Both the position numbers and the translations under genes were made by a program. The notes under the pieces were generated by a model. That model worked only from the letters and a program-made list of their open reading frames with translations, was not told where the DNA came from and ran no database searches. A stretch of DNA of 63,652 nt, the filler included, from Reticulomyxa filosa (taxonomy: Eukaryota > Protista > Foraminifera), in NCBI GenBank assembly GCA_000512085.1. It is 22 parts of 22 records of this genome, joined end to end, with 100 filler letters (N's around TTAATTAATTAA, not from the genome) between each part and the next. Parts side by side here need not be neighbours in the genome. Positions count along the whole stretch, not along the records: positions 9,646 to 11,267 come from ASPP01010654.1; 21 more parts are not named here. One strand, 5' to 3'. Below are positions 1-63,652 of this stretch, in pieces. The stretch's first letter is position 1. Each line of letters opens with the position of its first letter.

Positions 1-40
<40 letters not shown>

Positions 41-78
41 TGTTAGTATTTTGTATACGTAAAACACCCCCAATCTTT

Positions 79-882
79 TTAAAAAACTTTAAACACACGA
101 AAACGTAACATCACGGTGACGATAATCTGCTCGCCCGTCATTTTGGCTTGGAACTGAATGCCACTGCTCCCCAGCTGCTGCATGGCGATCCATTTGTACG
201 AGTCTTCGGACGGAGCAAAAGTGGTGGCGTAAGGGTCGGACAAGGCCAATGTGTTGCCACCTCTTTGGTATGGTCCATGGTCAAAATACTTTGCATAATA
301 GCCATATGCCCACATCGATGGGAGCTGTAGGGAATCCGTAGTAAACGTATATGCCCAGCTGGACCATTCACTTACATTGTTGGCTCGCTCCATCACCACG
401 GTTTGTGTTGATTCGTATTCCGTATGTGATATTATCGTCACGCACGTGTCTCGCATTCCGTACCCACACATTGCCATTGGAATGCCTGCCTTCTCGTCGT
501 ATACCCACTCTTCATGAGCGGCCCATTGTTGGGTCTTTCATATTGTTGTCAATTTTTTTTTTTTTTTCACCATTTTTTATTAATTTTTGGCACTATTTTA
601 TTAACAAAAGGTTATTTAATAGCTTTTAACACAATACTAAACTTCCACTACTTGCCAAATTATTGTATAACAATCAAACATATTTGTATTCCCAAATCCA
701 ACGGCCAAATATCGGTCTCGAATACCGCTCATTGTTATTGTCGTTTTGTTCGTCTCGTCATTTATTTCGACACTGTAAGAAAACTCATTTGCACTTCCCA
801 CTGTTACTGAGGCGGTCAAGATTTTTCCAAATGACGTCTGCCACAAAAATAGGCAAATGGTTCCTATTGCTAACCAAACCAT
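79..882 (-). CDS. Secreted DOMON-domain protein (spliced; 3' end probably continues off the contig)
   Basis: Signal-peptide-like MVWLAIGTICLFLW; DOMON-like YLAVGFGNTNMFDCYTII; after an intron, MWAYGYYAKYFDHGPYQRG (WAYG...H...RG pattern). Confidence 0.65.
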
Positions 883-1527
883 TTTCTGGGAAGCTCACTA
901 CCAAAGGTACAACTCTCAGTTTGGAGACAGACTATCTTTTACTAGTTTAACGTCTGCTTATCAAAGTCAATTTACTATATAACATTTTTCGATTTAGAAG
1001 TACTGTTACCACAAATATGATGACAACTATAGGTCATTTTAACTAATTTTCAACTGCGCCTTATTTGTATACAAGTAATTTCTTGCACCGAAAAATTTCG
1101 CTACATTTAAAAGAAGAAAAGGCAATAACTAAAAATTGACGGAATTTTATTTTCTTGAACGATAATCATTCAAGTCAGCACAAACAAACTTAATGAAATC
1201 AAGGAATAAAACAATTAACTAATTTTTACAAATAAGTCCTATGCTGATCAGTGGCAAATAGTTTACTTTTTTTATTTGAATAAGATTTGATAAAAATTTT
1301 TTAAAATGGATTTATTGTTATCAGAAAATTGTGAAAGTAAGTTACTATTTGTTCAATATAAATGTAACCATTTGTATTATTTTTCGGTGCATTCATCATG
1401 AGCTATTTTGCCAATTACTAGCGTCAACAAAATTTTTTACTCAATGCATTCGGCCATTTTTTAAGAATTGTAAATTACCAACAAATATCTTATCACGTAC
1501 AAACCAAAGCAAATGGACAACTTAAGA

Positions 1528-3201
1528 ATGCGATGGGAACAACTTTCAAAAGTTAGCCTCCGTTTTTATATTTCTTACAAAAAGTGTTTTTGACAATAAC
1601 ATGTTTTGACTCCAGGACAATCAGTCAAACTCCACCTCGACTGGCGCTGAACGAACATTTTCAACACACCCCAAAGACAAAGTACCAACGTGTTTTGAAA
1701 GCAATACGGACCGAGAAGGTTTGCACAGTGTTTGCATCACAAATTTACTTAAAGATAAATCTCTATTGTTTGTCTATAATGTATAGAATTGTTAGAATGG
1801 ATCGAAAACGTTCTTCAATTGTCACAAACTGAAAACAAAAGATTAGAAAAAGAAGTAAGTGTGAATAATTTTTTTTGGAAAAAAGCATTTAAGTTTTTCC
1901 AAATGCAATATGAGACATAAAAAAAATAAAAAGAATGCGGAATGGAAAATGACACATGAGCTGAAATCTTTAAAGTACAGCAAAGAACTAAGTGAAATGA
2001 AAGAGGAATTGGAAGAATTAAAAAGAACACACAAAATACTCCAACAAACATTACAAACGGAACGTCACAAGTTGAAAGAATATCAATACCTGTCGGACAA
2101 ACAAACCAAAGATTACATTTCACAATCGAATCAATATATCAAAGACTTGGAAGCGCTCTCACAACAGCTGAGTGAAGCAAAGGAGCTAAATAATCAATAC
2201 AAAGTTCAAATCGATGAATACAACAATGAAAATTTGCAATTAAAACAACAAGCAAACGAAATGAAAGAGCATTTCGATGTTATTCATGCAAGCATTGACC
2301 AGATAGTGCAACAAGAAAAAGACAGTGACAACACAAATGCCGACAATCAATCTCTTGATGCCGGGAATGTCTTTGACAAAATCAAGTATTTAGAGGTATT
2401 TATGCATCAATCAATTCAGACAAATCAAGAATGCAAACATTATAAAGGTTTAGTTGTCCACTTTTTTTGAAACACCCCTTTTTAACGCTTACTACAAAAT
2501 TTATTGGTTATGACATAATGATTAAACTTACAGAATTGCTGAAGTGCATCCCTGAAAAACTGTTTCAAATAAACGAAGAACAAAGCATTTTTTACGAAGA
2601 AGCAATGAACCATTTAACTGTGTATACAACCAAAATGGAGCATCTGTATGCTCAAAATGACACATTGCAAACGTTTACGCATAACTCGAAGCAGCATACT
2701 TTTCAGTTGGAAACTGAAAATAAAAAATTAGCTCAAGATTTGTCACTTTTGCAGAAGCGTTACGACGAAGATATAAACAATTTGCAGCACGAATTGGAGG
2801 AGATTATGACCAAATTAGCTCCTAAAGATTTTAGTTTATCTGAATTGCTTCAGCATTTGTCTCACAATATCCACGCCATGCAAACTCAAACACAACTAAT
2901 GGAATACAGATGGTATCACTTGCGACAAACCCCCGCAAAAGAATGGATCGATCAAATCGAAAATGATATGCAAAGTGAAAACAAACGCATCAACGTAAAA
3001 ATTTGTGAAGTCTTTGCACAATAAAACTTTTAATTACTTTCTAAAATATAGTTGATGCTTGCTCGTAAATAGATTTCCGAATCAAATCTCCAAGGAAAAC
3101 AACGTTCAAACTTTGTTATAAATACCAATGAAAAAGCAGGAAAAATAAGAATTGAATCAACAGCGAAGAACGAGGCAACTGCAGATAATCCAGAACTGTG
3201 A
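1528..3201 (+). CDS. Multi-exon coiled-coil protein of unknown function
   Basis: Long E/K/Q/L heptad-rich ORFs 1910-2470 and 2467-3024 separated by GT-AG introns; stop TGA at 3199-3201; start uncertain. Confidence 0.6.
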
Positions 3202-4582
3202 TCTATCGAAAGAAATGGAGTTTTTTCAACTTTTTCAGTTGAAAGTGGATGATGTAATTGTTTTGAAAAAAATGTCTAAAGGATATTATTAACAGGCAAT
3301 ATATAAAATTTTCGTTGAAACATTGCCTTCGTGTTCATGTTAAAAAAATTTAATCAACACATTTTAATTGTAGTTAGTATAATTATGTTTAATTTTTCAA
3401 ACATTAAACTTGTCAATTTGTCACAAAGGATTTGATTATGTTGTTATTCTGTCATGTAAAAGATGTAGTCACAAAGCTAGAACTCATTTTTTTTTGAAAG
3501 GTTAACAAAAACAAGAAAACTTCAAAACATGAGGAATAGTTGAATTTTCGGCAGAGAACATTGTTTTCAGCTTGTAGTTAAATGATAGATTGACAAATGA
3601 TTACAATACAAAGATTTGTCATGCCTTTGGCTTCCACACGTCAGAGGTACGACGTTTAACTTTTTCAAAAAGACCTAAAAATATCGCAAATTAGTGCTTG
3701 CCACTCCGATTTTCTTTTCGTATATCATGTTTTAGTTTTAGATATAATAACAAATATTTTTCTTTTTTGTGTATGTGTTGTATAAATTATATAAACATGA
3801 CAAAAACTTGAAATCTTTTGGAATGATAACCATTATACTCTATTTTTCATGTATAATTTAAACTGCTGATATACTGTCTTGTGGTCATCCTAACTTGTCT
3901 GAAGACAATAAGAGAGTTGAATAGGTCATCATTTTGTTTGGATGCAATTTGCAAAAAAAAAATAGCACTTTCTTGGAATAGATCTCTAAACAAAATATTA
4001 AGCACACTTTGGATTAGATTTAAATTCATGTTTCCTTTGATTAAAATGAGATAATAAAAATGTTAACTCAAATTTCATTTAAAAGATTTGAAGTTAGATA
4101 TTGATTCATGTGAAAAAACAACTAAATCGGTTCCGGATTTTGTGTAAAGATGCTTTAAGCTTTTGAAAAGTTCGCAACAGCTTCATAAAAGAAGCCAAAG
4201 GTTAAATTCGAACAACACAATAAAATTTCAATAATTGCTATGATGGCTTCTAATAAATCGCTCTGTTTTTTGCTCAAATAAATATAACATTTAAAAGAAG
4301 GTTTTGTTGCAATTGCATCCTCCACAAATCGAGAGTCCTTTGTGACAATCTAGAAAAAGCAAAAAAAAAGATGCAAATGATTGTGTCTTGAGTTTGTATG
4401 AAAGTTAATGATGTAAACAATTTGAAATATTTTCATTACTAAAAAGTTTTTTTCTATTACAATTATACTATGAGATTACGATAATTTTTTAGGTAAATTT
4501 AAGTTTTAACGGAAAAGAGTAAAACAGAGCGTTACTAAATTTGTCAAAAAAATTTTAAGGTGATCCAGGCTTGTAAAACTTA

Positions 4583-6082
4583 ATGTTTTCCCGAGCGTGG
4601 ACTTACTGGGGTAACTCAGAGACTCAGCCAACAGAAGAAACGAGCAATGAACGAGAAAAACCGACAGAAGATCAGACAAACTCAGTGGAAAAAAAGACTA
4701 GTTTAACCGACGAAACACCATTGCATCCCGCAACAACAGCTACAACAAGTGATCATCCATATCCACTCTCTCAAGGTCCTGGGGACCACGTATATTCAAT
4801 TTCAGCACCATTGTTGAAAGATTTGAAGAACAGTGACAATAAAGATGCAACTGACGAAAAACATAAAGACTTTAAGCAATCATTGCATTACACCTTTGAT
4901 CCAATCCGACATCACTATGACAACAATGCAAAAGATGTATCAGCAACTAAAGTAGTGGTATGGCATTCCGCTCCGTTGAGTTTGTCTTTGTCTGAAGAAG
5001 TAACAAATACTGACATCTCTTCATCTCTTGCACAGATGCAAATTACAGGTATACTTTATGTTATGTATCTATTTTTTCCCTCCCTCTCCCCCTTTTTTTT
5101 TTTTTTTTTATAAAAAAAATTCTATATGCTTACACAGAAAAGAAAACAACAGACAAAGAAGAGAATAATAACAATATAATGAGCCAGTATTTGGATACGT
5201 TGACACTTGAGTCAAATGAAAAAGAAGAATTAATGAAATTGCATGAGTGGATTAAAAGTGATGCATTAAGCAACAAATTGAAAGACGAACTGTGCTTTGC
5301 TGATATTATATTATCTTATTTCAGCAGCTTCAGTCCAAATAATCCCGACGCTGTTGGCTGTTGGAAACGATGGGTGATGTATCGTAATGACTCGCCTTTG
5401 AAAGATGTCAACTTTTCCCGTGTTCGGGAATTCTTTGACAGTGGCGTATATGGAGTTGGTTATGACAAAGAAAACAGACCAATACTTATTATTAACTCCA
5501 AACATTATAAAGACTCGTTTGGACCTGAAATAACAGCAAAAGCAACCATTTTATTTGTTACAAGTGTTTTATGGAATATCCGCAATAATTCCTATGAATT
5601 TGATGCCCTGAGAAAGGGATTTTGTATATGTAAGTTATTTTTAAAAAAAAAAAATAAAAAAGAAATCTCAAACTATATATAAAATACTTATTCAGATTTG
5701 GATTTATCACATTACAGCATAAGTATGTTGGCATGGAATGTACTCCAAGCCTGTAAGGCAGCTATGATTGCTGTTCCATTTCAATTGGGAGATATCTACT
5801 GTATCAATACACCAACTTTTATTTATGTCTTACGTCAAATTGCGGCAAAAGTTTTGTACTTTATGTGTTATTAAACATTATATTCTTTAATATGTTTTTA
5901 CTTTTGAAATAAACCAGATAATCGTACCCCACGCAATGGAAAAAATCAAAATTGTACCAAGTATTGCTGAATATTTTGAAAAATATGGAGTTAAAGATAA
6001 AACTCCAATTCAAAACGGAGGCACATGGGAAATTACTACTACACAATGGATGATTGATCGTGGTTTCATTGAAAATGAATAA
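4583..6082 (+). CDS. CRAL-TRIO (Sec14-like) lipid-binding protein
   Basis: Exons give GYDKENRPILII, DLSHYSI, VPFQLGDIYCINTPTFIYVL, MEKIKIV and PIQNGGT, the typical CRAL-TRIO motif order; canonical splice sites; stop TAA at 6080-6082. Confidence 0.85.
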
Positions 6083-8095
6083 AAAAACATATGACGGTGA
6101 TTCATTTGTAATTGAATCTTTCTTCACAATTTTCAATTTTTCAGCTAGATACCTTTTTTTTTTTCTTTTTGTTGATTTACTATCTGATCAACTTCACATT
6201 AATGTGACAATATTATTTCCTTATTCCTTGGATTATCCTTTTTTTATTCTTTCTTAATTTCAGTAAAAAAAGGAAATAAAATTGACAACAAAATGTATTA
6301 CAATACACAATTTGAAAAATTAAAGTTTGCAGTCAAAATGCTGTTTTATCACTGCAATACAATTTTCTTGGATTGATTATAAACACGAAAAAACTCACTG
6401 ATGATGATACTCAGCTTGTGAGGGGAGGGGGGGAGGTCTTTAACTTTTTTGCTGATTGTTTGCAGCATTGTTATCACCCACTTTTTTAAAAAAAATTTTT
6501 ATGACTTCTTCCAAAAGTTTATTCAAGCTCATCCAATGACAACAGTTTTGAAGAGTTTATTTCTGATTCCAACGTCGTTTTTTTGCTAATTTTCCTTCTT
6601 TGTTCGGGAAAAACAAGTATTCTTCTTTTTTTTTCTCTCATAGTGATAGAACTTATTCTTTTTGGCAATTTTAAAAAATTATTATTTTAATTTATTGCTA
6701 TATATAAAAAAATAGAACGGTAAAGAGTTTTTGAAAACATAATTTGATATGAATCATACAATATAATCAAAATACAAACTTATTTCAGTATATAACACAG
6801 CCACAATTATTAAGGCAAAAAACAAACAAAAAAAATTGGAAAGCTAAACATATATACACAAAAAGTAATTTAATGAGCAAAAAAAAAAATAAAACAAAAA
6901 GAAAATAACACTACTTGCTTTCATTGTTAAATTTAAAACTAATAAATCTATAAAGACTTCTTTATTTTTTTCCAAATTGTACTTTGTGCTACTTCCACTT
7001 AAGACAATATTTTCATTTTCATCTTCTTAAAAATTTCATCAATTTCAATACTTTATTCAGACTACAAACTTGTTAGCAAAAATCAACTAAATCTTTAACA
7101 ACGACTTACCAAAGACAATGCTAGATGCAGTACAAACTCAATTAAATTCACTTACATCCATATCAATTATATCATTTCTATTCAATACAAAATAAACAAA
7201 ATTATGAATTATATATTAAATATATTACAAAAAGCGACAATTATACAAATATATACTTAATTGTTTAATTAGTCTTGCTAAGTACAATGAAATAACAAAT
7301 GATAATTCAAATAACAGGACTTTGTTCTATGATGTATGTATTATTTTTGTAAAAATGTGTACATTAAAAAAAAACATTACTGATTGTCATATTGGGATGC
7401 GCAATATACAAATAACATGCATCCAACCTTGTCTTTTCTTGTACTGCACCATTATACACATTCATCACTACAACACAACAAACATACACTTCACACTCAG
7501 TATATCACTCCTGATCAGAAAGGAAAAAAAATAAAAGTAAAGTGGAAAAAAGATATAGTTAAGTGAGAAAAAATATATAGCTATAGTTGGAGAAAAGATA
7601 TAGTTATAATGATGAAAAAGGAAAACTAAAGGGATATTGAAAAAAGATAAAAATAATTTCAAAGCATATCGCTTTGAGTTCCACTGGATATAACAATCAC
7701 TTTGTATGTTATTCAAATATTTTATTTACTTTTTTTTTGTTTGATATGATATACTTATTATTTCATCCGATGACGCAATAATGTCTATGTCAATCTAATC
7801 TAATGAAACAGATTTACAATAAACTATGACCTCGACAGTGTTGATTTCCATAACTGTGTTAGATTTGACCTCCATTTGGTCAATATACATGAAGTCTGTT
7901 GTTGTTGATTTCTATTTTCTTTCATCAATGTCTATCGGATTCAATTGATCAACATATATCTGATTATGTCAATCATCGTCACATTCTTCAACAACATAAA
8001 AACTTCAATGTCCAAATCTATTTTGTATTTGTGCTTGTATGTGTACACATAATACACACAAACTCTTTTTTTTTATTGTAATCTTTTTTTTTATT

Positions 8096-8195
8096 NNNNN
8101 NNNNNNNNNNNNNNNNNNNNNNNNNNNNNNNNNNNNNNNTTAATTAATTAANNNNNNNNNNNNNNNNNNNNNNNNNNNNNNNNNNNNNNNNNNNN
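8096..8195. other. Artificial contig-joining linker (44 N + TTAATTAATTAA + 44 N); first of 21 copies
   Basis: Identical 100-bp spacer with stops in all six frames. Other copies start at 9546, 11268, 15443, 16849, 18688, 21921, 33954, 35120, 37950, 39291, 41914, 43583, 47232, 49955, 51300, 52753, 55286, 59337, 60951 and 62218. Confidence 0.98.
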
Positions 8196-9545
8196 GTACA
8201 TTGATCGTGTGTTATGCAAGACAGAAGAAGATATAATGCGACGTTTATATATTCTGATGAAATTAAACGAATATGGCAAGCTGGACTACCACATTTTGGT
8301 GACAGTGTACACAATCCGAATTTTTGGACGTCCGTGTTATTAAATTTGGAAGATCACCTTTCATTGGATGCTCATCAAGTTGAAGACAATGTTCAACTGA
8401 TCTTGCAGTGCCAAAGCTTTGAATAAGTCTTCCGAGATAAGATTCAAAAGACTGGGTGGGATCAACAAAAAAATGTCAACATATTTTTTGCTATTGTAAA
8501 AGAGTTTTGTGGTCGAAATTTACAGATATATACCATGTCAAGAAAAATCCAGGTTCATTAAACAGAAACTTGTTATACAATCTTTTATTTGTTGTTGTCA
8601 GAGTCGTTGATGGCTAATGTCTAAATTCAATCGATTCAACAAATATACAAGATAAATAAACAGAATTGATTCGTTTGGTTGCCGATAACGAAGACAATGA
8701 AAAATTGACTGTATTCCACGAAGGATGAACAGCACCCAAAAACGACCCTTAAATAAACAAATTGAAAACTTTAACACGATTGCCGAAATTAAAAATGACT
8801 TTCTGTCGAAAGCACCAGTCAAAAAATATGCGGAAAACCCCGATGCGGCATGTGCGTTTATGATTGATTATGCTTTGAACAAACTAGGAATCAACACTAA
8901 TATTCAAGAAGAAGACATTCTTAACAATAATCGATTGTTGCAAGATCTCTGTGCTGTTCAAGTGTTTGGTATCAAATTGTGATTATCCAAATTGACGATA
9001 ATGAACAAAACAGGTTTCAATCTATCCGCTTGTTATAAACATTTAAACTGTTGATAAATCCATGTGCAATTTCATTAATTCGCTATTGCCGTCCAGATTG
9101 ATGATTCACAATTTTAAAAAAATTATAAGCTAATAAAAAAATTGATGTTGTCACCCAACCATAAAATCTCACATTTTCCATCAACAAACAAATAAATACA
9201 TATATAGAGAAAATATAGTCGGAACTCGTCGCGCAGCAAGACTCAACTCGACACATAAAAGCAGCAACATTTCGACAATTAGGAATCCTGCAGTTCTGCT
9301 ATCCTGCAATGCTGATGAGAACTCCGACCAAAGTCAAGATGACACTGGCGATGAGGACGTCAGTAGTGACGATTGCCGGGGCAAATATGGACGCACGTTC
9401 AAACGCACAATTTGAATGAATTCAGCAATTCCAACACGTTGGCCTTGATGATTAAGAGATTCGTGTTGTTTGCGTTGGACGTCGTAGTCATGCGCGTGCC
9501 GTCCAATAGCTTGACAATGTTCAATATCGGCGGACTCACAAACGA
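8196..9545 (+). pseudogene. Decayed fragment of a large unidentified protein gene
   Basis: Protein-like stretches (8214-8426, 8725-8982) interrupted by in-frame stops and frameshifts. Confidence 0.4.
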
Positions 9546-9645
9546 NNNNNNNNNNNNNNNNNNNNNNNNNNNNNNNNNNNNNNNNNNNNTTAATTAATTA
9601 ANNNNNNNNNNNNNNNNNNNNNNNNNNNNNNNNNNNNNNNNNNNN

Positions 9646-11267
9646 TTGATGTTGATGTTGATGTTGATGTTGTTCAATTTTCTTTTCTTCCACTTCTTCT
9701 TTTTCTAAAAATTTCATTACATGCTGATAACAATCATACGTATCTTGCTGTTTGTTGTCATCATCACCATCAACATATGGATAATCATTGGCTTGTAATG
9801 GAATATATGTTTCAAGAGCTTGCGACATAGCTATATCTTCTTCTAACTCCTGTTTTCTTGATTCTTGTAACAGTAATGCAAAATCAGCACAGCTTGCTGG
9901 ATTTTTATCTCCAATGATATATTTTTTATAGTATTCATATAACACCACATAAATAGCTTTCCCTTTTACCTTTTCTGGAGCAAATTTGCAAAGTTGTTCA
10001 TATACAAATTGTGCTATCTTCAACGGCAGATTACTGTCAATTTCTGTCTCTGTTTTTTTAGAGAGCTGTGGTGGCTTCAATATCCCAATGTCCAAATGTG
10101 ATTTGTAACGATTTGCCAGTTTTTGTATTCCTTTGTCGTCAATCCATTCACAAATAATGTCATTAATTTTGGTTAATGTTTCATCACTTACCTGTTTTAA
10201 TTCTTCTTCAGCCTCCAAATTATTGGGCCTCCATGCTCTGATATGTTCATAGAACAAATGACTTAATTTTGGGTTTTCAATTACTGTATATCCTTCCAAT
10301 GTTGTAAAGTTTTTTAATGTTGCCTGCATTTCCACATAGACATCATGCTTAGGGACATACAATTTAATGTTATGAAAACGATGATGCGTTTTGGATTGCC
10401 TTTCAAAGAAATCCTTATCTTCGGACACAATCAAGTTAAATTGCTCTGCTTTTTTCATCACCGCAACAGCAGTCTGCAATTTCGTCGCATTGTCACATAG
10501 AATTGTGAATCTTCCAATATCAAACACTTGATTATAATCGCCATTGTAATCACATTCAATCTTTTCCAATAATCTTACTTTATCTTTCACCTTGGGTGGT
10601 TTTACCACTGTTATTAAATATCTCTGCAATTCCGCCACTAAGTTTAATATCTCATTGCTCGTCATTGCACTTTCACTCCTTGTTATTAAATCTTCCAAAC
10701 CTGTCGCATGCTGTCGAATTTTTTTTGATTTCAACTCATAAGATAACCCCGGTTTGATTGCATAAAAGCATTGATAATGGTTATCTTTCACAGGCTCCAA
10801 ACTATCACTCGCGCAAATGGAGTGCTCTGAATTGAAAAACAGAGCCTTTACAACCGACGTCACTGTTGACTGTGCACAATCTGGACAGCGATACAAAGTC
10901 TTATTAGAATGAAATGAAATATCCCCAAATCCAAGATTCACCCATACCAGAAGTCTGGCCTTTGCTGCTAAACAGTCTTGATTCACGCAATAGCCTTGCA
11001 CATTTATCCCGGGCCTAGTTTCCCCAATCTCCACCCTCTCATCTTCTTTTTCTAATTTTTGTTCGCTTTCTCTTCCATCTTTTTCCAATTCTTTTATCCG
11101 TTTTTTTTTTTTTTTTTTTTTTGGAATCAAACAAAAGATAATATACAAAAGTAAATTAAATACAATCACATGCAATCTATGTGTAATGGAAGGAATACCT
11201 GCTCATTTTTATATTCTGGCTCTTGTGTTTTGTTATCCGCACTCTCAACTTGAACATCACCCTTTTT
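9646..11267 (-). CDS. Partial gene: Cys-rich Zn-ribbon plus RelA/SpoT-like nucleotidyltransferase domain; probable N-terminal region of a NACHT/STAND protein
   Basis: About 480 open codons after an intron (~11093-11199). GINVQGYCVNQDC...CPDC, then KVKDKVRLLEK, DYNGDYNQVFDIGRFTI, EDKDFF, HHRFHNIKL, VEMQ, HLFYEHIR. Runs off both contig ends. Confidence 0.7.
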
Positions 11268-11367
11268 NNNNNNNNNNNNNNNNNNNNNNNNNNNNNNNNN
11301 NNNNNNNNNNNTTAATTAATTAANNNNNNNNNNNNNNNNNNNNNNNNNNNNNNNNNNNNNNNNNNNN

Positions 11368-11690
11368 AAGAATACGGGGTAGAACCACCCCGTCTCCGAA
11401 AGGAGAAATAAAGGTCTGTTTCATTTGTCTTTTATATATATAAATATGTTTAAGTGCTTTGTGTTATTTAACATAGGTTCCTCCGGCAGTCAAGATCGTT
11501 CCAACTATCTGTTCACCTCCAAGTCACACACACAAAAACAAAAAAAAAAGAATAAGGGGTCGAAATCTGCCCCCGTATCCTCAATGAGGAACAAAGGTTT
11601 GTAATTTTTTATTTATTTATATGTACATACACTTTTGTTATTTAATATTGTGTGTTTGTGTGATTCATAGGATTCCCCGCAAAGAAAAAA
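11368..11690 (+). repeat. Two diverged ~180-bp tandem units, each with a double hairpin and a GT-AG intron-like segment
   Basis: AAGAATACGGGGT...AAAG|GT...CATAG|GTTCCTCC versus AAGAATAAGGGGT...AAAG|GT...CATAG|GATTCCCC. Confidence 0.55.
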
Positions 11691-14600
11691 TATATATGTG
11701 TATGTCATGTATTTATTTGTCCCATCCCAAAAAAAAGAATTGTTAGTGTTTTTAAAGTGAAAAAAAGAAATGGAAGTGAAATTCAGCTACTCTCAGTTAT
11801 GAATATATTTTGTTGTATGTGTTTAAAAGATATAAAATGTAACTTTGTTTGTTTATGTGATATAGGTCAGGCGCAACAAAGACGTGGCAGTGCTGGTTAT
11901 CTTGAAAGGGGCTGGAAAATATGGGGAAAAAAAAAAGTGATGGAGGGAAAAAAAATAAGTGATGGAGGGGAAAACAAAAGTGATGATGGAGGGAAAAAAA
12001 AAGCATAAGGGGGAAAATAAATAAGGGGGGAAGAAAAAAAATGAAATAATAAAAAAAAGAAATAGAATAATAAATTAAAAAAAGGGAAGAAAAAAAAAAT
12101 GGAATAATAAAAAAGAAAAAAAAAGATTATGGAAAAAGAAAAAAATAAAAGTGTTAGAAAAAAATATAAAAAAGTTAATAATGAAAAAGATATAAAGAAA
12201 AAAAAATAAGAAAATTATATTTGAATTTTAATTTTTTAAATTTAATATTATAAAAATGATTATATCCCTCGTGGGATAACAACACAGTTAAGTATATTTT
12301 TTTCTTTGTTTTTTTTAAAAATATCAATGTGACAACAAATTTATGATATTATAGAAAAGACAAAGATGGGACCAACGATTCAGATCCAATGTCAATGGTA
12401 ATTGTAATCATGGAATCAACAACAAAGCGACTAGAACGTGGAGAAAAACGATAGAATGGATAACATTAAATGTACCAATTCTTCATTGATGAAGAATATA
12501 ATAATAATATCAATTTATTATTTCAATTCTATATTCATTTATTATTAGACGATTCGATTGGCGAAGATATTGAATTGTAGTACAAGAAGTGGGCAATTCA
12601 AGGGATCAATAGCACAGCTAACAATGTAAATATTCCTGTCTATGTGTTCAATACAGTAGCTGTTTTAGTGTCTCCAACTTTATCACAAATGTCGACCTGG
12701 ATATTTTAGGTACATAAACACACATACAACAGTCTGTTAAGTATAGCTTCTATAGACATATATGCAATAAATATACAGGATTTCAAAATACAAATGATTC
12801 GCTTTCTACAGCCTCTTGAAAGATATTTTCAACATACAAGATTTTCATGGGACAGACACGTATTAAAAAAAAATTAACGGCCACCAGCAACGACAACTGC
12901 ACCTTCCGACCACACTGCCCAAAGAATTTATCTAGACATGCACATGTCAAACAAAGTTGTCAATGTAAACAACAACTTGCGATTCAAGGTCATTGTTAAT
13001 GCGGTTTCAATTCTTTTGCGCCAGCGACTTTGTTGCTCTTCCAATTGGCTGTCGATTATATCACATTTGTCCGAGGAGTTAGTACATTGTATTCAAGTCG
13101 AGCAAGTGTCCCATGTCGTCGATATTTCGTGCTTAAGAATTGAAGTTGCCTCCAAGATGCAGTATAGAAATATGCAAGACCAAGTTCCACATTGCAAACT
13201 CACTCCGACAGTTTACCTTTTTTCTCCATTTGGCTGTGATATTTGTATATAAGTATGTGCTTGAGTGAATACTTTTTCTTGAATAATATCCAGTTAGTGC
13301 GTCCTGTGAAAATAGTTTTGAAACAACAAACAATATCAAGCAAGTGAAAGCGTGTATATTATCAACAAGTTGTACAGAGCAGAGTCTTTATATAACATAT
13401 ATCAATTGTTGACTATGTCTTGATAAATAGTCAGTATTTGAATGGTGAATAGAAGCATTGAATGTCTTACCGTCGGCTGCAGATAATATTGGCACTATTT
13501 GTGAGCAACCCGATCTCATTCGACAATACGCTGCTTACATTCGCTCCTCTCCAAATTGTATTGATGCATACAGTCAATATCGAACATGTCCAGTTAACAT
13601 ATTCACACGGGCCAGCAAACGAGTGAATTTGGATCGTGATCAGCAGCATTGGAATAGACTACACGAATTGATCATTTGGCGTCCAAGAAGCAACTGAAAT
13701 TGATTTCCCAGCCGCAAGATATCGTCCATATCACCACCAAAAATTACAAAAACAATATGGATCAAATATATGGACATATCCAGCGCAATTTATATTGTCC
13801 AGCTTGGTATTTTCTTGGCCTATTGCAATCAAAGCTCAAAAGTAGATTGTTTGTGTAAGTGCACAAACCAATCAACATAATATATACAGTTCATGAAAGA
13901 TAACTTCATCATAGCTTTGACGAATGTAAGTGCGAGCGGCAAAGAAAAGAGGACGCTTTCAAGTAAATGTATACTCTGTGGAGAATTCCTCATGGTACGT
14001 AATCCTGCCATTACCCGAATTCAAGACAGAAAATGCATTCACCGACCCCAGAACAATCAAAAGAAAGGTACACAAAAGGACAAACCTCAATCAAGCACGA
14101 AGGACAGCAGCTTTATCTGAATGTATGTGCTATTTTTATCATATTTTCAGTTTTTGTGAAATATCTTAACTAAAACAATGTGAATACGTATTATTTATTT
14201 GTAGAATGATCTACTTTAGGTTTATAATGAAAAAAATGGGGAGATGAAGAAGTCAAGAAAGAAGCAAAAGTGTGGGCCAATAGATTGTAGTATATGGATT
14301 ATGGCAATAACTATGACAACTGGCAACAAAGCGCGAAAAAGTATTATCATATCGAGAGATGCGATAAGATAACGATGATCACCATAATAAATCCGCTTCA
14401 CCAAGACTTTGAGTGAGCCTTGTATGATATGTACGTAAAGAAACACGAGCGACAATGAATTGCGTTGTGTTTATAATCTTACGACATCACTCAAATTAGC
14501 ACGCAATACTTTCAATCAATTCACGCCAACTAGTCAATTGGTATGATTCGTCGAATATTTGTTGACATCTTTTACGTATATTAATAATTATGGTGTGTCA

Positions 14601-15274
14601 ATATCAGAAGTCACACAAAACAAAGATACAACGAAACATTTCCAAGATAAAATTAATATAACTTTGGTGCTGACTCTGTGGAGAGAATATCACTGCAATT
14701 TGATTAGTTGCTGTGCAATACAAGTCCCATCCTTGCATTAATAGCAAATGAATGACGACCTGTATTTCCAAGGACCACTCTATCTCGCAAAACACGTGAA
14801 CAACCTCACCACCGTAAACACGAATGCGACACATTATTTTATGTTGGAGCAACGCCGACCCTCTTGCATCCATCCGTACGAAGAGACAAAAAATTGAAGC
14901 AAAATACGAAGAAGTGTGTGATTGAATGGCAATGATACAAGCTCTTGTTGCAAAATCAAACATTGGTTCCATTCAATGAAGCACTTTATGATTGTAATGA
15001 ACTAGCTAATCAATTTTATTTTTAGTTTTTTCATAATCAACTGAAAGAGTTCAGTTTAGTCAGTTTTGTTAGGACTGTGTTCGGTTTTGTTTGGCACTCG
15101 TGTGTTGACTTCAAATTTAATTTATTCAAATTATTTGATTGATATTTTCTTGAATTCTTTTGCACAATGTAATTTCTCTAAGATATCTGCAACATTCACT
15201 TCAAACAAAGTTTGAGAAAAAACAATTTTTGGAGTTCAACTTTAAAAAGAAAAAACACATAACCCTCTTTCAAC

Positions 15275-15352
15275 ATGTCCGTTCATTTTAGCGAACTTCA
15301 TGCCGTGAAAGGTTGTTTAAAATGGTCAAATAATGGCAAATTCTTGGCAACG
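15275..15352 (+). CDS. First exon of a WD40 protein, possibly WRAP73/WDR8-like
   Basis: MSVHFSELHAVKGCLKWSNNGKFLAT followed by a GT donor; resembles the recalled WRAP73 N-terminus (FSE...KFSPDGKYLA). Confidence 0.4.
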
Positions 15353-15572
15353 GTAAATACTACTACAAAAAACAAAAAGAAAAGTACGTGGTAAGTTTTT
15401 GGTTTGTTTGTTGATCGAATCTTGACCGGAACAGACCGAAAGNNNNNNNNNNNNNNNNNNNNNNNNNNNNNNNNNNNNNNNNNNNNTTAATTAATTAANN
15501 NNNNNNNNNNNNNNNNNNNNNNNNNNNNNNNNNNNNNNNNNNACATTACTACTTTTTTTTCCTTTCGTTTTC

Positions 15573-16284
15573 TCACACAACACAAACATAAAAAAGATCA
15601 GAACCATTGCTTTTGTGATTGTGATGCAAGTATAAACTGCGTTCCCATTTGCGTTCAGACAATTCGTTTTTTATAGTCATCAAAAAAAAAAAATGGTTGT
15701 AACCCCAAAAAAAAAAAAAAAAAAAATGTTGTAAATGATGATAAGAAGAAGGAGAAAGAAATTGTCGGAACGAGGCAGAAGAATGAGCTGAGCGAATTCG
15801 AAAGTGCTGCTGCTTTGGCTCTGCATTTCGGTCATTGACAACATTGTGTTGAAACAGTGGTACATGGTTTTTCATCGCGGTTACAGTTCTCCAGTTCTCA
15901 CCATTGGCACTATGCCTTTTGTTCCCTTGTAGTTGTGCTCCTTTGCTGTTCTGGCTGGTCTCCTCTTTTTTCTTGTTGTTATTATTGTTGATGGGGATTT
16001 GTTACTTACACAGTTTTGAGTTTGAAAGCTGAAGTGTTTTATTGGGGTCAAGGGAGGATGTTGCATTTGTGTTTTTTGTTCACCTCACTCTCTTTCGCTA
16101 GGCCTTTTGTTAAGATAGATGCTTCGTGTTCGGTTGTCAATAAAGGAGCAAGCTTTGTTTCCTCCTTTTCAGATGCCAATGGAGCCGTCATTGAGCACTC
16201 GTTATCTCCTTGCTCCAAAAAAAATCTAAAGTAAAAAAGCTGGTACACAACTGTACGGACGCGTGATATGGCATCACACGAACT
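15573..16284 (-). CDS. Fragment of a multi-exon hypothetical protein
   Basis: Low-complexity open frames (EQGDNECSMTAPLASEKEETK...) with intron-like interruptions. Confidence 0.35.
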
Positions 16285-16948
16285 TACACTGAAAGAAGTA
16301 GTAGTCGCTCTGTTGATTGAAAGTAAGCTTCACCTGCTTTAATTAACAATGTAAGGCTAACCAATATATTTGTCTATTCATTGCATGAGCTCAAATTAAA
16401 ATATTTGTCCATCCAAATAAAAGCAAAACTACTCTAGAATCATCGGTGTCAGTCTGAGAATATTTTAAGCTAAAGTGATATATACTGCTCACAGATTTGT
16501 TTTATTTATTTTATTGTATTAATTGAAGTGGAACAATTATTTTTTAATACATACTGCAATGTTTTAGATTATGTTGGCAAACTTGCTCAAGTTTATCCTG
16601 ATTGAACAATGTACTTCTAAAAAAATAATATGTTTACAAAATCATATTGCCGAAGCTAGAGGTTGATAAATATTAGTTATTCCAATAAAATACTTGACAT
16701 TGCATTGATTGAAACAAACTTCATGCAACTACATAGCTATAATTTCTATTATTTCTGTTATTTACATATAATTGTCTATATAGTGAAAAACTAACCGTAT
16801 ATTACAAAAAAAACTGCCATATCTAAATGGCACTATATGAAGAGAATCNNNNNNNNNNNNNNNNNNNNNNNNNNNNNNNNNNNNNNNNNNNNTTAATTAA
16901 TTAANNNNNNNNNNNNNNNNNNNNNNNNNNNNNNNNNNNNNNNNNNNN

Positions 16949-17262
16949 TAAAATGCGCTTTTACTGTCGTTGAATCCATAAATATTATATCCATCTGCCC
17001 ATATTCTCTTGGACAATCTCTCCAGGGCAATGATACTGACATCATCTTTAGCATGGCGCAAAAACACTCGTAATGACCAATTTTAGGAGGCCTACCTCCC
17101 AATGGCTTTGTCTCTCTTTCTATTATTGGCAATATTTCTTTCTCAAACACTTCTTTATTTAATGGGTATAGCCGGTTCTTCATAAAAGTTGCTCTCAACA
17201 GCATTCATTTATGCTATTTTCATGCTCCTGGCTTTTTAGTCAATAGGTTTGTTAACAGTCCC
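16949..17262 (-). mobile_element. Bacterial IS5-family element, left end, with an internally deleted transposase
   Basis: GGRPPKI...LPWRDCPREYG and IFMDSTTVKAH are IS5 transposase motifs; terminus reads TA|GGGACTGTTAACAAA on the minus strand at 17262. Confidence 0.85.
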
Positions 17263-17349
17263 TAATAGGCTCGAGTTCATTGTTTCACACAACTTAGCAT
17301 ATTATTTTTCTATTCTCTTATCCATTACTGACGTTATATAGAATAATTC

Positions 17350-17616
17350 TTAATACCGTGAAAGAGGCAAGTAACGCTATTAGTGAGTATATGAATTTTT
17401 ATAACACGTTTAGGTTGCATCAATCTTTAGGATATCAAACTCCGGAGCATGTGTATTTCTCAACTGTTAAAAAAAGTCCTATAGCTGAGATAAAAAAGCC
17501 TAAAGACTTTTTTATCAATTCAAAGGAAAAACTAGCAACAAATTTATCAACAATATGGAAAATATTATATCTCAAATTATCTAAAAAGTTGTCTTGACAA
17601 AGGGAAACACCTTACA
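17350..17616 (+). mobile_element. Bacterial IS3-family element, 3' remnant with right end
   Basis: AISEYMNFYNTFRLHQSLGYQTPE is the IS3 integrase C-terminus; ends TGTCTTGACAAAGGGAAACACCTTACA, an IS3-type terminus ending in CA. Confidence 0.85.
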
Positions 17617-17657
17617 CAGGCAGCTTTGAGGTTAACCAAAAATAAATTTCGTTGGCC

Positions 17658-18687
17658 TTAGATATAAAAGATATCCTTTAAATGCAATGATTTTTTTGTT
17701 ACTTCTAAATCTAAACAGCTGATTTGATTATTAAGATCACTTAGCTTTTTAAAAAGCTCTATTCCTGCAGTTTTATTGGATATATCATCAATACTATGCT
17801 TAACCTTTGTTCTTGCTTCTAAATTGGTTTTACCAAAGTATTTCTTCATTACATATGACTCATATAAACTTTGATGCAAGCCTTTATTTTTACTATCATA
17901 AACCAAACTATGTGGTGATAACCAGGTATTATTGGTGACTAGGTGCTTAATACAATATCTATCACCATCATCTTCAAATCTTTTTTCTAAAACATAGGAA
18001 TTAAATTCATACTTTTCCTTTGACTCAGAAATATTGTTTTTGATATATTCGACTATTTTATCATTAGTTTTTTGTACTATGAGTTCTTTTTGTTTCTCTA
18101 TGTTTTGGGATAAATTATTTTTATCTAGCTCCCTATCTCCTACTCCATATGCACCATTTAGTATGTCCTCTACCACATCTTGCTTAACTAACCATGAAAA
18201 TACAGCTTTAAAACCTGTTTTTGTTGGTTTTTCCCCCATTAAGAACTTGCTACTGTTTACCTTAAGGGCGTAGTTTTTCCATTTTTCTAGATCCTCACTA
18301 AAAGTTTCTTTGTAGAGATGGTAAAGTTTAACATTTGTGTTCTTGCTGCAGTATGCTTTAATTGGTTTAATACTGTATCGAAATTCTTCGTTCCATATGG
18401 TAACCATCTCTTTTGCTATCTTCTGCTGCTCATCACTTGCTTTTAGAGTAACTACAAGTTCATTTGGTTTTGATGTATAAGTTCTTTTGGAGACAGATTT
18501 TTGATTACCATTGTTTTGAGAGTATTTTCTTTCTACTACTGTTTCTTGTAATTTCTTATTTAAATTCTCTTCTTCTAAATTTGAATTTTGGGTAGTCTTT
18601 TCTTTATAAGAAGACATATTTGTATAGTTATTATTTTGTATACTATTATAGACTGGTTGATTTTCGACTAATCGATTGGTTGATTTT
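17658..18687 (-). CDS. Intronless bacterial replication-initiator-like protein (Rickettsiales/Holosporales plasmid type), 5' truncated by the contig end
   Basis: Frame stays open from the annotated ATG (18617) to the contig edge. Motif block MVTIWNE...LEKWKNYALKVNSSKFLMGE...FKAVFSWLV...ILNGAY resembles rickettsial plasmid DnaA-like/Rep proteins as recalled; flanked by IS elements. Confidence 0.55.
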
Positions 18688-18787
18688 NNNNNNNNNNNNN
18701 NNNNNNNNNNNNNNNNNNNNNNNNNNNNNNNTTAATTAATTAANNNNNNNNNNNNNNNNNNNNNNNNNNNNNNNNNNNNNNNNNNNN

Positions 18788-20427
18788 CGAAACTTTTAAA
18801 ACAAAAACAAAAAAAAAAAACAAACAAACAAACTTTCATTTGTCAATAATGAGCCAACAGAATATTGAGGTACGCTTTGAGTTTGAGCAGGACTTGTGTG
18901 ACGAAGAGCATGATCATTGGATTTGTTATTCTTATTATTGTTGTTATCATTACTATTGTTATTGTTATTGTTATTGTTATTGTTATTATTAGTGTGAGAG
19001 CGATGGCGTGAATGCGCAGAATGAGAATGGTGTTGTGTGATCGCATGATTGAGTGTTTTGACATACTCATCGGCGGCCGACTTGAGCGAGTGTGTGGCGT
19101 TCAAATGTCCAATGATGGTTCGAGTGACATCAAACGAAGGAGACGAGGACATCGAAGGCGGGGATCGCGAGTGAGAATACGGCGGCAGCAATGGCGGGCT
19201 TTGTTTCACAGGAGACAATCGCGCTTCATTCAACACAACTCTGGACGATTTGGGCTTGTGTGTGGTTGTCTTGGTGGCGACCACTACTGTTTTCTCCGTC
19301 TTCTTTTCGTCGCTGTCACCTTGACTGCCACTTGCCAAGTGATCGCCGTCGCCACTTCGCAACTGCTTCGGCAACACCAAGTTTTGGAACGTCTGCGGCG
19401 TCAAATAGATGAGACCTTGCGTGGTCACTACGCGTTTCGTGGCGGCTGGCAGTCGATCGATTATCATGTGTCGCTCTTGGCTGGTCAATGGCAGCAACTG
19501 TGACAGCAACAAGTCTACTATGCCAAGATTTGAATGACGTATAATATGAAATATGTCCAACACTGAGCTAATGTTTTGTTTTGTTTTTTTTTAACACACA
19601 CACACACACATACAGATATTGTCATTATATATATGTACATATATACATATATGTATTGTATATTTTACTTTTTTTTTTTTGCGTTCATATGCATAGGTTT
19701 GTCGTATTGTAAAAATATGCATATTATCCTTCCCCCCCCCTCCCTCTCTCCTCTCCTGTTATTCACTTTGTGGTATTCAATGTGCGAAACTTACAAACAC
19801 ATAAGATATATGGAATTGACATGTGTGTGTGTGTGTGTGTGCGTGTATGTGTTATGTATGGGATTTTAATTAACTTGCTCAAAACAATTTGTTTAAAAAC
19901 GTCGTTTGGCACCAACGAGATCAGACCTTTGTCACCGCAAAATTGTTTCGTCTTTGCGTACAACGCTGTCGACACTACCACGCATACGCCACAAGCCCCG
20001 ATAATAATTAGCATTGCTCCGATCTGATCTCGTTCCAAAAAAAAAAAAAATGCTTGGCTTTGTTCTTACAGATACATGTTCTTTTTGTTTATGTTTTCTT
20101 TTTTGGCTCACACAAAACTGTAAAATGAAGCGGGATCACATGGAGCACAAAAAATACTCCTGTCACCGCAGGAACGCAAAATAATCCTACTCCAATTGCT
20201 GTCGATGCTGGGATTTCACCACAATACTCCATTATCACCGTCTTCCCTTTTGTCAGTTGCTCCACTAATGGCTCATATCTCACCAGCGCGTCTTCGTACA
20301 GCTCTTTCATTCCTGTTATCAACGCTTTACCGAATGGTTCAATTTCTTGTTCTATTTCTTCTATCTCATCCTTATCCTTTTTTTTTATTTCGGTAGGTAA
20401 GTCTGCAGGCATTGAAGCATGAGACAT
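18788..20427 (-). CDS. Multi-exon hypothetical protein with hydrophobic segments and a poly-Asn low-complexity tail
   Basis: ATG at 20427 (MSHASMPADL); exons around 20160-20427, 19875-20035 and 18860-19568; AAT/AAC repeats encode poly-N. Confidence 0.5.
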
Positions 20428-20791
20428 CGGAATAGTCTTATTCCAATTCAAACTTTTTTTAAAGACTGAAACACAATTGTAAACGTTGCTGTTTGTGTAT
20501 TTTCTCAATCTCAAAAAACAATACCGCTTAATTTGGGCTAATATTCAAAAAAAGAGGAGGAGAAAAAAAATGTATTGTTTCAAAGATTTTTTTGAACAGT
20601 AAAATATACCTTATAGCTTAAAATGTGCTAAAAAAAAATTTTTATCTCAAATAAGTCCGAATGTGTTGTTAACTGTAAATTTTGAATATTGTGTCCAAAT
20701 TGACGAATTTTACTTAGTATAATGATTTTGCGTGGTTAGCTTAAAAAGTTAAAACAAAAAGGAAGCCCTCTCACAATAAAAAAATAATATA

Positions 20792-21770
20792 ATGATCCGC
20801 AGGTTGTGTGTCCGAACATTTCTTCGCCACCCTACTTTTATACCAGTTATGCTGTCAATATTTTTTTCCCCAGCATTTTACAAGCTCTAATATCTTTGCA
20901 AAAAAAGTGAAACTTTGTAACAGGCAAAAAGCACACATAGACAAATTGAAGCAAAATAAAAATGAACAGCGCCCTCAGCTGCAGTATGTGTACGGAATCC
21001 ACCGCAACTTTAGTCAAAGCGTCAAAACGTTTATGTGTCCAGAGCCAGGTGAAGGAACAGTAGAGGTGAAAATAAATGAATGGTTAATAAAGCCAGGCGA
21101 CAAAGTAAAAGATGGGGACGAAGTTAAATTTTTTTTTTTTTTTTTTTTTAATATCCCCTTTTTCCCCCCTTTTTTGATTAAGAAAAACTCTATATCCAAA
21201 ACAAAAGTGAAAAAAAAAAATGAATAAAAAGATTGGCACGGCGTCGTACGAAAAAGCGGACTTTGTGATTTATGCTCCATATGATGGAATAGTCCATGAA
21301 TTTTGTGTGAAGGCCGGAGGAATGGCGACGGTTCACAAGCCATTGATAAAGTTTGAGGTGGCGGCAGGAGAGGGGAAAAAAGACCACAGCCACGGAGCAG
21401 CGGGAAATGAGAAGAGCAAAGGTGACGAGACAAAGAAAAGTTTGGACGACAAGTCAAGCCAAAGTGCGAATGCGAGTGCGAGCGCAAGTGCAAGTGCAAG
21501 CTCCAATCCAGTGGACATCAAAGCATTGCCAGCTGCGAGAAAATTAGCGAAAGAGCACGGCGTGGATTTGGCGTCGATCAAGGCGACTGGTAGTCATGGT
21601 CACGTCCTAAAAGAGGACGTGTTGGCCTTTGTGGAACAACTCAAATCCCATCCCGTCACTACTACTGCCGCTGCTACTACTACTACTACTACTACTACTG
21701 CCACGCCAAAGGCGTCCGTACAAAGCACTAAGATTAAGTTGCCTACGCTTTTGGACAAAGACTTTGTTGT
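20792..21770 (+). CDS. DBT: Mitochondrial 2-oxoacid dehydrogenase E2 subunit (most like branched-chain DBT), 5' part
   Basis: Targeting-like MIRRLCVRTFLRH; lipoyl domain PEPGEGTVEVKINEWLIKPGDKV...YEKADFVIYAPYDG; subunit-binding domain ALPAARKLAKEHGVDLASIKATGSHGHVLKEDV. Confidence 0.75.
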
Positions 21771-22020
21771 TAAGTTGTTGTTGTTTTTTTTTTAAGGAAG
21801 GGGAGGGGGGGGGGCCAGATAGCTTTAGGTGTTATACCTTTTTGAATTTGCTTTTGTGTTTATTATAATTTGATACTACTTTTTTTTTTTCCCCCAATTA
21901 TATACATATATCTGAAACAANNNNNNNNNNNNNNNNNNNNNNNNNNNNNNNNNNNNNNNNNNNNTTAATTAATTAANNNNNNNNNNNNNNNNNNNNNNNN
22001 NNNNNNNNNNNNNNNNNNNN

Positions 22021-22662
<642 letters not shown>

Positions 22663-23302
22663 TTATATTATATATATGTATGTATATACATTCCATAAGT
22701 ATGTGTATGTGTTCCGTCCTCAAAAAGGCTACAACAAAATTACGTCGTACCAGTTTAGCCAAACAATGGGAACAAGTGCAGAAAAATGTAGTTAAAGTGA
22801 ATGAAGCGAGAATCAATGCAAACAACGTGCTTTATCAAATCCAACTTCAACATGATGATTTGAACTTTAACCGAACTAAAACTCTTTCCTTTTGTCCTAA
22901 GCTTGTTTGTACTACATGTATCTTCTTCAAAAGAAATTCAGAAATAAAAAAAGACAACAAAGACATGTTGTCTACAGTTTAGGACAAGAGACAGACAACA
23001 ACAAATACTTTTGAATTTCCTTGTCTTAAACGGATTCTATTCTTTTGGCACATAGAAATTGCTGTTTTTAATTTTTTCCCTGAAACAACTGCAGTAATCT
23101 TACGACTATTTCGTTAATAATGTAATGTTACATTGTTTGTGTAACATTCAATACATACCGCATAAAATAGATTGTTTGTCTCTTTTTAAGTCTTTTCAAA
23201 TGTAACATCAACCCCAAATGTTTACTGCAATTTCATAAATTGGTCCTGCCAAGATTCTACTGGATATCACCTTTGATGAGCTTTGACTTAAATACTGACG
23301 AA

Positions 23303-25201
23303 ATGGACTATTCAAGACAACAGTTTGTGGGTCATAGCGTCCAGACTGAGCGATATGTGCAGCCGTCAAATGCTGCGTCAGCAGTATCATCCTGGCCATT
23401 GTCAGGGAACACAGCGAGCACTTCAGACTCTAACTCGCATTTAAATTTTTTGTTGACTAACTTTTCGTCTTGTGGTTACTTGACACCTCGAGATCCAGAA
23501 GGTGCAGTCCAGTGCATTTCCAGCATGGAGGGGATGTGGAAGCCACGTTTCAAATACCCCCACAAATTTTTGTCGAACACATTACAAGGTACAATTGAAA
23601 ACGAGTTGATCACTAAAATTTTTTAGAAACAGGAGGGAAAGAGGGGGGGGGCATTTCTAGTTTCATTTTTTTAAAAAAAAATTGTTCCTAGTGTGACTCA
23701 TTGTAAAGATGTTTAAAATGAATTAGGTGCAGCGGTGGTATGTTATGACGAGAAAGATGGCACGTCACGATGTGTGAAAGTAGGCATAAGAAGTTTGGTG
23801 GAGAAGCAGAAATCGGTGAAGCAAAGCTCAATATCAGAGAATTTTTTACGAGAGCAGTTGTTGCTGAAGAAGATATGCGAGATGAAAGACTGTCCAAATA
23901 CAATTAGTAAATACATTTGCCATTGGGAAAGCAATTTGTTTTATTACTTGGCCACTGAGTATTGTGCCGGGGGAAATCTGTTTCATTACATGGTCCATGT
24001 TTTGCACGCTCATCCAAAATTCCAACCAAGTTCTTTTTTTGTAAACAATTAGCCCCTTTTTTTTTTTATTAAAAAAAAAAAATTGAATTAGATCGAACTA
24101 AATTGGAGGAGGGAAAAAAAAAAAACCATTAACTGGTTTTGATTAGATTTGCGCCAACAATTGGTAATGTCAGCCAATCCGTTTGCATATTGCCCAAAGG
24201 AGGATACGTACTTGCGTTTGCAAATGATACAACACGTATTTGGACAAATCGTATCAACAGTCGCGTGGCTGCATAGCAAACATATATGTCATTTGGACTT
24301 GTCTTTGGAAAACGTGTTAATTCGAAATGAAGATATCTTCCACCCCCAAATCCAAATAATCGATTTCGGGGTCAGCATTGACTTTAGCAACAACAATGAT
24401 AGTAATCACAACGAAGGGGAAGAAGAAAGACAAGAACAAGAATCCAATGCAAATACGAATACAAGTGCGAATACAAATGCAAATAGTGGAATGATTGGCA
24501 GTAGCAATGCGGAAACGAGACGAAAGAGAAAGTCCATATTTGAAATGAACTGCGACAAACATGGGAATATCCGTCATTGCGAAAACGTTGGAAAGCCAGG
24601 ATATAAGGCGTTTGAAGTGCGCATGAGCGATGAAACACGACGGAAGATGCGTGTCGCAGAGATATCAGAAAAACGTGCTCAACTGTTGCTGGCACGCACG
24701 CAGGTGCAACAACAGCATGGAGCGAATGAATCAATGGAGATGGTGATTCACATGTATGACATGCTGTTACGGGATGGGATTAAGGACAGTTATAACCCTT
24801 TTAAGGCGGACATTTGGACTTTAGGCGTCATTCTTTACTTGCTATTGTTTTGCCGCTATCCTTTTCGCCATGCTGATTTGGATGATGACATGTTTCTTGT
24901 TATTTTACAAAAGCGCTTGCTGCAGTATTTGTTAGAGCAAAAAGCACTTTGCTGGATAACTTTTGAAACGTTTGATGTCTTGAACCAAATGTTGCAACCC
25001 GAATTTACACGCATTAACACCACGCAGTTGTCCGTGCATCCGTTTTGTTCATTTCCCAATAGTGTACAGTCAACAAATAACGCTGACAAGGCAAAAAAAG
25101 AAACACGTTTTCCAAAATATCAAAAAAAACAAAGAAAACGTGCTTCTTGGGATCAATCACGTGATTACTACTCTTCCAACAGCTGCTCATCAGCAATCTA
25201 A
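23303..25201 (+). CDS. Ser/Thr protein kinase (CAMK-like, HxDLSLEN type) with large inserts
   Basis: NTLQG Gly-loop variant, CVK, EYCAGGNLF, HLDLSLEN, DFG, VGKPGYKAFE, KADIWTLGVILY, QPEFTRI. Confidence 0.85.
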
Positions 25202-26198
25202 TCATAGAATAAAATATGACACGAACAAAACATCCATTTTGACAACTCCGCTTTTACATTATTGCAGTTCAAATCAAACCACAGTGGTTCGACATTCCAC
25301 AGCAATGGCCTCCTCCATTCTCCAACAGCCATCGAGTTCAATTGCTAGTCAATTTTTTAGCTAGTAAAAAAGTTTAGAAATGATGGAACACGTTGAGCTC
25401 TTAGTTCAAAAAGCTAATAGTTTTTTTGTTTATTCTCTTTTTCTGTGTCTTTATTTTTGAAATCTTTGAAAAAAGTATTTAGCCTTTTTTTTGTACCTCC
25501 TATGTGCTATATGTTGAAGACAACCCTTCTCATTTTTTTTTTTATGTTGTTATTTTAATTTTATCTTTATACTATTTCTATTTTTTGTAAGATCAAAAAT
25601 ATGAAAGAGAAGGGCTCAGATAAGAGAAAATCAAGAAAATTCTGAAAAATTTTAAATTTGATGTTTTATTTTGTGTTAATAATTTTTACTTCCAAAAATA
25701 GTTTCTTTTTTTCCTTTGTTTTGAGTGGTTTTCAATCAAACATAATTGGGTTGGTTGTGCATTTGTTATGGGTAGCCCAGTTGTTGGGTCTTGTACGTTC
25801 CTTTTTGTTGTGTCTTTTCGTATCTTTTTTTTTCTTTTTGTTAATTTTGTAAGTTGAAAGACTTTTAGTATGTTTTTAACATTTGATCTGGTGGTGTGGA
25901 TAATGATAATTTAAATTTCTTTACTATCATTCCAATATGTATTTTTTTATTTCATCTCTGTTTACTTTGCAGACTATTAATTTTTATGGAAGAACAAATT
26001 TTTGTAAATGAAAACCAAATTATCAAATTAAAGGATGGCAGTCACAATCAATTAAAACTCAATTGATGTGATCTAATCTTACTCTGTTTAAGATATTTAG
26101 AAAAAAACGTACAGTAAACCCAATCTTTCTCTTTAAACAATTACTCATCAAAACAAGAACAAACACAAACATTCTTGAACAATGATGAACTTGCTTCT

Positions 26199-28412
26199 CT
26201 AAAGATCAAGACTATTGACCACTACATCCTCTCCCAAATTTGCTATAATTTTTCTCCATTGTTCAACTGATTTCTTCAAATTTGTAATACAATAATTTTC
26301 CTCCCAAGAACACAATATCACAAAACAATAATTAACCCAATCAGGGCCAAATTCCAACCATAAATTGCCTAATATTAAATCCATCACACCTCGATAGTTC
26401 AAATAGCAGCTACTCGACAATGATACTTCTTTGTTTTCCGAAACCTTCTCAAATCTTTTATAGTTATATTATTTAATATTGTTATCCCTTGTACATTTAT
26501 GTTTATTTTTTCAACAAAAAAGATCAAAGACTTGTGTTTTTGGCAATTTTGCAAATAGGATCTTGCAGAGCGCATATGTCCATAAATTTCATCATAACAA
26601 GCCTCGTGTCCTCCATCCACAAATACTTTCCATTGGAGTTTTTTGTCACAACTTATGTCTGGAAATATGAAAGCGTATGTGCAATATTGTGCAAATACAT
26701 TAATATAATCATCGTTTTCTTGCATTGAGGCATTTGCCAACCCTTTGTTTCTTTTTACAAACAATTTGCTTTTGATTAAAAAATCTTCTAAATTGTTGCA
26801 AATTTGTGACGAATTCTTTGGGAAGCGTTGATGGAGTCGTTTGAGATCCAGTACTTCTTGCACAAATTGAGAAGTGGGAATCACCTTTCGATTTTCGAAC
26901 ACCGTTGCTTTCTTTTGGCGATGGCTCACTTGTGTGTACAGCACACATTCATCGTCTCCTCTTCGAGATATCATTATAGGTCGAATTGCAAAGTCTTGCA
27001 ATACATTCAAATACTTTGAACTTCGATTTTTCAAAATCGATAAAAGATGTTCATATTCCACTGTTCCATTCCATTCCAAATTTTTTTTTTTAAAAGTATT
27101 AATAGTTACAAAAAAAAAAAAAAAAATCAAACCTAAAGTTAAATGAATATTTTTCTGAAAAGGAAACAAATTCCTGGACAATCGATTGAAATTTGGTTCG
27201 CTTGTCGTGTTGTTTATCCACACCCAAATAAGCAAAGATGTCTTTCACATCGTGGTAAGCACTGTTGCTTAGCTTCGTGGACTCTTTCACTGAGGCATTT
27301 GTGTCTTTTTCAATTACTGCAAAAGACACAATCTCTTGTTCTTTCCTCGAAGTTTTCCCACTTCTTTCACAACTCCATTGCTGTGTCCATGCGTTGAAAC
27401 ATATATTGGTGGCGTTGAAATATCCGACTCACTTTTGATTTCGTCCCCGTTGCATTCACTTTACATAAAAAAACACGACAGAGTTGTAAAGAGTGAAACC
27501 ATAATTTTTTTCTTTTTCTTATCGCTTATCACTTTACCCAAAAAAAAAAAAAAGGTTCAAAACTCAATCGTAGCAACAAGTCTTGGAGTGTCGAGTTGCA
27601 TCGGGGTCAAATTGCGCTTGTGATGTAACGTTTCAATCTTATTACAGTTAGGATGATCTGACTCATCTTCACTGTTTTTTTGATTGGTTAACAATTGCAT
27701 AATTGGTTGCGAATGAATCGGGGTGATAACGAATTCGACCTCACTGCGAGGTGTTTCAATGGTACTATCCACTTCGCAAATAAGATCGGTATTGCAAACC
27801 AGTTGTTGAGGTTTCACTCGCGGGATCTGCTTGACATTGTCGTTGTGATCCTGCTCCTCTTTTCCTCCTCCTCTTCCTCTTCCTCTTCTTCTTCTTCATT
27901 AAATCCATTATTCGTGGCAACACATGACTCGGTTGCAGCTTTGTTACATCGTTCCAATTGTGCACTTTCGCTTCGGCCATTGGGTGTTTCAAAGAATTGC
28001 CCACTTTGCAAGTATTGACCACAAGTGGAACACGTGTTTTTAGAAACTGTTTCTGATTGGTTGCAAATTTGACGACTCATCTTAGCAAACATAAAAAAAA
28101 AACAATTGCAAACATGCCAAAATTTTTCTTTATAGAATTAACATCTTTTCATTGAAGAAAACTTACTTGTGGAGATATTTTACCAGGAACAAGTAGCTCA
28201 TTTTGTTTGAGAAGCTCTCTGTACTCGCGAAAAACAATGATCAAAGAATCTTCTAATTGAACTACTTTCGCTTTAACATTGGCTAACTCAGCTTGCAAGT
28301 TCTTAGCTGTTTCTCGCTCTGTCAGTAACAAAGACACCAACTGGGAGCTGTTTAGCTTCTCTAAGGACACAACATTAGAGGTTGCATTTGGATCTCGCTT
28401 GCGATTATCCAT
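26199..28412 (-). CDS. Multi-exon hypothetical protein with N-terminal coiled coil and poly-Glu tract
   Basis: Chain of minus-strand ORFs (28149-28412, 27814-28092, 27557-27817, 26399-27235, 26199-26420) separated by introns. Confidence 0.55.
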
Positions 28413-28809
28413 ATTTCTCGCAACTTACGGTTTTTTTTCAACTCCAATAAAACGAAAAACGTTTGATCTTTTTCTTTACAACTTACCACAAACCCCTTGT
28501 CAAAAAAACTTACTGTGAAATATACTTTTAAAGATCGATCCAGATGTCATTAGCTTTTTGCACGTTATTACTATTACAATTGATACATACTACTTTAAGC
28601 TTTGCTCTCACTGCATGTAATAGTCTATTATTCTCGCGTTTGTAAGAATAGCGATTATATCACGTACCTCCCTGAGAAAAAAAGAATTAATTTGGCTAAC
28701 ACTTTGTGAAGTTCACATTCGGGAACAAGCAAGCTGTCAGGAAAAATATCCTTGTGCATCAACAAGTAATAGATTCAATTTCTTGTCCCTCTTGTGAGAC
28801 TGTGTTAAG

Positions 28810-31020
28810 ATGACCCAAGCCCGTGTTGTCCATGATTATAATGCAGACGGTGACGGCCAACTCTCGATAGGAAAAGGCGATACAGTTACCATTATCGGCG
28901 ACGTGACTCCCGAGAACTGGGTGCTTGCGAGAAATGCGTTTTGTATTTATTTTCTATTTTGTCTGTTATTTAATTTTTCGACACTGTTGTATTAATCTTT
29001 AATTCGTGCATAATCCACATATGGAAAAACGAGAAGAGGCCCCTGTTGAAACTCAAACTTTGATGTTTGGAAAAAAAACAGAAAAGGAGATGAAGGGTAC
29101 ATTCCTTCAGGATACTACAAAGAACTTGCCGGGAAAAAGCCAGTGAAAGGGCCTCCGCCATTGCCTCCGAAAACAGGAGGTAAGGCAACAACAGGTGGCA
29201 CCACAGAAACAGCTGGAGAACGACCTCAATGGGAAGCAGTGAAACCGGTAAACGTCTCATCAGCGAAGAAATCCTCAAAGTCCCAGGACGATGGCGTCCT
29301 GATGGAGGGCAATGACACGTATAACCTGTTCGCGTATCAAATGGAATGGTCGGCCCTCTCGTTGACCTTTGTCAATGCCTTGATATCCTTTTTCAATGGA
29401 ACGGCCCAATCTACTTTTTATTGGATCATTCCGCCCATCTTTGCTCTTACCATTGGCGGTATTGTTGTCATGACCGAAGGCTTTGCCAGAGAAAGGTATT
29501 GGTTTTGATTTTCTTCATTCTTTTTTTGTTTTTTCGGGGAAGGGGGGGGGGGGGGAAAAATAAATTTTTTGGATACCAATAATTCCAATCAAAAACGCAA
29601 ACGTTTTTTTTGCGGATCAACGATTATTTAAAACTGATAAGCAAAGAAGAGGAAGCGAAAAAAAAAAAAAGTATTTAAAATCTTTTTTTTTTGCAATGAC
29701 CCCTGTTTTACAGGATGTAATTAAACTTTGGGAGAGTCAGCAAAAAAAAATGTTGAGAAATTTTAAAAAAAAAAAGCAAACAAATAACAAGGGGAAAAAA
29801 GTATACGTGCTCCTAAAAAAAAGTGCATTGCGTAAAAGAACATTTTATGAGGGGGGGAGGAAAAAAAAAAAGAAAGGGAGACACGTGGACGGACAAAATC
29901 TTAAACTAAGGAGGACAAAAAAGAAAAAAAAAATTTGTTTTTTTGGTTGTGGTGAAATATAGAATGGGTCCTAAAGGTCGTATAGCAGCATTTTCTGTGT
30001 TGGGAGTTTTGATGGCATTATCATGGCCTTTTGGATGGGCTGGATGTGGTGCGTGCTTCGCGGCAGTCGGAGTCAATTATCTTGTGATACGATACAATTG
30101 CAAACCGCTGACGTCAGCAATCACAGATGATTGGAGAAGCCAGTTCATGAATGGATGCGACTCGTGGACTCCTGGAAGAATGGTGTTTGTCGCGTTTGTT
30201 GTTATTATAAATATCGTATCTATTGCTTGGGGATTTATCAATGGTTACAACCAAGCAGCATCAATCACCGATAATCCTGATGACGCCGAAATTAAGTTTG
30301 GTTTTTCATTATTGTCACATAACAGAAAAAAATTTTGTGCTTGTGTGATTTGCATAAATTGCTGCATAGACCACGAACCTATGGTGTAGCATTAGGCTTT
30401 GGCAGGGCTGTGACAATAGATATTGCATTGATGTTGTTATTAGCTTGTTATGGCTGTTTCTCTCGTCAAGCGCAGAAACATCAACGAGATCGCACGGCAG
30501 ATACTTGGCTGGGTAGATGCTGTATTTATTTGAGTGATGAAGAAGGAAGAAGACATTGCCATCGCGTTTTGGCCTACAGTACCGTTTTGTTTGCATATTT
30601 GCACTCAATATCGATGTATTATTCTTATGAGTCATCAGGTACGTTTAATGTTAATTGTTATAAAGGAGATATCCACACATTTCATGTCGTAATAGCGCTT
30701 CAATTTAAACACAATATTGTTGTGTCAAAATAGGTGTGCAACGTACATTTGTGTCAATTTTTGGAATTGAAACTGTGGTAACTGGACTTGTGGCGTTCAT
30801 ATTGTTGTCGGTGGTGATTGGTTCTGCAAATCAAACGATCCTCAAGCAAAATTCAAAATTGTTTTGGCAAACTCATTCTATCCCTGCTGTTGTGATGATA
30901 TTCTTGTTGTTCTTGCATGGACCTAAAGGCAGAGGCCAATGGTATTATATGCCTGTGGTGGGACCATTTGTATTGTACGCTATTGATGTTGGATTACGAT
31001 ATATGACCGGTGACAAGTGA
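28810..31020 (+). CDS. SH3 + proline-rich + p22phox-like membrane block + NOX/ferric-reductase bis-heme membrane domain fusion (~476 aa), lacking the FAD/NADPH domain
   Basis: Exons 28810-28937, 29082-29495, 29963-30295, 30370-30638 and 30734-31020 splice in frame (1431 nt). SH3 VVHDYNA...W...GYIPSGY; PPPLPPK; HRVLAYSTVLFAYLH; FWQTH...LHG; VVGPFVLYAIDVGLR. Confidence 0.8.
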
Positions 31021-31686
31021 TTAAGACAAGGATCTTTTTTTGAAAAGAAAAGCGTTCTGTATAGAACAACAAGCTTTGTCTTGATTGTAATTTTTTTTTT
31101 TTTTAAATGAGATATGGCATATCTTATGTGTACTATGTGCACTCTTAAAACAAATGTTTATTTTGAAGATTTTTTTGAATGACTGAACGATTTGCTAATA
31201 TCAGTATCCAAATCACATTTCAGTGTAATATCTAAATTTGGTTTTATCATTATTCTGTATTGGGATATATAATTTAAAAAAATTAAATGGTGAGCGACAT
31301 ACGGAACTAAAAATGTCGTAAAAAAAAGTCCTTTCGGGAAAATTTTTTCAGTTGTTAGAAATTTCGAGAAAAAGAAATGTGACAATAACTGTCGAAGTTA
31401 GTAACGTGTCTTGGAAAAATTCTAAGGATCCAATGGAATTTGGATAAAGTTAAATATATCTCTTTTCATGAATATAACCGATGCTTTTAAATATTTTGAA
31501 GACAGAATGAACAAGTTGATTTTTCAGGTCTATTCGGCAATTCAACAGGGGCATTAGTGACAATTGGGGAAAAAAAAGGCATATAATATTGTGTACATAA
31601 GTGCAATAATAATAGTGATAAAAACAAAAAAACAATGATAATTGAATATAAAAATCCCAAAAGACTTGGGGAAAAAAAGGTGTTTA

Positions 31687-33768
31687 TTAGACTGGAGCCT
31701 TATTTCCAGTCACGACCATATTTTTCAACATGTCATTTTGCATGCGAAGATCTTTGATCTGTTCAGTGGTTAACACAATCGTAATATTGACAAACAAAAA
31801 AAAATTATTTTATTGTTTATCTTCAAATTGAAAGCTACATTTATGAGATAAAATAATCAAACAAAAAGAGATCATTAACCTCTTTGACCAATACTTTTCG
31901 TTGAGTCTTTAGTACTTTAATTTGCTGCTGTAATAATTCCTTATTACTTGAAGGAGCTTTAAGAAAATAGAAAAGAAACAACAAAAAAAAGCAAACACAC
32001 TCGCAGTCTAAATATGTATAAATATGAACAACATACGCACATACTTTGTTTGGCAAGGTCAGACTGAGTTTGTTCCAGTTTGGCTTCCAACGACTTAATT
32101 TTCTCTTTGCTGAATTGCAGCTCTTTTTCCAAAGACTCGATAGTGAACCGTTGTTGTTCCAAAAGCCCTTGCATGTGGGCCATCTGTTGCCTTTGGACTT
32201 CCATTTGCTGCAGCAGCACCTGTTGCGATTGCTGCACTTTCAGCTGTTCTTGCTGCTTCTGTTTCACTCGCTCTTGCGCCTGCGCTTGATTCTGCGGAGG
32301 CAACTCACTAAACTGCTGCTGCAACATTTGGAACTGGTCTCGAATCATTGTGTTTTGTTCCACTTTTTCGCGCAGTTTCTGTTGCGTTGTTTTCAGTCTT
32401 TGTTCCATCTGTCCGATTTGTTGTTGCATTTCTTTCAGCTTCGCTACCAATTGTCTTTTCTCGGACACGTACTTCATCTGCAAGTTCTTGTATTTGCTCT
32501 CTTCCGCATCTTTATTTTGCACACATTACATATACATACATACATACATACATACATTTATATAAGCCAATTTTTGAAAACATTGTAAAATATAACAATT
32601 TTTTTTTTTTGGAAAAGACCTTGTAGTTTTTGTAATTGCTCTTGAGAAAGCTTCAATTCTTCAACGATTTTGGCATTTCCATGTTCGTCTGTGCCAAGGT
32701 ACTTTTCAATGTCGGACATGGACATGAGCGACTCCTCACGTGACCGCGACGAGGCATGCGATATGCTGCGCCTGGAAAATGATGACGAAGAGGAGTGTTG
32801 TCTCATCGTCTTTTTTTTTTTTGGATTGACACCCACATACATATTTGTACATATACATATATACATATATATATGTATATGTACAAATATGTACAAAAGA
32901 AATGAACCAAATAGGTAAAAGGATTGAAAGTTTGAATACCTGCAGACCTGATAAATAGGGGAAGAGGAGTCAAGTTGGCTTTGAGCAGGTTCATGTCTAT
33001 TATGTTCAGCAGGAAGTCGAACGACAGTAGAAGAGGTAGTGGAGAAGTTTTCAATGACTTTTCGTTTCAAAGCGCTCATCCATTCCGGAGTCGTGTTGGC
33101 GTGGTTCGCGTACGAATTTGAGCTTTGCGAATGAAGTCTGTGTTTGAAAAGGTTGGAGTCTGACTTTCCATTGGCATTGGACTTGTTCAACAGGACAGGT
33201 GACAACTTGTGTGGAGAAGAGCCACTTGTTTGCTGTTGATGTTGTTGTTGTCCAAGCAAAGACGATGACGACTTAATTTGTTGTCGCATTTGTAGCTTTC
33301 GCGAAACGGCTTTTTTGGCAGTGTCGGACAAGTGTTCGAAGGCAAGCGACCCATTGTTATTTGTGGTGATGTCACGTCTGATCACAGACTGCGCAGCAGA
33401 TGCAGATACGGTGGACACTTCAGTCTTCGTCTCGTCTCTTCCGTCTGAGCTTGAGGCGACCACAGGCCCAACAATTCGTCGTCATTGTCGCTGCTCGAAA
33501 ACCGACTGTGTCCGAGGCCGATCACTGTCGTCGCTATCAATTGGTCGTTGTTTTCATTGTCATTATTGCCTCCATTGCCATTGGCTTCGACCAAAGAGTC
33601 GTGGTCGCTATTTTGCGAAGGCAATCGCATGATCTTTTCCTCCTCTTCCTCTTCTTCACTTATCTTGGCTCTGAGCATTGGGACAGGTCTCGTTGCTGGT
33701 ACGATACTATCTGTCAAATCTATCCGCAACACCACTTTCACATTTCCTTCTTCAAACTCGGCCAAGCG

Positions 33769-33809
<41 letters not shown>

Positions 33810-33953
33810 GGGGGGTAAATATTTATTGGTTCATTCATCCATTCGATTTGTTTATCGTGTAGAAAAAAAAATCAACCTTTCTAAAAAAAAAAAAAAAAAT
33901 GAACTGTTTGAGAACCCCAAGCTCGTGTTCGACTCTGGCTTTGTATTGAATCC
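31687..33953 (-). CDS. Multi-exon protein with Ser-rich region and Gln-rich C-terminal coiled coil (5' incomplete)
   Basis: ORFs 33382-33765, 32558-33463, 31959-32522 plus terminal exons IKVLKTQRKVLVKEV / IKDLRMQNDML; stop at 31687. Confidence 0.6.
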
Positions 33954-34154
33954 NNNNNNNNNNNNNNNNNNNNNNNNNNNNNNNNNNNNNNNNNNNNTTA
34001 ATTAATTAANNNNNNNNNNNNNNNNNNNNNNNNNNNNNNNNNNNNNNNNNNNNGGCTACAAAAAGTGTTGTGTTTGAAATTTTTAAGAGCTCTGGGACGG
34101 TACCTCTTTATCCTCTTCATTAAAGCAATCTTTAAAAAATAGATTAAGTGGACT

Positions 34155-35076
34155 ATGTCTGAAGATGGAAAATCTTCCAACAATGAAGAGACAGAAACAG
34201 GTCTTGAACCGAAATTTACTTCACAGAGCGGCAGCAAGGGAGCAAGCAAGTCAGACTCAGGCAAGTCGCGTCAAACGAAAAAAACTCCTAAACAAATCCT
34301 CCAACCAAAAATCCCAACTCAAATTATGGATGGAAAATACGTTAAATATTCTCCTATGTTTTCTCTTTTTTTTTTTTTTATGGAGTTTTTTTCTGGAGAG
34401 AATTAATAGTTAAAAAAAAAAAAAAAGGAAACATAAATTAATAATATAAATGAAAATGAGCCCATTAGCATTGATAATACTTTTATACTAATAAAAGGAT
34501 GTGTTTGTTGTTTGTAGCGTATGAGCACTCGCATTGGAAAGGGTGCTTTTTGTACCGTTTACAAAGCATATGATTCGGAAACAACACAACCTGTTGCCAT
34601 CAAAGTAACTCCAATGAAGCACATGAATAAACAAGGAATAAAAAGCATTATGGTGATTATTTCTAATATGTGATCCCCCCCCCCTTCCTTCCATTTTTTT
34701 GTTTAAATGTTCCCATTTGTACATTTTATTTATGTTATAACTTTGTATGTTATCGACAAATAAAACTACTTTATATATACGTATACGTATATATATATAT
34801 ATATGTATATAAATCCTTAACATAAAAATGATTAAAAAACATTGATTATGAAATGCAAATACAAATAACCAATGACAACAACATTTCGAAGCAAGAATTA
34901 GAGTTATTGAAAAATTACCCAAACATCCAAATATCGTGGAATATATTGATAGCAAACAAGAGCAAGGCTTTTTATTTGTCATATTAGAGTTTATGGAGGA
35001 AGGCTCGTTGCAAGCGCTAGTGAAACTTTTTGGAGGAAAATTGAATGAAACAGTGACAGCGTTGTATATTTATCAA
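34155..35076 (+). CDS. STE-group (Cdc15/SepA-like) protein kinase, N-terminal part
   Basis: Spliced MDGKY-RMSTRIGKGAFCTVYKAYDSETTQPVAIK ... HPNIVEYIDS...LFVILEFMEEGSLQALVKLFGGKLNETVTALYIYQ. Confidence 0.8.
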
Positions 35077-35874
35077 GTAACACAAATTGTTTTTTTTAAT
35101 TAAACAATACAATTATTTTNNNNNNNNNNNNNNNNNNNNNNNNNNNNNNNNNNNNNNNNNNNNTTAATTAATTAANNNNNNNNNNNNNNNNNNNNNNNNN
35201 NNNNNNNNNNNNNNNNNNNAACTGTCTCAAAAAGATCAAAATGGTTTATAGCTCAAGGACGTGTATTAGATCATGCTGATATCCCAAGAAATGTTCAAAG
35301 CATCAATTCGACAGAAAACTGCTAATTCCTCCAGTTATCGTTTATCCGATATTACAAAGGCATGATTTATTAAAAAAGCATGACTGAATTCAATGGAAGC
35401 TGCTAAACAAGTGTGACAAAATCAAGTGGAAATCCGAAGGCGCCAGCGAACAAGGGAAAATTCGATCGTTGTGGAAATTTGCGCTAATTGTATGGCGCAG
35501 AACAACAATCGAAACGCAGAGATACGTAGTAACCTTTGACACACTCAAAAATCAAGTTGAGCCATGGCACGCAAAAGACAAAGCCCATACAAAAAAAAAA
35601 AAAAAAAGACAACAACAAATATGCTCAATAATGAAAAAAAAAAAAAAAGCAAGAATGGTGACTTCCATCATTGGATCATTAATCCAAACGTTGGATAATG
35701 ATCGTTATTCGAAATACTCACGTCCAACATGACCATATGTCCATTCGACAAGGCCAAGACGTATCCTCCATCACAAGGGCGATGACAAGAGCGGATAGAC
35801 TTTGTAATTGGAGAATATCATGGACGAAAAAAAAAAAAAAAATGATATTCTGACACTCTCAATAGAAGCTGCTT

Positions 35875-37949
35875 GACTGGTGTGATAATGTCCAGTGGTG
35901 ATGACGACGAAACGCAGTCCTATTCTATTCTACTCATTAAGTTAATTGTTTCGAGATATTGGGCTGATATTGTGTGAGCAAATATTTGGGTGCCGTTGCT
36001 GTATTGTAGCGACTTTGATTTGGTGCGCGAAAGAGCTAATGTTGTTGTTTCATTTGTAACGAAAAGCAACAACATCGTGTCAGTCGATAATTGGATCGAC
36101 AATTCAAAACTCGCCCCACCATTTGACAAAACAAAGCAATGAATTACTTTAATGTGTTGTCAGTGTCAGCAGTCGATTGTATTATGCCCCCTCCCTCTCA
36201 AAGCCTTGTCACTGTGGATACGAATTGTTCGATTACCAAAAAAAAAAAAAAAACGAATCGCTCGGATGCAAGAAGTGGAATGGTCTTCTGTTGACAAGAC
36301 TGCCATTAAAAAAAAAAAAGGTAATTATAAGGGACGAACCTTTCAATGATTTCAATTAACGGGATGGTTGATAGTGGTATTGAAAAAGTTTTGTTTTTTT
36401 TATATCTTTATACGTATATTGATTATGTTTTTATATGTATTGCTTGAAATTTTGAATAGATATTTAAAAATGTACAAATGAAAATGGGCAATTGTCGCTG
36501 TTTATGATGCCATTGGCGCTGTCGTGAGTTCCCAGCAAATAATGGCAACAGCAACAGTTGCAGTAGATATCGATAGTTGCAGACATGAAAGTAAACAAAG
36601 TGGCAAATCATTGTCAAATTGTTGCGGATGGAAATTCAGTATAACGAATCACTACAGCACATGTGTCTGTCGTTGAGCAAATTTTGATTTTAGTGACGGC
36701 ATGAATTGGATATTGATCATTGTATTGCCCTTAAATGGCGTATAATTTGAAAAAAAAAATAAATTGAATGTCCATATCATGTAATGTGGTGCATGACATA
36801 TTGAACGAAAATCGAACAATTTGAAAATGGTGAACTGATTATTATCATGTCATATGCGCAACCTATATCCCAAGTTATAATGTTTTCTTATAATGTGATT
36901 GAAACATGTATGATCAATACGTACATATATAACATAGATTAGATCTCCGAGGAGTACAATACATGTCTATCGGGCAATTGGAAAGTGGTTGGAGGGTTGC
37001 GGCTCCAGCAAGCAAGAGTGGAGTGAAATTCGAACAACAGAAAGTTGGTGGCATATTTATCGCAAGTATTTAACACTTGCCTTATGCATGGACTGATTTC
37101 ATATATTGCGTCCCTCCAAGTGAAGTCCTAACTGGTGTGACAATGTCAACAACGAAACGCAGTCCAGATTCTCTTGTACTCTTTTGTCAATTGTTTTAAC
37201 GCATTGGGCTGGTATTGTGCTCGTCAATATTTGGTACCGCTGCTGTATTCCACGAGTTGATTTGATGCGCACTGAAAAGCTAACGTTATTGCTCGGTTGG
37301 TATTTATGTGCGCTTGTTCCAAGTTCCTGTTACCTGTTGTTATTATCGTGTTTGGGTCCATCGCTTAAAAAAGTTTTTTTATATACACTTGTTTTTTATA
37401 TGTACATATTCAATAACTAATAGCAACATCTTTATACGTATATTGGTTATTTATTTTTATGTATGTGATATGTGTTACTTGAAATATTTTAATAGATATT
37501 CCAAGGCGTATCGATGGAGTTTTGGAATGAATGGACACTTTTTTGCTGTTTATATTGTCATTGGTGCTGCCCCAGCAATAATGGTAATTGTAACAGCAAC
37601 CGCAGCAATATCAAAGGTTGCAGTCATGAAAGCAAAGGTGCTAACGTCATAGTCGAATTGTTGCAATATATCGTCGAATCATGGAAACCGCACTACAACG
37701 CACGCATCTGCCATTTCTTCAAAAAATGTATTTGTTTAGCATTGAACAAATATCTTTAATGATGAGTGTATCAATATGGATCATGTTATTATGCTTTGAA
37801 AAAAAAAATTGGATGTCCATATCGTGTTATGTGGCTCATGACAGATTGAAAGTAGTGGGCTGGTTATTATCGTGAATGCGCAACCAATATTTCAAGTTAA
37901 ATGTTTTTTTGTAATGTGATTGAAATATGTATGACAATACACATGTATA
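35875..37949. repeat. Diverged tandem duplication (~1.0-1.25 kb units) of a decayed sequence
   Basis: ACTGGTGTGAYAATGTC...ACGAAACGCAGTCC at ~35876 and ~37131; ATGCGCAACC...CAAGTTA...TAATGTGATTGAAAYATGTATGA at ~36855 and ~37876. Confidence 0.75.
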
Positions 37950-38136
37950 NNNNNNNNNNNNNNNNNNNNNNNNNNNNNNNNNNNNNNNNNNNNTTAATTA
38001 ATTAANNNNNNNNNNNNNNNNNNNNNNNNNNNNNNNNNNNNNNNNNNNNAAAAAATTGGAAAGACTTAATAAAAAACCAAAATGATATTTAAAAACTACA
38101 CGATTTGTAGATATTCTTTTAAAAAAAATAGGTCTG

Positions 38137-38218
38137 AATGTTGTTTTTTCATGTAGAAAATCAATCATCTCTATAAGGTACCATTTTAGGTGTCAACTTT
38201 ACTTTGCATTCTACTGTA
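38137..38218 (+). mobile_element. Tc1/mariner-like terminal sequence ending ACTG|TA
   Basis: Reverse complement begins TA-CAGTAGAATGCAAAG; a homologous copy lies at 62318-62396. Confidence 0.55.
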
Positions 38219-38269
38219 TAACATTCTTTACACGCTAAAAAAAAGTCAATGAATTTCCACAATCTATAT

Positions 38270-38810
38270 CCATATCAATATCAGCATCTTACTGTTTCCT
38301 TAATATCTTCGTTTGATTACCCGTCAAGCCATTCCAATTTTTAGTCAATAAATTGGATTTGGCGATCGATTCAAAGTTTTTCCTGCTGTTGTCTTTATAG
38401 GTGTTGTCTTCACTCTGGCGCTTGCGACAGAAGACTGCATTGTGTTTCTCGAACTCTCTTGAATTTTCTGTTTTTCTATATCTTCTTGAAATTTCTGATC
38501 TCGATTTTCAAAACACTAAAATGACGATTATCTTGTTACCACTTTTTTGGCAAAAGTTAATATTAATAAGGAAATAAATTTTTTTTTTCTTCGATATAGT
38601 TCAAAGAATCTCGAACAATTGGATCGATATATTTCATCCAATTATCAATATTCCTTTTCAATATCAATCTAAATTGTTCCCATTTGTTACTTCTCAGATT
38701 CCAAGTCTCAGTCTTTTGTCGTTCAATCAGTGGTGAAGACCGTGGTTTAAATATTGAACTTGATTGTAGATGATCGGAATGAACATCCAATTCCACATCA
38801 TCCGCTCTCT
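38270..38810 (-). mobile_element. Non-LTR retrotransposon remnant (end of the APE endonuclease and following linker)
   Basis: DVHSDHL (SDH motif) followed by TETWNLRSNKWEQFR; downstream frame is disrupted. Confidence 0.5.
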
Positions 38811-38974
38811 AATTACAAAAAAGTTTAAAATTAATTATACTGACTAATATTAAAGTATTTAACGCATAATGAGCATATAAGAAAGTAAAAAGCATTATAT
38901 AGAAGCACTTTAATTAGTTTACAGTGAATAGCTTTGAATGCTTTTGGATGGAAAGCCTGTGCGAAAAATGGAAA

Positions 38975-39180
38975 AACAAGATCTGAATCCAATTGAGAAC
39001 CTTTGGTGGATTACCAAATGCCTTACAAAAATGGGCCATTTTCAGAAAAGATGATATCTTTGAGGATTTTAGCAAGCAATGGTACTCTATTGAAGGTGAT
39101 TGTGTGATATGCTTATTGCTTCAATGCATAAGCACATTCATGCTGTGATAAAGGCCAAGTGCGATGCCACCAAGTAGTAA
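38975..39180 (+). pseudogene. Tc1-family transposase C-terminal remnant
   Basis: QDLNPIENLW (SPDLNPIENLW motif) and, after a frameshift, LIASMHKHIHAVIKAKCDATK* (SMPxRxxAVIKAKGGxTKY pattern). Confidence 0.8.
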
Positions 39181-41658
39181 ATTATACATAAAAGCTTCTT
39201 TTAAACACAAGTATAAACGTTTGTTAAACGGATTATTTTTTCTTTACAGTTTGATAGATTTAATAAAAAAATATTTGTTATAAAAAAAAANNNNNNNNNN
39301 NNNNNNNNNNNNNNNNNNNNNNNNNNNNNNNNNNTTAATTAATTAANNNNNNNNNNNNNNNNNNNNNNNNNNNNNNNNNNNNNNNNNNNNAGAGGTTTTT
39401 TTTTTTTTTTTTTTTTGCTTGTCAGCATTCTTTCATTTTGTTATCACATATTTTTAAAAAACAAAAAAAACCTGGTCATTAATTTACCAAATTTAAAACA
39501 AAAATCAATTTTTCTAAAATGTCCAAGTTTTTTTTTTTTTTTTTAACCCCCCTTCCTTTTTTTTTTTTTTATGTGAACATGAGAAGGAGGGAAGGCTAAG
39601 GGGAAAAAAAAAAAAACTACGACAATTGGAAAATTACACACGAAACCTCAAATGACACGCAAAGGAAAAAGAAAAACAAACGAAACTCTAGCCATTTCAA
39701 ACTTTTGTTGCAGCTCATTGATTGTCAAACATACATCGAAGCCACGTTCCAAATTCGTCTGTTGCAATTTTGACAAAGGTTTGTGTTTAAACAAATTTGG
39801 AGGGCTGTTTTCTTCTCCCTCCCCCCCTCTCCTCTTGTTTTTTCTTTTCAACTAACCAGACATTCCTCGTATTTGGATTTGTAATCATTCAGAAAATCGT
39901 GCTCTTCGATTTGAGTGCTCATGTTATCTTCTTTGACTTTGTAGAACATGTGTGTTACGTATAAGTGCACTTAGGCACAGCAAAGAAGCATTTGCCCCCA
40001 GCAAAAAAACACATAAATAAAGTAATTATGTCCATAAACCGACCTCAAATGTAATATATTTCTCTACAAATTTTGGAATCAAAAACACATGAGATACTGA
40101 CAACAACAAAATTATCCAATTTTATGAATTTTTTTGCTAGACAAGAGCAAACCTTTTCAAGTCGTTTTACATAATGAACCCATGTTTGTTAAAAGTGGCG
40201 TGTTTATCATACATTTGAAGGTACCCGATAACTTTTTATTTAAGATTAACTTTGGTTGCAAAAGGGAAACGTTTTTCCCAGCAAAATAAACTTTAAAAAA
40301 TTAATAAACAACATCAAACCAATGGATTTGGAATAATTTTAAATTTTGCTTTTTTTTTTTGTCATTGATGCATTTCGTCCAAAAAAAAAGACTAAAAGTT
40401 TCCTTGTCAAGAATAAAGTAGATAATTTTTTGAAAAAAAGTCAATAGAAAATCTTCCAACTTGAGTACGGGTCACTGCTCCACGAACAAGTTAAGCTACC
40501 ATCGCTGCATGCACCACGTCTTCCCCCCATCCGGGTCTCATGATTGTCCGTAAAGAATTTAGACGATTTTACATTCCACAATGTTGTAGAATTCTGATCT
40601 TTATATAATGATTAATCTATATAGTTGACCTAAATTTTTTATCAAAATTTTTTTGCAGGGAAAATGTGATTAATCTTCAAAGTAACACTTTCTTGTTGAA
40701 CCTGCTAAACTTTATACAAGCATTTGACTCTAAACAATGGCAGAGATAATGTTATCAATCTTGGTGCTCATGATGATAGTGATTGTGAGTGTCCATATGT
40801 GTATAAGGCTTTCATCAAATTACAAGATCGATTGCGATTGTTTATAGCTGCTGGAGCTTTGCTGTTTTTAGCTTTGAAGAAGTGGGCTCAAAATGGAAAG
40901 CTAATATCATACAATAAGTTTTATTAATTAAATAAACATTACCAATGATGAATTCAGTCGTTCAAGACTTCAGCTTAGTTCATATGACCTGACAAATACT
41001 GTCTTTGATTGCATTGAAAGTCAATGTTGGCTTGTTCTGATATCAGACTACAGACATTGTGGCATAGAAATGCTTCGCATAATATTGAAGCAATTCGTAT
41101 CTACAACAAGAAAACCCACAACTCGATCAGCCAAGTTGTAAACCGAGTCTCTTTGAAACTCCAAAAATGCAATAAAAAACGTGTTTCAGATCATCTGTCA
41201 AACAAGGATCACATCTTTTGCCTTAAGGTTTACGTGCTCAAGCTAAACAAAAATCTTTTTCACCGCCTTTAAAGGATTATAAGCAAAACTGTAGATTTTC
41301 AAAAAGAATACACATTTTAAAATAAATTTTGAACATCCAATTTTTCTTCTGTTCCATTAGGGGACGAAGCAAGCCTTAACTTATTATTTTAAAGTTTGAA
41401 TCTGACAAATAGATTATTAAATAATAAGAGACCTTTTTGGAACAATGGGACATAATTGATTCATATTTTGGATAAATTTGTTTGCTTTTGTTGATTTTTC
41501 AATTCATTTCTCTCAAACTTCAAGTTTGAGAAAGTACAATAAAATCAAACCCAGTGAAGAAGAAACAAGCGTTCCAAAAAAAAAATAAAACAAAAGTTCT
41601 GTTGGATGTAGTACACAGCAATCCTTTCCTTCACAAGACAGAAAAGCGAAACCAATGA

Positions 41659-41799
41659 TTATTGTTGTTCTTGTTTCTTGGACTTGTCTTTTTCTTCTTG
41701 GATGTTGAAATATCTCAATTCATAACTTCCTTTTTTATCGGCAATGACACGCACGTAATCACGCAAACCATTTCTTTTCAAGTAGCGTTTTGTCAAAGA
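41659..41799 (-). CDS. RPL22: 60S ribosomal protein eL22, last exon
   Basis: [36 protein letters not shown] after an AG acceptor; matches the eL22 C-terminus. Not in the ORF track. Confidence 0.88.
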
Positions 41800-42076
41800 C
41801 TATTGTGATATTTTTTTTGATTTGTGCATCATATCCCCCCCAAGGTTTACTATTTTTAAACACAAATATTCCACAACCACGCTGTATCGCATTGCAATTC
41901 TTTTTTTTTTTTTNNNNNNNNNNNNNNNNNNNNNNNNNNNNNNNNNNNNNNNNNNNNTTAATTAATTAANNNNNNNNNNNNNNNNNNNNNNNNNNNNNNN
42001 NNNNNNNNNNNNNAAAAAAAAAAAAAAAAAAAAAAAAAACAATGTTTAAATGTGTTTTGTCTTCTATCTTATGTAG

Positions 42077-42417
42077 AACAAGAAATTGAGAATGTGGAAC
42101 AACCCCGTGCTACAATCGAGAGAATGCCCACAGAACCGAAAGTCACTCTTGAGGGCGGCATCCCGGAGGATGCGGTCATTCGAATGACCATAGGGGAAAC
42201 TGAAGAGGGTGTTGTTGAAGTTGAACAGACGGACCAAGGTCACCCACAAGACTCACAAGTGCTGGAACAACAGGGCCAACGAAAAGATACCAACCCGTTG
42301 CAGCAGGGAGATAGCCAATTAAATGAGTTGCTGAAAAATGTCGTCGAACTCAACAGGGTTTTGGAAGGGGATTTGATGGAGGAAATCGAACAGGTCAATG
42401 TAACACAAGGTCAGTAA
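42077..42417 (+). CDS. Acidic exon of a hypothetical protein
   Basis: Open E/Q-rich frame after an AG acceptor. Confidence 0.4.
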
Positions 42418-43426
42418 AGTCAATTTTAATATTCAATTTTTTTTTTTTTTTTCTTTATAGCATGTCGCTATTTTATAGGATGTTCATATTTTACATTCTT
42501 ATTATTAGCAAGATCATATGTTGATATTCAATATGATCAATGTATGTTTTTAGAAAATAATTCAACTGTGAATATTTTGAAGGTTTTTTATCTTCTGTTA
42601 ACGAGCTCTGTTTTTTGGGACAGTGGCTGTAAAAAATAACCAGGAGAATAGATTATTTGTATTTTTTTTTTTATTATTGTGAGTTGACTTTAAGCTAATA
42701 GTCTTTCCATAGTTTCCGAGTTACTTTTGTTACAAATCTGTAAAAAATTTTGACCACGACCTTTCGAATATCGCGTAACACCCATCTTGTTTTGTAACAA
42801 AAATGGAACAGAGTAGGAAGAAACAATAATAGGGGTGGTTCTTAGGTTTTCAGCAAATTTAAAAAAAAAACAAAAAATATCAAAAGTGAATTATGGTTCC
42901 AAAAAGAATAAAGTAAATCCATCCAAACAAAAAAAGGCCCAGTTGCAAAAAAAAAAGTGTCATTGGCCAAACAATGGTGGTGGAAACAATAAAAAAATAA
43001 CCTCACGTGCAAATCCAAAGATTTAATGGGAAAAAGGTAAAAAAACAACAAAAGAATAAAAGTAAACGAAAAATAAGACGACTACAAATGATGCTTAGGG
43101 TAATGACTTTTTCTCGTGACTTCAAACAAAGAAGCAAACAATCCGACCACACACGATGATGAAACAATAAAGTACAAAAAAAATGAAAAGACTAATTAGT
43201 TAAAAAATTAAATTTGTCTTTATTTATTAATTTATGTTTTATTTTATTTTATTTTGCATTGGCTGGTACGCACTTTTTTTTAAACAACAAAAAAAAAAAT
43301 AACATTGACTCAAAAAAAATGTCGCGATGAAGAAAGAATTAAATTTTTTTTTTCTTTTCTCTTCCCTCTTCTCCCTCTATTATTTTTTTTTTGTTTAATT
43401 TTTATGCAAAAAGAAAGAAGTCATTG

Positions 43427-43579
43427 TTACTGTTCTTTAGCAGGCGCAGCTGAAGTAGCCCAGTATCTGTGCCGTACGATATCCTCGGCACTAATCCGAT
43501 CTGCAGCAAACCATTTTAACATACGTTTCACCAAGTCGTATAAGTCAACATGTTGAGGTTTTTTGAAATCGAAATAATT
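43427..43579 (-). CDS. Protein kinase C-terminal exon (CMGC/CLK-like subdomain XI)
   Basis: HVDLYDLVKRMLKWFAADRISAEDIVRHRYW matches the DL.xxML..P..R.xA.xxxxH pattern. Confidence 0.6.
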   Translation of the reverse strand, partial: NYFDFKKPQHVDLYDLVKRMLKWFAADRISAEDIVRHRYWATSAAPAKEQ

Positions 43580-44046
43580 CTANNNNNNNNNNNNNNNNNN
43601 NNNNNNNNNNNNNNNNNNNNNNNNNNTTAATTAATTAANNNNNNNNNNNNNNNNNNNNNNNNNNNNNNNNNNNNNNNNNNNNGAATACGATGAAGCCAAT
43701 CCAATTGAATATTGTAAAAAAATTTGTGCACTTGGACGAAGTTGTATTGGGGAGAAGACTTTGCCAATGATGAAAACGTTGCTCAAGTGTTGCAAGGCTG
43801 GATCAAGCAAATGCAAATTGACTTGAAGCAATATTCTTGGAATGGATTTCTTGATACCGTGCAAAACAAATACAAAAGTTACAAAAAACACAGAAGCAAG
43901 CCTCATGTTCAAGAGAAGAATTATTGAGCTGTGGAAATCTCAAAGACGTTATTTTTGATTTACAATATGTTTGTGATTAACTTCCAATATTTATATGTGT
44001 ATATATTATATTATATTTATAAATATATTTAAAATGTTAATGAAAA

Positions 44047-44321
44047 AGCGGCATAGCTCAACGGTAGAGCCCGCTATAAAAGTAAAGGGGACTAGGGCCA
44101 TCCACTATCAGGGCTTCGGGCTTGCTCGGAGTTCGGGAGATTGGCGTAACTTCAAAAGTGTTACTGGGTTGGCATGTGTTGCGGGAGTGCGTCAAGCGTG
44201 TATAAGCTTAAGTCGCAGGTGCTTATATTATGCTTGCCCTCAATGTGGGCACACATTGATTTCACGTGGTATGTAGCAATATCTTTCATGTGGGGTTTTT
44301 GTGCAGCTATCTTTACTTTTA
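44047..44321 (+). ncRNA. Putative ~275-nt structured Pol III-type RNA, family unassigned
   Basis: tRNA-like A box TAGCTCAACGG; long-range helix TAAAAGTAAAG/CTTTACTTTTA; C(UUCG)G and GNRA hairpins; ends in TTTT; G+T-rich island within AT-rich intergenic DNA. Confidence 0.55.
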
Positions 44322-44732
44322 AAGTTTGGTTACGGCAATTCGAAGTGTCAATGTTAAAATGAGTCATCAACGCAAAACTTTTTTTTAAGCGAAAAACAAC
44401 AACACTTTTATAATCATAGACAACTGTAGTTATGCATTGTCGACTCAGGCGCTTTGCCTTGACTTATGCAAAATCATAAAATTTAAATTTTTCAATTTAT
44501 TTGCACATGTGCATTTCTTTTTTTTCTACCCTTTGCAGTGAAAATTTTGTCAAAGTCATTATTTTTGATGAAAATCGAGTATTTGTAAGGGACCAAAAAA
44601 ATTGAAGAAATCAATGTTAAAAAATTGTTTGGTTCCCCTTTTTTATTACTCAAATGAAACATAAGATTTACAAAGCGTATATTAGCGTTGTTATCGTTGT
44701 TAATCGGATTTGAGACACACAATATATCAATT

Positions 44733-45907
44733 TTATTTTGATTTGAGGAATTTCTTCAATTGTTGAAGCACAGCATTGACTGCATTCTTTGTTTCAGCTT
44801 CACTTCGATTGCCAAGAGTACCAAAGAAGCCTTGGGCTTGATCGGAAGAGGTATTGTACACGCATTTTTTGGCAAATTTCTATAGTTTTACCACGACAAA
44901 GATAAGAATGTCGAGTATTCGGATATATATATTTTTAATTTTTTTTAATTTTTTTTTTTGCCAAACTTTTTTGTCCAAAATAGCTTTTACTTTGTCTTTT
45001 GAAATGTCACCATTGGCTTCCCAGTAAAAAATAGGGCATAAAATCCTGTCTACCACGGCATCATCGAGTTGGATTGCACTGATAGCAGCAGCGCATGCAA
45101 AGCGATCATCACTTGCGAGTTTTAATGCCTTGTTTGTACATGGCCATAGTATGAAGTACATATGGTAAAGAGGAAAGAAATACGAGAGGGGCGAGAGAAA
45201 GAATACACATACATATACATATTTAAAAACACAACAACCAAAAAAAAAATATATATATATATATGTGTATATATCTAACTTGTAAGCCTCCCCAACCAAT
45301 TCCAATTACTGCAATGCTTTTTTTGTTATTGTGATGGTATATCCATGGAAACACTTTTTCAAAAATATCTTTGCGAACAAGTATGTCACTTGCAACTGAC
45401 TCTCTCCATGCGTTATATAACTCGGACTTTTTTACATCGTCTCCTACTGGGTAATCTTCCAATGGCCAAGGATCGCCACGGAAAAAGTCTGGCATTGCCA
45501 CCATACATCCTTGGGCATAAAGTTCATCACAAAGATGGAATACAGCGCTTTTTTTTTTTTTTTTTTGTTTATTGGAAACAAAACACGTGGTCACTCTCAA
45601 TCGGAACCCAACGAAGAAAACTATCTACATATGCCTACGTATATATGTACATATACACAATGAATAGTTGAGGAAAGCATAGGTCTCATCACTTGTTCGA
45701 TTTGTTCCATCCAAACATATCGTAAATTACGATAATTGCCATTGATCCTTTACTGTCTTTTTCTTTTTCTTTTGCTTTTTCTTTGTCTTCATGCCAATAC
45801 ACAGACAAGTCGCTCCCTGGAAGCGTTTCGATTATTCCAAGTGGCTTGTAAGATGCCGTCGAAAAAATTTCCGCTGCAGAAGTTTTCGTTTCGGTTGCTG
45901 TTGCCAT
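44733..45907 (-). CDS. Dienelactone hydrolase (CMBL-like) homolog with substituted catalytic residues
   Basis: AIIVIYDMFG, VAMPDFFRGDPWP, IAVIGIGWGG, CPIFYWEANGD and QAQGFFG across four exons. Confidence 0.8.
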
Positions 45908-46237
45908 AATTTTGTTTTATGGAATTAATATTGAATTATTTTTCCTCTTCTTTTCCCGTTTTTTTTAACCTTGTCAAAAATGGACATATTTTATCAGAAG
46001 AGTATTGTTCTTCTTACTTGGTTACCGCCTCACATTTAAATATATACATTTCTTATCACAATTTCAAAAAGGAAAAAATGAGGAAAGTGCACAAAATGAA
46101 GAGCTACAGTAGGGACCTTAAACAAATATAAATGAACAGGCGCGAACACATAGGCTTGTACTTCCAAAAAAAACCGCCCAATCATAATTAACGTTCACTT
46201 CCAAATTTTCATTTCAATTCAAATTTCATTCTTCAAA

Positions 46238-47175
46238 TGATACTGACGCAGAATACAGATGCGCCATATGAACTTGTAAATCCCAGTGCAGAAGTGTTGC
46301 GTTCAACCACATGCTGTTGTTGCATACCCTTGCGCGTGGGGGTGTTTATATTGTTGGCATTGTCCATAACTCTAAGCGCAATAGATGCTAGTGTGGGTCC
46401 TTTGGCAAAAAGCTGGTCAGTTTGGCTGACTGCCTCTGTGATGATTGTGGTGAGTCTCTTTGCCGCGTACGGAGTGTATACTTATCAATCCCTTCCTTTA
46501 AAAATTTTTTTTTGGTGGTTGGTTATTTACGTGATTGCATCGCTCGGCATTGTTTTATACGAAATTATTGATTGGAATGTTTAGTACTACTGCGCACAGA
46601 ACAAAAAAAAAAAAAAATAATTGCGTATGCAATTCGTGGAACTCGTTGCATATGCGTTTATACTTTTAGGCATATATGCGTAACTATCTCCATATGTATA
46701 TAACATATTAATGGTGTATACACATATATAAATATGTATATACATATACATATATAATTTACCTATATTTATATTTGTATCTATGATCACAAGAACATTT
46801 GCCACGAAGAGAAAAAGAATAACGAAGACCAATGCAATTCACATAATTGGAAAACTGCGTTTATTATTTCTAGAGTTTTTCAAATCATTCTTGCACTATA
46901 CTTTGCAAGGGTCACTCACATCTTTTGCGGCCTAGTTTGTTTTTTAATTTTTTTTTTTTTTGCTTGGAACTTTGGGTTCCCCCTTTTCCCCTCCAAAGAT
47001 CTTTATACACAATAATGTATATGTTTATTGATCTACTTTTTCTTCACAGCTGGAACAGACAGAAAGAAGCAAAGAACCAGTGTTTGAACCCACATATGAG
47101 CCACCTACTACTAATTCTGCAAGTGGTCACATCAATAACTTATAAACGTCCAATTTTGTTAATAGAAACGAAATG
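46238..47175 (+). CDS. Small multi-pass membrane protein (CCCCxPLRxG type)
   Basis: TTCCCCIPLRVGVFILLAL followed by several hydrophobic helices; later exon boundaries uncertain. Confidence 0.55.
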
Positions 47176-47349
47176 AAAAAGCAAATAATGAATTACAAAA
47201 AAAAATAAAAAAAAAATCATCAATTCCTTTTNNNNNNNNNNNNNNNNNNNNNNNNNNNNNNNNNNNNNNNNNNNNTTAATTAATTAANNNNNNNNNNNNN
47301 NNNNNNNNNNNNNNNNNNNNNNNNNNNNNNNAAATAAATAAAATAGAAA

Positions 47350-49912
47350 TTACAACGACAGCAATCGTAAGAACATAATTGATTACACAATATCACTGCT
47401 GAAAAAGAATTTGAACGGAGATTCCGACTTTGCGGCATTGGAAAGCCAACTGTCGGTAATCGCCCAAATAGCAACGAGTAATTACGTGGCAACGACGACG
47501 AGCGATTACATCCCAGCAATCGAAGCCATGAAATCCGTGTTTTCATTACTCACGCAGTTGGGTGACACAAATGCAAACGACCGATTGGACTGCGATAACC
47601 TCTCCAAAGTGGTGTTTTCCTATGTAAACCAATCTCGACTGCTGAACAATGTCGGCTCAGCTGCGGTCGCCAGTGTTAACGACATGTACCAAGTGTTGAT
47701 GAATACCAACTTGTTCACACTGCAAAAAAGCCCCGCTGGAACGCAGTGTAGCGATGATCTGGACTTGTTTCAAACCAAAGCCAAACAAATTGTCCGAGAC
47801 AACGAGCAAGGGTGTGGCGACTCCAGCGTTAAATTTCGAATCAGCAACGAGTGGTTGGCCAAATCACATACACCTTTGATCACATGCGCTGTTATTAAGT
47901 TGAATTGATCTCTTTTTTTTTTTTTTTTTCCTTTCATCGGCTTATATCCTTAATTTTTTTTTTCTTTCCTCCCCTTCCCCTCCCCCTTTTCTTCCCTCCC
48001 TTGCCCCATGTACAGAACCAAAACTTGCGCGTATGCAACTAATTCGAGCTTTCCAAAATCATTCTTTACTTTTGTTGTGGCTGAAGGCCAGGTAACACAC
48101 ACGAGAGAGACATTATTATTTTTTTTTTTTTGTGAATTCGAACCTTGTTCTCTTTCTCTCCCCAATACCTTCTTTCTTTCTTTTTTTTTTAATTAAAAAA
48201 AATGTTTGTAAAGGTATCGAGCACGACGATTGACCAGTCCATGACGGTGAGCAATTGTAACCCACACCGCTATACAGTGAACATGGGAAAAAAAATTGCA
48301 AATAACACGATCACTGAGTGTGTTTATTGGAGCACAGTTAATGTTTGTGTTGGAAAACAAGAATCAAGAAGAAGAAGAAGAAGAAAAAAAACAAAAAAAC
48401 GATGGTATGGCATTGTTTGTAGAAAAATAACGCCTGGTCGGCTGCTGGATGCTGGTCGATTAGCATTTCGGGAAATTCCACAGAATGTGCTTGTAATCAC
48501 TTAGACGGAACTGTGTTTACAGCCAGAATCGTGCCTTATAAATCTAACATTGATTACACCGAAGAACCTGTGTTCCCACAGTTTCTCTTTTTTTAAAGAG
48601 AAAACAAAAGGAGGAGGAAGGGTGGGCATTTAACAAAAAAAAAAAACTCTTTGTATGTGTATTATATAATCTTAAAAGTATACGTGTTATACGTAATGCT
48701 ATACATACAAATGTACAAAAAAAAAAAAAAAAAAAAATTGGTTTGGTTGGATGTGATTTGTTTGATAGTTATGGATTTATAACTACAACCAATATAAAAA
48801 ATCATTGGGAGTCAGTAGTAGTGCCCGGGGCTTTGTTGGTATTGTTTGCCTTCGTTTGCATATTTTACCGTGATGGCAGCGACAAGCCTTTGCTGGCGAA
48901 TCAAGAGGCGCTGTTTCAAGCCTATTTGGACAACACCTATGGGTTTACACATGGCGGACATGAAGCGTCCATTTTGGACAGCAAAGGCAACACTTGTTTA
49001 AAATGGTGCAAACTGGTGGTTTTGAATTGTCCACAAGATCATTTCTGTTTGGGCGTGTGCTGTTACATTCCTGGTGCACATCTTGCTTCACGAGTATGCT
49101 TTCATTTTTATCTTTTCATTATTTCTATTATTATTATTATTATCACCGGATAAAACTTACTTTTTGCAAATGATAAATGAAATTAGAAACGTGTGGCCAT
49201 ACTCGCAATAATAATGCTGACAATGTTTGCCATCACTGCAGCGTTTTATTCTCTTTATCGCAATTATGCAAGTTTTTTTTTTTTAAAAAAAGCACTATAC
49301 TTTATGTACACATACACGCATCAACATATCACTGAATGTAGAGTGGAGAAACACATTAACATGGCCAAAATAATCTCATTAATTCACAAAATAATACAAA
49401 CCAACAACAGCCAATCCCGGAGGCATACTTTGTAATTTCATTTTCCATTTTGGTGCTGATTCCAGGAGGGATTATCAAGTGCTTATTTCAAAACAGTCGA
49501 CCTGCAGACTTGACGTTGAGTCACAGTCATTTACTTGTTTTTATTTTATTTGAAATATTGTTGTTATTTTGTTATTGTTGTTATTGTTGGGATCAACGCG
49601 ACAAATTGGGAAAAGTGATCCTGCAAAAGAAGAAGAGGCTCGTCGGGTGTACGAAAAAAGACTGGGCGCCGAAGCCAAAAAAGAAAAAATGGTGGAAGAG
49701 GTGAAGCAGGCTCAACAAAGGCGAGCAACGAATCAAGAAGCGGAGCTAAAAGCCAACGAAGACGTGAAAGAAGGACCCGATACATTTACCGAGCCTGGAT
49801 CCGATGCGCTCATTCAAGAGCCAGGCAATATACAAATGGTGGATATGGCTGAACCTGGTTCATCACGAGCACTTGTAAATTCTGCACCTTCTCAAGTGTC
49901 TAATTCATTGGT
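47350..49912 (+). CDS. Polycystin-1/REJ-like GAIN-GPS membrane protein (partial)
   Basis: ECVYWS...NAWSAAGCWSISISGNSTECACNHL (GPS), then a TM helix, then HFCLGV...HLASR-KRVAILAIIMLTMFAITAAFY, a polycystin-like block. Confidence 0.7.
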
Positions 49913-50554
49913 AGGCTTTTGTATCTATTTATATTACATAACATATACATATATNNNNNNNNNNNNNNNNNNNNNNNNNNNNNNNNNNNNNNNNNNNNTT
50001 AATTAATTAANNNNNNNNNNNNNNNNNNNNNNNNNNNNNNNNNNNNNNNNNNNNACAAATCTAGTTCAGTGCAAATAACTTCGCCCTCGGAAAGAGGAGG
50101 ATAACCAATGTATTTTATAACACCTGTTGGGATTCAATGATTTTACTTGGAGGTCGTTATCGTTGTTGTCATCAGTTTGCTTTCCTACATCAAAATAAAA
50201 TCCAACAATAATCAAGTACTTATTTTTTTTTTATTTTTTTTTTCTAAAAACAAATAGATAAATCATACAACTGTTTCTCTCACTATTATGTTTGCCACGT
50301 AATGCCGACGATCAAGTATTCACTGTTTTTGATACACTGTATTGAATTGTCGTGAACGTTGTAGTGCCAATTGTCCAATTGTAATCAGATCCACTTGCTA
50401 TCCGAAAAGTCTGTTTTGACGTAAAAGTTGACCAATCCGCATCCCCTTTGATTTGAACACGCCGCCCGACTTCGACTTTGACGCAAATTTTATTTTGAAC
50501 TTTTGCTTCTCAGTGGTCGCCTTCTTTTCAGTTTCGACTTCAGTGCCCCTCCAA

Positions 50555-50920
50555 CATCTTTTCAGCGATTTTTAACCGGGACAAACTAGACATATCCTTC
50601 TGTAGTGTCAAAGTACTTTTCTTCACGCACATTGCTGTTGGATCCCATTCGTCGAAGATCAAATCCGTCATTTCTTAATGCGAAAATTTGACTTTGCCAA
50701 TGAATCTATTTTTTCTTTGCGTCTTCACATACTCAAAGGGGACCAGCAAGTTTCTTCCATCAGTTGCCACAATGTATTGAGTGCCATCCAAAGTTCTGTT
50801 GTGACTATTGGACACCAATTAGTCGACAAAATGCAAAACTTTCTCGGTCGCCAAAGCTGACCGACCATACAAACACAACCTTACCAATGTCGCCTGTGTC
50901 GAGAATGATCGTATCACTGG
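50555..50920 (-). pseudogene. CAP-Gly domain pseudogene
   Basis: LDTGDIGKVVFV and, across frameshifts and stops, IFDEWDP / NSNVREEKYFDTTEGYV*FV. Confidence 0.5.
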
Positions 50921-51411
50921 CTTTCACGTCTTGGCCTTTTGCGTCGCAGGTGATTCTGCTGGAGGTACATTCAATGGGGGGGATGATATTCAATGCCGTT
51001 CTCGTCGAGAACGACATCATTTTCCTTTGGATATTGCGCTTATGCGCATCTCTCATAAGTTTGTGGATAATCCACCTATTTTTTCTTTTTCATTTTTCTA
51101 CTTTTTTTTTCTCTTTTTAATATTTTTTTTCAATTTCTTTCATTTTTATATTTTCATTTTTATCTTTTTTTTTTTCTTTTTCCAACGTTTTTGATCTTTT
51201 TTTTATTTAATTTTTTTTCCACTTTTCTCAAATAAAATTTTGCACATTGCTCCCTTTTTTTTTCCCTCCATTTTCTTTTCATTCTTTTCTTTTCCCCACN
51301 NNNNNNNNNNNNNNNNNNNNNNNNNNNNNNNNNNNNNNNNNNNTTAATTAATTAANNNNNNNNNNNNNNNNNNNNNNNNNNNNNNNNNNNNNNNNNNNNA
51401 AAAAAAAAAAG

Positions 51412-52711
51412 TATGGACATGATTTAGATCAAGATGACTGGGACGTTTTTGGGTGGCAAGGTTCACAAGAGAAGAAGGACAAAGAGATTGAATTGATTGC
51501 CAACAAGTTGTTGGAAGAGGTGAGCAAGAGCACGTTGGAAAAAAATATAGAACAATTGTTCGCCGATAGTTGCGTGATTCCTTTTTTGAAGGAATACCTG
51601 AAGAACGACAGTTTGCTGGATATATCGCAACACCACGAGTCGTTATACTTTACCCTTTATTCCATTTTGAAAAAGATGAGCCAGCATTTGTCGTTGCTCA
51701 ACTACTTCAATGACAAGTGTCCATCCCCTTCCACTTCCAACGTCACCTTGTATGACTTGCTGCGTCACATGCACGATATTGCCTCCGCAACTTCGAAACT
51801 TGTCCATCAAATCCCCGACAGCAGTTCCCCCGATACCGCATTGCAAACCATTGTCGAGTCCATCATGTCGACCTTTGAAACTGTCAGCAATGCCCTTCAT
51901 CAATTCCACCCAAAACAAAGTTTTGTTCTGTCTTTTTTCAATGGACGTATACTGACGTGCAAAAAAAAAAATTTTTTTTTTTTTTGCTTCCCTCTTTTGA
52001 ACACTTTAGATACGATGATGGAAGTGGACGAAAAGAACAAAGGTGACGAAAAACAGGAAGAAGTACCAATAAACTTGTATGAGACGACAATGAAAAAATA
52101 TCGATTTTTGGCAGTTGACAGTGAAGATAAGGCGTTTTTGGAAACACATCACTTCGCTTCAGAACCGACCGAAATTAACAAAACCTTTGTCTCTCGCTTG
52201 CGACTGGAATACGCCGAACTGAGCAAATCCTTGCCTATCCACGCAGATTCGAGTATCTTTATCCGTATTCACGAAAGTAAAATGCATTTTGCAAAGGTCC
52301 TAATTATACCCTGCGATGGCACACCTTACGGAGGAGGCTGCTTTATTTTTGGTTACCTTTTTTTATTTTTTATTTTTTCACCTCCTTTGCAAAGCAAAAA
52401 CGAAAAAACAAAACAAACAAATAAAAAATGGGCAAATAGATATATATTTTCCGCCAGACTATCCTCAGCGCTCTCCCAGTGTCAATTTGATGACAACTGG
52501 TAGACAGTCGGTAAGATTCAATCCCAATCTTTATGCCTGTGGTAAAGTTTGCCTCAGTTTATTGGGGACAGTTAATATCTTATATGCATGTTGTTTTTTT
52601 TTTCTTCCCCTCTCCTTTCAAGATAATAACAAAAAAAAAAAAATAATTTTTTTTTACTGCATGCTTAAAACAGTGGGATGGCGTGTCACAAGGAGAAAAT
52701 TGGATTCCTGG
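51412..52711 (+). CDS. BIRC6/BRUCE-like ubiquitin-conjugating (UBC) domain protein, partial
   Basis: [73 protein letters not shown] with the catalytic Cys. Confidence 0.88.
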
Positions 52712-52713
52712 TA

Positions 52714-52752
<39 letters not shown>

Positions 52753-52959
52753 NNNNNNNNNNNNNNNNNNNNNNNNNNNNNNNNNNNNNNNNNNNNTTAA
52801 TTAATTAANNNNNNNNNNNNNNNNNNNNNNNNNNNNNNNNNNNNNNNNNNNNTTTTTTTTTGTCATAACAACGTATACATTTTTTGTTTTGCTTGGAAAT
52901 GGCTTAGATGTGAAAGAGACCAGCACAATGTACAAATACAAAGAATTTTCGGTATTATT

Positions 52960-54050
52960 TGCGTTGAATAAGTGAATATTATTGCCATTTGAATGCATAC
53001 ATCGCATTTATGAGTCTCATTTCAAAACTCGAGTGCCAGACCACATTGAGTCACGTATCCGATCCATGTGGTACACTATCATATGTGGCGTGGGCTATGG
53101 CCACTATGAAGGGAAACTAAAAAAAAAGATAGCGAGTCGATGCGCAGAGCAACACTCCAAACAAACGTATAAAAACGAATGATTTAGATGGACGGCAATG
53201 GAAAAAGAAATATAGATTGAGTTGTTGGCCACTGAAACACGCCCTTTGCATGGCGTTGATACACTTGACAAAGACAAACATACATATATACATATATATA
53301 AAGTGACACAGTTGTCTAGAGGACACATTAAAAAGAAATTAAAACGCTTGCCATCTCTCTTCCTCTTTTTCCTCGCAGTGTTCACATGGAACTTTGGTCA
53401 GTGTGTTGAAACACTGTGTCACTCCAAATAAATTGATTTTGAAAGTTTGGAGTCTATGTTTAAATATATGTTTGGTCCATATTCCTGATTATGCATTGTT
53501 TATTTGTTGGTGAAAAAATTTATAGATACAAGTGCCTCTGGAAGACTATATTGGTCACTGGGAAGAATTGATTATATATGAAGACGAAGAAATAGAAGTG
53601 GTAAATAAGCCTTTAAGGGGGGATGAGTGTGCATTTGTCTGAAAGCAATGACAAGTATTGAGACAATGCATTGCTGGACATACTTTGAAAATAGTCCCAG
53701 ATTTGCACAAGTGTATCCAAAACGATACGTTGACGTTAGAGCAGCAGGCGCAAATGTTACCTCTGCATATGACACCCCGAATTAAGCCATTATATGGACC
53801 GTCAAGCGAGAGGATTGATGATGTTTGGTAAATCTTTTTTTACTATCAAAGGATCTCTCGATACATGGAACAACTTTAACAACAACAATATTATGCGTAG
53901 TGAGTGTCTTATTTTCTGTCATGGCTCCTTCATACCATTGCAATACGCCGACAATTTGTTACAGTTTAGTGCAATCAAGCACTGGTGATGAGCTCGATGA
54001 ATTAGAAAAGGAAAATATAAAAAAAAGGTTTGTAAAAATCAAGAAATAAT
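52960..54050 (+). pseudogene. Decayed gene fragment of unidentified family
   Basis: Protein-like frame IQVPLEDYIGHWEELIIYEDEEIEVV...KPLYGPSSERIDDVW with several in-frame stops. Confidence 0.45.
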
Positions 54051-55385
54051 GCAATGACGGAACAAGTGCTTATTCTGATCTCAATCGTCTCAAAGACAAA
54101 CAAAAAATATAACGTGGTACCAAAAAGAAAGAAATTGGTTTAACGAAAATTGGCTGTGCCCTCATTCACCACTTGACACAACTGTGGAGTTGGAAGATGG
54201 AAAAACAAACACAATAAAAACTGAGCAAAGAAGATGATGATTGACAATATATTTCAAGTTTTTTTAAGGTTGAAAAATTTGAAATCAATGTAGTGAAATA
54301 TGTTAATCATCGTTGCAATGAAACCTTTGAAAAAAATGAAAAAATAGTCGATAAGCTGCTTCACAATTGTCACAACATGAAGGAAACACATGCTCTCTTA
54401 TGTTAATTGTTACGTGGAAACGTCAAGAGCACATCAAATACGTTTGCGATCATCTTGTTTATAATATACACTTCTTATTTAATCATCATTCTTGTTATTG
54501 TCCATACGCAGAGCACAGTATAAAATAATTTAGATATTTTAATGTATTATTGTTATGTGAGGTTATCATTAAATGTTAACCACGCTACTAGTGTCAATTG
54601 ATGACATTTGTAGTTACTTTCGATATCCAAAAATGAATGATTTTATCATGTAATAAAAAACAAATGGCATTACAATTGTCATCGTTGTTGGTATCTTCAT
54701 TCTCATTCGTATCTTCTTTTTCTGTCCTTTTTTAGAGTCCTTTGTTAAGTTCGTGGCCAAAGAATTTGCATATCTTCCTAACTTCCAATCACCAATATAC
54801 TGCATTTTTGCTAAATTCAGACTCTACTTCTTCTTCCTCCTTTTCTTTTTCTTTGTCGTCTTCTTGTTTCTTTTGTTATACGTTCTTCTTGTCATCTACC
54901 CCTATATGACGGCAGAAGATACTTACTACTAAAAGCCTTTTTTACCAGGAATAGTGGTAAGACCTATGTAATATACATGTGTATTGATCATACATATTTT
55001 AATCACATCATAAAAAAACATTCTAACTTGGAATATCGTCGTGTTGATTGTATTGTACACCTATCTGTGATTTTTCATCTATTTTCTTGTGTTTGATATA
55101 AAACATTCTCCCATTGATGATAATTCCGAAAAAGAGGGACTTCTTTCTTTTTCGGCAATTGTTTTAGTTTTACAGAGAAGTGCATTGGAGACGGAATCCT
55201 CAAAAGCGAGCTTCATGTTGTATATTTTTGGCTTGCTAGGCTGTTTGAAGAGAGAAGAATCAAACCACATTTGTAATGTTCAAGANNNNNNNNNNNNNNN
55301 NNNNNNNNNNNNNNNNNNNNNNNNNNNNNTTAATTAATTAANNNNNNNNNNNNNNNNNNNNNNNNNNNNNNNNNNNNNNNNNNNN

Positions 55386-55420
<35 letters not shown>

Positions 55421-55475
55421 AAAAAAAATGGATTATTTGATGAAACGTTTTGTGTAAATTGAAATGGAAAAATAG

Positions 55476-55811
55476 AGCTCAAACAAAAAAAAAACCAAAA
55501 TCATTGAAGTTGGACTGGCTCAACGAAAAGGAAAAAAAAAAGTTACAATTGTCAGTGGATTGGTGGAACTGGGAATGCGAGAAAAAACTGCTCAAAGCGC
55601 TTTCCGAAAAAGATTTGCCACTGGCGTTGGGGTGGATAAAGACAAAGCCACTGGCAAAGTTGAAGTTGTCATTCAAGGAGATGTCCGATATGAAATGATC
55701 AAATTTTTACATGAAACTTACAAAGTTCCTCCAAAATTGCTCTTTTATCGAACAAAAAGTGGGGTAGAACCAGCCTTTGCTCCTGAAGGATTCATTTATC
55801 CCCCTCCATGA
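55476..55811 (+). CDS. DENR: DENR/Tma22 translation re-initiation factor, C-terminal SUI1 domain
   Basis: QRKGKKKVTIVSGL...AFRKRFATGVGV...EVVIQGDV; stop at 55809-55811. Confidence 0.75.
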   Translation, partial: SSNKKKTKIIEVGLAQRKGKKKVTIVSGLVELGMREKTAQSAFRKRFATGVGVDKDKATGKVEVVIQGDVRYEMIKFLHETYKVPPKLLFYRTKSGVEPAFAPEGFIYPPP

Positions 55812-57886
55812 TTCGTTTTTTCCCTCACAACGTCGATTGATAGAAAAGAATATACCATTTAAAAAAAGTTTTTTGGTTGTTCAATCAATAATACATTAGT
55901 GTTGAGTTATAAATGGCTGATGGAGCGTGGGTCAACTTCACTCCTTTTTCATAGCAATTGTTTCGGCAAAATCGAATGTAAGTGTTGAACATCAAATTTG
56001 TCCTATTTGTGCTGCACCACAAACGTATCAATATTTTTGCAACTTTTCAAATGTTACGCAAAAGGTTTTATTCAAATCAAATTTTAAAAATTAAATACAT
56101 TTCCAAGAAAAGATATTTTTGTTTGGGTACACTTTGTGAAATTCACAAATTTTGATTATGTCTTGCTTGTTATGCAACAATTTTTTGTGAATTATTATAT
56201 AAATTTTTTGTCGAACAAACAACTTCAAAAAGAATGTGATCTTGTTATTATAAATATAGTTTTTTTACTAATTTATAAATAAAAAATATTTATAAAATTC
56301 AAAAAGAATTTCAATAAATATAGAATGACAATCATGCTTATATTTGATTTGTATATATTTTTTATAATAAAAAAAATAAATACATGAAATACAATCTATT
56401 TCAACAATATTTTCTACTTAATCAATCATAAAATCAGCTTTAAAATTTAAATATATCGACTCCACAAAAATCAGCACATGCATTACACTTTTTAGAATTT
56501 TTTAAAGATATACATGAAAAAGCATTAAACCAAATAATAATGAAATTCCTTATTCTATTATTAAAGATTAATTAAGTAAACAATATCAATTGTTGATTAG
56601 AAAAATAAATAAAAAAATTTTTCAATAGATAGTAACAAAAAATTATAGAAAAAATGCAACATTATAAGTGAAATTCAAAAGTATTGCCAAGTACGAAAAC
56701 AAAAGTGAAAATCAAGTCTGTTAAATCATTTCTCACTTTACTCGCACATAGTAATACAAATTTTTAACAATGGAAAATTTTAATGTTTCAAACCCGAAAG
56801 AAAAAGATAAACAAACTCTACTATATTTGTAGCAAAATTGGATTTATTAATATGATCACATATGGAAAATCTTCCAAGCAACAATTGTTGACATTTTGCG
56901 CAATTAATCTCGTCAAAAGTTAAAGGATCAATTGAGGAAGAGTAGCACATACCAACACAACAGCCACGTTTACAGTCTACCCGTACTAATAACAAAAACT
57001 TATAATCAATTTTACAACAACTGTATGAACCTTTTTTGTTTCAATCTTTTTCAAAAAGACCTAGAAAGCGCTTGATACAGTTGAAAATTTAAGATTGATC
57101 TTACGACTTATCAATGGATTTAATTTTGCTTTTTTCTTGCAAATCCACCAAGGCTTAATATGTCATAAGATTTTCATCTCCAATAGGCGAATGGATCAAA
57201 TACAAATTAAAATAGTTTAATTCGCTGATTGACAGCAGAAATTATTGTATTAAATCTATCTTCTCGACCCACTTTTTTGGTATTTTTTATCATCAAATTA
57301 TTTTTCAATTTTTAAATATGCTCAGTGTAAGGATCGAATTGCTACTTTAAGATACAAAAGTGTAATACGAAAATGTTGCTCTCTTGAAAGCTTTTTTAGC
57401 AAAAAAATAAAATAGTAACAAAGAAACAGTATAAGGAAGTCTATAATCTATTTATATTAATTATGTACATACGATAATAGCACAGTACATTGTACCAAAA
57501 ACTGTTATAGCATATGAAATATTAGTGATATAGTATTAGTACATATTATTGCATCGTATTAATCAAACTGCACTTATATGTATTTGAATTTTTTAGTTTA
57601 AAATAGAATGTTTGTTTTATTCTATTAATTTGTAGTAACTGTAGTTAATTGAAATCTACGACTTGCTTTTTTACGAAAAATCCTGTTAGGATTAATATGT
57701 GCAAATTATTCCTAATTGCGATTTGCATCTCTAAAAAGTAAAACGTCAATTGTATAAATCGAAAATTCAAGGTTAGAAACAAAAAGAAAAATTTTTTTTT
57801 TTGGCTTCGTTTTAATGAAATCTGAAAAAAAAATGTTGTACATTTTTAATTGATCCTCATCTCAAATGAACACTAAAGCTTGTGCA

Positions 57887-59270
57887 TTAAGGGTTGAAGG
57901 GCCATTTTTTAATGTGAAGTGGTTGCCGGATGCTTTTTCGTTCTATGGAATCAATAAACGCTGCAGCAAATTCTTTTTTGAACTTGAGGTAAGTGAGTTC
58001 GTTATTGCCCGGCTGGAGTGTTCTTAAATCAAACTTGTCATTCCAAACGGATGCACCATTCATCGCTTTAAAGACTTGTTCAACCGTGACTTTAGCCCCT
58101 TTTGCCCGCATTATACGCGTTGTATGTACAGCTTTTCGAACTTTCTTCCATTTTGTTAAGTTCTTGGCGTCATCGAGGCTCCACTGCGCGAGTAACATTG
58201 CAAACTCGGGGAAACTTTGCGTAATTTTCTGATAAATTTAATATTGTACAAAAGGAATCACAATCAGTGCCCAGAGCCATTGAACTTTAATCCCTTTATG
58301 TACATATACGTATATAATAAAAATAATAACTTTTAATGCCCAGGCAGTAAGAATAAGTAACTCGCAATGTGTGCTGCAACGAACAGAAGCACGTCTTCTG
58401 GCGTTATATTCAAACAATTGATCCCCAAAGCAATCCCCATCTTTGTAACGATGCAATGACTTTCCCTCTTTGTCCAGTTCTTCTAAATCTCCTCTGACCA
58501 CGAAAAATACTTCCAGTGCCCTCTCTCCAATCAAAAATACAGTTTCGTTGGGTAAATAAATTCGAGTGATCAACTGATGGACCAATATCAGCAACAGCGT
58601 TTTCGGCAATTCTTTGAAGCAGTCCATTTTTTGCAGTAATGGCTGGTTTATCTCTAAAAAAAGTTGCTCTTTTAACACTGTGTGGACGTCTTGTAAAATT
58701 TTCTCATCGTGTCCACTGATATGTCGAGTGTGGCAATATTCGTAATATAAAAAAAAAAAAAAAAATTTATTTTTTTTTTTGCCAAAGGTGAAAACCAAAA
58801 AAAAAAAAAGGGGAAAAGAAAGAGAAAAGAAATTTCAAAAAAAAAAAAAAAAAGAAAACTGTAGTATACGTTCTGTCAAGTCGGAACTGACAGCTCTTTG
58901 TCGTAAATACTCTTGAACAACACTTGTTCTCTCTTGTCTCTTTCCTCCAGGCGTGTCCATGGATCGCAGCAGTGAAGTGATACTACCAACGATGACAGCG
59001 TACATGAGCATGCCCACGATAACGACAAGTGTGGTGAACACATACTGCACGTTTGTCGTTGGAGTGTTGATGCTGCCAACCCCCGTGCTCGAGACTATCG
59101 CCCAAAAATAGGCCCGCAAGTACTGTGAGAGAAAGGAACGTTGCAATACGTTTTTAGTAGGCGTCCAGCTGACCGTATTCAAATCGTCCGCAAACCCTTG
59201 GTTCTTTGCAATTAGCCAATACAAACATCCTATCCAATGCCATTGCAACAAAAGAAACCCTATCAATTTA
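57887..59270 (-). CDS. Cyclic-nucleotide-binding-domain ion channel (CNG/HCN/EAG superfamily), 3' part
   Basis: WHWIGCLYW (S5), QYLRAYFWAIVSSTGVG (pore), MYAVIVGSI (S6), C-linker, and CNBD YLPNETVFLIGE...FFVVRG...GDCFGD...RRASVR. Confidence 0.88.
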
Positions 59271-59436
59271 CATAATCGAACTACGGCCAGCTATGTATGT
59301 ACATATATATATATTTATATACGATTTTTTTTTTTTNNNNNNNNNNNNNNNNNNNNNNNNNNNNNNNNNNNNNNNNNNNNTTAATTAATTAANNNNNNNN
59401 NNNNNNNNNNNNNNNNNNNNNNNNNNNNNNNNNNNN

Positions 59437-60950
59437 TTGTGTGGAGCAAAATGCAAAGACTGTTATTTCCAATGTTTGCTTAGACAGGCACATCAATGGA
59501 ACGGTGAGCACAATTGTTTGGGGTCACATCAATGCGATCAACCGTGTGGCCGCTGTAAGCAAAACGAAGCCGAAACAAAAGAAGACGTCTTACCATGTCA
59601 ATTGCAATCGGGTCATGAGATGCCCCATAATTGTCGTGATAGAAACCATACGTGTGGTAAGGATTGCTCATTGAAGCAATATGGTCATTGCTATGAAAAA
59701 TGTGGCTTGGAATTTGGACAAAGCAGCGAAGCAGCTTGTATTTGCAATAGCATTATCCATTACTGCAATCAAAACTGCTCTTTGTCTGAATGTCCAAACA
59801 AATGTGAAATCGACTATACCAAGGAGCATACGAGGCATGAGTGCTTTGAAAAACGGTGCACAAAGCGTTGCGAAATACCTTCTTGCGGTATAAAATGCAA
59901 ACACATACACAAACAATTTGTTTTGTAGCTAATGTATAAAAGGTTAAAGTTTGGTCTGCATTTAGAGGCAACATGCGATTGCAATGGTGGTCATTTCCAT
60001 GACATGGACATGAAAGATGAAAAAAAAATTGAGAGCGGAATGGTCCCCTTCCATTGTTGTTCAGAAAGACATCAGTGTCCGCATGAATGTCAAGAAGACG
60101 GGAATTGCAAAGTGGAGTATAAACGTGTGGTAAATGAAACAAAAATATTTAAGCCAAAGACTGCCGGAGCCAAACCGTTTGAATACGAGTTGCTCATTTC
60201 TGCTAATGGTGGAAAGCGGCAATGCAGTCAAGTGTTGCCCAAATATAAAAGAACGCACGAAGGACAACACAAATGCACGATGCTAGTCCACACTTGTCTA
60301 AACACTTGTCGAGCTTGTGGCTACTATTGTATCAAGCGATTTAAACACATGGGCGCACATACCACTGTCCACGGCAACATGTCGAATTGCACACTTATAG
60401 TAGAAGGCAATACCTCGGTGAAATTCAACAAACAAACGAAACAGATAACGAATCCCGTCACACAGATTGAAAAAGAAGTTGTTGAAAATACAGTTCGAGT
60501 GTATACCACTGGGGATACTGCAGAGGCCGAAATTTGTGATTTCTTTTGCGAGAAAATGGGGCAAGGACATTTCCATTTGATCGAATGCAACAAACAAGGG
60601 GATGAAAGCTGCGATGTCATGGAGACAGTTGGTAATGAAACTTATTACATACGAAGACATGCAAGCCCTGAGGAATGCGGAGGAAGAAAAGACTTGGACA
60701 AAGTGACGCACAAGTATTATTGAGAAAAGTGCTTGAAATTTGAGGATCGTTGTAAACTTTCGGCTCGAAAGCAATTTGAGAGATGCAATCATTTTTGTCC
60801 TCATCCCGGTCATGAGACCATCAAGGATGAACGTAATGAGGTCAATAAATCTTATTGCATAGAAAGGCTATGGCATAACCCTGTCACAGAACAAAAGGAT
60901 AGCTCTATTGTTATGGACGGTCATGTCTTCACGTGCCATCACCCTTTTGG
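59437..60950 (+). pseudogene. Cys/His-rich repeat region of a large (VLIG-GTPase/vWA-associated type) protein with one in-frame TGA
   Basis: Continuous Cys/His-rich frame, clean intron at 59888-59964, single TGA at 60721-60723, frame continuing to the contig end. Confidence 0.55.
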
Positions 60951-61050
60951 NNNNNNNNNNNNNNNNNNNNNNNNNNNNNNNNNNNNNNNNNNNNTTAATT
61001 AATTAANNNNNNNNNNNNNNNNNNNNNNNNNNNNNNNNNNNNNNNNNNNN

Positions 61051-61091
<41 letters not shown>

Positions 61092-61136
61092 TGTCCCTCA
61101 CATAAACACGTTTGTCTGTTTCGATATGTCCAGGAA

Positions 61137-62217
61137 TGAAACAATGGTCAGCCAAGGCTCTTTCTTGTCTACCCGATAACTTGACCACAAATGAAGAAAA
61201 CGCAGCAAGCTTTTTGCTTTGGTTCATCAGTCAATATCCAAATCGATTGCAACACATTGAGGAAATATCATTTTCCATTGTCAATGAATTCCATGCCAAC
61301 AAAGGCACGTGGGAGACATTGGCTGTTCCTTTATTTGTGTCAATGTCGTCTCCTTCGACGCCGGAGCTAGGCTTCAATTGGCTGCAGGGTCTTCAACCAG
61401 GCGAGACTACGGCGGATCACTTGTTCACTGGCGTGGGCTCGATGAAGACAAACGACTTGAACATCGTTCAAGATCTCTTTGGCCACAATCTGCAAAAGCA
61501 ATTAATATCATTGAAAGCAAGTCACGGTCACAATGACAACGACTTCAATCCTTGTCACGGCTATGTTTCCATTTGCGATAGTCACAGCTTTCCCAATTTC
61601 GTAATCACCGACAACGCCGATCAGACTGTTCACATCAATCACGTCAACGACTCCAGTTTTTTCCCGGAGGGAAATGCCATTAAAAATGAATCCTCCACGA
61701 CTGCCAATATCACTATTCCATTGCGGATCGAGCCAAATGCATCGCTTTCCGTTCCGCAGTTCATTTCAGAGGACAAAAAAAAAAACAGCTCGAGGACAAA
61801 GCCGAGAAAGCGGAGAAACAAAAGATGCAACAAATCAATCCGATAATTCAAACCAAATGTACCAATCATTTGATGACATGGAAAAAAAATAAACCAAAGA
61901 AAAAAATTCACAAAACTCCAAATGCCGAACTCTCGTTGTTGAGTGCTAATAATATCCCCATGACACGCTCCAAACGGCTGCGACTGCGGAGAGGAACAAG
62001 TGCCGGTCAACAGTATGTAAATGAAAACCAAGCTGAAATTGCCTATTTCGGCTGTCCACATTGTGACAAGAAATACACAAGCAAAGGGGCATTGCGAGAA
62101 CACGTACAGACCATTCACGAAGGACATGCACCACATCGATGTAATTATTGTGACAAGAAATTTGGCCGCAAAAACTATTTGACTATTCATTGTATACTTT
62201 ACCTTTTTAAAAAAAAA
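61137..62217 (+). CDS. C2H2 zinc-finger protein (partial; frame breaks at A-homopolymers)
   Basis: CPHCDKKYTSKGALREHVQTIH and CNYCDKKFGRKNYLTIH fingers. Confidence 0.8.
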
Positions 62218-62317
62218 NNNNNNNNNNNNNNNNNNNNNNNNNNNNNNNNNNNNNNNNNNNNTTAATTAATTAANNNNNNNNNNNNNNNNNNNNNNNNNNN
62301 NNNNNNNNNNNNNNNNN

Positions 62318-62396
62318 AATGTTTGTTTTTCATTAAGAAAATCTACCATCTTCATAAGGTGACATTTTAAGTGTTCAGTTTTTGCAATATACTGTA
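62318..62396 (+). mobile_element. Second copy of the Tc1/mariner-like terminal sequence ending ACTG|TA
   Basis: Colinear similarity to 38137-38218 (ATAAGGT..CATTTTA.GTGT...TTTGCA.T.TACTGTATA). Confidence 0.55.
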
Positions 62397-63081
62397 TACA
62401 TCATGCGAGTCCACTTGAAATTATACACTCAATAGAGGAAATACATTTAAGTCATTTGAATAAACATGTTGATAATGTCGATAATCAAAAAGTCTTTTTC
62501 AATATTGGATTCACATGCTCAACATGATCCACTTCTTTCTAAATCAGGTCATACGCATACTGATATTTTCGACTCAACAAGCCCTTTGCTCTTTATATCT
62601 ATATCTACCTTTTGTTAATACATTGCATTTTGCTTGTTTGAACAGAAATATCTATCACAATTGAAACTCAATCAAATAAGAAAAAAGATTTTTTAAAAAT
62701 AATACAAATTTTTATAATCTTATTTTAGATTAGAAATGAATGAATATTTATCGTTTATCTCACGTTTTTTAAAAAAACAAATCTCCTACTAATATACTTT
62801 GTCATTTTAGTTATTATTGTATTATGCCATCTCATCGCACTGCAACTTTTTTTTTTTTGTGTCTGTCCTGATATTATGAAAGTAAAATTTTACTAAAAAA
62901 TATCGTCAATTTATTCTGTTCTTAATTGTGCGCTTTGGCACGAACACCGAAAGCACGTCTGGTTTTGCAAGTTAGATATGATTTCCCCTTTTTAATTGAA
63001 ACACAATCATTTTTGACCAGATCAAATATTTTTGCATTGAGGAAAAACAGACTTGTTTCTATTAACGCTACCAAGACAAAA

Positions 63082-63576
63082 ATGAGTAGGGATAGTGACA
63101 ATAGCAGTAGTGAAAACAATCAAAGCAAGTTGCATTGTAAAGTGTCGATTCCGAAGCAATGGAAAAATAGTGAGTACATATTTCCAAACAAGTACTATCG
63201 ATTTCACGTTGAATTAGAAGACAAGTAATTGAGAATGGAGAGTACGATCTTATTAGAAATGTACTGTAGCGATGCAAATGGACAGGGATTGAGAATGAAT
63301 ACTTTGACGTGAACCCATTGACCACAGAGTCGAGTGAGCGACAATACAAAATAAAAGTGAACCGACAACATGCGATCTCAATCAAGGCCGATCTTATTTT
63401 GGAACGACTCCACCGAAAGTCGTCACTGTAGTATAGCCTTTGATGTATCCATCTACAAATTGTTCATACATCATAACGATAATCCATTTCAGCTAATATT
63501 TTATTTCGATAAGAGGCTGATATGTACCACAGTCAGTGTACGAGTCATGTTAAGTGATATAATCTCTCAATTTTGA
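63082..63576 (+). pseudogene. Frameshifted gene remnant of unknown family
   Basis: Protein-like segments in three frames with internal stops. Confidence 0.35.
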
Positions 63577-63652
63577 TTGTGTGACAATTATTATTTATTT
63601 ATGTTTGGTTTTTTTTTTTTTTTTTTTTTTTTTTTGTTTTAAAAAAAAAAAA

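Follow-up and report, generated by a model that had tools for sequence, protein, structure and literature searches.

What is a synthetase-like domain of the RelA/SpoT type doing in a gene of the freshwater foraminifer Reticulomyxa filosa? RSH (RelA/SpoT-homologue) enzymes are regarded as bacterial or plastid stress-signalling enzymes or as bacterial toxins, and the only report of them in eukaryotic immune-type receptors is, to our knowledge, a small set of uncharacterised fungal NLRs. The original prediction, made from DNA of the R. filosa assembly GCA_000512085.1, placed a RelA/SpoT-like domain with a modified acceptor loop in an intron-containing eukaryotic gene, probably of NLR type, and proposed for it a role in immunity or cell death. 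In the following, the structure of this gene, the affiliation of its enzyme domain, the state of the active site and the receptor context are addressed in turn.

Sequence analysis

All positions refer to the window, i.e. the whole stretch of 63,652 nucleotides (filler included) that was analysed, in which positions 9646–11267 comprise one whole contig of 1,622 bp. All features described lie on the minus strand. Residue numbering follows the 485-codon translation of positions 9646–11100 on this strand. All searches were run on this main exon of RFI_14668.

Results

The sole long open frame of the contig (9646–11100, minus strand) comprises 485 codons without a stop and leaves the contig at position 9646; its product is 100% identical to the annotated 'hypothetical protein RFI_14668, partial [Reticulomyxa filosa]' (P0001). 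The G+C content of the contig is 35%, and other R. filosa loci are alike (about 34–35%). Upstream, a partial exon of 23 codons (11199–11267), truncated by the contig edge at 11267, encodes an acidic, lysine-rich linker, the translation of which resembles the linker ahead of the beta domain in paralogue P0089. This exon ends in phase 0 with a GT immediately after it, and the probable intron (11101–11198) extends from this donor (11198–11197) to a run of 22 A (A22, 11101–11122) at its 3′ end. The equivalent AT-rich intron of the paralogous locus L001 terminates in a poly-A run as well, followed by G. The description of the gene as intron-containing was right in substance, with a GT donor at 11198 behind the 23-codon upstream exon. 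An in-phase AG was sought near the A22 run and none was found there; the AG at 11092–11091 and others near the run were rejected as out of phase, and use of the nearest in-phase AG (11039–11038) would remove a stretch that is conserved in the paralogues. The 26-nt 'intron' with read-through in the NCBI model (P0001) looks like a gene-caller artefact. No canonical acceptor in the vicinity of the A run would keep the 5′ splice structure in frame, and an assembly error or a defect in the 5′ part of this copy is possible. At the opposite contig edge, a (CAACAT)n repeat (9646–9675) encodes E-Q-(H-Q)4, at the position of which the paralogues carry an acidic, non-repetitive stretch; the assembly probably broke because of this repeat, just where the P-loop should start.

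The RSH synthetase-like nucleotidyltransferase domain, which is Tas1/Apk1-like, spans positions 10144–10704 (residues 133–319). RFI_14668 matched the Pfam model PF04607 (RelA_SpoT) with 18.6–18.7 bits (E 0.002), below the gathering score of 27, whereas 18 of 27 relatives were matched at E values of up to 0.01 (best 3e-6) and paralogue P0195 passed the threshold with 30.2 bits; as a check of the original prediction, this HMM search gave a sub-threshold match for RFI_14668 itself and matched most of its relatives. A search of RFI_14668 against NCBIfam gave no match. With the single sequence as query against the PDB, Tas1 was a marginal hit (E 0.33), and the family profile retrieved one solved protein from PDB sequences, again the (p)ppApp synthetase toxin Tas1 (E 0.0013). 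When 1.8 billion representatives were searched exhaustively with a profile, remote metagenomic domains emerged, several of them with PF04607 above or near threshold. Aligned with 12 remote Tas1/Apk1-like domains, the family profile reached an hhalign probability of 99.6% (E 5.9e-25), and the same 12 domains matched, in the PDB, Tas1 (5.6e-25), YwaC (1e-11), RelP (9e-8) and RelSeq (7e-7), as well as RelA and RelQ down to 4e-4.

The AlphaFold model of RFI_14668 (mean pLDDT 80) has the nucleotidyltransferase-type architecture of an RSH synthetase, in which helices flank a central mixed beta sheet. Among the top ten Foldseek hits, Tas1 (E 9.3e-6) was followed by an exported SAS of Streptomyces, Rel, RelP and RelQ; structure prediction against RelP, RelQ and Tas1 had been proposed as a check, and the expected fold was recovered, with Tas1 as the best match, so that the refuting condition named beforehand, absence of a predicted nucleotidyltransferase fold, did not apply. 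On the basis of the profile and profile–profile matches and of a predicted fold closest to Tas1, membership of the domain in the RSH synthetase superfamily, on its Tas1/Apk1-like side, can be regarded as established, and the claim of a RelA/SpoT-like domain was borne out.

All six motif strings listed in the original prediction are present in the order claimed (10237–10593, within the predicted interval 10225–10625). The ATP-donor phosphate-binding helix K170-x-K172-xxx-R176-xxx-K180 (KVKDKVRLLEK, 10561–10593, residues 170–180), placed by HMMER alignments to Tas1, corresponds to RxKxxxSxxxK of RSH enzymes, with Arg in the usual Ser position like in Tas1; K172, R176 and K180 are kept in 45–48 of about 51 paralogues. 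Donor-site roles were assigned by reference to FaRel2 R64/K66/S70/K74 and come from structures of FaRel2, RelP and Tas1, the ExQ motif of FaRel2 (E145/Q147) reading the donor adenine and supporting catalysis (PMC11782079). The catalytic Asp194, a Mg2+ ligand, and Arg197 on the following strand belong to D-I-G-R (10510–10521), which aligns with D-L-A-R of Tas1. Both residues are invariant in the family alignment and in the remote Tas1-like set, the Asp being counted in 47 of 49 paralogues. On strand beta5, E257-M-Q259 (10324–10332) represents the ExQ motif, of which E and Q are invariant in the remote set and kept in 43–47 paralogues, and in the C-terminal helix of the synthetase domain H281-x-x-Y284 (H-L-F-Y, 10249–10260) aligns with H-K-Y-Y of Tas1 (H281 in 52/53 and Y284 in 50/53 paralogues, the Tyr also invariant in the remote Tas1-like set). 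RFI_14668 therefore contains the basic helix, the Asp plus Arg and the ExQ of a donor-ATP site, and the metal-binding D and E, which had been said to be kept, were found as D194 and E257, conserved across the paralogues. K172, R176, K180, D194, R197, E257 and Q259 are also kept in an environmental relative of 35% identity.

In canonical RSH enzymes, the Tyr of the acceptor loop stacks on the purine. The acceptor ('G') loop of RFI_14668, T238-H239-H240-R241-F242-H243 (10372–10389), pairs columnwise with G-Y-R-D of Tas1-like domains in hhalign (H239/G, H240/Y, R241/R), so that the predicted replacement of GY by HH was reproduced by profile alignment. The first His is invariant in the paralogues, Gly never being present at this position. 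At the second (H240), His-His occurs in RFI_14668 and 43 paralogues, His-Tyr in 8 and His-Phe in 1. The loop thus lacks the Gly-Tyr of the RSH family, whereas the stacking position retains its aromatic ring; His, Tyr or Phe at the position of H240 fits a base-stacking role. In the structural model, residues 234–241 of the loop have low pLDDT. Between D-I-G-R and the loop, SEDKDFF is present, and in the RxKD acceptor motif of RFI_14668, Ser takes the place of Arg. Since Tyr and the preceding Gly are changed to His-His, and the RxKD Arg to Ser, binding of the nucleotide acceptor may be altered or lost, and in view of the His-His loop the acceptor may differ from those of the known enzymes. The earlier hint at a different acceptor was correct as an observation on the loop.

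Ahead of the enzyme, an N-terminal all-beta domain (10720–11031, residues 24–127) carries four invariant cysteines (C38, C43, C72, C75) and is presumably zinc-binding. It was modelled with confidence (pLDDT 92), and a search for a solved counterpart of this four-cysteine fold gave no convincing one. Its relatives are found in eukaryotes only, after ubiquitin and after a trypsin-like protease, and by shape also in rotifer ADP-ribosyltransferase fusions and Mucoromycota ubiquitin-RING proteins. For the upstream motif in the paralogues, a UBA domain was considered as a lead, and Pfam gave no support for it.

Behind the enzyme, a helical linker domain (10143–9808, residues 320–431; AlphaFold helices at 322–431, pLDDT about 85–95) leads from the enzyme to the NACHT module; it is conserved in the paralogues and weakly in the metagenomic protein P0115. 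The adjoining segment LETYIPLQAN...CYQH (9676–9819, residues 428–475) directly precedes Walker A in paralogues P0004, P0013 and P0018, and a BLASTP comparison of P0115 with P0195 showed the pre-NACHT segment and then the P-loop in both. The contig ends 29 residues past the conserved C-Y-Q-H, and the Walker A motif GKSGSGKS of the paralogues begins about 28 residues past it. The edge accordingly falls just ahead of the P-loop position, and two suppositions of the original prediction, that the downstream segment is of the pre-NACHT kind and that the contig ends before the NTPase, agreed with the paralogues. The NACHT of RFI_14668 itself is not on the contig, and its NLR layout is predicted from the paralogues, more than 60 of which begin a NACHT NTPase at the position where the contig stops.

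Searching with RFI_14668 yielded about 58 R. filosa paralogues and, together with 52 long proteins (about 950–2,000 aa) retrieved via the RSH-like region, more than 100 gene models, some of which were split by annotation. Of the long proteins, nearly all carry NACHT and most carry many WD40 repeats. NACHT was above the Pfam threshold in 15 of 27 close relatives (best 1e-11) and scored 30.2 bits in P0063 and 39.6 bits in P0195 against a threshold of 26.7; WD40, too, passed its Pfam threshold in the family. WD40 repeats follow the RSH-like region in P0064 (1,734 aa, 14 repeats) and in P0062 (1,368 aa, 9 repeats), both of which have NACHT in their precomputed Pfam lists. The family order is beta domain, RSH-like enzyme, helical linker, NACHT and WD40, which gives the tripartite NLR arrangement of N-terminal effector, NTPase and C-terminal repeats and bears out the predicted NLR type, for which a look at full-length paralogues had been suggested. 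At the level of sequence, the contig was shown to encode the N-terminal ~500 residues of a predicted R. filosa STAND/NLR-type protein. About 100 R. filosa genes of this kind are at present labelled merely 'NACHT', 'NB-ARC' or 'WD-40 repeat protein', and a literature search for Reticulomyxa, Foraminifera or Rhizaria in connection with NACHT or NLR returned no report. Neither Pfam nor NCBIfam revealed an antitoxin or secretion domain in RFI_14668; the genes next to the paralogues either belong to other NLR pieces or have no relation to the family, without the antitoxin/immunity or secretion context of a toxSAS or a secreted Apk/Tas effector.

Compared with four R. filosa paralogue loci, dN/dS was lowest in the RSH domain (0.014–0.08), followed by the beta domain (0.06–0.15) and the linker (0.08–0.22); with dS saturated (1.4–2.6; undefined for L002), these values are rough and only the ranking of the domains was used. 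By this ranking, the RSH domain is the most constrained of the three and appears to be under strong purifying selection. The low dN/dS argues against a domain that is decaying or purely structural, and the saturated synonymous change between the paralogue loci indicates that the duplicates are old.

Discussion

In the reading that we prefer, with a probability of roughly 60%, RFI_14668 and its paralogues would form an NLR-type receptor family, the activated oligomer of which switches on a Tas1-like pyrophosphokinase and, through loss of ATP or a halt of translation, causes growth arrest or death. The WD40 part would sense a trigger, the NACHT module would oligomerise, and oligomerisation would release or gather the N-terminal enzyme, which would then move the beta-gamma pyrophosphate of ATP onto the 3′-OH of a purine acceptor. 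Because the closest relative, Tas1, uses an adenine nucleotide, such an acceptor appears most likely, in which case a (p)ppApp-like product would be formed and ATP drained. As a result, the affected part of the syncytial network would cease to grow or die, in the service of defence or allorecognition. We infer both the product and an immune or cell-death role by analogy: RelA domains are effectors in bacterial conflict systems (PMC7159879), bacterial NACHT proteins defend against phage (bioRxiv 10.1101/2022.07.19.500537), and the role is modelled on the NLRs of fungi, animals, plants and bacteria.

Within the same architecture, the enzyme could instead be a tRNA pyrophosphokinase (CapRel/FaRel2/PhRel2-like), by which the 3′ CCA would be pyrophosphorylated and translation shut down without any free nucleotide being made; we hold this to be rather unlikely. 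Another output would be a non-lethal, alarmone-like second messenger that serves stress physiology or a separate downstream effector and is not itself toxic. Canonical RSH enzymes act in signalling. For domains that generate nucleotides and are fused to STAND and vWA systems, communication with further effectors has been suggested (PMC7159879), and the unusual His-His loop might dictate a product reserved for signalling. We nevertheless judge a messenger of this kind unlikely, since the closest relatives (Tas1 and the exported SAS) are toxins working by mass action (PMC12691689), no partner receptor or hydrolase was identified in the analysis, and a single conserved enzyme shared by more than 100 paralogues is a better fit to many sensors with one execution output. 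The domain might also have lost catalysis altogether and, as a nucleotide-binding or scaffolding module, regulate the NACHT switch. RFI_14668 scores under the Pfam threshold, the Gly-Tyr of its acceptor loop is lost, and conflict systems are known to include nucleotide-enzyme domains that are inactive (PMC7159879), but a pseudoenzyme is very improbable where some 50 old paralogues and the environmental relative of 35% identity retain all donor-site and metal residues, where the RSH domain is under the strongest constraint in the protein, and where the stacking position is always an aromatic His, Tyr or Phe.

The origin of the gene has to be weighed as well. For the RSH-linker-NACHT module as a whole, the nearest relative from outside the Foraminifera is P0115, a metagenomic ANK-RSH-NACHT protein (27% identity over 512 residues, E 2e-37) with a T-H-Y-R acceptor loop. 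It is encoded on a compact, intron-less contig adjoining a YhgA-like transposase and, on account of this neighbour, is probably bacterial, which would suit a contamination of the assembly by bacteria, in which case RFI_14668 would be a common toxSAS or NACHT defence gene of a bacterium. Against this stand more than 100 paralogues, which sit on R. filosa contigs as long as 27 kb and of like G+C (34%), AT-rich introns in the 5′ region of RFI_14668 and L001, the fusion to a beta domain found in eukaryotes only, and two scans of 185,579 species genomes of bacteria and archaea, one with the alignment of the RSH-NACHT module and the other with P0115, neither of which found a relative; contamination is consequently most improbable.

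With the receptor-borne pyrophosphokinase as the preferred reading, a layout of RSH, NACHT and WD40 that has so far been described in fungi only is met in a distant supergroup, where the RSH domain is the dominant, strongly conserved predicted output of a very large receptor family. This raises the questions of whether (p)ppApp-like nucleotides or tRNA pyrophosphorylation serve as execution mechanisms in eukaryotic cell-autonomous defence, how NACHT oligomerisation would switch an RSH-type enzyme on, and whether effector-NACHT modules have moved as units between bacteria and protists. A wider proposal is offered tentatively, and the odds are rather against it as a whole: Foraminifera would possess more than 100 NLR-type receptors with a pyrophosphokinase of the bacterial-toxin type as their common arm, perhaps acquired from bacteria together with NACHT, the His-His loop could lead to a new nucleotide product or the use of a new substrate, and the beta domain would be a new eukaryotic adaptor. 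The latter could tie effectors to ubiquitin-type control, as in other eukaryotes it is found after ubiquitin and beside ADP-ribosyltransferase and protease domains. If this proposal is true, 'alarmone' chemistry would act as a death or defence signal in a eukaryote.

Comparison with known systems

By sequence profile as well as by fold, the best match is Tas1/Apk1, the (p)ppApp synthetase toxin of the Pseudomonas aeruginosa type VI secretion system (PDB 6OX6). Both share the K-xxx-R-xxx-K donor helix with Arg for Ser, the D-x-x-R strand motif, ExQ, HxxY and a small helical extension past the core. Tas1 is, however, a secreted bacterial toxin with an immunity protein, whereas the R. filosa domain is cytoplasmic and part of a eukaryotic STAND protein; the acceptor loops differ (T-H-H-R-F-H in R. 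filosa, G-Y-S-G in Tas1), and identity to Tas1 is about 19%. RelQ/SAS1, RelP/SAS2 and the long Rel/RelA/SpoT enzymes appear, from alignment and model, to have the same catalytic fold and donor-site chemistry as the R. filosa domain, but they make (p)ppGpp for the stringent response and carry the G-Y loop and RxKD, while the R. filosa domain does not reach the gathering score of that Pfam family. CapRel(SJ46) and other fused toxSAS (PDB 7ZTB, 9ERV) are small, bacterial and pseudo-zinc-finger-regulated, target tRNA, and have neither an NTPase switch nor repeats.

What unites the bNACHT proteins, P0115 and the R. filosa family is the tripartite STAND plan, in which the N-terminal effector is an enzyme (bioRxiv 10.1101/2022.07.19.500537). 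P0115 differs from the R. filosa proteins by ankyrin repeats in front and lacks both the four-cysteine beta domain and Pfam-detected WD40. The occurrence of RelA_SpoT on fungal NLRs, to which the original prediction had pointed, is documented (Dyrka et al. 2014, PMC4986451): these RelA_SpoT-NACHT-WD40 proteins have the same domain order as in R. filosa, and the domain accounts for <1% of fungal NLR N-terminal annotations (PMC4986451). In both cases the host is a filamentous or syncytial organism with an expanded, variable NLR repertoire. New with respect to the fungal precedent are the supergroup (Rhizaria, Foraminifera), the very large expansion of one family to more than 100 gene models and the extra four-cysteine beta domain before the enzyme; the acceptor loop, in turn, is distinct from the Gly-Tyr loop of the known RSH enzymes.

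Gene models of the foraminiferal family

The gene RFI_14668 (partial protein P0001), on the minus strand, contains a probable AT-rich intron ending in a poly-A run at 11101–11198 of the window, and an intron of the same kind lies at 2047–2152 of the paralogue locus L001. Both were read through as coding sequence in the public gene models P0001 and P0004, and the spurious hydrophobic and poly-Lys stretches of these two proteins result from this translation. At two loci, two models follow one another on the same strand with a gap of 55–70 nt: a 477-aa and then a 1,177-aa model at L005 (6001–11128), and a 641-aa and then a 1,026-aa model at L006 (6001–11122). Each pair is probably one NLR gene that the annotation has divided. 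The R. filosa paralogue P0195 (RFI_08856, 1,027 aa) carries tandem RSH-like domains at residues ~166–260 and ~548–636, N-terminal to a single NACHT domain; either the domain has been duplicated in tandem, or separate genes have been merged in this model.

Environmental relatives

The layout of RFI_14668, a four-cysteine beta domain with an RSH-like domain, recurred at the environmental loci L002 (ENA ERZ27276640) and L004 (JGI 3300030741), with 35% and 55% identity to RFI_14668, and the family is therefore present beyond the sequenced R. filosa strain. In the environmental relative P0051, the helical linker is present besides both domains; the contig of another, P0041, stops ~50 residues past the RSH domain.

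The four-cysteine beta domain and the region preceding it

The four-cysteine beta domain (window 10720–11031, minus strand), with relatives in P0166, P0144, P0171, P0169 and P0177, is a separate eukaryotic module, apparently undescribed so far. In P0166 it directly follows ubiquitin, whose end reads ...TGG, and elsewhere it is preceded by a trypsin-like protease. Matching by predicted shape, putative counterparts were found in rotifer ADP-ribosyltransferase fusions and in ubiquitin-RING proteins of Mucoromycota.

In the R. filosa paralogues P0087, P0089, P0090, P0096, P0107 and P0180, which lie outside the RFI_14668 contig, a shared 'GGMQ' motif stands ~110–150 residues N-terminal to the beta domain, and after it comes a ~45-residue helical stretch that is conserved as well. 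We take this arrangement to resemble, as a likeness only, a ubiquitin end with a UBA/CUE-like domain, a reading to which a Pfam search of the paralogues lent no support.

Relatives in other architectures

The metagenomic protein P0115, encoded at 2745–6257 of L003 (contig ERZ25070786 ctg75484l), has the domain order ankyrin-RSH-linker-NACHT and has the whole RSH-linker-NACHT module, as well as the acceptor loop T-H-Y-R, in common with the foraminiferal family. A YhgA-like transposase adjoins its gene, which hints that the carrier may be bacterial and that the fused module may have been transferred.

Remote Tas1-like domains were located in very large proteins, namely P0121 (3,127 aa, 235-kb contig), in which an eCIS core domain, the RSH-like domain and a calpain protease occur in this order, and P0131 (1,109 aa), which combines DUF4781 with a C-terminal RelA_SpoT domain; both look like polymorphic toxins.

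What the first reader, a model, noticed from the sequence alone, without database searches (positions are those of the whole stretch)
28810..31020. Single-chain SH3-p22phox-like-NOX membrane fusion with no dehydrogenase domain: a candidate split NADPH-oxidase-like system
Seen in sequence: five exons with GT-AG boundaries splice into a stop-free 476-aa protein. It has a complete N-terminal SH3, then PPPLPPK (a class II PxxPxK SH3 ligand). Next is a ~4-helix block (YNLFAYQMEWSALSL...GGIVVMTEGFARER...RIAAFSVLGVLMAL...AAVGVNYLVIR). Last is a 6-TM domain with His pairs HRVLAYSTVLFAYLH (i,i+14) and FWQTH...LHG, plus VVGPFVLYAIDVGLR. The stop comes five residues later. Only ~670 bp separate it from the convergent gene, with no HPFT or GxGxxP motif. 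Established: NOX2 ligates two hemes with H101/H115 and H209/H222, has FWYTH and WIVGPMFLYLCER, needs a separate p22phox subunit whose Pro-rich tail binds p47phox SH3 domains, and carries a C-terminal FAD/NADPH domain. Inference: this gene packs the heme wire, a p22phox-like partner and an SH3/PxxP switch into one chain and takes electrons from a separately encoded reductase, or acts as a regulatory NOX partner. The p22phox assignment is the weakest link.
Basis: partly seen in the sequence, partly recalled or inferred. Interest (0 to 1): 0.88.

Follow-up and report, generated by a model that had tools for sequence, protein, structure and literature searches.

The report
Foraminiferal NOX-type cytochrome lacking its dehydrogenase
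This Reticulomyxa filosa gene belongs to a small conserved foraminiferal family that joins an SH3 domain, a proline motif, a p22phox-shaped four-helix membrane bundle and the two-heme membrane half of an NADPH oxidase in one chain, and that always lacks the NADPH/FAD-binding half, so its electrons must come from a separate donor.

Summary
Five GT-AG exons (28810-31020, +) give a stop-free 476-aa protein: SH3, PxxPxK, four TM helices, then a six-TM four-histidine ferric-reductase domain (FRD) that ends six residues after the Arg that closes TM6.

The organism is Reticulomyxa filosa. The deposited model RFI_01291 misses the SH3 exon and reads into intron 2.

About ten distinct relatives share the architecture and the same early stop. 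They come from Bolivina and Nonionella transcriptomes, intronless JGI contigs and TARA scaffolds. Window versus closest relative gives dN/dS of about 0.12. This is a conserved family, not a truncated pseudogene.

The four-helix block has no sequence match to p22phox (Pfam, PDB profile). Its confident model nevertheless has p22phox chains as best Foldseek PDB hits (TM 0.53-0.59). A complex prediction (0.70 versus 0.00 in controls) docks its helices 1 and 4 on FRD TM3-TM5, as in NOX2-p22phox.

No dehydrogenase domain is encoded in the 11.9-kb piece. The donor in trans and the SH3/PxxP switch are inferences.

The parts
28810..28937 (+). Exon 1: start codon and first 42.7 codons, N-terminal three quarters of the SH3 domain
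   Evidence: Pfam SH3_1 E 2.3e-7 on window:28810-28935; GT donor at 28938; collinear with SH3 of all homologues
29082..29495 (+). Exon 2: end of SH3 (GYIPSGYY), PxxPxK motif, disordered Ser/Thr/Lys-rich linker, invariant D-x-Y-x-L-F-A-Y-Q-x-E-W motif, TM helices 1 and 2 of the four-helix block
   Evidence: AF2 helices H124-157 and H160-182 in the P0001 model
29152..29172 (+). PPPLPPK, class II-type PxxPxK SH3-ligand motif about 9 residues after the SH3 domain
   Evidence: Read from sequence. A PxxP lies at this position in nearly all family members. It is missing in P0011, which also has a degraded SH3
29963..30295 (+). [quoted passage not shown] The fusion point lies inside this single exon
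   Evidence: One uninterrupted ORF; phmmer with this exon finds 481-499-aa relatives aligned over the same junction
30370..30638 (+). Exon 4: FRD TM2 (GFGR, Arg54 equivalent), Cys-rich polybasic B loop, TM3 with heme ligands H356 (30560-30562) and H370 (30602-30604)
30734..31020 (+). Exon 5: FRD TM4 (VTG = Thr178/Gly179 equivalent; GSAN at the place of the NOX1-4 TXXT motif), loop D, TM5 with H429 (30874-30876) and H443 (30916-30918), TM6 (VVGPFVLYAIDVGLRY), stop TGA 31018-31020
   Evidence: Pfam Ferric_reduct E 4e-4 on this exon; family profile aligns to NOX2 177-231 and 265-287; same stop position in all full-length relatives
28938..29081 (+). Intron 1 (144 nt). The deposited model RFI_01291 starts inside it
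29496..29962 (+). Intron 2 (467 nt, poly-G/poly-A rich). Partly read as coding in RFI_01291
30296..30369 (+). Intron 3 (74 nt)
30639..30733 (+). Intron 4 (95 nt)
31021..31690 (.). AT-rich spacer of about 670 bp to the convergent coiled-coil gene; no dehydrogenase exon
   Evidence: No long ORF and no HPFT/GxGxxP motif in any frame

Best explanation
The locus is a functional Reticulomyxa filosa gene. Correctly spliced it gives 476 aa; it is deposited as the mis-modelled RFI_01291. It belongs to a family so far traced only to Foraminifera, plus unassigned marine and environmental contigs. The protein has a cytosolic SH3 domain and an adjacent PxxP motif. A disordered linker follows, then a four-helix TM bundle, then a six-TM NOX-type ferric-reductase domain that should bind two b-type hemes through four conserved histidines. 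The chain stops where NOX enzymes begin their FAD/NADPH dehydrogenase domain.

Shown by computation: the architecture, its conservation and purifying selection; the NOX-like fold of the FRD; the p22phox-like shape of the bundle; and a confident predicted docking of bundle helices 1 and 4 on FRD TM3-TM4-TM5, the face and helices used by p22phox on NOX2.

Inferred: the bundle acts as a built-in p22phox-type stabilising partner. The protein is the membrane, electron-conducting half of a two-component oxidase or reductase. Electrons enter the inner heme from a separately encoded cytosolic donor, most likely a flavoprotein, which the SH3/PxxP module recruits or gates. Electrons leave at an uncapped outer heme to O2 or another extracellular acceptor.
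For: Gene model: GT-AG borders and a stop-free join. It is collinear with relatives, including the intronless contigs L001 and L002.

Conservation: exon 3 alone finds P0001 (73% identical, 481 aa) and P0003, P0006, P0007 and P0008. Further members are P0010, P0011, P0014, L008 and L009. Sources include Bolivina argentea and Nonionella stella transcriptomes. All full-length members stop 5-10 residues after TM6. Three contigs carry 100-200 nt of AT-rich sequence after the stop. dN/dS is 0.12 overall, 0.05 for the 4-TM block and 0.10 for the FRD.

Docking: ipSAE is 0.70 against a best control of 0.00. That mark was reached by 51 of 78 solved complexes and 2 of 108 mismatched pairs. The runs agree in at least 80% of contacts and partner pLDDT is at least 78. 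The interface is FRD TM3, TM4 and loop D/TM5 with bundle helices 1 and 4. This matches 'TM3-TM4-TM5 of NOX2 and TM1 and TM4 of p22' (PMC9568551). Invariant Gln and Trp of the YQxEW motif touch the G-S-A-N stretch that occupies the place of the NOX2 TXXT motif, which binds p22 Trp9 and Gln13.

Split precedent: E. coli MsrQ plus Fre (PMC11031084).
Against: There is no sequence-level link of the bundle to p22phox: no PF05038 hit and no p22phox hit with the family profile. Four-helix bundles are common. Soluble copper-storage proteins and Rogdi score as well as p22phox in VIA, and the Foldseek E-values are only 0.08-0.27.

The complex score is a model's own confidence and may be recalled from solved NOX2-p22phox structures. 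The two parts are covalently linked anyway.

The PxxP sits N-terminal to the bundle, not on a C-terminal tail as in p22phox. The His119 equivalent, thought to help O2 reduction, is absent, so superoxide production is doubtful.

No electron donor has been identified. No RNA run for R. filosa was listed, so expression in this species is not shown. Heme binding is inferred from conserved histidines only.
Confidence: 0.6

Rival explanations
1. Same protein, different biochemistry. The four-helix block is a lineage-specific membrane extension with no ancestry in common with p22phox. The di-heme domain works as a stand-alone transmembrane reductase for iron, copper or another extracellular acceptor. 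It is fed by a small cytosolic reductant such as ascorbate or free reduced flavin, as in cytochrome b561 or flavin-fed FRD proteins. SH3/PxxP only serves localisation, for example to the reticulopodial cytoskeleton.
For: No sequence similarity to p22phox. Generic bundles tie with p22phox in VIA. The His119 equivalent is missing. The extracellular loops are short, which in other FRDs goes with open access to the outer heme and varied acceptors (PMC11031084). One member, L009, has Gln in place of the inner TM5 histidine, as YedZ/STEAP-type proteins do.
Confidence: 0.25
2. A non-catalytic partner or decoy. The protein pairs with, scaffolds or inhibits a canonical full-length NOX of the same cell through its SH3/PxxP module and TM domain, and does not carry electrons itself.
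For: The SH3 and PxxP elements are typical adaptor modules. The dehydrogenase domain is absent.
Against: All four heme-ligating histidines and the Arg54 and Thr178/Gly179 equivalents are nearly invariant and under strong purifying selection. That is hard to explain for a redox-dead scaffold. No canonical foraminiferal NOX partner was examined here.
Confidence: 0.1
3. A truncated pseudogene or incomplete gene model whose dehydrogenase exons lie elsewhere.
For: No R. filosa RNA run could be listed. A GT lies at 31010-31011, just before the stop.
Against: The stop position is shared by about ten distinct relatives, including transcriptome sequences and intronless genomic ORFs followed by non-coding AT-rich DNA. 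dN/dS is 0.12. No dehydrogenase motif occurs in any frame of the 11.9-kb piece, and the next gene is convergent.
Confidence: 0.03

Closest known systems
Flavocytochrome b558: NOX2 (CYBB) with p22phox (CYBA)
   Same: Six-TM bis-heme domain with four histidines on TM3 and TM5. Arg54 and Thr178/Gly179 equivalents are present. The TM6 motif is xxGPxxLY. A four-helix TM partner is predicted to pack by its helices 1 and 4 on TM3-TM4-TM5. A proline-rich SH3 ligand sits on a cytosolic tail of the partner.
   Different: Partner and heme domain are one polypeptide. There is no FAD/NADPH dehydrogenase domain and no His119 equivalent. Extracellular loops are short and uncapped. The PxxP lies N-terminal to the bundle and next to an SH3 domain on the same chain. 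There is no sequence similarity to p22phox. TM5 His spacing is i,i+14 in this gene.
E. coli MsrQ (YedZ) plus flavin reductase Fre, a two-component NOX-like system
   Same: A ferric-reductase-domain membrane protein without its own dehydrogenase receives electrons from a separately encoded flavin reductase (PMC11031084).
   Different: MsrQ is bacterial and lacks the first canonical histidine, which is Arg (PMC3591440). It has no SH3, no PxxP and no extra four-helix bundle. The family here is eukaryotic, NOX-like and keeps all four histidines.
STEAP metalloreductases
   Different: STEAP2-4 carry an N-terminal NADPH-binding oxidoreductase domain and bind one heme. There is no such domain here, there are four histidines, and the FRD is closer to NOX.
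DUOX1 with its extra M0 helix and DUOXA1; fungal NoxA/NoxB with NoxD/Pls1
   Same: Extra TM elements or small TM partners stabilise the FRD on the TM3-TM5 face. The M0 helix of DUOX1 sits where p22phox binds (PMC9568551). NoxD is the fungal p22phox homologue (PMC9421330).
   Different: All of these keep the dehydrogenase domain in the catalytic chain. None carries SH3 plus PxxP on the membrane subunit.
p47phox/NOXO1 organisers (SH3 domains that bind the p22phox proline-rich region)
   Same: SH3-PxxP recognition is used on the cytosolic face of a NOX-type cytochrome.
   Different: Here the SH3 and its candidate ligand are on the cytochrome chain itself. No PX domain and no tandem SH3 are present. 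Binding was not tested.

Membership tests
Ferric reductase domain superfamily (Pfam PF01794) | Six-TM domain matching the Ferric_reduct profile | tested here: met
Ferric reductase domain superfamily (Pfam PF01794) | Two His pairs on TM3 and TM5 for two b hemes | tested here: met
   H356/H370 and H429/H443 in the window protein. They are invariant in the FRD alignment A4 of eight members. L009, outside that alignment, has Gln in place of the inner TM5 His. Heme binding itself was not tested.
NADPH oxidase (NOX/DUOX) catalytic subunit | C-terminal FAD-binding (HPFT) and NADPH-binding (GxGxxP) dehydrogenase domain in the same chain | tested here: not met
   The stop falls six residues after the Arg that closes TM6. 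No such motif occurs in six frames of 22021-33953. The same stop is found in all relatives. No Pfam FAD_binding_8 or NAD_binding_6 hit.
NADPH oxidase (NOX/DUOX) catalytic subunit | NOX signature of PMC3591440: His101, His119, Thr178, Gly179 (NOX2 numbering) | tested here: inconclusive
   His101, Thr178 (Thr/Ser) and Gly179 equivalents are present. The His119 equivalent is Met or Ala. Three of four are met.
p22phox / CYBA (Pfam PF05038) | Sequence match to the family profile | tested here: not met
   No PF05038 hit at E up to 10 for eight members or for whole proteins. The family profile does not find any p22phox chain in the PDB.
p22phox / CYBA (Pfam PF05038) | Four-TM helical bundle with both ends cytosolic | tested here: met
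p22phox / CYBA (Pfam PF05038) | Docks by TM1 and TM4 on TM3-TM4-TM5 of the NOX TM domain | tested here: met
   Prediction only. ipSAE 0.70 against best control 0.00. Interface residues lie on bundle helices 1 and 4 and on FRD TM3, TM4 and loop D/TM5, compared with PMC9568551.
p22phox / CYBA (Pfam PF05038) | C-terminal cytosolic proline-rich region that binds p47phox SH3 domains | tested here: not met
   The PxxP lies N-terminal to the bundle. The C-terminus of the bundle runs into FRD TM1.
SH3 domain (PF00018) | Profile match and conserved ligand-binding Tyr, Trp, Pro and Tyr | tested here: met
YedZ/MsrQ and STEAP short FRD forms | First canonical TM3 histidine replaced by Arg; one heme | tested here: not met
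   His is kept at that position in all members. Criterion from PMC3591440.

The most novel reading that the evidence does not exclude
The four-helix block is a true, highly diverged homologue of p22phox, and would be the first paralogue or fusion form reported. That would place the p22phox-NOX partnership and SH3/PxxP control outside opisthokonts, in Rhizaria. The protein would be the membrane half of a eukaryotic split NADPH oxidase whose dehydrogenase is a separate polypeptide recruited through the SH3/PxxP module.
Probability: 0.2. Interest if true: 0.9.

Novelty: new variant of a known kind. Interest (0 to 1): 0.72.

Why it matters
Published surveys state the following:
- All eukaryotic FRE and NOX enzymes possess a dehydrogenase domain (PMC3591440).
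- p22phox has no reported paralogues (PMC9568551) and an unknown origin (PMC3591440).
- p22phox and the cytosolic organisers are restricted to opisthokonts (PMC9421330).

A conserved rhizarian family bears on all three statements. It keeps the NOX-type heme wire, has lost or never had the dehydrogenase, and carries a p22phox-shaped partner plus SH3/PxxP in the same chain.

It offers a natural single-chain model of the cytochrome b558 core. It is also a possible eukaryotic counterpart of the bacterial MsrQ/Fre split system. It is a candidate for redox chemistry at the cell surface of foraminifera, including species that live at oxic-anoxic boundaries.

It also corrects the deposited gene model RFI_01291.

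Tried and rejected
- Exon-wise phmmer of exons 2 and 3 against PDB sequences gave only chance hits.
- Word-indexed homologue search with exon 2 gave nothing. This says little, because only proteins of 75-240 aa were candidates.
- ESM Atlas feature searches of the bundle gave no usable hit. The Atlas shape search gave only unrelated bundles.
- No RNA run was listed for this stretch, so read laying was not used and splicing in R. filosa itself is unconfirmed.
- Foldseek with the whole 481-aa model found only SH3 and NOX chains. The bundle had to be folded alone.
- I checked whether invariant residues are enriched in the predicted interface. They are 4 of 10 in the bundle and 4 of 29 in the FRD, about what chance gives, so no claim is made.
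I give them no weight.
- Pseudogene and missing-exon readings were rejected (see rivals).
- The joined 476-aa model was never handed to a search or folding tool. Exons were searched by reference, and the closest full-length database relative, P0001 (70% identical), stood in for folds and the complex. The joined translation was built only inside local scripts, for frame check, alignment and dN/dS.

Full report
**Observation**

Reading 28600-31800 and joining the five segments 28810-28937, 29082-29495, 29963-30295, 30370-30638 and 30734-31020 gives a 1431-nt frame without internal stops. Every intron begins with GT and ends with AG.

The product has 476 residues. It reads as follows:
- An SH3 domain. 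Pfam SH3_1 hits exon 1 alone at E 2.3e-7.
- PPPLPPK at residues 67-73.
- A low-complexity linker.
- Four hydrophobic helices.
- A six-helix domain with His356/His370 and His429/His443, FWQTH, and VVGPFVLYAIDVGLRY followed by MTGDK and TGA.

Exons 4 and 5 each give weak Ferric_reduct hits when scanned apart. No HPF[TS] or GxGxxP motif exists in any of the six frames of the piece 22021-33953. The next gene is convergent and ends about 670 bp downstream. The only slip is that six, not five, residues follow the last Arg.

**Identity of the locus**

The piece is an 11,933-bp Reticulomyxa filosa contig. The deposited protein RFI_01291 (P0009, 532 aa) covers this gene. That model starts inside intron 1, so it lacks the SH3 domain, and it reads about 80 residues of poly-Lys junk out of intron 2. 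It ends at the same stop.

The five-exon model is the right one. It is collinear with every relative. There is no gap at junctions 1, 3 and 4. At junction 2 it matches the closest relative P0001 exactly, and only the more distant members carry a short 6-7-residue loop insertion there.

Exons were searched by reference. The closest full-length database relative stood in for folds. The joined translation was used only in local scripts.

**A conserved family, not a truncation**

A full HMMER scan of 1.84 billion representatives with exon 3 alone returned five proteins of 378-499 aa aligned over the same junction, plus the 298-aa fragment P0002. Exon 3 holds the end of the four-helix block, the linker and FRD TM1. 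The closest hit, P0001, is 73% identical in that exon and 481 aa long. Two further hits in that list, P0004 and P0005, look spurious: multi-stretch matches in 707- and 3077-aa proteins, with low-complexity Pfam noise for P0004.

A profile search and a metagenome scan added P0010, P0011, L008 and L009. P0014 came from the cluster look-up.

Named sources are the foraminifera Bolivina argentea and Nonionella stella, from EukProt transcriptomes. The rest are JGI and TARA contigs.

All complete members carry SH3, a PxxP just after it, the four helices and Ferric_reduct. All stop 5-10 residues after TM6.

- L001, the contig of P0001, is an intronless 1524-nt sequence with one ORF.
- On TARA scaffold L002 the whole architecture is a single genomic ORF. 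It is followed by more than 800 bp of AT-rich DNA without any long ORF, up to the next called gene on the opposite strand.
- Three other contigs show 100-200 nt of AT-rich sequence after the stop.

Against L001 the window CDS has 70% amino-acid identity and dN/dS 0.12. By region dN/dS is SH3 0.15, linker 0.26, four-helix block 0.05 and FRD 0.10. dS is saturated, so the values are rough. The pseudogene and missed-exon readings are thus close to excluded.

No RNA run for R. filosa was listed, so expression in this species itself is not shown.

**The heme domain**

A profile of the family's FRD finds DUOX1, NOX2, the csNOX5 TM domain and NOX5 in the PDB at E 1e-4 to 1e-1. The family's end aligns to NOX2 265-287, the last turn of TM6.

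The AF2 model of P0001 (pLDDT 70) gives these matches:

|---|---|---|---|
| NOX5 | 17.4 | 2.7 A | 185 |
| DUOX1 | 16.9 | 3.1 A | 204 |
| NOX2 (model 255-481 on NOX2 8-293) | 16.5 | 3.5 A | 209 |
| STEAP | about 13 | 4.2-4.5 A | 189-202 |

I applied the signature of Zhang et al. (PMC3591440). The family keeps His101, Thr178 (Thr/Ser) and Gly179. It also keeps the Arg54 equivalent (invariant FGR). At the His119 position it has Met or Ala.

The extracellular loops are short. In other FRD proteins that goes with an open outer heme and less strict acceptor choice (PMC11031084). So the domain is NOX-like in fold and most signatures, but O2 reduction is not assured.

**The four-helix block**

By sequence it is an orphan:
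- No PF05038 or other meaningful Pfam hit.
- No p22phox hit with a family profile against PDB sequences.
- Nothing in the Atlas.

Folded alone with eight sequences it gives a confident model, pLDDT 88 and pTM 0.80. Among 350,542 PDB chains, Foldseek ranks 8gz3_A first, 7u8g_B second and 8kei_A fourth. These are the small helical subunit of the three NOX2 complexes, that is p22phox; the heavy chains are 8gz3_B, 7u8g_A and 8kei_B. TM-scores are 0.53-0.59 over the full chain, but E-values are only 0.08-0.27.

**Predicted docking**

A complex prediction used the FRD (P0001:242-481), two hemes and the block (P0001:120-249). It scored ipSAE 0.70 against 0.00 for the best of three controls. That mark was reached by 51 of 78 solved complexes and 2 of 108 mismatched pairs. 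The calibration held no ligand and was mainly on microbial complexes. The three runs agree in at least 80% of contacts and partner pLDDT is at least 78.

Confident contacts lie on block residues 3-37 (helix 1) and 89-100 (helix 4). On the FRD they lie on residues 132-143 (TM3), 151-181 (TM4) and 184-192 (loop D and the start of TM5). Noreng et al. describe the NOX2-p22phox interface as 'TM3-TM4-TM5 of NOX2 and TM1 and TM4 of p22'. They describe p22 Trp9 and Gln13 bonding to the TXXT motif (191-194) at the cytosolic end of NOX2 TM4.

In the family profile alignment the stretch G-S-A-N occupies exactly the TXXT position. In the prediction it touches the invariant Gln and Trp of the YQxEW motif at the start of helix 1.

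The four-helix count also keeps SH3 and PxxP on the cytosolic side and the FRD in the NOX orientation.

Caveats:
- The score is the model's own confidence.
- It may be recalled from solved NOX2-p22phox complexes.
- The two parts are tethered anyway.
- Invariant residues are not enriched in the interface.

**Mechanism**

Shown: the architecture, its conservation, the NOX-type fold, and the p22phox-like shape and predicted packing.

Inferred:
- The bundle is a built-in stabilising partner of the heme domain.
- The hemes carry electrons across the membrane.
- With no dehydrogenase domain here or in any relative, the reductant is supplied in trans. The known precedent is bacterial MsrQ with the flavin reductase Fre.
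- The conserved loop D and the Cys-rich, polybasic B loop are the surfaces that face the dehydrogenase in NOX enzymes. They would suit docking of a separate flavoprotein.
- The SH3 next to a PxxP could recruit that donor or form an autoinhibitory clamp. The one member without a PxxP (P0011) also has a degraded SH3. That hints the two work together, but it is a single case.

The main rival keeps the protein but drops the p22phox ancestry and the protein donor: a stand-alone reductase fed by a small molecule. A redox-dead adaptor role fits poorly with the invariant histidines.

**Comparison and novelty**

Zhang et al. state that all full-length eukaryotic FRE and NOX possess a dehydrogenase domain, and that short forms with all four histidines are few and bacterial. 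Noreng et al. report no p22phox paralogues. Massari et al. restrict p22phox, p47phox and p67phox to opisthokonts. Searches of the paper library for foraminiferal or rhizarian NOX, ferric reductase or p22phox found nothing on this architecture.

I file it as a new variant within the FRD/NOX superfamily. It is not a NOX, because the defining dehydrogenase is absent. It is not a member of the p22phox family, because the sequence test was not met, although it probably works like a NOX2-p22phox core.

**Surroundings**

The rest of the piece holds:
- an MCM fragment (22390-22650, -)
- a protein kinase in at least two exons (23735-25201, +)
- an unassigned ORF (26399-27235, -)
- a convergent coiled-coil gene (31690-33463, -)

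None is redox-related.

Noticed in passing
window 28938-29081 and 29496-29962: The deposited model RFI_01291 (P0009, 532 aa) starts inside intron 1, so it lacks the SH3 domain. It also translates about 80 residues of Lys-rich junk from intron 2. The five-exon, 476-aa model fits all relatives.
   Followed up: yes
P0011 (465 aa, ENA contig): This is the only family member without a PxxP after the SH3 position. It also has a shortened, degraded SH3 (no Trp, no GYIP). This may be co-loss of the two elements, or an assembly or gene-call artefact.
   Followed up: partly
L009:82-1485 (+): This member has Gln instead of the inner-heme histidine of TM5 (LWKMAQY for LFxQTH). That is the substitution reported for YedZ/STEAP-type one-heme proteins.
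   Followed up: no
window 30874-30918; alignment A2 columns about 630-655: The spacing of the two TM5 histidines varies within the family. It is i,i+14 in the window, P0001, P0007, P0008, P0010 and P0011. It is i,i+13, as in NOX2, in P0003 and P0014.
   Followed up: no
window 30440-30560 (B loop between FRD TM2 and TM3): The loop is Cys-rich and polybasic in all members (for example CCSKCKDKIMDKCKCCQKCKGK in P0003). It could be a palmitoylation or metal site, or a docking surface for a partner.
   Followed up: no
window 29496-29962: Intron 2 is 467 nt of homopolymer-rich sequence: a run of about 15 G and many A8-A13 runs. This is typical of the repeat-laden R. filosa genome and a likely cause of the mis-annotation.
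   Followed up: no
window 22390-22650 (-) and 23735-25201 (+): Neighbouring genes are an MCM P-loop fragment (Pfam MCM, E 1e-17) and a protein kinase split over at least two exons, with an Asn/Ser-rich insert (Pkinase, E 7e-19).
   Followed up: partly
L002:848-2770 (+): On the TARA scaffold the gene upstream of the family member encodes a 640-aa protein with a weak 2OG-Fe(II) oxygenase hit. No such gene lies next to the R. filosa copy.
   Followed up: no
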